IMG/VR virus record: IMGVR_UViG_3300010052_000158
Span: 1-40,168 of that record
Direction: 5' to 3' (one strand)
DNA: 40,168 nucleotides
Origin: a virus
Taxonomy: Duplodnaviria > Caudoviricetes
Shown here: in pieces, positions 1-40,168 of the stretch
How positions within the stretch are numbered: the first letter of the stretch is position 1
How the letters are laid out: each line of letters begins with the position of its first letter
Translations under genes and position numbers: made by a program
The notes under the pieces: model-generated
Told to the model about the DNA's origin: nothing
Database searches by the model: none
What the model saw: the letters and a program-made list of their open reading frames with translations, nothing else

Positions 1-168
1 GTCGCTCTTGACGCCGCTGGCCGTCGTGTGGAGCAGACAAGGGGAACCGTCCGGAGCGGTTGCCGCGACGACGGTGCCCGAATCCGATGCCGACCAGTTG
101 GTTGCGTCGGTCATGGCGTCGAGCACTGCCCCCTCGCTGATGATATGATGGGACAGATCGCGGCTCAT
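1..168 (-). CDS. Partial tail-region protein (runs off window left end)
   Basis: ATG at 168 overlaps TGA of the 165..542 gene (ATGA); open frame MSRDLSHHIISEGAVLDAMTDATNW... to position 1. Confidence 0.6.
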   Translation of the reverse strand, partial: MSRDLSHHIISEGAVLDAMTDATNWSASDSGTVVAATAPDGSPCLLHTTASGVKSD

Positions 169-542
169 CGCAGTCGATACTCCCCAGTGACCTTGGCGGT
201 CCCGACGATGTCGATGTAGATGCCGTTCGAGAAGAACTTGCCACGTGTGACGCCGATGCGACCCGTGAATGCCGCCGTGAACGTGTGGCTGAAAAGTACC
301 GTGCCCGATGCCGCCGAGTTGTCGTAGATGATCACGCCGCCCGAACTTGCCGCCTCGATGAAAATGTCGCCGAGTTCGCCTTGACCGGTGACGATGTTCT
401 CGTCTGCGGACTTGTTCGTGAAGCTCAGGTCGTAGCGAGGAGGACGAGCGCCCAGCGAATAGCTGCCGTCTCCATTCTCGTGCGCCCGGATGTCGACCCG
501 AGTCCCGTCAAAGCTCTGAAACCGTACCGTCTTGTCTGCCAT
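165..542 (-). CDS. Hypothetical virion-associated protein
   Basis: AAGGAG upstream of ATG; beta-rich, in tail operon. Confidence 0.7.
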   Translation of the reverse strand: MADKTVRFQSFDGTRVDIRAHENGDGSYSLGARPPRYDLSFTNKSADENIVTGQGELGDIFIEAASSGGVIIYDNSAASGTVLFSHTFTAAFTGRIGVTRGKFFSNGIYIDIVGTAKVTGEYRLR

Positions 543-554
543 TGCACTTGCTCC

Positions 555-1592
555 TTAAAGCGGGCTTCCCATACCCGTTGCTGATGCCGATGCCGGCCAA
601 GCCGGCGACCCCGATGAAGTCACGGGCTCAATCACTGCGTACTGGCCCGGTGTGAGTGTCACGACGGTCGTTGTCCCCGTCACATCCTTGACCACGATGT
701 TGTTGGATGACCCAACGTTCATGATCTTGAAGCTGTGGCCAAAGCTCAGACCAGTAGCCGAAGGCAGCTCGACGTCTCTGTTACCGCCGCTGGCCGTCAG
801 CGCCTGGACCCGCGCGTCCTGCAGGGTGAGCTGCTTCGTCGCCGAGATCGTCTCGACGTTGACCGTCCAGGCCGTGGCCTGGATCACGCCCGCCTTCGTG
901 AGCTGCATGACCTGGTCGTCTTCGTTGTTCAGGAAGAGCTCAGGCTTGCCCGAAGCGTCCTTCGCGTAGATGTTGACCGCCGAGACCGGCGCGTCTGGAT
1001 CGTCGGCGCGCTCTGCAACCTCCACGCGGGTCGATGTCTTGACCTTGCCCGCCACAACCGCGTCGGCGGTCACCTCGACGTCTTCGAGAGTGGTCTGGCC
1101 TGCAACGTCGAATGCCGTCGTCGGCGTCTTTCCGATGCCGATACGCCCGTTGTACATGTCGACCACGAACAGGCTCTCGCCGAGCTCGAAGTTGCGGATG
1201 CTCGTCTGCCGCCATAGCGACATTCGACCCGTCGTCTCGACCGTGGTGATGTTCCCAGAGGCCGCCGTCACCCGTCCAAGACAGACCAGGTACCCGCCTG
1301 GGTCCGCGCTGCTGGCCGATTCGGTGATCGTGCCATCCTCGTCGAGCCAGATGTAGTTTGTGGCGTTGTTGGTGACGGTGAACTCGAACGCCTCGAAGGC
1401 ATTCGCGCACCGTCCATGAGCGATACCCGCCGCGATACCGAGCGTGAGCCCGCCCTCGTCAGAAAGGTCGAGCCCCGAGAGGACCCCGCGCCCGATTGCG
1501 TTCTCGGCAGCGTTTTCGAGCGCCGCCATGATCGCGTTGAACATCGATCTCCCGAAGCTCGTCGCCGTTGTGATCCTTGTCAGTCCGTCCAA
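555..1592 (-). CDS. Putative tail fibre/tail-tip protein
   Basis: GRIGIGKTPTTAFDVAG fibre-type repeat; T/A/G/S-rich; distal tail module position. Confidence 0.6.
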   Translation of the reverse strand: MDGLTRITTATSFGRSMFNAIMAALENAAENAIGRGVLSGLDLSDEGGLTLGIAAGIAHGRCANAFEAFEFTVTNNATNYIWLDEDGTITESASSADPGGYLVCLGRVTAASGNITTVETTGRMSLWRQTSIRNFELGESLFVVDMYNGRIGIGKTPTTAFDVAGQTTLEDVEVTADAVVAGKVKTSTRVEVAERADDPDAPVSAVNIYAKDASGKPELFLNNEDDQVMQLTKAGVIQATAWTVNVETISATKQLTLQDARVQALTASGGNRDVELPSATGLSFGHSFKIMNVGSSNNIVVKDVTGTTTVVTLTPGQYAVIEPVTSSGSPAWPASASATGMGSPL

Positions 1593-1999
1593 TTCAGTCC
1601 TCCGTCTTGGCTGTAGAAGCGTTTCATCGCGTCGTCGGTCTTAATCGTCGCTACCAGCCGGTGCTGGCTCGACCGGTCAACTTCGAGCCCGGCCATGTAG
1701 CCCGTCTCGACCTCCACGATCGTGCCGCGGGTCGTGAAGCTCGTCTCGTTCGGCAGCTTGCGCAGACACTTCCAGATGGCTGGATCTGGTGCGGTGTCGT
1801 GGACGATCACGTATTCGATGCCCGTGTCGGGGTCGATCGCGAATCCGAAGTGCGTGTAGTTTCCGATTTCCAACTGCTCACTCCACATGCCGCCGGCGCA
1901 GCTTGAGTTGCTCTGGATGCGCCAGAGCTTGACCGCTGGAGCAGCCGCTTCGACCCATCCGCCAAATGACGTGCCCCACGAGCCTCCCCATGCCGGCAC
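1580..1999 (-). CDS. Hypothetical tail protein with Asp-box/BNR motif; probable chimera
   Basis: C-terminal SQDGGLNW Asp-box; WGGSWG N-terminus; propeller-blade-like segments. Confidence 0.6.
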   Translation of the reverse strand: MPAWGGSWGTSFGGWVEAAAPAVKLWRIQSNSSCAGGMWSEQLEIGNYTHFGFAIDPDTGIEYVIVHDTAPDPAIWKCLRKLPNETSFTTRGTIVEVETGYMAGLEVDRSSQHRLVATIKTDDAMKRFYSQDGGLNWTD

Positions 2000-2989
2000 T
2001 TAGGGCCCCCACTCGTTGCCAGGGCTTCCATCACCGGTAACCGTCACATCGTTGACGCTTTGGATGTTCGCGTCCACCTGCCCTGCGACCGTAAAGGTGA
2101 GTGAGTCGGTCTTGGCCTTGATCGCGTCGACGACGGTATCCACCGTGTCGATCTTTGTCTCGTTGGCGTCGATGTTCGTGTTGATGCCCGTCAGCTGCGT
2201 GTCGAGGTTCGCGGATGCGAGCCCGACCGCTGAACGTGTACCTGCCGCATCGAGCGGAGCCGTGTAGCTTGCCGATGCCAGCCTGGAGCTGATAGCCGCG
2301 TCGAGGTTGTCGGCGATGCGCTTGCCGATCGATCCGACCGTAGTCAGCGCAGACGTCAACGCATCCCAGATCGCTTGGATGGCTGAAGCGGACAGCGCAT
2401 AGCCGGTCTTGTCGTTGTTGGTCGTTACCGTGACGCCGGAGGTGACCGATCCAACCGACCCAGAAACAGAGGCCACGGCCTGCGACGTGCTGATCGTCGT
2501 GCCAGAAAGGTTGACCGATGTCGTTGGCCCTCCGATGTTCGCCCAGTCAATGCCGGCTTCTCCCGTGGCGGTCACGTCGAGCGTTCTGCCGTTGACTGTC
2601 GGGGCGAGACGGGTGGACACTGCCGCGTCGAGGTTGGCCATGCGACTGTCGTTCCAGTACGGGTACAGGGAGCTGGCGTTTCCATACGTCCAACACACGA
2701 TCTCAAGGTCGTCCCATTCTTTTGGGCTTGTCTGGTCGGCGAACAGAATCCTGACTTCACCCGCGCTCGACTCGGTCGCGCTGATGGTGACGTTGACTTG
2801 CCTCGTGTTCGTTCCGTCGACAGCAGGCAGCGTGTTGAGGTTGGACTCGGCCCCGCCGTCTTTGCTGATCTTCACATCCCCAGCGGCAAGGGTCGGAGAC
2901 GTTTGCAGGTTCCCGGTCCCCGCGCTTTCCAGAGACACCCTGAACGTCGTGATCGAGTTGTACGGAATGAACCTTGTGATTGTTCTCAT
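2000..2989 (-). CDS. Putative virion structural protein
   Basis: T/S/A-rich; internal repeats ANLDAAVSTRLA / DNLDAAISSRLA / ANLDTQL; ATGA-coupled to upstream gene. Confidence 0.6.
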   Translation of the reverse strand: MRTITRFIPYNSITTFRVSLESAGTGNLQTSPTLAAGDVKISKDGGAESNLNTLPAVDGTNTRQVNVTISATESSAGEVRILFADQTSPKEWDDLEIVCWTYGNASSLYPYWNDSRMANLDAAVSTRLAPTVNGRTLDVTATGEAGIDWANIGGPTTSVNLSGTTISTSQAVASVSGSVGSVTSGVTVTTNNDKTGYALSASAIQAIWDALTSALTTVGSIGKRIADNLDAAISSRLASASYTAPLDAAGTRSAVGLASANLDTQLTGINTNIDANETKIDTVDTVVDAIKAKTDSLTFTVAGQVDANIQSVNDVTVTGDGSPGNEWGP

Positions 2990-4032
2990 GCCTTCACCGC
3001 AGGGCTGATTCCGAGTTGCATGCTCACTTGATCAGCAGAAATGGTCCACGCTGAAAGCGTGTAGGCCGACGAATACACCGTGTGCATCCCCCACGGGTTG
3101 TTTGCGTCTGAAGTGCCGGTGGCGGCGTAGTTGCCATAGGCAGTCCCCAGAAGGAACCAGTAGTGGCTCGAGGTTCCCCCGGAGGTCGTCTCCTGCTCGA
3201 TCGATACGACGTAGTCGGCATCAGGCTCCAACAGCACAGGGCTAGTGAAATACCAGCTCTGAAATCGGCTGCCGCCTGTAGACGCGGACCCTTGCCGCGA
3301 GTTCGAGGTGGCGACCAAGGTCGTACCCCGATAGACGCGGGCCACAAGCGACCCTGCCGATGCAAATGTCCCGACAAGCCTTGTGGCAGCGTTCACGCGG
3401 TGGAGGAAGAACCTACCCGGAACCCTGAACCTGACACCTGCACGTCCGTAAACTGTAGACCCGTTGGAGTAGAGCGACGTCGTGGAGATAAATCCGTTCT
3501 GAGCTCGTGACCATATCCTGCCAGCCCTCGACGAATCTGAGAACGAGAGCTGGATGTTCGGGTCGTAGCCCCACTCGTCATCCCAGTTCGTGCCACTGTC
3601 GTAGGAGATTTTCGTTCCATAACCGGGCCGACCCGGAATGCTGAACGGCATAAGTAGGCCGAAGTAGTTCGACGCAGGAGTCCCAGCCGCATTCTTGATG
3701 AGCACCCCGTAGTAGTTGCCGTCTGTTAGCGACTGGGAGAGCCCTGTGATGTTCTGGCTCGTATAGGAAGCCGGTGTTGCCGTTCCCGTGGTGATCGAAC
3801 TCCCAACAGCACCCGCGATGTCTGAGTTTCGCAGGTCCCACGACAGAATGTTCGTGACCGTCCCAGCGATCCCAGCCACGGGCAACCTCATCGAGTTCAG
3901 GGTTCGAGTTCCGATCTGCCGCCAATGGATGAAGGCCCAGTTCGCCGCGGCATTGAGGACAACCTCTGGCTGGCTATTGACGATCATGCTCGGGCCGAGC
4001 GTGAGCATGTCAAGGCTTGGTGTGTACGGCAT
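2986..4032 (-). CDS. Putative virion/receptor-binding beta-sandwich protein
   Basis: 348 aa, beta/aromatic-rich; GAGG upstream; contains SYDSGTNW Asp-box-like motif. Confidence 0.5.
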   Translation of the reverse strand: MPYTPSLDMLTLGPSMIVNSQPEVVLNAAANWAFIHWRQIGTRTLNSMRLPVAGIAGTVTNILSWDLRNSDIAGAVGSSITTGTATPASYTSQNITGLSQSLTDGNYYGVLIKNAAGTPASNYFGLLMPFSIPGRPGYGTKISYDSGTNWDDEWGYDPNIQLSFSDSSRAGRIWSRAQNGFISTTSLYSNGSTVYGRAGVRFRVPGRFFLHRVNAATRLVGTFASAGSLVARVYRGTTLVATSNSRQGSASTGGSRFQSWYFTSPVLLEPDADYVVSIEQETTSGGTSSHYWFLLGTAYGNYAATGTSDANNPWGMHTVYSSAYTLSAWTISADQVSMQLGISPAVKA

Positions 4033-4079
4033 TTAGCATAACCTCATCTTGTCGCTGGTTGAAGCTAGTAGAAGCATGG

Positions 4080-5480
4080 TCAACTCTCGATCTGCGGACC
4101 GCGGTAGACGATGACGTGATGGCCCTTCGGGCTGAACCCACCCTGGGCAAGACCTTCCGCTGAAGCAACGAACTGGACATCGCTCGTGCCGTTCACCTTG
4201 TGCCGCCAGACCTGGATTTCAGATCCGCCTGAGAGCACAGTGTAGAGCCGCCCCTGAGAGTCGGTCCACATGTGCGAGTCGGTAAGCTCGTCGCACGGCG
4301 GCTTCGCGTGCTCGACGTCAGCATCGGCCTCGTACCAACAGATGTCGGTGCCCGTCGGATGGCAGATCGGAGGAGGGCTTGGCGGATCGTCGGGCAGCGG
4401 CGTCGGGCAGTTTCCAGGAGGCGATACCAGGAACGCGTAGTATTTGTACGCGTCCATGTGGATGACCCCCTTGTTGTATTGGATCACCGTCTCGTCTTCG
4501 GTGATGGTGAACGGCCCGTAGTAGGTGTACGGGTCTTCGTAGTAGAACGGATTGGCTAGCGGGTCAGAGCACCTCGCGCGAGCCATCACGGTCCGGGTTC
4601 TGATCTTCGCATCCTTCGGATAGAACCGCGCGCTGATCGGAAGGAGCACATACTCCTCATCCATCCGGTAGACGTCGCGGACCGTAGGCGTTCCGATCTC
4701 TGGATGATCAGGGTCGCAGTAGCAGGTGTAACGCCCTAGCGGAACCTGATCGATGTCGACGAGCAGCTCAGTGTTGAGCGTGACTTCCCAAACGGTTGGC
4801 GGCGAGTCGGTGCCGATGACGCCGGGAGGCTCGTCGCAGTCGCAATCCGTGTCCGGAACGTTGAACGTCTGGTCGACCTTAACGTCCGGTTCGACCGTCG
4901 TCGATCCTTCGGTGTAGCGCCATCCGAACGTCGAAGCGTTGAGGATCTGATAGACCTCGCTTGGCCCAAACTGGGGCGTATGGGGCAGCACGGCCACCCG
5001 AACGTCTTCCGTGCCGAGATAGGCGAGCGCCTCGCCGGATAGGCAGTTGAACCGCGCGTCGTACTCGTTCCCAAGCAGGAACCACGGCGCGCCATGCTGA
5101 TAGGCCAAATACTCAGAAGCAGATCCAGGCTTGACGTACCACAGGATGTCGTCGGAGTCGATTCGCCAAGCGTCGCAGTCCGTCTCGAGCACCGCGTTCG
5201 TGAACTTGATCCGCATGGACAGATCGTTCTGCCAAAGTTCGCCGTCGTCATCCTCCGCAATTCCGAGCGAGTTGCAGAAGAAGCGAGCCCGCCATCGGCC
5301 CTCGCTGTCATTCGCGTCGTAGACGCTGACGATCTGGGCACCAAACGGTGAGCCGTTTCCGAAGCCGATGCCCATGTTCGCGCCGCCCACCATCGCGCGG
5401 ATGTGAGGCGCCCTCTGCTTGGACATTTCGACCACGACGCGGAACTCGTAGTCGCGCGCGGCTTGGTTCGGATAGATCAT
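4080..5480 (-). CDS. Cys/Pro-rich tail protein, C-terminus possibly truncated
   Basis: 466 aa ORF coupled to upstream gene; ends in two propeller-blade-like segments. Confidence 0.6.
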   Translation of the reverse strand: MIYPNQAARDYEFRVVVEMSKQRAPHIRAMVGGANMGIGFGNGSPFGAQIVSVYDANDSEGRWRARFFCNSLGIAEDDDGELWQNDLSMRIKFTNAVLETDCDAWRIDSDDILWYVKPGSASEYLAYQHGAPWFLLGNEYDARFNCLSGEALAYLGTEDVRVAVLPHTPQFGPSEVYQILNASTFGWRYTEGSTTVEPDVKVDQTFNVPDTDCDCDEPPGVIGTDSPPTVWEVTLNTELLVDIDQVPLGRYTCYCDPDHPEIGTPTVRDVYRMDEEYVLLPISARFYPKDAKIRTRTVMARARCSDPLANPFYYEDPYTYYGPFTITEDETVIQYNKGVIHMDAYKYYAFLVSPPGNCPTPLPDDPPSPPPICHPTGTDICWYEADADVEHAKPPCDELTDSHMWTDSQGRLYTVLSGGSEIQVWRHKVNGTSDVQFVASAEGLAQGGFSPKGHHVIVYRGPQIES

Positions 5481-5758
5481 GGGCGCATGACATCCGGGCC
5501 ACCGACGATCGAGTAGCCGGGAACGAACCAGAAGAGCCCCACCATGTCGCTCGTGATGTACGAACCGTCGACGTCGCTTGAGAGGACGCGTAGCTGAACA
5601 TCCTCTGCCGGCGTGAGCTGGCCGACGTCGATTTGAGAGCGCCTCGAGGCGACGGCGATGTGACCCGAGTAGAGCTTGCGAGCCTCAGCGATGAACTCTC
5701 GCTGAAACCGGCGCATCCTGCGGACGTTCGGATCCGCACCACGTCCACGCGCGCTCAC
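5477..5758 (-). CDS. Hypothetical tail protein
   Basis: 4-nt overlaps with both neighbours (GTGA/ATGA). Confidence 0.6.
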   Translation of the reverse strand: MSARGRGADPNVRRMRRFQREFIAEARKLYSGHIAVASRRSQIDVGQLTPAEDVQLRVLSSDVDGSYITSDMVGLFWFVPGYSIVGGPDVMRP

Positions 5759-8349
5759 GGAAGCACCTCGCTAAACATCGGGATGGTCACTTCGTCGATC
5801 ACGTAGTCGGCCACGCCTTCGTAGAACATCGTGTACTCGGCTTCCCACTGGTAGCGCCTATCGGGATGCGTTCCGAAGCCAGTTGTCGGCGACTCGTCCT
5901 TGTCGTGGGCGAGCTCGACCTGAGCCGTAGCAATCCTCCACGCGCCGAAGCTGACGATCGCGCCGTCAGGATCTCGGCCGATCACCGCCACGAACATCGG
6001 CGGCCTTACGAAGGGCTGCCACTCGCCGCGAATGTTGAGGATTCTCTCGGTCGTGCAGAACTCGGCGAACCGGTGCCTCGCAACCCGCGCCAGGTCGTTC
6101 GTGTTCGTGCCCTGGTGCGCCTCTCTCGGCGTGTGGTGCATCGTCCGGACGCCCGCCTGAAAGTCGACATGGTCTTCGTCCTGGATCGCGTCGTAATCCG
6201 GGTCGATGTGGACGGCGAGTCCCTTGGCATGCTGATCGGCGGACGTGCCCGAGTAGACGCTAAGCGCGTTGTACTGCGCCCGCCGATTCGTGAATTCAAG
6301 GTCGCTGAGACCGAGAATGTAACGGCGATCGGCCAGTTCGTCCCACCGCTCGGTGTCGGTCAGAACGCTCCCCTCGATCTCCTCGATGATGGATGCGTCG
6401 AGCACGAGGAACACCGTAGGCAGCTCTTCTTCGGTAGGGTCTGACGGATCCACGGCGTAGACGTCGCCGAGCCCTACTTCCCACTCGTCCGAGTCGCCGT
6501 TGTAGGTCGCCCTTACGGGCTTGCGCTGCTGAACGCCGAACGTGTCGACAGAATCGCGGATTTCGTCTGCAGGCGTCGAGTCTTCGGTGACGGCCGGCAT
6601 TTCGTCGATGAGGTTCCAGTAAGGCAGGTCGATGTCGCTCAGGCCCGAGCCGACCTCCGTTGCCACCATGCCGCCGAACTCGATCGCGTCGGCGATGCGC
6701 TGAAACGCGTTCGGTGATCGATATAGGCTCAGATGGTGGACGCCGACGTAACGCGGCAGCCTCGTCTGCTCGAGACGGTCCCACATGTCGTATCCCTCGA
6801 TCGACGTCAGCATCATCACCTGATGCTCGTCGCCATCGCTGATCGTCTTGCCCTTCGAGCCGACAACCGTGTTCGCGATGTCCTCGATGTAGCCATCCCA
6901 CACCGCAGCGCCGTCGATCTCGAGTCGGAGCGTCGCGTCGAGTTTGAGCAACTTGTCCCAGCTTGCGAACCGCTGCATGTGGACCGTGAGCGGATTCCCT
7001 CCAGGATCTTCGCTGAGCGTGAAGTTGATGCGCGTCCAGTTGCCGGATAGATCGATCGGCGTCGTGGTCGGCGTGTAGGTCACCGTGGGCCAACGGAACT
7101 CGTAGCCGAGGATGTACGGGCTTCGCTTGTTTCCGTCGAACGAGTTGATGACTACCTTCGGCGTCGGATACTTGTCGCTGGCCGCGGTCCATGCCTGGTC
7201 GCGTCGATTGCGAAGCGACTTCACAATATAGGTGCTCGAGTTATCCTTGAGGTTGAAGCCGTAGTACCACAGGTTGTCGGCGGCGGTCGCCGCCACTTCG
7301 GGGATCGGCCTCGGGAGAGCCTCGCTCATCAGGGCGATGCTCGCCGTCTCCGGATAGCGGACACGGTGCATCGACAGGGCATAGTTGATTCCCTTCTTGA
7401 GCACTCCGGCCACGTCTTGCCCCAGCTGCGCGAAGAAGAACGCGTTGCCCGGCGAGAGCATATCTGGGTCAATCTCTGTCCGATCCGGGTTTAAGCCTTC
7501 GACTTCATGGATGAATGCCGGCCCTGCGGTCCCCGCGTATCGCCTCGTGCGATCGGTCGGAGCTGAAGCCGTGCTGATGTAGAACGCCAGATACTTCGGA
7601 GGCAATGGCAGAATCGCGACGTGGAGCGGTTCGTTCGACGAGACTGCGCCCTGAGCCACGTGGTGCTCGTCGACCATCTGCCAGTCGGGCACCAGCTGCG
7701 TTCCCCAGTTCCGGTAGAGCGTCCACTTACCGCTGACGTGCTGGCGCAGAAACCATCGGCCACCGAAGAAGAGCCCCCACCGGTAAGCCTCGTCGCGCTC
7801 GCCCGCGTAGCCGAAGTTCCAGAGCAAGAGCCCGATGCCCTCGTTCTTCGAGAATGGGTTCTTGGTCCGCAGAACCGGAGCCACTTCGCCCGTGGTGAGC
7901 GCAGACAGGGCGGTCAGGTCCGGAGAGAGCGAGCCGAGCGCCGTGAGGACGCCCGTGGTGTCCGCCAGGTCCCTGAGCGTCTGCTGAAACTTGAACTGGT
8001 GGAGTTGGCCGTCGTCCTCGAGCCCGGCGTACTCTTCCCACTCGGCGGAGTTGCCGAACACGTAGTCAGTGCTCGCAAGGAAGGCGCCCTCCTCGACCGA
8101 CGAATCATAGAGCCAGTTGTCCCGCAGGAAGTTCGGCTTGAGCCCGAGGAGTCCTTGCGTCGGCTCGAACCATGCTTCATCCGGGAGCGTCCCCGGTGTG
8201 AAGTAGCCCGGATACTCCGGGTTCCCCTCGTCAGCGATGGTGACGTATTCGGCAGGCACGAACGCCTTGGCGCTCTTGATGACGCCCCACCCCTCGCGCA
8301 GGACCTCTTGGCGGGCATGATTCAGGATGAGGCTGATGTGTGCTGCCAT
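5755..8349 (-). CDS. Large tail-tip/hub protein
   Basis: 864 aa; first tail gene after tape measure and moron; LRLEIDGAAVWDGYIEDI...IEGYDMWDRL resembles tail hub segments. Confidence 0.55.
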   Translation of the reverse strand: MAAHISLILNHARQEVLREGWGVIKSAKAFVPAEYVTIADEGNPEYPGYFTPGTLPDEAWFEPTQGLLGLKPNFLRDNWLYDSSVEEGAFLASTDYVFGNSAEWEEYAGLEDDGQLHQFKFQQTLRDLADTTGVLTALGSLSPDLTALSALTTGEVAPVLRTKNPFSKNEGIGLLLWNFGYAGERDEAYRWGLFFGGRWFLRQHVSGKWTLYRNWGTQLVPDWQMVDEHHVAQGAVSSNEPLHVAILPLPPKYLAFYISTASAPTDRTRRYAGTAGPAFIHEVEGLNPDRTEIDPDMLSPGNAFFFAQLGQDVAGVLKKGINYALSMHRVRYPETASIALMSEALPRPIPEVAATAADNLWYYGFNLKDNSSTYIVKSLRNRRDQAWTAASDKYPTPKVVINSFDGNKRSPYILGYEFRWPTVTYTPTTTPIDLSGNWTRINFTLSEDPGGNPLTVHMQRFASWDKLLKLDATLRLEIDGAAVWDGYIEDIANTVVGSKGKTISDGDEHQVMMLTSIEGYDMWDRLEQTRLPRYVGVHHLSLYRSPNAFQRIADAIEFGGMVATEVGSGLSDIDLPYWNLIDEMPAVTEDSTPADEIRDSVDTFGVQQRKPVRATYNGDSDEWEVGLGDVYAVDPSDPTEEELPTVFLVLDASIIEEIEGSVLTDTERWDELADRRYILGLSDLEFTNRRAQYNALSVYSGTSADQHAKGLAVHIDPDYDAIQDEDHVDFQAGVRTMHHTPREAHQGTNTNDLARVARHRFAEFCTTERILNIRGEWQPFVRPPMFVAVIGRDPDGAIVSFGAWRIATAQVELAHDKDESPTTGFGTHPDRRYQWEAEYTMFYEGVADYVIDEVTIPMFSEVLP

Positions 8350-8360
8350 GACAATTGAGA

Positions 8361-8386
8361 AGGCCCCGCCGAGTTGGCGAGGCCCT
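8361..8386 (-). terminator. Hairpin after moron gene, possible intrinsic terminator
   Basis: GGGCCUCGCC-AACUC-GGCGGGGCCU followed by UCUCAAUU; weak U tract. Confidence 0.5.
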
Positions 8387-8410
8387 GATGCGTTGATGAG
8401 GTTGTGAGGC

Positions 8411-9202
8411 TTACTCTGGTATCCCGTGGACGTTGTCTAGGTTGAAGCCCTGTACGCCGCGAGCCTCCAAGATCGGAGCCACGAAACGCCAAGTCTCGCC
8501 CGGCCTGAGCAGCCCCAGTTTTGTCGCCGATGCGTCGTCGATGATGTTCCCGTTCCCGTCGAAGAGGTTGAAGCGAACACTGACTAGGTTGTAAGGCTTT
8601 GAACCGTTGTTCGTAACCTCTCCTTCAATCCAAGAGGTCATGCGGTCGTAGCGCCTCCGCTCGTTGGCGACCACCAAGTCACGCGCGATCTGATCGGCCT
8701 GTTCTCGCGAATTGCGAGTCATTTCCTCGTCGATCTCTCGGGATACTCTTTCTTTGAACTGCGTGTCAGTTTCAAGTAGCCCGGCCTCTTGCAGTGACTT
8801 CACCGCGATCGGATACTTGGCTCTTGCCGTGATGAACGGTTGGCCAGTTATGGCCTCCATCGAAATGAACGTCTCGGCGAACGTGAAGTGCGGCTTCGGA
8901 ACGAGCGTAGTGCCATCCTTCGACTGCACTACGTGATACTTCCCTAGCCCCACGATAAGGCTGAGCACGACGGATGCAGCGAACGCGCCGAGGGCTTTCC
9001 AGTTCGTGCCCCGCTTTGCGGCACTGATGGACGAAGTTGGAGCCGACGTCAGAGGCAGAATGTCCTGCGTCGCGAACTCGTATGGCGTCATTGCTGCCTG
9101 GAAAGCATCAGAGAGCGCCTTCTGGTCGATGTCTGTGACTCGAATACCCGGCTTGTACTTCTGCAGGTTCTTATCGACAGCGTCAAGCCATTGCTTGTAC
9201 AT
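8411..9202 (-). CDS. Moron: membrane-anchored FxLYD-domain protein
   Basis: TM segment WKALGAFAASVVLSLIVGLG; C-terminal IEGEVTNNG...FNLFDGNGNIID...LRPGETWRF; own promoter and terminator. Confidence 0.75.
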   Translation of the reverse strand: MYKQWLDAVDKNLQKYKPGIRVTDIDQKALSDAFQAAMTPYEFATQDILPLTSAPTSSISAAKRGTNWKALGAFAASVVLSLIVGLGKYHVVQSKDGTTLVPKPHFTFAETFISMEAITGQPFITARAKYPIAVKSLQEAGLLETDTQFKERVSREIDEEMTRNSREQADQIARDLVVANERRRYDRMTSWIEGEVTNNGSKPYNLVSVRFNLFDGNGNIIDDASATKLGLLRPGETWRFVAPILEARGVQGFNLDNVHGIPE

Positions 9203-9208
9203 GGCCCC

Positions 9209-9237
9209 ATTGTAACAAACTTCTCGCCCTAACGCAA
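9209..9237 (-). promoter_or_regulatory. Sigma70-type promoter of moron, leaderless
   Basis: -35 TTGCGT (9237-9232), 17 nt spacer ending TGT (extended -10), -10 TACAAT (9214-9209), 6 nt to ATG. Confidence 0.7.
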
Positions 9238-10800
9238 ACTTCGGCCCATCATATGGGCGAAGGTCGCATTCTGCTCAGCTCGCGTGATGCCGTAGGTGAT
9301 CTTGCGGCCCATCGCGTCCTTGTCCGGTCTGCCGTAGTATTCATTCCTTGCTCGGCTTGCGAACTCTTCGGCGCTCTCGCGCTTCCGGTTCTTCCACTTC
9401 TCGGCCACGTCCTTATCGGCTGCGATGTCGATGGGTTCATTCGCGCCGAACTTATCGGCGAGCCACTCGTTGTAACCCATCTTGTCAAGAAGCATCGTCG
9501 TGAGGCCATAAGCAGCCACTCCAACGGCACCAGCGGCCAAGACCGCGCCGACTGTTGATGCAATCGCCGCGATAGCCACCCCGCCGCCAGCACTGGCCGC
9601 GCCAGCCGCCGCGGTACCCGCCGCGCTGGCCGCGCCAGGAGCGAACCCGGCCAAGAGGGTGTGAAGGGCCTTAATCGCCGTCATGGCTCCCTGCAGGGAC
9701 TTGAACACGCCGACGACACCTTTGCCGATGGTCCAGATATCCTTCAACACGCCCGCGACGAGGCTGAACGCCTTCATGGCTACGATGGCCTTTCCGATCG
9801 TGAGAAGTAGGTCCTTGTTCTCTGCCACCCACTTCGCGGTGCTGATGCCTGCGCTGATCAGCTGCTTGACGAACTGTGCAACGGATTTCGGGTCGAGAGA
9901 CTTCGTGATCTCGCGAAGGTAGAGAGCAACATCCCTTACCGCCGGCGCGAGTTGCTCGCCGAGAGGCTCCAGGAACGTCACCCGAAAGTCAGACAGTGCC
10001 GCTTGCCATGAGCTCGTGGCCTCGCTTCGCTTCTCGGCCATCGCCTTTTGGGCTTCCGGACGATCTGCAAACTGGCGAAGGGCTACAACGATCTCATCGA
10101 ACGTGATCGGGTCCTTCTGCGACCCGATTCGGTCACCGAGCCCAGCGTCCTTCAAGATTCGGATGAGCTGGACGCCGTTCTCTTGGATCGCACGCAGTTC
10201 GTCGCCCTGCAACTTTCCTTGAGAAGCAATCTGGGTGAACTGAGTGAATGCGCGCCCAGCTCCTGCGGGATCTGCGCCCGATGTAGTCGCAAGCGCGGTG
10301 AACGCTTCGAGAATTGGAAGGATGTCGTTGGCCTTCATGCCCGTACCGGCAAGCCCTGCGACTCCCTGCCTCGTCGTGTCCACGTCCAGGCCATTGCTTA
10401 CGGCGAACTTGTCAGCCTGCCGCGCAAGCCGAGCGCCATCCGCTTCACCAAGATTGAACTTCAAAACACGCTCGAAGCCCTTCTTGCTGTCGAACATCTG
10501 CACGACCTTGAGCACACCTGCGAAGCCAGCGGCCACCGACGCGGCAGCCACTGCAGAGCCACGAAGCGCACTCGTCACACCGCCCCAGGTGCTCTGAATT
10601 CGGCCCGCTGCGGACGAGTAAGCCCGCTGGACATCCTGGACGGACGTCTTCAACTGAGCCATCGCCTTCTGAGCGTCGCTCGAGCCCTTCCTGGCGGCAG
10701 GCCCCATGTCCTTGAGCTTCTGCTCCAAGTCGCGGAGCACCTTCATGGACTCGTGCACGCCATCGATGGCGACACGCAGGGCAACAGCATCAACGCTCAT
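9229..10800 (-). CDS. Tape measure protein
   Basis: QIASQGKLQGDELRAIQE tape-measure motif; Ala-rich helical; hydrophobic C-terminal segments; follows chaperone. Confidence 0.9.
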   Translation of the reverse strand: MSVDAVALRVAIDGVHESMKVLRDLEQKLKDMGPAARKGSSDAQKAMAQLKTSVQDVQRAYSSAAGRIQSTWGGVTSALRGSAVAAASVAAGFAGVLKVVQMFDSKKGFERVLKFNLGEADGARLARQADKFAVSNGLDVDTTRQGVAGLAGTGMKANDILPILEAFTALATTSGADPAGAGRAFTQFTQIASQGKLQGDELRAIQENGVQLIRILKDAGLGDRIGSQKDPITFDEIVVALRQFADRPEAQKAMAEKRSEATSSWQAALSDFRVTFLEPLGEQLAPAVRDVALYLREITKSLDPKSVAQFVKQLISAGISTAKWVAENKDLLLTIGKAIVAMKAFSLVAGVLKDIWTIGKGVVGVFKSLQGAMTAIKALHTLLAGFAPGAASAAGTAAAGAASAGGGVAIAAIASTVGAVLAAGAVGVAAYGLTTMLLDKMGYNEWLADKFGANEPIDIAADKDVAEKWKNRKRESAEEFASRARNEYYGRPDKDAMGRKITYGITRAEQNATFAHMMGRSLR

Positions 10801-11009
10801 AGTTTCGCTCCGAGTGCAATCAAGATCGCCTTCACAGAATCGACACGCGCCGCCTCCTCATCCTCTTCGCGGAGGGCTTGCAGGTCAGCGGTTAGTAGAA
10901 GTTCATCAGCCGTCCAGCCCTCTCTGAGGAGCACGGTGGACGGTTTGCCGGTAGCCCCGACGAGACAGCGCTCTAACCAGAGGCGTCCGCCGAGGCGGTT
11001 GAGTTTCCC
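10797..11009 (-). CDS. -1 frameshift extension of tail assembly chaperone (lambda gpGT-like)
   Basis: Slippery G GGA AAC at 11009-11003; -1 frame open 70 codons, TGA overlaps tape-measure ATG. Confidence 0.8.
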   Translation of the reverse strand, partial: GKLNRLGGRLWLERCLVGATGKPSTVLLREGWTADELLLTADLQALREEDEEAARVDSVKAILIALGAKL

Positions 11010-11398
11010 GCGGTGAGGCTCGCAGGGTCGAGCAGCCCGCTCACGCGCATGGCTGCGGCAAGCAGAGCGAGATAGAAGAGGCTATCCGTGCGGCACATGG
11101 CAGCGCAGAAGATCTCGTCGAGAGGCTTGCCCTTCGTATCGTATGCCAGCATCGACATGAGCTTGCACTCCTTGTACTCGGAGCCCGTCACGCCGCCATC
11201 GATGCCGTAGAGCGACTTCAGCTTCTTCGAGAGCGCCTTAGCCCCCGCTTCTGCTTCTTCCTCTCCGATCAGCCACGCTTCGCGAACGAAACGGGCGTCT
11301 GAGCGACCCCGCACCAAGACGGAGGTGCCATCGACAGTCACCGTCTCTTCGCGCAGACCGCTCTCGACGCGGTTCTTGAGTCTTTCCCTGATATCCAT
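10973..11398 (-). CDS. Tail assembly chaperone (gpG-like)
   Basis: Between tail tube and tape measure; slippery site near 3' end. Confidence 0.8.
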   Translation of the reverse strand: MDIRERLKNRVESGLREETVTVDGTSVLVRGRSDARFVREAWLIGEEEAEAGAKALSKKLKSLYGIDGGVTGSEYKECKLMSMLAYDTKGKPLDEIFCAAMCRTDSLFYLALLAAAMRVSGLLDPASLTAGNSTASADASG

Positions 11399-12252
11399 TA
11401 GGCAAAGTTGAGAGTCGGCGCTACGCCGTAGGGCTTGATCGTGAACCGAACCGTGTTCTTGTCCGGCCTGAACGTCAGTTCGATCGTTGCGACAATGCCC
11501 GTCACGTCCACGTCTAGCGCGGTTGTCGTCACGTCATTCAGCAGCTTCGCGCGTACGATCTCGTTGGCGAGAAGCAGCGAGATCAGCGAGTTCGCATCGT
11601 CCGCAGTGATCGTTGGAGCCGCGCCGTAGGGCTTGATGTTCCAGCCGAGATCCTCGTTGCCGCCATAGTTGGTCGACCACTCCTCCACGATGCCATGTCC
11701 GTCGATCTCGATCTCTTGACCGGATGGCGCGTGGACGAGGTTGAACCCTACCAGCGCATTGTTGACCAGCAGGTTCTCGGCGTTCGTGGAGCCGGTCGTG
11801 CTCTTCTTCTTCTTGAGCGCGAGATTCCACGGCTTCTTGTCGAGCCGGTACTTGGGCCACTGGCTCTGCCTCGGGTTCTTGTTCGTCAGCGTGTTCGTCT
11901 GGGTGAAGACCACTTCGTCGAACTTCAGCGTCGTCAGCGCAGTGCCTGCCGTGTAGGCAAGATCGTCCGCGCCGCCAGGGTAGAGCGTAACCGCAAGATC
12001 TCGAAGGAACGAACCGCAGTCGAGCGAAGTCTCGAAGGTGACTTCGAAGTCGTTGCCCGTCTTGCGGTGATGCTCTTGCTCCGACTGGCCCTCGCTCGTG
12101 TCCATGAGCTCGCTTCGAACCATGAAGGTCGCAAGGTCGATGAGGAAATCGTCGACGGTCGGCGTGGTCGCCGAGTAAGCGCCATCATCGGCGCCGCCCG
12201 GGATCAGGTCAAACCGATGATCGGTGAGGAGTACTGGGGTGTTAGATGCCAT
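11398..12252 (-). CDS. Major tail (tube) protein with internal duplication
   Basis: Position after tail terminator and before chaperone; PGGADD x2 and IKPYG x2. Confidence 0.7.
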   Translation of the reverse strand: MASNTPVLLTDHRFDLIPGGADDGAYSATTPTVDDFLIDLATFMVRSELMDTSEGQSEQEHHRKTGNDFEVTFETSLDCGSFLRDLAVTLYPGGADDLAYTAGTALTTLKFDEVVFTQTNTLTNKNPRQSQWPKYRLDKKPWNLALKKKKSTTGSTNAENLLVNNALVGFNLVHAPSGQEIEIDGHGIVEEWSTNYGGNEDLGWNIKPYGAAPTITADDANSLISLLLANEIVRAKLLNDVTTTALDVDVTGIVATIELTFRPDKNTVRFTIKPYGVAPTLNFA

Positions 12253-12268
12253 GATGATGCTCCGTAGC

Positions 12269-12712
12269 TCAGCAATCCGGCCGAATGATCAGCCGGTAAA
12301 AACCACCTGAGTGGCGAACCTCTTGAGGCGTGTCGTAGTAGGCCATCTGATGAGGCCTCAGCCTGATGCAGTCGATGCGCCAGATGACCGGATCCTGGAC
12401 CGTGCCATAGTTCACCGTCTCGCGCTTGTCATGAATAGCTTCGTCGATCGCCGCTGCGATCTGGTGCGGGATGTCGAACGACTCGCCGTCACGGATGCCC
12501 TCGACGAGGTACTCCATGTACGTCGCCCCGCGCTCTGACTGGCCGATGTTGATGTCCGAGGCCGAGGGTACGAACTGGAAGAGCACGAAAGGCGAAACTC
12601 GGCCCTTGGGTGCCATCCCGCTGTAGATTCGGCTGTCCACAAGATCGGTCAGCGGCTCGTAGGCGTTCAGCGTCTCCTGGAGCCATCGCTCGGCAACGTA
12701 GGTCTCGATCAT
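12269..12712 (-). CDS. Tail terminator/completion protein (DUF3168-like)
   Basis: LVDSRIYSGMAP...PFVLF motif and position. Confidence 0.75.
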   Translation of the reverse strand: MIETYVAERWLQETLNAYEPLTDLVDSRIYSGMAPKGRVSPFVLFQFVPSASDINIGQSERGATYMEYLVEGIRDGESFDIPHQIAAAIDEAIHDKRETVNYGTVQDPVIWRIDCIRLRPHQMAYYDTPQEVRHSGGFYRLIIRPDC

Positions 12713-13134
12713 GTCGTTCCTCGCAATGCGCTCCGCACTTCGTTCACAAACCAGTCGCGGTTGCGCGCTCCGCTCTGCGTGACGTAGAACCGCCCTGGAC
12801 GCCCACCGGCTCCGAGTTCCTGATAGATGCCGTACTCGACACCAACCACGACGTAAGCCTCGAACGGCGATTGAGGCAGATCGGTGAACCGCGCCTCTTT
12901 CGCCTCTGGATTGAGCGCCCGCATCTGAGCCACTGCGCCCGGCTTGGCGTTCCGCTTGTGGGTGACGGTAAAGATGCTCGCACGTAGCGCGCCTGTGTCC
13001 ACCGGAGCCATGGCCTGAGCGTCCGCCTGGATCTTGAATGCGGCTTTCGTTACCGCGGCTTCAAGCCGTTCCTGGATGCTCTGCTCGAGGTCCCGCAGCG
13101 CCTTGACGTTGACCTCGGCCGTAATCTTGATCAT
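12709..13134 (-). CDS. HK97 gp10-family neck protein
   Basis: APVDTGALRASI and EYGIYQELG motifs. Confidence 0.85.
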   Translation of the reverse strand: MIKITAEVNVKALRDLEQSIQERLEAAVTKAAFKIQADAQAMAPVDTGALRASIFTVTHKRNAKPGAVAQMRALNPEAKEARFTDLPQSPFEAYVVVGVEYGIYQELGAGGRPGRFYVTQSGARNRDWFVNEVRSALRGTT

Positions 13135-13175
13135 GCTTTGAGAAGGAGCTCACGGCCCCTGAAAATCTAGTCGTT

Positions 13176-13361
13176 TCACCCGTGGCCAGCCGCGTGGTAT
13201 TCGCGTCGCCGGCGTCCTCGCCTGCGCTGCTCTTGCTGGTCGGTCAGGTGCCACTTCCGGCACCATGGACACTTGAAGGGAAACCGGCCCGGCCTGCTGA
13301 AAACCTCAGCGGTCATTCGGTCGTCGTATTGGATCTTGCCGGTCTCGGGGCACTTCGTCAC
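13176..13361 (-). CDS. Small zinc-finger-like protein
   Basis: CPETGKIQY...FKCPWCRKWHLT; GTGA-coupled start. Confidence 0.6.
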   Translation of the reverse strand: MTKCPETGKIQYDDRMTAEVFSRPGRFPFKCPWCRKWHLTDQQEQRRRGRRRREYHAAGHG

Positions 13362-13711
13362 GTCGCGTTTCCGAGATAGGCGATACCGGTGAGCGCCCAG
13401 CTTCGATCCTTGCTGACGAATACCACCTGGTAGGTGATGTCGCCAAAGATGATCTCGTCCCCGCTCTCGACGTCGGCGTCAAACGGGAAGTCGAGCCGCC
13501 TCTCGATCACCAGCTGGTGAGCATTCGCCCGCTCTCGGTCTCGGCCAGTGGGCTCTGCGATTCTGCCGGGCATTGAGGCGGTCGTCCCTTCCGAGACCGT
13601 GGTGCCGCCGATTCCGTCAGCCTGGCGCGCTGGCCGGTGAACGGTGACGACGTCAGGGAACGCGCTCTCGCACGTCTCCTGCATGGCAGCGATCTCGGAA
13701 GGTGTCAGCAT
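13358..13711 (-). CDS. Head-tail adaptor/head closure protein
   Basis: DGIGG and DVESGDEIIFGDITYQVVFV motifs; position. Confidence 0.75.
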   Translation of the reverse strand: MLTPSEIAAMQETCESAFPDVVTVHRPARQADGIGGTTVSEGTTASMPGRIAEPTGRDRERANAHQLVIERRLDFPFDADVESGDEIIFGDITYQVVFVSKDRSWALTGIAYLGNAT

Positions 13712-13714
13712 GGC

Positions 13715-14272
13715 TTACTCGGGGAACTCAGCTGCGAGGATTGCTTCGATCACGTCGGCTTTCCTCGTGCCGATAGCCGCGAAGGTCTTCCCTTGGGTGG
13801 CAGCGATCTTGATCAGTTCGCCAACCTTCATCGGTTGCAGTTCGGCATTGCGGACGTCCTTCGGAGTGTCCGGAGTGCCGCCATCCTGCTTCTCGGCCAG
13901 CTTCTGCATGGTCTCACCTGCGCTGCCGTTGTCGATGGTCTCAGTGACCGCCTTGCCTAGCGCCCGCGTCGAGCGGATCCCATCGAGCCAGTTGGCCTTG
14001 TTCCAGCCGGGAAGGCCTTCAACGCCCTCCGCCTTTGCGATCTCCTTGAGCTGGGCCACGGTGAGACCATCGAGGCCGTCGCCTTCGGGTTCGGTATGTT
14101 CGACCGGCGCAAGTGGATCAGGAACTCGGCTCCACCGCGATGAACGATCCAGGATCGCGATTCGCGTCGTCTCAGAGTCGGGCACGTGGAGCAGTGGCCG
14201 TTTCGATTCGAAGTTGTGTTTGTAGGTGACCGCAAAGCATGCCGCGATCACCAAGAAGAGAGTGAGAATCAA
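13715..14272 (-). CDS. Protein with two Rho-N/HeH-like repeats and hydrophobic N-terminus
   Basis: LDGLTVAQLKEIAK..KANWLDGI and LQPMKVGELIKIAA..KADVIEAI. Confidence 0.65.
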   Translation of the reverse strand: MILTLFLVIAACFAVTYKHNFESKRPLLHVPDSETTRIAILDRSSRWSRVPDPLAPVEHTEPEGDGLDGLTVAQLKEIAKAEGVEGLPGWNKANWLDGIRSTRALGKAVTETIDNGSAGETMQKLAEKQDGGTPDTPKDVRNAELQPMKVGELIKIAATQGKTFAAIGTRKADVIEAILAAEFPE

Positions 14273-14706
14273 TCGTCTACCTCCGGTAGGTTTGCGATCC
14301 AGCCGAGGTTGCTGCCACGATCCGTCTTGGACTCCCCAGCCATCTTGATGCTGGTTGGAGCCCGTTTCGAACGGTAGTAGCGAACCTGAGCCATCGCCTG
14401 CTTGTGCTTCTGGCTTCGGTCGAATCGTTGGTCGTTGGTCGAGAAGTCGAAATCGCCGACGTAGCCCGCCGCGATCTCCTCCCAGATGTCCGCCGCCGCC
14501 GCATTCAGGTCATAGGTGGGCACCCAGTTGTCGTTCTCGGAGCGACTTGGCGGCGTCGATGACTCATCCCATGTGTACGGCTCAGTGCCAAACGCATCGG
14601 GAAGCGGATACCGCTCGATCACCTCGCCGATCTGCTCATCGGTGCGAGATCCCGCGCCGCCGCAGTAGGCTCGAACGCGATCGATTTGAGTCTCAGACGC
14701 CGCCAT
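14269..14706 (-). CDS. Head-tail connector/adaptor
   Basis: YDLNAAAADIWEE..FDFSTNDQRFDRSQ; GAGGA SD; position. Confidence 0.7.
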   Translation of the reverse strand: MAASETQIDRVRAYCGGAGSRTDEQIGEVIERYPLPDAFGTEPYTWDESSTPPSRSENDNWVPTYDLNAAAADIWEEIAAGYVGDFDFSTNDQRFDRSQKHKQAMAQVRYYRSKRAPTSIKMAGESKTDRGSNLGWIANLPEVDD

Positions 14707-14716
14707 AGTCCTCTCC

Positions 14717-15130
14717 TTACGGGGTCACGTCGACCAGATCGAGGAGCACGAAGCCCACGAGACCAGTCACGTCTCCCGACGCCTCTGCGAGGGTCAGGAA
14801 GTTATCGGCATCCCAGAACAAGCCGATCTTGCCGTTGGTGCCGTTGTCAGTGTCGTTCTGGTTGTCGAATACGCCAGCCGTAGCGACCGACTTGCCGTCG
14901 ATCAGCTCGTCGTTGCTGGTGCCGATCGCCGAAGCGACGCCCATATCGACCGTAGCCGCGCCAGTGGACGGCGTGGTGACAACCAGGAGCGCCCGCTTGA
15001 TGTAGCAGTCGACGCCGAGAGGGTTGGGGCACGAAGCGATAACGCCCGAGCCGTCGCCCTCAGTGAAGTCAAAGCGAAACATGCCGTGCTGCTTCTCGAG
15101 AGCAGCCGGCTGAGTTGCATTCGTAGGCAT
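14717..15130 (-). CDS. Putative capsid decoration/cement protein
   Basis: AGGAGG SD; beta-rich 137 aa, two genes after capsid. Confidence 0.55.
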   Translation of the reverse strand: MPTNATQPAALEKQHGMFRFDFTEGDGSGVIASCPNPLGVDCYIKRALLVVTTPSTGAATVDMGVASAIGTSNDELIDGKSVATAGVFDNQNDTDNGTNGKIGLFWDADNFLTLAEASGDVTGLVGFVLLDLVDVTP

Positions 15131-15159
15131 TGCGACCTCCTATGGGTGCAAGGGTCAGC

Positions 15160-15182
15160 GGGCCGCCCAAAGCGAGCGGCCC
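15160..15182 (-). other. Intergenic GC-rich hairpin without U tract
   Basis: GGGCCGCUC-GCUUU-GGGCGGCCC; may stabilise or attenuate capsid mRNA. Confidence 0.5.
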
Positions 15183-15191
15183 AGGACTAGG

Positions 15192-15770
15192 CTAGACAGC
15201 GGTCCAAGTGCCGGTGTAGCCGTAAACGCTCCAGGTGCCCGCCTTGGTGCAGATGATGTGAACCGTCTCACCATCGGCGTCGGCAACGATGTAAGCGCCC
15301 GCGGCACTCGCGACGCCCGTAGAAGGCAGCGCGATCACTTCGGTCCCGTTGGGATCGATCCGCAACTGTTGCGCCGCGCCGACCCGGAAGATGTACTCCT
15401 GGCCGACCGTAGCAGCGGGGAGCGCGAATGTCACGGTTCCGGATGCGCCCACCGTGGTGAACACCTTGCCGGAGTCGGTAGCCGCCACGACGGTGTAATC
15501 CGCCGTCTTGGCCTCGACAACCTTCGTCGCTCCCGCGAAGCCGCGGGCCGAATCGAGCACGACCGCCTTGGAGGCAGTGGCCGCGCCTGCGGTGAGTCCA
15601 TCCGTGCGCCCGAGCTCGGTCTCCGAGAGCGTGGTGCTCCCGATAACGAGACTCGAGTTCGCAGGAATGGTGACATTGCCCCGACTGACGATCCCCCGGT
15701 TCTGGTAGCCAAAACCGAAGAGCGCCGTCAGGGCAACAATCCCGAGAAAGAGCTTGAAGTTCTTCATCAC
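15192..15770 (-). CDS. Putative head fibre/decoration protein with signal-peptide-like N-terminus
   Basis: AAGGAGGAG SD; KTADYTV..DSGKVF..TFALPAA..G repeat domain. Confidence 0.55.
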   Translation of the reverse strand: MMKNFKLFLGIVALTALFGFGYQNRGIVSRGNVTIPANSSLVIGSTTLSETELGRTDGLTAGAATASKAVVLDSARGFAGATKVVEAKTADYTVVAATDSGKVFTTVGASGTVTFALPAATVGQEYIFRVGAAQQLRIDPNGTEVIALPSTGVASAAGAYIVADADGETVHIICTKAGTWSVYGYTGTWTAV

Positions 15771-15776
15771 TCCTCC

Positions 15777-16754
15777 TTAGGGCACCAGCACCGCGAACGG
15801 GAAGCGGGTCGCTTCGTCCGTGTTGATCCGCTTGACCGGGTTCGGCACGTTCCAACCCATTCGGAGCACGGCGCGGAGTGCGACCATGTCCTGCTGGAAC
15901 AGGTTGTAGATGATGTTGCCGGCCACGTCCGTGATGACCGCCTGATTGGAGATCGTGTACGTGATGTCTTGGCGCATCGCGTAAACGAGCTTTCGCCAGT
16001 CGCCGACGAAGTCGAGCGCATCCGTGGGAAGGACGCTTCCGTTGTCAAGGAACTCGATCGGAGCGCCGTCGAGCTCGTAGCGGCTCGCCGTCTGCATGTT
16101 CTGCCCGTTGTTCATCGAGCGCATGAAGATCGGTTGACCCGTACCGTCGCGGAGTGCCCGCAGCTTGGCCCGCATCGACATGGCCGCAATGTGGCCCGTC
16201 GCCATGAAGCCATCGTCCTCGATCTTGGCCAGAACGCCAGAGGTTCCCATGACCGCGTCGTAGAGATCGCCGCCGGCACCCTCGATGCTCGAGAGGTCCA
16301 CACTGTGCGAAGCCGCCGTGCAAGCAGTGAGCAGGTCGTCAGGCCACTCGCTGGGCGCGTCGCCATCGCCGTTCGTGAGGATCGAAGTGTCGATCTTCGC
16401 GGCAAAGGCTTCAGCGATCAGCGGCTGAACTTCGCCCCAAACGTCGTAGTCAGCGTCGTCAAGCACCGCTTCAGCAATCGGGACGATAACCGCGATTTCC
16501 TCAGCGACGATGAACTTGTTCTGCCATTCGACGTTGCTGGTCTGCTTGAGCCCGGTGTCGCCGTTCACGAAGTACGTGTAGGGCAACGTGCTCAGAATCG
16601 GCATCTTGCGTTGCTTGCTGCTCATGTTGGGCAGCTTGGTTGCCATCGCAAGCACCTTCGACTGAGTCGGGATATCCTTGATGATCTCGCGACTCACTTC
16701 TTCCGGAATCAACGCGTCGGCGTCGGTTCGGGAGATAACGTTGTTGTAAGGCAT
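15777..16754 (-). CDS. Major capsid protein (HK97 fold)
   Basis: ALIPEEVSREII, EIAVIVPI, LFQQDMVALRAVLRMG motifs; follows scaffold. Confidence 0.92.
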   Translation of the reverse strand: MPYNNVISRTDADALIPEEVSREIIKDIPTQSKVLAMATKLPNMSSKQRKMPILSTLPYTYFVNGDTGLKQTSNVEWQNKFIVAEEIAVIVPIAEAVLDDADYDVWGEVQPLIAEAFAAKIDTSILTNGDGDAPSEWPDDLLTACTAASHSVDLSSIEGAGGDLYDAVMGTSGVLAKIEDDGFMATGHIAAMSMRAKLRALRDGTGQPIFMRSMNNGQNMQTASRYELDGAPIEFLDNGSVLPTDALDFVGDWRKLVYAMRQDITYTISNQAVITDVAGNIIYNLFQQDMVALRAVLRMGWNVPNPVKRINTDEATRFPFAVLVP

Positions 16755-16784
16755 GGTTGTTTAAGGGCCTCCTAGCCCGGCGGC

Positions 16785-17423
16785 CTAGACCTTGAAGCCG
16801 GCCGCTTTGCGAATTGCGTCGTTGATCTGCTGGTTCGGATTGTTCGAACCGCCGCCCGCTCCGCCATTGGAGCCAGCGCCGCCGTTCGTCCGAGTCTCTG
16901 CATTCGGCGCGGGTGCTGCAAACAGCTCGGGGAAAGCCGCCTTGACGGCCTCGATGTCGGGAGTGTTGTCGCGCTTGAAGTACGTGTCGCGATCGAGCTG
17001 AGCAGCCGCCCAGGCGAGCTTGATGTTGCGGCATCCCGCCGCGCTTGCCGCTTCGTAGAACGCAGTCTGCATGCCGCCATCGCGGATGCTGTTCTGCATC
17101 GACTCGAGCTGCTTCTCAAGCTCCGAACCCTTCTCAGCCTTTGCTCTCAGTTCGCCGATCTGCTTCTCGAGCGCCTTTCGCTGGTCACGCTCTGCATTGA
17201 GCGCGTTCTTGAGTCCAGACGAAGAGTTCTCGATGTGAGCAGTCAGCGCTGTTCGCGTCGTCTCGTCAAGCTTTGCAGCGAAGTCGTCGAACTTCCAGTC
17301 GCTTCCCGCGCCCTGGCCGCCACCGGCTCCACCGTCACTGCTACCCGTTCCCGTGCCTCCTCCGGCCCCGCCGGCTCCCCCGGCTCCACCATCGGACATG
17401 AACATGCGTCGAATGTCTTTCAT
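16785..17423 (-). CDS. Capsid scaffolding protein
   Basis: Gly-rich N-terminus, coiled coil LKNALNAERDQRKALEK, FPELF, C-terminal INDAIR. Confidence 0.85.
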   Translation of the reverse strand: MKDIRRMFMSDGGAGGAGGAGGGTGTGSSDGGAGGGQGAGSDWKFDDFAAKLDETTRTALTAHIENSSSGLKNALNAERDQRKALEKQIGELRAKAEKGSELEKQLESMQNSIRDGGMQTAFYEAASAAGCRNIKLAWAAAQLDRDTYFKRDNTPDIEAVKAAFPELFAAPAPNAETRTNGGAGSNGGAGGGSNNPNQQINDAIRKAAGFKV

Positions 17424-17561
17424 AGGTCTCCTTGCATCTCGCTTGGATGGGCGTCACGCCCGTTGTTTGTCCGGCCCGTCTCGGACCGAAAATCGGTGTA
17501 GAGGCGCAATCGTCGAACTCGTCACCCTCGTAGGGCCAGTCGAGATAAGCGCCGGTCTCCT

Positions 17562-18578
17562 TCAAGCGGCTCTGCGCAATCGGTCGAGGTCGAGCAGAGT
17601 CGCTTCTCGGATCCCTGGACCCCACTCTGGATGATCCGTGCGGATGACCAGGTCGTCGAGTTGCAGTCGCCCCGATCGGTAAAGGTCAAACTTCGAAGGC
17701 CCGAGAATCTGCATCTGCTCCGCCTCTGGAAGCCTCGAGAACAAGAGCGCGCCTCGGTCGAGCCCGTGAGGTAGGCCGATCACGATCGGCGCGGGTGTGC
17801 ACCTGCAATTCACGTGTGATGCGAACGGCTCGCTGAGCGGATGCTCGGTGCCGTGCATGGCCCAACAGACGGGGCACGTCCGCACTGACCTCGTAGCCAT
17901 CCACACCCAGCCCTCGATGACGTTGCTGTTCGCGCGGTAATTCTCGATGCTCGCTGACCGATATGACCGAAGCTGTTCCGTCCTCGCGATCGTCGTCGCC
18001 CGGTTGGGGCCGACGTTCTCGACCGAGCGAGCGATGTTCCGCCCGACCTCGCGCGGGCCTTTGCCGATCGCCACGCCCTGGATCAGCTCACGCTCGATCG
18101 CGCTTGCGGACTCCGGCCCCATCTTTGAGAAGAGCCGGGAGAGCGGAGAGCCATCTGAGAACGTGCCGACGAGCTGCTCGAGAGCCTCGCTGTTCGCTCT
18201 CCGGAACGTCGTCTGGATCGTCGGAGCCGTCACGCCTGGCCGCGGGAGTGCAACGTATCGCCTCGACGACTGAATCGCCATCTCTACGGCTTCGATCTTC
18301 TCGGCGCCCACAAGCGCGCCCGCATAGTCCGCGAACCCTTGCACATGCTGAGCGGACTGGATCAGTAGATCCTCAAGCCGCCCTTTTCGCCAGAGCCACG
18401 ACTCGGTAACCGTTTCGCCTGCCGCGATCGCCGCTTCGATGCGCATGAGCAAGGCGTCGAGCTCGAACTCGATGCGACCGTAAGCGATTGCCCACGCCCT
18501 GAGGAGTTCGGTGATCGCCGCGCGTTCTCGCTCGCGCAACCGGCGGCTGAACTCCGCTGCGATCTGCTGAATGCTCAT
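17562..18578 (-). CDS. Minor head protein (SPP1 gp7/MuF-like)
   Basis: RATTIARTE, RTCPVC, HVNCRC motifs. Confidence 0.9.
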   Translation of the reverse strand: MSIQQIAAEFSRRLRERERAAITELLRAWAIAYGRIEFELDALLMRIEAAIAAGETVTESWLWRKGRLEDLLIQSAQHVQGFADYAGALVGAEKIEAVEMAIQSSRRYVALPRPGVTAPTIQTTFRRANSEALEQLVGTFSDGSPLSRLFSKMGPESASAIERELIQGVAIGKGPREVGRNIARSVENVGPNRATTIARTEQLRSYRSASIENYRANSNVIEGWVWMATRSVRTCPVCWAMHGTEHPLSEPFASHVNCRCTPAPIVIGLPHGLDRGALLFSRLPEAEQMQILGPSKFDLYRSGRLQLDDLVIRTDHPEWGPGIREATLLDLDRLRRAA

Positions 18579-19927
18579 TGCGCGCTAGCGTTGCCGCGAT
18601 CGAAGAAGCTGCCAGCCATGCCGAGCGCAGTAGCCCGCTCTTCAGCCCTGGCTGTTCGCTCTTCGGCTTGGACCTTCTGCATGTCCTTGATCTCCTTCTC
18701 AGTCCAGCCTTCCTTGGCGAGCACTGTCGCAAGCGGCAAGCCGGTGCGCGTCTCGATCTCTCGGATCTCGGCGCGGGTCCGCGGCTGAACAGTCTCCGGA
18801 TTGTCGAAGATGGGCGTGATCGCTGATGCGGGGACCGGCTTCCCTGCGAGGGTCAGCATGTAGGCCGCAATTTCGGCCCAGACTGGCGTGAATCGCTCGA
18901 TGTAGGCCGACACCTTCTTGACGAGAGGTGCCTCCATGGCGATAAGCGCCTCGCCTGACGGATCGCCGCCTTGCTCGAAGAAGAAGTGCTTCGGCGTCCG
19001 CGTGATCGTCGCAAGGTCGCCGACGAGCTTGTCCATGGCCTTGGTGACGCGCTCGATGTCCGCCGACTCGAACTCGCCCACCTGCGTCGGCTCGCTGTCG
19101 TCGCCACCTGCCGGCAGGACGTACATGCCAGTGACGCTGCGGAGCATGCTGTCCAGGTTCTCGGCGTTTGAGACGATGTACCGCTGGCGCATCGTGGCGA
19201 ACTCGCTGCCGATCATCATGTCGGCGAAGAGCTTGTTGACCGCGTTCTGGATGTCGATCGCGTCGTTGATCTCCGACTTGATGCCACGGCGCTCACGCTG
19301 AAGCTGAAAGACAGGAATGACGCCGCTTGCATTCGGGCGCGTCTCGTCCAGCCTGAACGTGGATTCGTCAGCCTTCTGCAGTTCTTTGGCGGCCTTGTTG
19401 CTGATCCAGTATTCGGTTCGATCCTTGTAGTAGAGGTTCAGGTGCCGCTTCTTGGTGGTTTCGTTCACCCACCACTTGGCCGCGAACTTCTTGACCTTCG
19501 GCCGGTCTTCGTCACGCGCGATCCAGCAGAGGCGCGGATCGTTGTAGTACGCCTCGACCTTGCCGTCCTCGTCGGTCCCGACGATCACGAAGCCCTCGCC
19601 GCAGACCAGCGCCGCGAGATGGGCGTCGTCCGAATCGAGGTTCATCTGGGTCAGAGCCCAAAGCTCTTCGAGGAACGCTGTAAGCTCGTCGCTACCGTCA
19701 ACGTTGAACCTGCTGAGGTTAATCCGCTCGTGCGAACTGTTGACCACGACCGAGCACCAGTTCTCCTGCCATCGGGCGTCGATGTTCTTCCCGAAGATCT
19801 CGCGGAGCTTGCGCGTAGAGTAGACAAGCGGCGCATTCCCGTCGTAGTAGGCCCACCGCTCCTCGTGGTGGGCTTGCTTCTCGGTCAATGCCGCAAACGC
19901 GCGCTGCAGATCTGTGATTTCTGGCAT
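18575..19927 (-). CDS. Portal protein (SPP1 gp6-like)
   Basis: YYDG, NWCSVVV, PSGEAL motifs; after terminase. Confidence 0.9.
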   Translation of the reverse strand: MPEITDLQRAFAALTEKQAHHEERWAYYDGNAPLVYSTRKLREIFGKNIDARWQENWCSVVVNSSHERINLSRFNVDGSDELTAFLEELWALTQMNLDSDDAHLAALVCGEGFVIVGTDEDGKVEAYYNDPRLCWIARDEDRPKVKKFAAKWWVNETTKKRHLNLYYKDRTEYWISNKAAKELQKADESTFRLDETRPNASGVIPVFQLQRERRGIKSEINDAIDIQNAVNKLFADMMIGSEFATMRQRYIVSNAENLDSMLRSVTGMYVLPAGGDDSEPTQVGEFESADIERVTKAMDKLVGDLATITRTPKHFFFEQGGDPSGEALIAMEAPLVKKVSAYIERFTPVWAEIAAYMLTLAGKPVPASAITPIFDNPETVQPRTRAEIREIETRTGLPLATVLAKEGWTEKEIKDMQKVQAEERTARAEERATALGMAGSFFDRGNASAQ

Positions 19928-19930
19928 GGT

Positions 19931-21481
19931 CTAGTACCTCGGAAGCACACGCGCCTCGCGTTTAGGCTTGGTCGGAATCAACTCGTTGTGAGCGTCTGCA
20001 GAGCCGTCGACCTGGTCGTCATGCTCGTGCTGCTCGTCTTCACGGAACTTGCGGAGCTCCTCTTTGTAGTGCCAGTTCCACTCGCCTTTGATCAGGATCA
20101 GGTTGCCGTTGTTGCACTGATCGGCAAGACCACGAGCTCGGACACTCTTGCGACCGGTAGGGGCCACGATCTTTACCGTGATGCCCTTGACTTCTCTAAG
20201 CATCGCCGCAATCTGCGCGCTTTGATCCGTGCCTGCTTGACCCGGGTCGTTCGGGATCACGTAGGTGACAGCCCCGAACTTCTGCACGTCCGCTCTGGCC
20301 GTGGCCAGCATCAACTTCCGAACGTTGTCGCTCGAGAGCTGACCACGCACCACGTCGACCACGTACTCGAGGCTACGGGTGCTCAGCGCATGGAGTGGAC
20401 CAGCTGTGTAGTCCCCGCCGCCCTGAGTGGCTGCAAGGTCCCACGCGCGGCAGAACTTGAAGCCCGCAAGGTTGGCCGGCAACGAATCCGCGTAACGCAG
20501 CGCGTCCGCGTCGAAGAAGTAGCCGTCTGCGCCTCTGACTTCGTGCTGCGCTTCCCGCAGGAACGCCATGAGGCCCCAGTCGTTGATCTGGGCTTCGCAA
20601 ACTTCGATGCCTTGCCCTTCCCATGTCGGAACTCCGCCCGTGATCCGGTAGAGAGTCTGGCCAGACTCTTCGTCGACATACGACTCGTACTCGAGCTCGT
20701 TGATGGCCGGCTGCATGATCACCGGTGCCCGGCGCCGTAGGAAGTCGGCTGAACCGTCCTGGATCTGCGAGAAGACTCCGCCGTCGATGATCAGGTTCTG
20801 AACACCAAGAATCGCACAGTCGCTCGAACCCGCCGGCAGAATGGCCGTCGTAAGCGTCCGCACCTTCTTTTCGGTTGCCTTCGGCGTGTCGTTCTGGCTG
20901 TCGATGTCGTCGAGGACGATCAGGTCCGGGCGGAACTCGTCGAGTTTGATACCGCGCGCCGCCGTGTCCAGGCCCAGTGCCTCGACGTTGAAGCCGGTTG
21001 CGGTTCTGAGCTGGTTGCGCTTCCAGCCCTTGGAGTGGCCGTACTTCGAAAGGCTTCGCTCGATGCCGAGCTTTTCTAGAAGAGACGCGATCGCCGCGAC
21101 ATGCTTGTCCGCTTGGTCCTGCGTCTCGCTGACGTAGAGCACGTATCGCCGAGTGAGTTTAGCGCCTACCCGGGCCGTTGCGAGCTCGACTGTGGTCGAC
21201 TTGCCCGCGCCTCGAGCGAGGATGACGAACTGGGCGAGCGGCCTGACTCCCGGCTTGAGGTTCTCGACCCACTCCCAAACGACCCGGTGCGCATCGCTGA
21301 GCGGCTTCGAGACGATGTGCGGGAAGTGCGCTTTCAGCCACTGCTCGACCGGGCTATTCGTCGACGACTTCGGCTGTGACGCGCTCGGGAAGAGCTGATG
21401 CGTCTTGGGCGTGTCCAGTACGCTGGAGCCTAACAACCCGTTCGAGCTCTGCGGTAAGAGCTCTCGTGTGGGAAATAACAT
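19931..21481 (-). CDS. terL: Terminase large subunit
   Basis: Walker A ARGAGKST, Walker B LIVLDDID, nuclease AWDLA and HDDQVDG. Confidence 0.93.
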   Translation of the reverse strand: MLFPTRELLPQSSNGLLGSSVLDTPKTHQLFPSASQPKSSTNSPVEQWLKAHFPHIVSKPLSDAHRVVWEWVENLKPGVRPLAQFVILARGAGKSTTVELATARVGAKLTRRYVLYVSETQDQADKHVAAIASLLEKLGIERSLSKYGHSKGWKRNQLRTATGFNVEALGLDTAARGIKLDEFRPDLIVLDDIDSQNDTPKATEKKVRTLTTAILPAGSSDCAILGVQNLIIDGGVFSQIQDGSADFLRRRAPVIMQPAINELEYESYVDEESGQTLYRITGGVPTWEGQGIEVCEAQINDWGLMAFLREAQHEVRGADGYFFDADALRYADSLPANLAGFKFCRAWDLAATQGGGDYTAGPLHALSTRSLEYVVDVVRGQLSSDNVRKLMLATARADVQKFGAVTYVIPNDPGQAGTDQSAQIAAMLREVKGITVKIVAPTGRKSVRARGLADQCNNGNLILIKGEWNWHYKEELRKFREDEQHEHDDQVDGSADAHNELIPTKPKREARVLPRY

Positions 21482-21818
21482 CCGTTGTGCCCCTTTCGGT
21501 GCTGCAGCGCGATCGCAAGAAGTCGAGGTCGCTCAGCAACTCGGCCTGACTGGTGAGCGCACCCATGATTGCGCAGATGAACCGCTCGATCTCCGAGATG
21601 ACCCGTTCCTGGCGAGCCTCGATCGAACTGACTCCTGTTTCGTCCTTGAGCTCTTTGGCGTAAACGTTGACGAGGCTCGGGGAGACACCAAACCTGCGCG
21701 CAATTGCGGCGTGAGTCTCGCTACCCTCGGCCAAGGCGACGATGATGCGAGCCTTTGTGACCGGGTCTCGAGGGCCAGCTGGGCGCCCGCCTTTGGGGCC
21801 TGATTTAGATGACGCCAT
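21354..21818 (-). CDS. Terminase small subunit (putative)
   Basis: N-terminal HTH THAAIARRFGVSPSLV; immediately upstream of terL. Confidence 0.7.
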   Translation of the reverse strand: MASSKSGPKGGRPAGPRDPVTKARIIVALAEGSETHAAIARRFGVSPSLVNVYAKELKDETGVSSIEARQERVISEIERFICAIMGALTSQAELLSDLDFLRSRCSTERGTTDVISHTRALTAELERVVRLQRTGHAQDASALPERVTAEVVDE

Positions 21819-21821
21819 GGG

Positions 21822-22343
21822 CTACCCCAGCGGGCTCCAGCCCTCCACTTCGTCAGGCTTGGGCTTGAGCTTGTCGTCAAACGGGTCTTGCTCGAGCTGC
21901 TTCAACCTGCCTTCCAGCATGCGGGTTAGCCACCCGATCTTGAATCCCATCTTGCCAATGTTCTCGAGGATGCTGACCGCCTCGGTGGCGAGGACGATCG
22001 CGATGACTGCGGTGACGACTGTCGAGTGCGCAGCGACCAGGCCCGGCAGATGCCGGGTCACGACCGCGGCGACGATGATGCTCGAACCGTAGGCGACGAT
22101 CTTGACCAGGATCCTGCTGAGCTTCGCGCTTGTGATCGGTTGGCCGGTGGCGAATGCCGCAACAAACCCCGTGATCGTGTCGAGGAACATGAGACTGAAC
22201 GCCGCGATCGCCATGTTGCGCACGACGTCGGTGCCGAACAGATACTCGGAGGCGACAGCCACGAGCACCCCGCCCCACTTGAGGACCGGGTAGTCAGTGA
22301 GGGCCTTGGCCAGATAGGTCGGGATCAGGTGGAGGTCTCTCAT
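21822..22343 (-). CDS. Holin (phage holin 4/toxin-secretion family)
   Basis: Several TM helices, LDTITG, ITSAKL, EAVSILENIGKMG; ATG 22343 overlaps endolysin stop. Confidence 0.85.
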   Translation of the reverse strand: MRDLHLIPTYLAKALTDYPVLKWGGVLVAVASEYLFGTDVVRNMAIAAFSLMFLDTITGFVAAFATGQPITSAKLSRILVKIVAYGSSIIVAAVVTRHLPGLVAAHSTVVTAVIAIVLATEAVSILENIGKMGFKIGWLTRMLEGRLKQLEQDPFDDKLKPKPDEVEGWSPLG

Positions 22344-22897
22344 AGGTCCATCTCGCGGGCCCACTTGCGGATTAGCTCGTCGCTCGCCTCGAAGTGCATC
22401 GCGTCTTCAATCCGGAAACCAGCGCCCCAGTAAAGTCCGTGCTTCTTAGCGATCGCGTAGAAGTCCAGCAGCCCTTTGTAGGTCTTGCCGTCGCCGCGCC
22501 GGTCGACAGCGCCGCCAAAGCCAAGATCGATCGCAGTGCCCCAGCTGTGGTTGCTCGGCTGGCTTGCCGAACCTCGCACCAGGCGAACACACAGGACGCC
22601 CGCATGGCTCATGTCGGCGTAGGCTTCCGGGTGCTTCTCGGCGAACTCGTCGAACACTTTGCCCAGCACAAACAGGAACGGCCGGAAGCCCGTCAGCCTA
22701 AATCGGCCAACGTCCATCGTCACGATGTGCTTGCGAATCCGCGGCGCAACCGAAGTAGCGCCGGAGCAGTCTTGCGTCAGTGGGCCCTTCGGGCGACCGA
22801 ACACCGACACCATCGTGCGCACCGATGCCGGGGAGCACTGAGTGTTGATGGACTCAGCGCGCGGTACGTCAACAAGGCTTCGCCAGTTCTTGCTCAT
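22340..22897 (-). CDS. Endolysin, peptidase M15 family
   Basis: SNHSWGTAID (SxHxxGxAxD) and DAMHFE; ATG 22897 coupled to upstream stop. Confidence 0.88.
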   Translation of the reverse strand: MSKNWRSLVDVPRAESINTQCSPASVRTMVSVFGRPKGPLTQDCSGATSVAPRIRKHIVTMDVGRFRLTGFRPFLFVLGKVFDEFAEKHPEAYADMSHAGVLCVRLVRGSASQPSNHSWGTAIDLGFGGAVDRRGDGKTYKGLLDFYAIAKKHGLYWGAGFRIEDAMHFEASDELIRKWAREMDL

Positions 22898-23022
22898 TCG
22901 GGCTTCTCGCAATCTTCGTAGTCACGCTCGATCATCGGCACAGGCAAGCCGCAGCTGAGCCATGCGTAAAACACGATCGCGCCAACGACGAACCCAAAGA
23001 AGAACAGACCGAGTGGAGTCAT
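22894..23022 (-). CDS. 42-aa single-TM protein at head of lysis cassette
   Basis: MTPLGLFFFGFVVGAIVFYAWLSCG...; stop overlaps endolysin ATG; start 23022 preferred over 23136. Confidence 0.55.
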   Translation of the reverse strand: MTPLGLFFFGFVVGAIVFYAWLSCGLPVPMIERDYEDCEKPE

Positions 23023-23294
23023 GGCGTTTCGGGAGGCCCCGCGCGTAACTACGGGGCCCATGGAGGGAGGTTCTCGTCGAGGCGGCCCGGGTGCGTTACG
23101 TCCGGACACTTGATTGGACCCACTGGCGTCGCCCACCCATGGCCTAGCCTGCTCGATGTGTTACGATGGGGCCGCGTCGGGGTCCAAAGATGAAGGGCAG
23201 GTCAGCAGGCTTTTATGCGGTTACCTGCAGAGCGATGAATCTAACCAGTTGGCCGAATCGTTAGCCAGCCGCCGCATTGCGTTCCTGCCCAACT

Positions 23295-23369
23295 TGGGTG
23301 CGGGTGCCGAATTCGAACCGGCGACCTGGAGGTTATGAGTCTCCCGCGCTACCACTGCGCCAACCCGCA
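23295..23369 (-). tRNA. tRNA with CAU anticodon (Met-like), CCA encoded
   Basis: UGCGGGU/ACCCGCA acceptor; GCGC-AGUGGUA-GCGC D arm; GGAGA-CUCAUAA-CCUCC; GCCGG-UUCGAAU-UCGGC; C-CCA. Confidence 0.9.
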
Positions 23370-23488
23370 GAAACTGATTAGCCGCCGGAACCCGCGCCAG
23401 GACGAGCGCGGAGCCGGGAACGACCCGCCGACAATCCTTATCAACGGGCATCGGAGCTACCCCAAACGGATGCTCCGGCGACTTTCGC

Positions 23489-23526
23489 AAACACAAAAGC
23501 CCCACCACGAGACGCAGTGAGGCCCT
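23489..23526 (-). terminator. Intrinsic terminator-like hairpin upstream of tRNA/late genes
   Basis: AGGGCCUCACUGCG-UCU-CGUGGUGGGGCUUU (14 bp, 5 G-U) running into UUUUGUGUUU. Confidence 0.6.
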
Positions 23527-23574
23527 GAAAACGACGATATTGATTCAAAAGACGCAAGTGTCGCGTGAAAAGTT

Positions 23575-23946
23575 TCATTCGACCACACATTCTCTGTGAT
23601 TGAACTCGGCACGGTCGCACTTGTAACCCGCAGCCAAGAGCACACCGACCATGTTCGATGCGCCCCACGGGTTCCACGAGTGCACGATCACTCTGCCGAT
23701 TCGCGGCAAGTTCTCAGCGATCCATTCGGCGACCGCCATCCCGCTCCGCTCGTGGTTCCGTTGCAAGTCATCGTAGTGCTGAGGCTCTAGGTCGTGGTCC
23801 AGAGAGACAACATCCCAAACGCCACAACTCAACTTGCTTATCGCTCCATCGACGTCGTGGACAATCGTGACCTCATGGGCGTCCTTGTTCGCCCAGTAGA
23901 ACGCGCCGCAGCGTGAGTGATCGTCGTCGAGAAACAGAATCCTCAC
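23575..23946 (-). CDS. Cyclic-phosphate-processing receiver-like domain protein
   Basis: GTG start overlapping upstream TGA; ILFLDDD, SLDHDL, SGMAVAEWI, VIVHSWNPWGASNM motifs. Confidence 0.75.
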   Translation of the reverse strand: MRILFLDDDHSRCGAFYWANKDAHEVTIVHDVDGAISKLSCGVWDVVSLDHDLEPQHYDDLQRNHERSGMAVAEWIAENLPRIGRVIVHSWNPWGASNMVGVLLAAGYKCDRAEFNHRECVVE

Positions 23947-24599
23947 GCCGCCCCCCTTCTCGAATCGCTCGCGATCCAGATTCGGATTTCGTTCAGTGTC
24001 GTCGTCAGCTGCCCGCCCGGTTTCCAAGCCATCAGCCGCCCGTCCCGCGCTGCGTCCCTCGCCGACGTGATCGCACGACGGTCCTTCGCCTTCGCCGTCG
24101 CATTCCACTTCTCCAGCGCCTCGGCCAGCTTGTAGGGCACGAGCTCCTCACACTTGACCGTGCCCGTAGCCCGCACCGCGTCCGCCGTGATCATCATCGG
24201 GTTCGCTTTGTACCAGCGTTCCCAAACCTCATCGACCGCGCTCGGGTCGCCTTTCAGCAGGTGGGCCCGACAGTGATGCCACTCGAAGTTACGCTCGAAG
24301 AACAGCTCGACGTGGAGGTACGCGAGGTAGCGCCGGTCGATGTGGATCTCGCCGGCCACCGGATCGGCCTTCATCGTGCGTTCAGGGTAACCATCGGGGC
24401 CGATGCGGCCTACCGACCGCTCGACCTCCGCCAGGCGCGGCGAGTAGCAGTAGGACCGCCACCAATCGAGCACCTGGTCAGCGGGATAGAAACGCAGTTC
24501 AAGTGACGGCATCCATGCTCTCCTAGACTCAACTTTCGGTGCCACTCCGGTGCCACTCATCGGGCTCACCGGGCGCGCAATTTCGCACAGAAAACTCAC
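23943..24599 (-). CDS. Hypothetical protein; possible late-gene regulator by position
   Basis: Coupled ORF between replication genes and late region; no recognised motif. Confidence 0.5.
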   Translation of the reverse strand: MSFLCEIARPVSPMSGTGVAPKVESRRAWMPSLELRFYPADQVLDWWRSYCYSPRLAEVERSVGRIGPDGYPERTMKADPVAGEIHIDRRYLAYLHVELFFERNFEWHHCRAHLLKGDPSAVDEVWERWYKANPMMITADAVRATGTVKCEELVPYKLAEALEKWNATAKAKDRRAITSARDAARDGRLMAWKPGGQLTTTLNEIRIWIASDSRRGAA

Positions 24600-25066
24600 G
24601 CATCGCCCCTCATGCGGCGCACCTGCTCGTCACGTTTGGCGAGGTCCTCGTCGCTGATGATCACGTCGTCTTCGCGCTCGATGCGGTATCGCTGGCGCTC
24701 GCCGCGGCCCTCGATGACCTCGAGTGCGAAAGCCGGGTTCTTGAGCCCCTTGAGGATCGCGTCCCGCTCTTCTGGCGTGATCGGCGTTCCGGTGGGCGGT
24801 TGCAAAGGCGATGCCGGTGCGTTGCGGCGCCGTAACTCCCTGCAAGCCTCGATCAGCTGCGCGGGCGCCGGCCACGCTTCGCACTTCTGGAGCAAGTGCC
24901 GAGCACCGGACACCAGCTCGTCAGGCCTGATTCCAGCGTCCTCGAGCACGGTGCCCCAACCGATCAAAGTTGCCTCGGTGATCGTCGGTGCATGTGGCAG
25001 GATGCTGAGAAGCGCAAGCGCCCTCACGAGCTCGGTTCGACCGGCTTGGCGTTCGATGTTGCTCAC
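24596..25066 (-). CDS. Putative helicase loader/inhibitor-like protein
   Basis: Follows initiator; W..L...WPAPAQLIEAC pattern. Confidence 0.5.
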   Translation of the reverse strand: MSNIERQAGRTELVRALALLSILPHAPTITEATLIGWGTVLEDAGIRPDELVSGARHLLQKCEAWPAPAQLIEACRELRRRNAPASPLQPPTGTPITPEERDAILKGLKNPAFALEVIEGRGERQRYRIEREDDVIISDEDLAKRDEQVRRMRGDA

Positions 25067-25986
25067 GCTGCACCTCCCGCAAGCGCCAGGACATCCTCGG
25101 GTGTCTGCCGTCGTCTCGGCCTGGTCGCTGACTGAGCATCGAGCGAAGGTCTTCCGGATTCATCCCACTCGATCGCCGACTGGGTGTAGCTCTGCCAGTG
25201 ACTTTCTGCGAACAGCGTTTCGGGTCTGAGAAACCCACGCATTCGAGGGTCTTTGCCCCATTCGGCGAACTTGTGCTCGATCACCAACCGGCATACTCGC
25301 AGGCCGATGTCGCGTTCTGGCACCTTGAATTCTTTGAGTCTGGCCCGAAGGTTCTTGTGGGGTTTCTTGGCGTCGTACCGCTTGCCGCAAACCTGATTCA
25401 GGTGCATCGTGATCGCGCCGGCTGCAGCATCGATCCATGTCGAGCTCTGTTCCGATGGGTCTTCCGATCGGACGATGTCTGATCTTTCGGGATCTGCGGG
25501 ACAAGATTCTGAACGTAGTGAAGAATCTATTACTGGCTTAGGCTTAGGCTTAGGCTTAGGCTGTCGCGTATCATTCGCGTCTTGTTCGCGAACGGTTCCC
25601 GCATCCTCTTCTTGTGGCGCGTGTTGAACCTGCTTTCGAAGTTCTGACCCATTCGCGAACCGCTCACCGCGCTTGGCAAGAACCTTCTTTACTGAGTCGT
25701 CAGCGTGATCGTGCCAGTCGTGGATGTACCAACCGCCTTCCATCTCGTCGAGCAACCCGCAAGCGTGAAGCATGGAGCCAAGGATTTCCCCGCCCTCATC
25801 GAAACGGATGGTGTCGGCGCAATCTTCAAGCTCCTCGGCCGTCAGGAACCCAGTTGGCGTATATCTGCCGACCCATTGCCAGATTGCCTCGAGTAGTCCA
25901 AGGGCTGAGTAGGCAGGGGCCTTCATGGCGCGAGCTAGGCGCTTTGTCTTCGGGTGTTCCAGCGTGCCGCGCTTAGCCATTGTCAC
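25063..25986 (-). CDS. Phage replication initiator with conserved phage C-terminal domain
   Basis: N-terminal HPKTKRLAR..GLLEAIW..IHDWHDH; C-terminal EWGKDPRMRGFLRPETLF. Confidence 0.75.
   Translation of the reverse strand: MTMAKRGTLEHPKTKRLARAMKAPAYSALGLLEAIWQWVGRYTPTGFLTAEELEDCADTIRFDEGGEILGSMLHACGLLDEMEGGWYIHDWHDHADDSVKKVLAKRGERFANGSELRKQVQHAPQEEDAGTVREQDANDTRQPKPKPKPKPVIDSSLRSESCPADPERSDIVRSEDPSEQSSTWIDAAAGAITMHLNQVCGKRYDAKKPHKNLRARLKEFKVPERDIGLRVCRLVIEHKFAEWGKDPRMRGFLRPETLFAESHWQSYTQSAIEWDESGRPSLDAQSATRPRRRQTPEDVLALAGGAA
25535..25562. repeat. (GGCTTA)4 GGCT tandem repeat encoding the PKPKPKPKP linker
   Basis: Units at 25535, 25541, 25547, 25553. Confidence 0.9.
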
Positions 25987-26524
25987 ACTCCTCGTCTAGC
26001 CGCTTCGCGACGCCAAACAAGTAGGGCTGCCATGCGGACCTATTGAATGCCCCAGCCTGATACTTCGTCGCAGCGATGATAATGGCCTGATGGGCTACGT
26101 CGTGCCCGTGACGCCGGACAAGAGCTCGGAGTACGTTGTCACTTGGCCCCCAATCCACTCCGGCGTATTCGGCCCATTGATCCCCCAAGAATGCGCACAG
26201 CTTCTTGATCTCGGCGTCGAGCTCAGCTTTAGCCATTCTGAACCTGCGGATCTCGGCGGCTTCCTGCTGGACTTCGAGGTACATCAGATCCGCGTCGGGC
26301 CTGATCGGCACCTTGCTAAGCAGCTTGGCGGACTTTCCTTGGTTGCATGGTTCGCAAGCCGTTGTGAGATTGTCCATCTCGTTAGACCCACCAGCTGCGA
26401 TCGGGTGAATATGATCGATCACAAGCACGACGCCAGGCGGCTGAGCACCGCAATACTGGCAAGTGAAGTGATCGCGTTTGAACACCTCAAACCGTGTTGA
26501 CTTTGAAAGTGCTTTCCGTGCCAT
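25973..26524 (-). CDS. HNH endonuclease-domain protein
   Basis: CQYCG..DHIHP..GG.N..NL..ACEPCNQGK. Confidence 0.9.
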   Translation of the reverse strand: MARKALSKSTRFEVFKRDHFTCQYCGAQPPGVVLVIDHIHPIAAGGSNEMDNLTTACEPCNQGKSAKLLSKVPIRPDADLMYLEVQQEAAEIRRFRMAKAELDAEIKKLCAFLGDQWAEYAGVDWGPSDNVLRALVRRHGHDVAHQAIIIAATKYQAGAFNRSAWQPYLFGVAKRLDEECDNG

Positions 26525-26950
26525 CTACCCTGCCTCCTCGATCTCGATCGTGATCCCAACAAGCCGATCTGGCCCGCGCATCTTCTGCGCCTGGACCCAC
26601 ACAAACAGGCAGTCGTCGCGCACGATCTTTCGGCTCACAAGCAAGTCTTGAAACCCCTTGAGCCAGTTGTCCAGGTCTGGCTTTCCGGTGTGCCAAATCA
26701 GGTCCTCGCGGTCCCTGTCAGCTTTGCGCGTTGTCTCCGCCTTCGTATACGGCCAGACGATCCGAACGAACAGTGTCAGTGGACCATCGAGCGGCTTCTC
26801 TGGCACGTCTAAATGAGCGCCGAGCGCCTCCATGCCCTCTTTGTGCTTGCCGGTCTTGACCGCCATGGCGCGGCCTTTGACGACAAGCAACCGCTGCATC
26901 TGCGCAGTGGTCTTCGGCGGGACGATCGGAATGAATGCCTTGAACTTCAT
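26525..26950 (-). CDS. rusA: RusA-family Holliday junction resolvase
   Basis: KPDLDNWLKGFQDLL..DD; ATG 26950 coupled to upstream stop. Confidence 0.85.
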   Translation of the reverse strand: MKFKAFIPIVPPKTTAQMQRLLVVKGRAMAVKTGKHKEGMEALGAHLDVPEKPLDGPLTLFVRIVWPYTKAETTRKADRDREDLIWHTGKPDLDNWLKGFQDLLVSRKIVRDDCLFVWVQAQKMRGPDRLVGITIEIEEAG

Positions 26951-27222
26951 GCCCCGTCGTCCTCCGTAAACGCATACCGGCGGCGATTGACCCACGCGGA
27001 AACCTCGCCCATGAGCAACCGGTGAGACTTGACCCGCTGAACGATCCACTCCCATGACGCAGGCCAGTTCTGAAACCCGGCCTCACCGATGATCGGCTTG
27101 ATCTCGGGGTAGCTGCTCAGCGTGATTTCCAAGTCGAGCAGGGTAGCCCCTTCGATGCAGGCACCGCGCCCAGCCAGATAAGCCGCTACCCGGTTAGCAA
27201 TGGCAAGATCGAAACACGTCAT
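26947..27222 (-). CDS. Hypothetical protein
   Basis: ATGA-coupled start at 27222 with AAGGTGG upstream. Confidence 0.55.
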   Translation of the reverse strand: MTCFDLAIANRVAAYLAGRGACIEGATLLDLEITLSSYPEIKPIIGEAGFQNWPASWEWIVQRVKSHRLLMGEVSAWVNRRRYAFTEDDGA

Positions 27223-28544
27223 GCCGCCACCTTGCGCCACTTCGCGCTCAACGATTCCTTGAACTCCCGCCGCTCGTAGGGCATCAGCGCCCAATAGTCG
27301 TCTCTCAGCGTCGCGACTTCGCCCACGTAGGCGGCCAGCTCCTCCGTCCCGCACTTCGCGGTGTAGTAGCTGCTGAACGTCGTCGGGGTCTCTCCGGCGT
27401 CAAGCACATCGAACGTCAGCGCGAGCTGGTCTTGCCACCCGAGTTCGAGCGGCGGAACCGGGACGCGATCGACGAGGCCAGAGGGCGTGAGCTTTGTTGG
27501 CTCAGGCTTCGGTTCATCGACCTTCGGAGGCTCCAGGCGGTTGGCCGCATTCGCAAAACGCTTCGCCCGTGCGATGGCCGCCCGCTCCTGTGGGGTCATG
27601 GGGTCCGGAACCTCGACGCCGAACGCCCGCAGGGTCTCCCGAATCCCCGCCGTGTCCATTGCCCTCAGCTCGGCAAACTTCGAACTGCGGGTGGACGTGT
27701 AGATCAACTTCATCCGATCTTGGATGGTCTTGTCCGCATACTTCGCCCAGAGCTCGAGCAGACGGTCCTGCCACGTCTGCGCTACTTGACGGTCACTTGA
27801 TGTGGCGGGAGCTTCGACCACCGTTTCAGGTTCGGCGGGTGGCTCTGGCGTACTTGATGGGATCGCATGCACTGACTTGCAGTGGCTTAAATCTCCGCAG
27901 TCGCAGGTCGCCCAATCATAGCAACAGGTTGAAGTTGGTTCGAACTTCGTCACCGGCGGCAACGTCAGCTCGCTGACGGGAATCCCGTTCACGGTCGATG
28001 GCGCATCGGCAACGTCAGGGGCGACGGCGATCTTCGGCAACCGGCTCAGGAACTCCTCTTCCTGCTCGTCGGCGTCGTCGACCATTTTCCCGGCATCGGG
28101 AGATTGGTTCGCGATCATCGACTCGATGTCGTCATTCAGCGTCGGGCCAGGCTCCGGAAAGCTCATGCCCTCGTGGCGCAGAAGCGGGGTTTCGCTCACC
28201 GGTGCGGTTACGGGCGTCAAGCCCAGATCAGCGGCGAGTCGGTCGAGGCCCTCGGCTGTTGGCCGGATGGGGATGCTGCAGGTCGGACCGTCAAACGGAT
28301 TGTACGGACCAACCTCGTAGGGAGGTCGCAATCGGTCAGCAATGCCAGGCCCGCGCACCGGGTTCGTGATCCGATCAAACAACGGATGCGGCACGGGGAA
28401 CCCGATCTGAGCCTTCTCTCCAAACTCGGCATGCAGCAGCTTGAAAAGCTCCTCGGCCTCGGCCTCCACGAGCGCGACTGTAAGGTCTCCGATGCGCAGG
28501 CAGTACATGCGCTCTAGGGCGATCTCTTTAGGTTCTTCGGGCAT
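27219..28544 (-). CDS. Hypothetical Pro-rich protein with Cys/His cluster
   Basis: 441 aa, AAGGAGG SD; CCYDWATCDCGDLSHCKSVH. Confidence 0.65.
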   Translation of the reverse strand: MPEEPKEIALERMYCLRIGDLTVALVEAEAEELFKLLHAEFGEKAQIGFPVPHPLFDRITNPVRGPGIADRLRPPYEVGPYNPFDGPTCSIPIRPTAEGLDRLAADLGLTPVTAPVSETPLLRHEGMSFPEPGPTLNDDIESMIANQSPDAGKMVDDADEQEEEFLSRLPKIAVAPDVADAPSTVNGIPVSELTLPPVTKFEPTSTCCYDWATCDCGDLSHCKSVHAIPSSTPEPPAEPETVVEAPATSSDRQVAQTWQDRLLELWAKYADKTIQDRMKLIYTSTRSSKFAELRAMDTAGIRETLRAFGVEVPDPMTPQERAAIARAKRFANAANRLEPPKVDEPKPEPTKLTPSGLVDRVPVPPLELGWQDQLALTFDVLDAGETPTTFSSYYTAKCGTEELAAYVGEVATLRDDYWALMPYERREFKESLSAKWRKVAA

Positions 28545-28826
28545 CTACGCAACCTCCTTGTTGCCTCTGCCCTCGGCGTCGGGGGTACCCTGGGGTCCTT
28601 CTGTGCCAACAGAAACCGCCCCCTCAGCTGTGTCAGCAGCCGGGGGCATCTTCTTTCGTCGGGCTGTCTCGGGCGCAAGAAGACCGCGATACTTTCGAGC
28701 GGTCATCCAAGAGATATCGAAGTGCGCCGCGATCTTCGTGTCACTCCAGCCGAGCCGACACAGCGCCGCGAACTCATCCGCCGCCGCTGTACCTCGCTCT
28801 AATGCTGGGATTCCGGTTTTCGCCAT
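28545..28826 (-). CDS. Cro-like HTH regulator
   Basis: WSDTKIAAHFDISWMTARKY HTH; divergent from repressor. Confidence 0.75.
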   Translation of the reverse strand: MAKTGIPALERGTAAADEFAALCRLGWSDTKIAAHFDISWMTARKYRGLLAPETARRKKMPPAADTAEGAVSVGTEGPQGTPDAEGRGNKEVA

Positions 28827-28832
28827 ACCAGG

Positions 28833-28861
28833 ATTGTAGCCGAACAGTTGTTATTTTACAA
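28833..28861 (-). promoter_or_regulatory. Lytic promoter (TTGTAA-17-TACAAT) overlapped by two operator palindromes
   Basis: -35 at 28861-28856, -10 at 28838-28833, 6 nt to ATG; TTGT-N6-ACAR at 28834-28847 and 28848-28861. Confidence 0.7.
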
Positions 28862-28877
28862 GAGTCTGTTGTACACT
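28848..28877 (+). promoter_or_regulatory. Candidate repressor promoter TTGTTA-18-TACACT
   Basis: Hexamers at 28848-28853 and 28872-28877, 9 nt before ATG 28887. Confidence 0.45.
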
Positions 28878-28886
28878 TTTTGAAAA

Positions 28887-29582
28887 ATGATCTGCATGGC
28901 ACGTGGAGACATCGGTTTACGGGTTCGCCAGGCGCGGGAAGCGTTCCCTGGTCGAATGCGGATCATTGACCTTTCCAAGAAGCTCGGCATATCCCATGCA
29001 AGACTCAGCAACTGGGAGCGTGGCGAACATGATCCGCCGCCTGAGTACATCGAGCGCATAGCCCAGGCGCTTCGCGTAAACATCGGCTGGCTGCTGGGCG
29101 ACGCCGTGCCCATGATAGATTCGACAGCATCGTTCATCAAGCCCGTGCATCGGGCTGGCTCTCGAATCGTTCCGATTTACGGCGCGATCAGCGCCGGCAA
29201 GCCCGAACATATGACAAGCGACGCTATTGAGTTCTATGAAATGGTCGAATGGGGTGGAGATTTTGAACGCTGGGGCCGCGTTGTGGATGGCTGGAGCATG
29301 GAGCCACACCTAACCGCAGGTGACTGGGCGATCTTCGAGAATCGCCGATGGGAGCCGGGGCACGTGGTCCACGCGTACCGCGACGGCGAGGACACTGTCA
29401 AGCAGGTGCGGTTCATTAATGGCGTGCTCACGCTTTGCCCGACGAACCCCGATTACGAAGCCTTCGACGGACGCGACTGGCACATCAAAGGGGTTTGCAT
29501 TGCCCTTGTTCGGATGGAGCAAGACGGGGGCCAAACGCTGCGCCAATACGCACACGGAATGCGCCCGCGAACTCAACCGTAA
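28887..29582 (+). CDS. cI: CI/LexA-type repressor (XRE HTH plus S24 peptidase)
   Basis: HTH LSKKLGISHARLSNWERG; ISAG cleavage site; GWSMEP Ser; TVKQ Lys; start 28887 or 28896. Confidence 0.9.
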   Translation: MICMARGDIGLRVRQAREAFPGRMRIIDLSKKLGISHARLSNWERGEHDPPPEYIERIAQALRVNIGWLLGDAVPMIDSTASFIKPVHRAGSRIVPIYGAISAGKPEHMTSDAIEFYEMVEWGGDFERWGRVVDGWSMEPHLTAGDWAIFENRRWEPGHVVHAYRDGEDTVKQVRFINGVLTLCPTNPDYEAFDGRDWHIKGVCIALVRMEQDGGQTLRQYAHGMRPRTQP

Positions 29583-29611
29583 CTTTTTTACAAAAAAGTC
29601 TGTTGAAATGC

Positions 29612-29640
29612 TTGTATTTCGACAGGGCTTCGTGTAAGAT
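29612..29640 (+). promoter_or_regulatory. Early promoter TTGTAT-17-TAAGAT with operator
   Basis: -35 29612-29617, -10 29635-29640; TTGT-ATTTCG-ACAG at 29612-29625. Confidence 0.7.
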
Positions 29641-29681
29641 GTTTCTTGTCGGCTGCTGACACGGCTGACAAGGAAACAGGA

Positions 29682-29876
29682 ATGGCACAGAAGATTATTT
29701 CTTCGCCGACCGCGTCTCGGGTAACCGGGACCTACGACCAGACCGCGCGAAAGCGCCATGCGACCCGCCGCGAACTCCGCGGAGCAGATCGACGAGCTGA
29801 GCGCCGAGAGTGGCGCGAGGCCGCCACGATCATCCTTCATCCGGCGCTGTTCAATCAGCAGATGGAGGTCGCATGA
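29682..29876 (+). CDS. Small Arg-rich early protein
   Basis: ATG 29682 after AAGGAAACAGGA; ATGA-coupled to next gene. Confidence 0.6.
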   Translation: MAQKIISSPTASRVTGTYDQTARKRHATRRELRGADRRAERREWREAATIILHPALFNQQMEVA

Positions 29877-31843
29877 TCTCCAGCCTGCTCACCGCAACCG
29901 CAGCCCTCAGCCTCAAGCGCCTCGAGCTGCGCAACTTCAAGGGCATCCGCGACTTCACCCTTACGCCTGACGGCAAGGACGTCGCCATCTACGCCGACAA
30001 CGGCCTCGGCAAGACCACGATCGCCGACGCCATCTTCTGGCTGCTGTTCGATAAGGACTCGCTCAACCAGAAGCAGTTCGAGATCAAGACGCTCGACGCC
30101 GAAGGCAAGGTCATTCCGGGCCTCGACCACAGCGTAGCGGCGACGTTCGATCTGGGCGACGCCACCGAAGTGACGCTTGAGAAGATCTTCCGAGAGGTCT
30201 GGACCAAGAAGCGCGGGAACGCTACCCGCGAGTTCGACGGCCACACGACCGACTACAAGATCAACGGCGTCCCGGTCCAGAAGAAGGAGTACGACGCGCG
30301 CCTGGCGGGCATCTGCGACGAGAAGTTGTTCCGGCTACTCTCCGACCCAACCTACTTCTCGGTTCACCTCTCGTGGCAGGACCGGCGAGTCATGCTTCTC
30401 AAGGTCTGCGGCGACATTACTGACGCCGACGTGATCGAGGCATCCCCCGCCCTCGCCGCCCTGCCTACCCTTCTCGGCCGACATTCGATCGACGAGTTCC
30501 GCAAGATCAAGCAGGCCTCGCGGCGCGAGACGAACGCCGAGCTCGAGACGATCCCCGTCCGCCTGGACGAGCTGAACCGGTCCATCAACGCCGAGGCTCT
30601 CCCGGTCCCGGACATCGACGCTCTCCGAGCCGAGCTGCAGACCCTTAACGAGAAGCGCGCAGGCATCGCTGCCGGCGGCGCGGTTTCCGAGAAGCAGATC
30701 GAGCTGCGGAAGATCGAGGCCGAGATCCTAGACGTTCGATCGCGCATCCGATCGGAAGCGATGGCGGCCACCAGCGGCATTCGAGAAGAGTTTGCTGCCG
30801 CGGCCAAGCTGGTCACCGAGAAGGAAGTCGAGATCCGCGGGTTGGAAGCACGACTCGCCGATGTTCAGAAGCGCGCGGCCGGTCTGGCTGATCGCCTGAA
30901 CTCGATGCGCGCTCAGTATCACGAGCGAAACGCTCAGACCTTCGAATGGACCGGCGTCGACACGTGCGCATCGTGCGGTCAGTCGCTCCCGGCTGACAAG
31001 GTGGCCGAGGCGCGCAACAAGGCCGAGGCGAACTTCAACGAGCTCAAGGCCAAGGACCTCGAGGCCAACAAGGCCGTAGGCAGACAGCTCAAAGCCGAGC
31101 ACGACGAAGCGACCGCCGAAGTCCAGCGGCTGACGGGTCTTCTCGAATCGGCGAAGGCCGAGTTGCCGGTCCTGACCGAACGCGCTGGCGAGCTGCAATC
31201 GCAGATGGGCGCCACGTCCGAGCCTGACTGCTCACTGGATTCTCGGATCATCGAGCTGAACCGGCAGAAGGACTGCATCGCCGTCGAGATCGAGCAGCTA
31301 CGGGGCTCGAACACCTTCGCGCTGGCCGACATCGACCGGCAGATCCAAGAACTGCGCACAAAGGTGCAGGACGGTGAGACGCTCAAAGCCCGGGAGACCG
31401 AGCGAGAGCGCGCCCGGGTCCGCCTGGATGAGCTCAAGGCACGGTCCAAGCAACTCGCCAAGGACCTCGAGGCGATCGACCACGCGCTCCACCTCTGCGA
31501 CGAGTTCGTTCGCACGAAGGTGCGCATGCTCGAGACGAAGATCAACGATCGGTTCAAGATTGCCCGGTTCAAGCTCTTCGAAACGCAGGTGAACGGCGCG
31601 ATCGCCGAGACCTGCGAGATCACCGCGAACGGTGTGCCCTACAGCTCGCTCAACCACGCCATGAGGCTGAATGTCGGCCTCGACGTCATCAACGTCCTCG
31701 CCGCGCACCACGGGTTCGCCCCGCTGGTGATCATCGACGGCGCTGAGTCAGTCACGCGGATCGAGCCGACCACCGGCCAGCAGATCCGCCTCGTCGTGTC
31801 CGAGGCCGACAAGACCCTGCGTCCTGTCGGCCTCGCCGCCTGA
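29873..31843 (+). CDS. SMC/Rad50(SbcC)-like coiled-coil ATPase
   Basis: GGAGG SD; Walker A ADNGLGKTT, central CASCG zinc hook, Walker B VIIDGAES. Confidence 0.88.
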   Translation: MISSLLTATAALSLKRLELRNFKGIRDFTLTPDGKDVAIYADNGLGKTTIADAIFWLLFDKDSLNQKQFEIKTLDAEGKVIPGLDHSVAATFDLGDATEVTLEKIFREVWTKKRGNATREFDGHTTDYKINGVPVQKKEYDARLAGICDEKLFRLLSDPTYFSVHLSWQDRRVMLLKVCGDITDADVIEASPALAALPTLLGRHSIDEFRKIKQASRRETNAELETIPVRLDELNRSINAEALPVPDIDALRAELQTLNEKRAGIAAGGAVSEKQIELRKIEAEILDVRSRIRSEAMAATSGIREEFAAAAKLVTEKEVEIRGLEARLADVQKRAAGLADRLNSMRAQYHERNAQTFEWTGVDTCASCGQSLPADKVAEARNKAEANFNELKAKDLEANKAVGRQLKAEHDEATAEVQRLTGLLESAKAELPVLTERAGELQSQMGATSEPDCSLDSRIIELNRQKDCIAVEIEQLRGSNTFALADIDRQIQELRTKVQDGETLKARETERERARVRLDELKARSKQLAKDLEAIDHALHLCDEFVRTKVRMLETKINDRFKIARFKLFETQVNGAIAETCEITANGVPYSSLNHAMRLNVGLDVINVLAAHHGFAPLVIIDGAESVTRIEPTTGQQIRLVVSEADKTLRPVGLAA

Positions 31844-31863
31844 ACCTGAGGAGGTTTCCAACT

Positions 31864-32769
31864 ATGTCTGATCCGAACACCAACAACACGCCCGTCGCTG
31901 CCGAATCCGCCAACCCGACCGTCCGCGTCCAGCAGATGATCCAGGGCTTCATGGAGAAGCGAACGCTTCACCTGCCCGCTGACTACAGCGCTGAGAATGC
32001 GCTCAAACAGGCTTGGCTCGTGCTCCAGACCGTCCAGGACAAGGACCGACGCCCTGCGCTGCAGGTCTGCACTCAGCCGAGCGTGATCAACGCCCTGCTC
32101 GATATGGTCGTGCAGGGACTCAACCCGGCGAAGAAGCAGTGCTACTTCATCGTCTATGGCAACGGTCTCGTGTGCCAGCGGTCGTACTTCGGCGATATCG
32201 CCCTGGCTCAACGCGTGATGCCCGGGATCGAGCCGTACTACGGCGTGATCTACGAGGGTGATGGCTTCGAGATGGAGATCATCCGAGGTCGCACCCACGT
32301 AAAGCACACGACCCAACTCGACAATCAGGGCAAGTCGATCAAGGGCGCCTACTGCGGGATCATCAGCGCCGACGGCGAAGACCTCGGCTGCGAGGTCATG
32401 ACGTTCGCGCAGATCCAGCAGAGCTGGGGCATGTCGAAGACCTACAACCCGAAGGGCGACAAGGGAACTCACCACGAGTTCCCCGACCAGATGTCGCTAC
32501 GCACGGTCATCCGTCGACGCCTCAAGCCCATCATCAACGCGGCCAACGATGCACTCCTCCTCGAGAGCATCCGCCGGCAGGAGATGGACCAGGCCGAAGC
32601 CGAGATGGCCGACGAAGTCGCCGAGTGCGGCAACGGCCAGATCATCACGGTCCAGCCCGAGCCCGAAGCGCTGCCCACGGCCACAATCGCCGCGCAGCTC
32701 TCCGAAGAGCCGAAGCCCGAGCCGGTCGCGGCGGCGGCGCCGGCCGACGAGGGAGGCGACCCCTACTGA
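31864..32769 (+). CDS. recT: RecT-family single-strand annealing protein
   Basis: GLNPAKKQCYFIVYG..QRSYFG; QMSLRTVIRR; acidic tail. Confidence 0.9.
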   Translation: MSDPNTNNTPVAAESANPTVRVQQMIQGFMEKRTLHLPADYSAENALKQAWLVLQTVQDKDRRPALQVCTQPSVINALLDMVVQGLNPAKKQCYFIVYGNGLVCQRSYFGDIALAQRVMPGIEPYYGVIYEGDGFEMEIIRGRTHVKHTTQLDNQGKSIKGAYCGIISADGEDLGCEVMTFAQIQQSWGMSKTYNPKGDKGTHHEFPDQMSLRTVIRRRLKPIINAANDALLLESIRRQEMDQAEAEMADEVAECGNGQIITVQPEPEALPTATIAAQLSEEPKPEPVAAAAPADEGGDPY

Positions 32770-33500
32770 TGCTCCAGTTCGAGCCTCTGGCCTCGAGCTC
32801 GGCGGGTTGCTCCTACGTTCTGCGTAGGGGCGACCTGGCCCCGCTCCTCATCGATGCGGGTCTCCCCTTCCGGGAGATCCAGCGCGCACTGAACTTCCAA
32901 CTGTCCAGGATTGCCGGATGCTTGGTCAGCCACGCGCACGGCGACCACTCGAAGGCGGTGTACGAACTGCTCCGATCGGGCGTCGACGTCTACGCCTCGC
33001 AGGAATGCCTCGAGCAATGCGGCACGACTGTCAGCGTGTTCGCCAACCCGGTCAAGCCCGAGATTGGTTTCCACGTTGGTCCGTGGTACGTGAAGCCGTT
33101 CGCCGCGGTGCATGACCTGCCCGGGACGCTCGGGTTCTACATCGCACCTCGAGGTGAGCGAGAGCGGTTCCTCTACCTGACCGATTCGGCGTACTCGCCT
33201 TTCCGGTTCGAGGGACTCACTCACATCGCGGTTGAGTGCAACTACTCCGCCGAGATCATGCGACAGAACGCGCTGAGCGGCGAGCTGAGCCCTGATCGGT
33301 TCAAGCGCACCACGCGAACCCACATGAGCCTCGAGCGGCTGCTCGACATGCTCGCGGCCAACGACCTGAGCAATGTCCAGGAGATTCACCTGCTGCACCT
33401 CAGCGACGCGAACAGCGACGAAGAGGCATTCGCGACGACGGTGCGACGGGCGACCGGCTGCCCTGTTTACGTGGCCGCGAAGAAGGCGGTGCGAGCGTGA
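32769..33500 (+). CDS. MBL-fold metallo-hydrolase (putative exonuclease)
   Basis: SSSAGC, LIDAG, SHAHGDH, HD, TD, ECNY, HLS motifs. Confidence 0.88.
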   Translation: MLQFEPLASSSAGCSYVLRRGDLAPLLIDAGLPFREIQRALNFQLSRIAGCLVSHAHGDHSKAVYELLRSGVDVYASQECLEQCGTTVSVFANPVKPEIGFHVGPWYVKPFAAVHDLPGTLGFYIAPRGERERFLYLTDSAYSPFRFEGLTHIAVECNYSAEIMRQNALSGELSPDRFKRTTRTHMSLERLLDMLAANDLSNVQEIHLLHLSDANSDEEAFATTVRRATGCPVYVAAKKAVRA

Positions 33501-33691
33501 GCGATCGCGAAGCAAGCATCGCCGAGGTCAAGCAGTCGATCGTGCGGCTCAAGAACCTGATCCGCGCTTACTACCCATACCGCGAATACGCAGAAGTCGA
33601 CGCCGAAATGTCTCGGCTCCAGGACGAGGTCAACGCACTTGACCGCAAGCTCGCCTGGCTCGAATCCCAACCCACCAAGGAGGTGGCATAG
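33497..33691 (+). CDS. Small coiled-coil hypothetical protein
   Basis: GTGA-coupled. Confidence 0.6.
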   Translation: MSDREASIAEVKQSIVRLKNLIRAYYPYREYAEVDAEMSRLQDEVNALDRKLAWLESQPTKEVA

Positions 33692-34291
33692 ATGAAGAGT
33701 TACATCGTTTCCCTACGCGAGCTCAAGTGGCTCCAATCAGCTGCAAGCAACGACAGTCACCGCCCGAACCTACGCTACGGGTTTACGGCTTGGTTCGATG
33801 GTTGCGCGTGGCTCTGCGCGACCGACACGCACCGACTGCACATGGTGCGGCTTGGCAAGTCTGGAGTGTTCACCGCTCAGCATGTCGACTTGAAGCGGCT
33901 GATCGTGGAGGCCGAACTCGCAAAGGCGAGCCATGTAGAGGTTTCGACCGACTGGACAAAGGCGACCGTGGGCCAGATTGCTGGCAACGGCGACGAACTC
34001 ATCTACGCCAGCCCGGTCTACGCCCCGTTCACGGTCGAAGACACACCGCCAAACGCGGCAAAGATCGTCGAGAACGGATGCAAGACTCCCGTGAGCGAGT
34101 TCTTCGCGGTGAACATCCGCTATCTGGCAGATGCGCTGTCGCTTGCGTCCGACGATCAGAACCGGGTCGTCATCTACGCGAAGAACAAGAACACCGTCCA
34201 CTTCATTCAGCCGGACAACCCGTCGCCGCGATGGCTGGTGGCACTGATGCCTATGGCGATTGGCGCCCACTGGGCCACGGAGGCAGCATGA
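33692..34291 (+). CDS. Sliding-clamp (DnaN)-like truncated protein
   Basis: CATDTHRL, VNIRYLADAL, ALMPM resemble beta-clamp motifs; only 199 aa. Confidence 0.6.
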   Translation: MKSYIVSLRELKWLQSAASNDSHRPNLRYGFTAWFDGCAWLCATDTHRLHMVRLGKSGVFTAQHVDLKRLIVEAELAKASHVEVSTDWTKATVGQIAGNGDELIYASPVYAPFTVEDTPPNAAKIVENGCKTPVSEFFAVNIRYLADALSLASDDQNRVVIYAKNKNTVHFIQPDNPSPRWLVALMPMAIGAHWATEAA

Positions 34292-34785
34292 ACCGAAACG
34301 CCCTTGCATTCGCCATCGGCTTCGCGCTCGCCTACTTGGGCGGCCGAGTCGCACTCTCCGCTTACTCGGCGGAGACGGACCGCATGTACCCCGAGCCCGA
34401 GCTCATCTCGCCGGCGGCGGTGAAGCTCGTCGCCATGGCCGCCATGCCGGCACCCGAGCCGGTGAACCCGTGGAAGCGCACCAGGATCACGACCTACGGC
34501 CGTGGCTACCACGGCAAGACGACCAACAGCGGCGAGCGATTCGACGACAACAAGCTGACCGCGGCGGCTCCCGTGAAGGGCAAGACTAAGGCCGGCCGGC
34601 ACATTCCGAGCATCCCGTTCGGCACCTACGTCGAGGTGCGCTATGGCGCGCGTTCGGTGGTTGTGAAGATCAACGACACCTGTGTGGGCGGCACTCTCGA
34701 CCTCAGCAAAGCGGCCATGACCGAGCTGCTCGGGCGATACGAAGAGACGACGCTGCGCGGTGAGTGGCGGGTGGTGCGGCCGTGA
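34288..34785 (+). CDS. RlpA-like double-psi beta-barrel protein with N-terminal TM/signal
   Basis: YGRGYHGKTTNSGERFD..LTAA..IPFGT.VEV..VVVKIND..LDLSKAA. Confidence 0.85.
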   Translation: MNRNALAFAIGFALAYLGGRVALSAYSAETDRMYPEPELISPAAVKLVAMAAMPAPEPVNPWKRTRITTYGRGYHGKTTNSGERFDDNKLTAAAPVKGKTKAGRHIPSIPFGTYVEVRYGARSVVVKINDTCVGGTLDLSKAAMTELLGRYEETTLRGEWRVVRP

Positions 34786-35021
34786 AGGGGCTCTATCTGA
34801 AGTACTACGTCAGGCGGGTTGACAACACCGACCTGCCAGGTGGGAAGCACCATGGCTGTCGTCTGTTCGTTCTCGACATCACCCATGATCCGGCGGCGCG
34901 AGCGGCAGCGCTTGCTTACGCCGATGCAACACCTAACCAAGACCTTGCTCGCGATCTTCGCAGCGAAGTTGATAAGGCTCTTGCGCAAGACCATGTTGAT
35001 GCCGAGGGGAAGGGCCGATGA
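34782..35021 (+). CDS. Hypothetical phage protein
   Basis: GTGA-coupled; FVLDITHDPAARAAALAYA. Confidence 0.65.
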   Translation: MKGLYLKYYVRRVDNTDLPGGKHHGCRLFVLDITHDPAARAAALAYADATPNQDLARDLRSEVDKALAQDHVDAEGKGR

Positions 35022-35617
35022 TCGTCGAGCACGAGAACCAGGTGCCCTGGCCAGCCGGCCGAGGCATCACGGCATCCCGCAAGAGCGGGCCGTTCAAGAC
35101 GAACATGACCGACGCCTGCGAGCGAATCGAGCGTGAAGTGGGCGCATTCACCCGCGCAGGTCGAGACTGGCGAACAAGAAGCCTTCGCATCTACGCAGAG
35201 TGCCAGCTCGGCGTTCGGAACCGGTTCCTTGCGAACCAGCGCGGGCTGCTCGATCCTCGCGTCGCAGTCGAGTTCGATCTCGACGGTCAGCAGTACATCA
35301 TCGTCGCCGACCGATACGTCGAGCCATGGCAGAACCTGTGCGGAATCGCCGAGTACATCAAGGCAATCAGGGCACAGGAGCGAAACGGGATCTTCACCGC
35401 GGATGAGATGTTCGCTTCGTTCGCTGCTCTGCCTTCGGCGCGATCTCGCCACTGGTCCGAGGTCCTCATGGTGCCAAAGTCGGCCACGCGCGAGCAGATC
35501 GACCGCGCCTACCGCGAGCTCGTCCGCAAGCTGCATCCCGACGTCGGCGGAGATCACGAAGAAATGGTGCTGCTGAACGTCGCCTACGACCAGGCGAAAG
35601 CCGAGGTGGGTGGCTGA
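35018..35617 (+). CDS. C-terminal J-domain protein
   Basis: IDRAYRELVRKLHPDVGG..LNVAYDQA with HPD motif. Confidence 0.85.
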   Translation: MIVEHENQVPWPAGRGITASRKSGPFKTNMTDACERIEREVGAFTRAGRDWRTRSLRIYAECQLGVRNRFLANQRGLLDPRVAVEFDLDGQQYIIVADRYVEPWQNLCGIAEYIKAIRAQERNGIFTADEMFASFAALPSARSRHWSEVLMVPKSATREQIDRAYRELVRKLHPDVGGDHEEMVLLNVAYDQAKAEVGG

Positions 35618-36687
35618 TGGCAGACAAGACAGCTATCGAGTGGTGCGACGCCACGCTCAATCTCTGGTGGGGCTGCACGAAGGTCAGCGACGGGTGCAAG
35701 TTCTGCTACGCCGAGCAACTCAGCGACCAGCGTTTCGAAAAGGGTGCTTGGGGGCCTGGCGGCATTCGCACCGAGGTCAAGTCATGGCGCTCGACGCTCA
35801 ACAAGGTCAGTCAGCGGGCCAAGGCCGAAGGGCGACGGCTCCGGGTGTTCTGCCAGAGCATGAGCGACACCTTCGAGGGGTCTGATACCTGCGGCGGACG
35901 AGACTCGGATAACTGGCAGTTAATGCAGTTTCTTCGGTTTGAGTTGCTACGATTGATCGGGCAACACCCAGAGCTTGACTTCCTGCTCTTGACCAAGCGG
36001 CCCGAGAATGTCGTTGAGCATGTATTCGACTTCTTGGGCGTCGTTGGCGTCGGTGCTGGTTGGTGCAACGGATACCCGTCCAACCTCTGGATCGGCACCA
36101 GCGTCGAGGATCAGAAGACCGCCGACGAGCGGATACCGCACCTGCTGAAGATTCCAGCGGCGGTTCGGTTCCTGTCGTGCGAGCCTCTGCTTGGGCCGGT
36201 GGACTTGTCCGACATCACTCAATCAGACTGCAACACGGGCTTCGATCCTCTTACCGGGCGGATGTGGGGCGGCATTCCTGGTGGCGAAGATCATTTCCCT
36301 GATCAGCGCATCCATTGGGTGATCTGCGGCGGCGAGAGCGGCCCACACGCAAGGCCGATGCATCCCGATTGGGCGCGGTCGCTCCGTGACCAGTGCCAAG
36401 CCGCGGGGGTGCCGTTCCTGTTCAAGCAGTGGGGCGAATATCATCCCCGTCTAGAACATGGGGTCTGGCCGGACACTCGAAACGGCGATTGCGACCACCT
36501 TCCAAGCGTTCACCTGTATCCAGGAGGCGAGGTCTATTCTCAGCGGCTAGTGATGGAAGGGAAGGCCCCGTCCAAGTTCAACCCTGCAGGGCTCTCACCA
36601 GCGAACATGAAGCGTGTCGGCAAGAAGCGAGCGGGGCGCGTCCTCGACGGGCGGACGTGGGATGAGTTCCCCGGGGTGACCGCGTGA
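35617..36687 (+). CDS. Phage Gp37/Gp68 (DUF5131) family protein
   Basis: TAIEWCD, GCTKVSDGCKFCYA, LLLTKRP, FLSCEPLLG, WVICGGESG, FKQWG. Confidence 0.9.
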   Translation: MADKTAIEWCDATLNLWWGCTKVSDGCKFCYAEQLSDQRFEKGAWGPGGIRTEVKSWRSTLNKVSQRAKAEGRRLRVFCQSMSDTFEGSDTCGGRDSDNWQLMQFLRFELLRLIGQHPELDFLLLTKRPENVVEHVFDFLGVVGVGAGWCNGYPSNLWIGTSVEDQKTADERIPHLLKIPAAVRFLSCEPLLGPVDLSDITQSDCNTGFDPLTGRMWGGIPGGEDHFPDQRIHWVICGGESGPHARPMHPDWARSLRDQCQAAGVPFLFKQWGEYHPRLEHGVWPDTRNGDCDHLPSVHLYPGGEVYSQRLVMEGKAPSKFNPAGLSPANMKRVGKKRAGRVLDGRTWDEFPGVTA

Positions 36688-36866
36688 GCAAACAACCAGA
36701 CCCCACGGCATTCGACCGCGGCTACCTGTGCGGGCTCATCCACGGCATGGGCGACACCGAGAAGGTGCGCGCGCTTATGGAAGCGACGCTCAAGCAGGAG
36801 CCAAGTCTCCCGGCTGAGTATTGGCGCGAGCGGTTCGAAGAGGCGGTGAAGGAGCGGGTGAAGTGA
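36684..36866 (+). CDS. Hypothetical protein
   Basis: GTGA-coupled. Confidence 0.55.
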   Translation: MSKQPDPTAFDRGYLCGLIHGMGDTEKVRALMEATLKQEPSLPAEYWRERFEEAVKERVK

Positions 36867-37264
36867 ACACCGATCTTCGCAATGCCAAAGAAGTCGATGC
36901 GATCAAGGGCGATCTCAGCCGCATGATTGCATTGACCGGCGACGTGATCGCAGAAGCGCAGAGGCTACAGCGCGCCCTCAAGGCTGCGATCGAGGGCATC
37001 GACGGCACCATGCGTCCGATCGAAGCATTCCGTGAGTTCCTATCGAAGCAGGTTGGGCCGTTCCACATCCAGGAGGCCCGCGATTACGTTTACGCACGGG
37101 TGACTAACCGCCCGGGCACTGGCACCCTGAACGTGATGCTTTTCAACGCAGAGAAGAAGGGGACCGTGCGCCGCGTCACGGGCCGCGAGGACCCACGAAG
37201 GCCAGGGGCTGGGAAGTTCCGCACCGGCTGGTACGAGGTTGTGAAGGAGGAATCAACGAAGTGA
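36863..37264 (+). CDS. Hypothetical protein (coiled coil plus possible winged helix)
   Basis: GTG 36863 overlapping upstream stop. Confidence 0.55.
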   Translation: MNTDLRNAKEVDAIKGDLSRMIALTGDVIAEAQRLQRALKAAIEGIDGTMRPIEAFREFLSKQVGPFHIQEARDYVYARVTNRPGTGTLNVMLFNAEKKGTVRRVTGREDPRRPGAGKFRTGWYEVVKEESTK

Positions 37265-37662
37265 AAGTAAGTTCAAACAGACCGGGAAGCGTCGAAATGC
37301 AGATCGACATCAGCGTTCCGAAGCATGTCGTCGAGCAATGCCGCGCCCTGGTCGCTAAGATAGTTCCGATCCGGCCAGTCGGAACGCTTTACCCTGTCGT
37401 TTCCAATGGGGTTTGGATTGGTGACTACATCGTAAACCTGAACGATGGCACAGCGGCAACGCTTATGTGGGAGACGGTCTGCTACCACAGCGACGGAACG
37501 AGAACCTACCCGCGGCCTAACAAGTTGATCGAAATGAAATCCGCAGGCGCGATCCATTGCCGGTTCATCCAAGATCACTACTTCGAGATCCCGTGCCCGC
37601 ATTGCGACGGCACCGGAGTGGCTTGTAACTTCGAGCCCGAGTTCCCGGAGGTGCCGAAGTGA
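37261..37662 (+). CDS. Hypothetical protein with CPHCDGTG motif
   Basis: AAGGAGG SD; CxxCxGxG zinc motif. Confidence 0.6.
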   Translation: MKVSSNRPGSVEMQIDISVPKHVVEQCRALVAKIVPIRPVGTLYPVVSNGVWIGDYIVNLNDGTAATLMWETVCYHSDGTRTYPRPNKLIEMKSAGAIHCRFIQDHYFEIPCPHCDGTGVACNFEPEFPEVPK

Positions 37663-37937
37663 GCAAACCACTTTGGCACAACCACAAGCCGTATCAGAAG
37701 GAACTTTACAAGCTGGCCTTGAAGCGCGGGGTTTCGAAGGACGCTGCGGAGTATCTAGCCATCTCGATCGCGGGGCTACCCAGTGGAACGATCGAGCCTA
37801 CCGAAATCGGCGGCTATCGCCGGATTCTTAAGAACGGCCTGGTGCGAGCCGGGCTAATCGAGATCCGCGAGCTTTACGTCGGACTTCGCATCTTCTGGTT
37901 CTACCCAGAGGAACTTAAAGCAAGGGGGATTGAATGA
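37659..37937 (+). CDS. Hypothetical protein
   Basis: GGAGG SD, GTGA-coupled. Confidence 0.55.
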   Translation: MSKPLWHNHKPYQKELYKLALKRGVSKDAAEYLAISIAGLPSGTIEPTEIGGYRRILKNGLVRAGLIEIRELYVGLRIFWFYPEELKARGIE

Positions 37938-38509
37938 ACTGGTTGTTTATCGCATTGTCCGGCGTAGCCGGGGCCGGGCTGACCTTCACGGGTTGGTACT
38001 TCGGCTACTGGAAAGGCCGCATGGAGGGCGAAATGGGCGGGTGCGCCGAGTGCGGCTCGTGTGGGCATTCCGGATGCTGCAACGGCAACACCTGCAAGGT
38101 CATGAAGTGCAAATACGGCGGCATGTACGACCAGGACCTAAGCGACACCTACGACCGCGTGTTCTTCTTGGAGAAGGCACTCAATCAGGCGATCAGGCTC
38201 GGCGACATCAAAGCAGAGGACATCCGAGAAGACTTCGACAGCGTGACGCCGCACTGCGTGTCTGGGAAGGGCGAGTGCGCATCGCCTTACATGCACGAAC
38301 TCCGCGAGTATCTGGAGTCAATCCGACCGAAGTACATCACAGGTGACCGCGTTCTTTGCCACATGGCCCCGATCGATCAGGTCTACACGATCCAGGACAG
38401 TTGCCGAGTCGGCGATAAGTGGATCTACGACATCGGCGACGGGTGCGGACTTGACTACGACGAAGAAGATATCGACCCAGAACCAACCCACAAGGAGGGT
38501 AACAACTAA
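37934..38509 (+). CDS. Membrane-anchored Cys-rich hypothetical protein
   Basis: N-terminal hydrophobic helix; CAECGSCGHSGCC. Confidence 0.6.
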   Translation: MNWLFIALSGVAGAGLTFTGWYFGYWKGRMEGEMGGCAECGSCGHSGCCNGNTCKVMKCKYGGMYDQDLSDTYDRVFFLEKALNQAIRLGDIKAEDIREDFDSVTPHCVSGKGECASPYMHELREYLESIRPKYITGDRVLCHMAPIDQVYTIQDSCRVGDKWIYDIGDGCGLDYDEEDIDPEPTHKEGNN

Positions 38510-38928
38510 TGGAAGCAAAGCAACTAGAACCGCACGAGATCCGCGATCAGATCGCGAAGTTCCGCCAGCAGAGGGCACTCAAGCTCTTCGACTGGCTGGA
38601 GGAGACCCCATTCAACAGCTTGACCGTCAAGGAGTGCTTCAGAGAGGAGAATGGCGACGACGGCGAAAGTATCTGGGTTGGCACCGGCGAATACGAGGCG
38701 TCGCTCAGGGTCACTTTCCTTGGCAACGCTTTCCAGCCGGACAAGGACGTCACGTTCAAGTCTCGCCCGCACAAGCAGCCAGCCTATGCCATCGAGGAAT
38801 GCATCAAGCAGTTCGAGGGCTATCGCGCTAAGCAAAGGCTGGACGACTTCCTGCTCACGAACCCGAAGGCGTCGCTGGCGCTGATCGAGCTGCTCGGCGA
38901 CAAGGCCGAAGAGGAGCCGACAGTCTAG
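38509..38928 (+). CDS. Hypothetical protein
   Basis: AAGGAGG SD. Confidence 0.65.
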   Translation: MEAKQLEPHEIRDQIAKFRQQRALKLFDWLEETPFNSLTVKECFREENGDDGESIWVGTGEYEASLRVTFLGNAFQPDKDVTFKSRPHKQPAYAIEECIKQFEGYRAKQRLDDFLLTNPKASLALIELLGDKAEEEPTV

Positions 38929-38931
38929 CCT

Positions 38932-39279
38932 ATGGTCGAACTGCCCATCTGCGCGTCGGTTCTCAGCAGTGAGACCGGGTTGCCTCTCCCGAAGGCCGTG
39001 AGCCTCATTGAGAGAATGCGGCGCGCTGGGCTGACTGTCTACCACTCGAAGACGCACCTGGTTTTTCGGGAGGACGTGGCGACGTTCTTGCGAAACTCGC
39101 CAAAATGCGCCCATGAAGACGCGGCACCACCCGAAGAGGAACCTCTACGAAACGAGGGTGACCGTCAACGGCGAGCGGAAGAGCTTCTACGGCAAATCCA
39201 TCAACGAAGCGGAAGAAAAAGCCGTCGAGCACCTCGAAAGCCTAGCCTCTCCGTCGTTGAAGGAGCTAACCTTGGCTGA
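38932..39279 (+). CDS. Putative excisionase/HTH protein
   Basis: Immediately upstream of and overlapping integrase; basic; LVFREDVATFL. Confidence 0.45.
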   Translation: MVELPICASVLSSETGLPLPKAVSLIERMRRAGLTVYHSKTHLVFREDVATFLRNSPKCAHEDAAPPEEEPLRNEGDRQRRAEELLRQIHQRSGRKSRRAPRKPSLSVVEGANLG

Positions 39280-40168
39280 GTTCTACGCGCGCGCCTACCT
39301 ACCCACCGTCAAGGGTCATTCGCTCAAGTGGCGTCAGCAGATCGACTGGGCATGGGGCAAGGTGCCGGACCGCATCAAGCACCGCCCCATCAAGGACATC
39401 ACGCGCCAGGAGTTGCAGGTGTTCTTCAACGGGCTGAAACTCGGCCGTACCAGCGTCGGCCACGTCCGAAGGGTGCTACATGCGGTCTTTGGTCTTGCCG
39501 AAGCCGACGACCTGGTGAGCCGCAACCCGATCCGCGCGATCAAGCTGGCACCGAACCGCACCGCGAAGATACAGCCGTACACAGCCGAAGAGCTGCGCCG
39601 CCTGATCGACGCCGCCGATGGCATGGCTTGCCGAAACGCCGTTGTTCTGGCTGGGCTCTTGGGGCTGAGGCGCGGGGAGTGCCTCGGGCTGATGTGGAGC
39701 GACATCAGAGGCGGGAAGGTCTACGTCGAGCGCCAGTTAACCGGGCCGTTGAAAACGGCCAGCAGCCGCCGAGCGATCCCGCTGCCGGCGGGCCTGGTGC
39801 TCACGCCGAACGATACGCCCTACGTGGTCGAAGTCCGCAACGAGCGCAACCTGAGCGGCTACGCGAGCGACGAGCGGGGTACGGGCCGGGGGTACGCCCG
39901 CGCCGTCGAGAAAGCGGGGCTCGAACACAAGCCGTTTCACTCGCTTCGCAAGAGCTGCGCGACCGAGCTAGAACGAGCAGGATGCCCGCAGGGGCTTATC
40001 TCTGCGATTCTTGGGCACTCAGGCGGCGGCGTTACCCGGCTTTACATCCACAACGACGCCGAGATGATGAGGCACTACTTGGAAGCGGTTTGTCTAGCAG
40101 TGACCGGGGTACACCGTGGGGTACAGGGTCGGGGCGAACTGCCCGCGAATGGGGAGGAATCAGCTTGA
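39113..40168 (+). CDS. int: Tyrosine integrase
   Basis: GLRRGE (R), LKT (K), FHSLRK (HxxR), LGH, TRLY (Y); N-terminal arm-binding ERKSFYGK. Confidence 0.93.
   Translation: MKTRHHPKRNLYETRVTVNGERKSFYGKSINEAEEKAVEHLESLASPSLKELTLAEFYARAYLPTVKGHSLKWRQQIDWAWGKVPDRIKHRPIKDITRQELQVFFNGLKLGRTSVGHVRRVLHAVFGLAEADDLVSRNPIRAIKLAPNRTAKIQPYTAEELRRLIDAADGMACRNAVVLAGLLGLRRGECLGLMWSDIRGGKVYVERQLTGPLKTASSRRAIPLPAGLVLTPNDTPYVVEVRNERNLSGYASDERGTGRGYARAVEKAGLEHKPFHSLRKSCATELERAGCPQGLISAILGHSGGGVTRLYIHNDAEMMRHYLEAVCLAVTGVHRGVQGRGELPANGEESA
39876..40125 (+). repeat. Two pairs of GGGGTAC(G/A) direct repeats inside int
   Basis: GGGGTACG at 39876 and 39889; GGGGTACA at 40106 and 40118. Confidence 0.75.

Follow-up and report, generated by a model that had tools for sequence, protein, structure and literature searches.

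Organization of the locus

The window, that is, the whole stretch of DNA analysed here, is an entire provirus record of 40,168 bases. It encodes a temperate tailed phage with an integrase, a repressor, RecT, a replication initiator, a terminase, a portal protein and head genes, and the single named relative of its terminase, from a Fimbriimonadaceae bin (54% identity), gives a weak hint on the host. A hairpin-rich stretch of 508 nt fills the gap between the cREC_REC gene and a 42-aa hydrophobic ORF, which is followed by the endolysin, holin and terminase genes, all on the minus strand (Table 1). Given this gene order, the stretch is likely the head of the late operon. Credible genes are absent from the gap: neither the 95-aa ORF nor the 80-aa ORF, a longer call of the 42-aa ORF, has a family match in PHROGs or Pfam.

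Table 1. Coordinates of the structured elements and their flanking genes in the window
Feature	Position	Strand	Details
cREC_REC receiver-like gene	23575..23943	-	PF20274, E 1e-14; directly upstream of the array
Conserved 27-nt block	23530..23556	-	nearly identical in L394 despite diverged flanks; single copy in the window
First hairpin, terminator-like	23496..23526	-	13-14 bp, U-rich tail; z -4.7; stem kept in L394
Module A, ~102 nt	23381..23482	-	closing helix 23482-23475/23388-23381 around three hairpins
tRNA-Met(CAU)	23295..23369	-	encoded CCA; ARAGORN; RF00005, 57.4 bits
Module B, multi-pseudoknot RNA	23195..23290	-	closing helix P0 23290-84/23201-195
Module B, P1	23282-79/23233-30	-	2 of 4 pairs in the window copy
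Module B, P2	23276-72/23220-16	-	
Module B, P3 hairpin	23270-47	-	
Module B, P4	23228-24/23209-05	-	
Module B, conserved strands	23245-42; 23223-21; 23215-10	-	GUUA; UAA; UAAAAG
Module C	23114..23187	-	8-bp closing stem UUGGACCC/GGGUCCAA; interior ambiguous; contains CGUAAC
Two hairpins	23034..23107 (23107-23085, 23059-23034)	-	loops CGUAAC and GUUACG complementary
42-aa hydrophobic ORF	22894..23022	-	translation; first gene past the array
Endolysin (Peptidase_M15_4) and holin	21822..22912	-	then terminase, portal and head genes (late operon)

The cREC_REC ORF as called (23575-24108) begins too early, since relatives indicate a start near 23940. This gene is accessory: it is present in the related locus L394 and absent from contigs of the metagenome runs X2 and X6, where the joints run from 23556/23578 to 23943/23957. 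PF20274 is a stand-alone cyclic-phosphate-processing receiver domain, and this variably present gene adjoins a tRNA and a ribozyme candidate. Further upstream, a ~189-aa protein (23943-24599, minus strand) has eight homologues and no PHROGs or Pfam match; its gene abuts the array directly in the relatives without the cREC gene. It is a candidate late activator.

Lambdoid phages have tRNA-bearing late leaders in the pR'/tR' region. The present stretch shares with them the position in a gap between early/middle and lysis genes, a terminator-like hairpin, a tRNA and variability between relatives. Unlike in the lambdoid leaders, no Q-like gene was identified and three further structured modules are present.

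The tRNA proposed earlier was recovered as a tRNA-Met(CAU) at 23369-23295. Initiator tRNA-fMet is determined by a C1-A72 mismatch together with three G-C pairs at 29-31/39-41. The phage tRNA is initiator-like, yet reading off its sequence gives U1-A72, C73, A29-U41, G30-C40 and an A31-C39 mismatch, and U1-A72, A29-U41 and A31-C39 depart from these determinants. In the X11 relative, contig depth sums suggest three G-C pairs at 29-31/39-41. As discussed in PMC10264068, phage tRNAs have been proposed to escape anticodon nucleases, and tRNA-fMet tends to be avoided by phages.

Folding and modularity of the stretch

The earlier note had described the stretch as one ornate RNA of a GOLLD/ROOL-like or new non-coding class or, alternatively, as a series of small RNAs cut from the late transcript. 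Folding of the whole stretch speaks against a single RNA: the minimum free energy (MFE) of the 508 nt is -214.4 kcal/mol compared to -213.8 for shuffled sequences (z -0.09; 47 of 100 shuffles do as well), the 3' half (23290-23023) has a z of +0.60, and when the genome is cut into 79 tiles and folded locally, 5 tiles do at least as well. By contrast, the 5' third folds clearly better than its shuffled controls on the minus strand (z -4.4). The 5' stems that had been named do fold on that strand, at 23526-23496 (z -4.7), 23477-23452 (z -4.5), 23449-23423 (z -4.3) and 23417-23385 (z -2.6), these individual z values being inflated by the post hoc choice of stretches. The argument that G-U pairs point to selection on the minus-strand RNA is borne out as well, with a z of -4.41 for 23530-23375 compared to -1.09 on the plus strand; G-U pairs account for 16 of the 64 pairs in the six named hairpins. 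GUAAC indeed occurs at 23224, 23164 and 23099, with 0.13 occurrences expected per 508 nt for this motif picked post hoc.

For the domain at 23290-23195, the GGGCAGG/CCUGCCC closing stem is present as claimed, but it encloses a pseudoknotted core that had been missed and that lies beyond the reach of programs scoring nested folds. The GUAAC at 23224 belongs to this core. The claim of a new class of non-coding RNA accordingly holds for one ~80-nt module, termed module B, and not for the whole stretch. Likewise, the search for homologues and covariation that had been suggested succeeded for module B, which covaries across its copies, whereas full-length homologues of the stretch are few and exchange their blocks singly.

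Since related phages drop or exchange whole pieces, the stretch most probably forms a modular array of RNAs with which the late operon begins. The evidence comes from differences among metagenome contigs assembled from five runs (X2, X6, X10, X11 and X17), one of them of depth 2. This X17 contig (depth 2) skips 23370-23489, and one X6 contig has 136 other nucleotides in place of the tRNA with both flanks kept. L394, whose upstream protein is 84% identical, is almost unchanged over 23556-23497 and diverges beyond. The indels of relatives in the 5' hairpins are confined to loops or stem tips. Counter to full modularity, 23305-23078 shows no differences in an X2 contig. The alternative of a small-RNA array in the late transcript fits these gains, losses and swaps of modules.

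At the 5' end of the array, the conserved 27-nt block is inferred to be a late promoter or activator site from its position, as it has no match to a sigma-70 consensus. The larger 60-nt block at 23556-23497 (L394:1080-1140) contains UGCGUCU twice, once before the hairpin and once inside it, and is a candidate for a late promoter plus attenuator. A terminator scan matched the first hairpin, with three matches in total against 1.1 +/- 1.3 in shuffles. Module A has an MFE of -56.8 with its closing helix, and 23490-23380 gives a z of -2.9; it lies within the block skipped in the X17 contig, is absent after the first hairpin in L394, and has no homologue among the collected homologue loci. Past the first hairpin of L394 (1160-1200), the string UGUGGCGG resembles the start of module B, and the contig ends within it.

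At the 3' end, module C has a z of -0.4 and is nearly invariant in four related contigs (X2, X6, X10 and X11), while the alignment ends here in two others; a 17-mer from it gave no viral matches. The loops of the following two hairpins (23100-23095 and 23050-23045) can form a 6-bp duplex of -7.4 kcal/mol, and GUUAC is kept in relatives, so that a kissing pair is possible. A pattern search for such kissing loops returned 120 matches with a flat, chance-like spacing, of which one had both halves in hairpin loops and none resembled the window. Among the matches, an unrelated viral contig (L401:501-867) carries four tandem repeats with a period of ~104 nt.

Structure and covariation of module B

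Module B is a real, covarying RNA family of four helices, P1 to P4. The core of ~70-80 nt is arranged in the order P1, A-W, P2, C, the P3 hairpin, R-GUYA, a CAUC linker, P1', P4, UAA, P2', UAAAA(G) and P4'. P1 crosses P2 and P2 crosses P4, forming a nested double pseudoknot in which all of these helices covary, and many unpaired bases are near-invariant among the copies. The window contains one copy (model R1, 55.1 bits).

Homologues were collected with two patterns. The 16-mer from 23223-23208 matched exactly in 106 viral loci, 100 of which also have the upstream half, and a second pattern that leaves four P2 pairs free matched 22 genome loci and at least 119 viral loci (~230 estimated). Among 155 distinct parsed copies, four (L134, L138, L139 and L152) were removed by eye as chance matches ahead of any counting, leaving at least 151 distinct copies including that of the window. 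A search with the 5' half alone yielded 92 distinct strings; by script parse, 61 of them run on into the 3' block, 50 with the exact tail, which shows that the conserved tail is not an artefact of the search pattern.

Mutual information over the 151 copies ranks highest four pairs of P4 (94-99% paired), two of P3 (92-98%) and two of P2 (96-97%), followed by the fifth P4 pair (79%) and then P1 pairs (74-98%). In a 67-sequence alignment, selected on the exact 16-mer and counting related phages more than once, 96.3% of cells are paired compared to 76.4% after shuffling, and the covariation is 0.496, a value reached by none of 500 shuffles (0.111) and by no slid control (at most 0.116). As this alignment was picked by the 16-mer, the covariation of P2 is taken from the 151-copy analysis instead. 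In a close relative, two pairs of P4, 23226/23207 and 23227/23206, have undergone compensatory swaps. A fifth helix between GUYA and UAAY is possible and shows no covariation, its third pair failing in 59 of the 151 copies. A closing helix that links both ends is found in 39 of 151 copies, including that of the window, against 11.6 with shuffled partners. In L088, L114 and L149, long closing stems (-22 to -25 kcal/mol) enclose the motif.

Genomic context of module B

Copies of module B are found mostly in uncultured phages, and some lie in bacterial and archaeal genome bins. They usually sit 5-20 nt past a stop codon, next to many different genes: the start of module B is at most 30 nt past the upstream stop codon in 107 of 150 copies, with a peak at 5-7 nt, counts that carry no control for compact genomes. 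Some copies lie 9-16 nt upstream of a start codon. A terminator-like hairpin follows module B in 50 of 141 copies, compared to 13 in the control window. A stimulator of stop-codon readthrough or frameshifting was rejected, as the frame is open through module B in just 2 (frame 0), 4 (-1) and 2 (+1) of 85 copies.

With near-duplicates set aside, 92 of the 177 proteins flanking module B were scanned (52 upstream and 40 downstream). PHROGs matches were obtained for 20 of the 52 upstream and 17 of the 40 downstream proteins and revealed no single gene family, but nucleases, primase/helicase, ssDNA-binding proteins, DNA polymerase, endolysin, ParB and others. DNA polymerase makes up 6 of the 40 downstream proteins scanned, which also include Sak4, gp2.5, a methylase and an adaptor.

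Two copies of module B occur on each of six contigs, and in three of these (L214, L191 and L112) they are directly in tandem; the L214 pair is immediately 3' of an initiator-like tRNA-Met. A tRNA-Met precedes just 3 of the 134 other copies that have 250 nt of upstream DNA, and one copy precedes a tRNA-Thr; tRNA processing is therefore not the general job of the family. In the window, P0 begins 5 nt and P1 13 nt past the CCA of the tRNA, and P1 lies tens to >150 nt past the tRNA in L114, L143 and L214. L143 (1244-1565) belongs to the cultured strain Cerasicoccus frondis NBRC 105381 and contains, in this order, an unusual tRNA-Met, ~170 nt that are apparently non-coding and module B, with a RecT operon downstream. 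This region may be a second array of the kind seen in the window.

The bins with module B are titled Verrucomicrobiota, Blastopirellula, Acidobacteria, Kaiserbacteria, Bathyarchaeia and Methanophagales, although bins may be contaminated and the titles are perhaps not the true hosts. The Bathyarchaeia copies are surrounded by cellular-type genes. Of the archaeal-bin copies L535, L536, L154 and L145, three lie among genes of this type (MFS, transposase, methyltransferase and alanine racemase). Model R1 matches 1 of 151 genomes of the phylum of the Bathyarchaeia bins, and in 401 genomes of the Cerasicoccus phylum the pattern matches at chance level, a rough negative given by a loose pattern.

Comparison with known RNAs

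Module B is a well-supported structured RNA family that is absent from Rfam. An Rfam scan of the window returned the tRNA as its sole match, also at E<=10, and module B matched no family in Rfam 15. Scanning 40 of >300 homologue loci (20 at E<=1 and 20 at the gathering score) gave one weak unrelated match and three tRNAs. When phages and plasmids in GenBank were searched with the region by BLAST, just the tRNA or chance matches came back. As for relatives of the array as a whole, none of 25 terminase-related loci carried the motif and one had an unrelated tRNA; scans of viral contigs with the endolysin and the upstream protein found no array homologue, the metagenome pattern search gave none, and a metagenome protein scan gave one 1.2-kb contig. 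A literature search of incomplete coverage found the motif of module B under no name. Four supplement files of PMC10690425 contain no match to the motif strings or contig ids, and module B may be among the 10,006 anonymous viral candidates of that work. The short RNA assemblies in the available part of a preprint (10.64898/2026.07.01.735769), comprising manA, EGFOA and k-turn RNA, do not include it either.

By the features compared, copies of module B contain no known ribozyme core. The closest architecture is that of the HDV-like and theta ribozymes (PMC10879173), which share with module B a phage-borne, compact nested pseudoknot in the order P1-P2-P3-P1'-P4-P2', lying here 3' of a tRNA. However, the P3 loop of module B varies in length and sequence, with no conserved P1.1 loop and an L3-like hexamer in 9 of 181 copies; P4 is a further pseudoknot that closes after P2', P1 has 4 bp, and the J4/2-like strand is UAA or GAA, lacking a catalytic C. 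In addition, unlike theta ribozymes, P1 does not start within +/-5 nt of the tRNA 3' end, and none of the 3 in 134 other copies that follow a tRNA abuts it. An HDV-like or theta identity therefore fails on the catalytic C, on L3/P1.1 and, for theta, on the distance from the tRNA.

Module B shares with twister ribozymes a UGYR helix that has a near-invariant A two bases upstream of it and GC plus a variable hairpin after it, as well as an A-rich strand ending in GC. Twister ribozymes also have two pseudoknots, GC/GC among them, a conserved L4 and a G after P2'. In module B, the 3' G for the 2-bp pseudoknot is missing from 9 of the 61 copies retrieved without 3' bias, and the C is engaged in P4 instead. 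Together with this 3' G test, twister identity is rejected by the lack of Rfam matches (P1, P3 and P5 models) and by the twister L4 motif, found in 0 of 181 copies. The hammerhead core of CUGAnGA plus GAAA is likewise not found; CUGAnGA occurs in 1 of 181 copies.

Among larger or terminator-linked phage RNAs, GOLLD (RF02032) and ROOL (RF03087) share with the stretch a prophage location near tRNA-Met, dense predicted structure and possible loop-loop pairing. The stretch differs from them in having no model match, no conserved full-length homologue and pieces that are exchanged separately. The GOLLD covariance model did not match at the gathering score or at E<=10, nor did the ROOL model, for which one of the searches had no positive control. 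Conservation as one large RNA, as in GOLLD and ROOL, is not seen here, since blocks are swapped and full-length homologues are few. Drum, skipping-rope, DUF3800-I and FuFi-1, as described in PMC5737381, resemble module B in being complex conserved RNAs often next to an intrinsic terminator; unlike them, module B has no Rfam match or associated protein family, and terminators follow about one third of its copies.

Proposed function of module B

With a likelihood that we put close to even, the stretch is a row of separate late-leader RNA modules in which module B is a candidate self-cleaving or RNA-processing element. Self-cleavage is suggested by the size, the knotted fold, the conserved unpaired bases, the tandem copies, the patchy spread and the lack of a partner gene. 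The ~70-80-nt module B has the pseudoknots and conserved unpaired bases by which ribozyme candidates were chosen in PMC10085705, and theta ribozymes (PMC10879173) provide a precedent for tRNA-flanking phage ribozymes. We propose that the late transcript would start near 23530, at the conserved block 23556-23530, and then pass the terminator-like first hairpin. Host enzymes would free the tRNA-Met, and module B, needing no dedicated protein for folding, would cleave the long late transcript beside the tRNA. In other phages, where the copies mostly lie 5-20 nt past a stop codon, such cleavage would set gene units apart or cap them.

Several points weigh against self-cleavage. In PMC5737381, downstream terminators were held to be at odds with it, and three terminator-followed motifs failed to cleave; the terminator-like hairpin after 50 of 141 copies argues against it in the same way. 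Ten similar-looking motifs were assayed in PMC10085705 and none cleaved, so that the success rate of ribozyme candidates in these two sources is poor, and P1 of the window copy has only two of its four pairs.

A more specific version, which we regard as possible though rather doubtful, takes module B as a new structural class of ribozyme of ~75 nt with three interlocked pseudoknot helices, which would punctuate transcripts behind stop codons or tRNA-Met in aquatic phages and archaeal genomes. Here it would sit in a swappable late-leader cassette whose 3' modules may pair loop to loop.

It is unlikely that module B is instead a nuclease barrier, i.e. a knot that halts a 5'-to-3' exonuclease in the manner of an xrRNA or blocks 3'-to-5' trimming and thereby fixes a stable RNA end downstream of a gene or tRNA. 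Such a role would suit the crowding of copies behind stop codons (the 107 of 150 copies given above, with the same reservation about compact genomes), the indifference to neighbouring genes and the frequent terminators. Flaviviral xrRNAs combine a junction that includes a 5'-end pairing with a loop-to-tail pseudoknot, and the helix order of module B is reminiscent of them by analogy. However, 39 of 151 copies, including that of the window, have a helix joining the two ends, which is unexpected for a 5' barrier; the near-invariant unpaired bases exceed what a 3' barrier needs, and our literature search found no precedent for a phage xrRNA.

It appears quite unlikely that module B is cut out or terminated to yield a small RNA of its own with a function in trans, such as that of a protein decoy in the way of drum or skipping-rope. 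The terminators after 50 of 141 copies and the closing helices are in line with it, as are the archaeal-bin copies amid cellular-type genes, some on the opposite strand, and tandem copies would raise the dose. Nevertheless, module B has no common partner gene, unlike drum, skipping-rope and DUF3800-I, and most copies lie so near a stop codon that there is no room for a separate promoter.

We consider it improbable that module B is a cis-regulator that controls the following terminator or start codon, be it as a riboswitch aptamer or as a put-like antiterminator. Behind many copies come a terminator and a DNA polymerase gene (6 of the 40 downstream proteins scanned), in some the distance to a start codon is 9-16 nt, and the window copy is within a late leader. 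Yet the genes that follow are of unrelated kinds (polymerase, Sak4, gp2.5, methylase, ParB, adaptor and unassigned), in place of the constant position 5' of functionally related genes that marks a riboswitch. Nor is module B a regular host feature: in one archaeal-bin phylum a single genome out of 151 matches, pattern matches in the 401 genomes of the Cerasicoccus phylum are at chance level, and the window copy is downstream, not upstream, of the terminator-like hairpin.

A single GOLLD/ROOL-like RNA of ~500 nt, with the tRNA in a variable linker and possible multimers through the GUAAC/GUUAC loops, is very unlikely too. GOLLD and ROOL do occur close to tRNAs in prophages, a tRNA is sometimes present within a GOLLD linker, and env-38 lies after a Met-tRNA (PMC12286853); one relative swaps the tRNA yet retains both flanks, the X2 contig is identical over 23305-23078, and the loops 23100-23095 and 23050-23045 are complementary. 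Against these stand the overall z of -0.09 and the lack of any Rfam match for GOLLD or ROOL at E<=10, the occurrence of module B alone in all other copies, the absence of modules A and C from every collected homologue locus, the relatives that drop module A or everything past the first hairpin, and the GUAAC at 23224 that is part of the module B core.

Implications

Dense hairpins flanking a phage tRNA need not signal a giant RNA of the GOLLD/ROOL type. According to PMC10761166, 12 classes of small self-cleaving RNAs are known, and module B, compact, strongly covarying and missing from Rfam, offers with its ~150 versions a ready ribozyme candidate. Should module B turn out not to cleave, it would remain a clearly defined new family of phage RNA, and its tight placement behind stop codons would then point to an unrecognised way of setting the RNA ends of phage operons.
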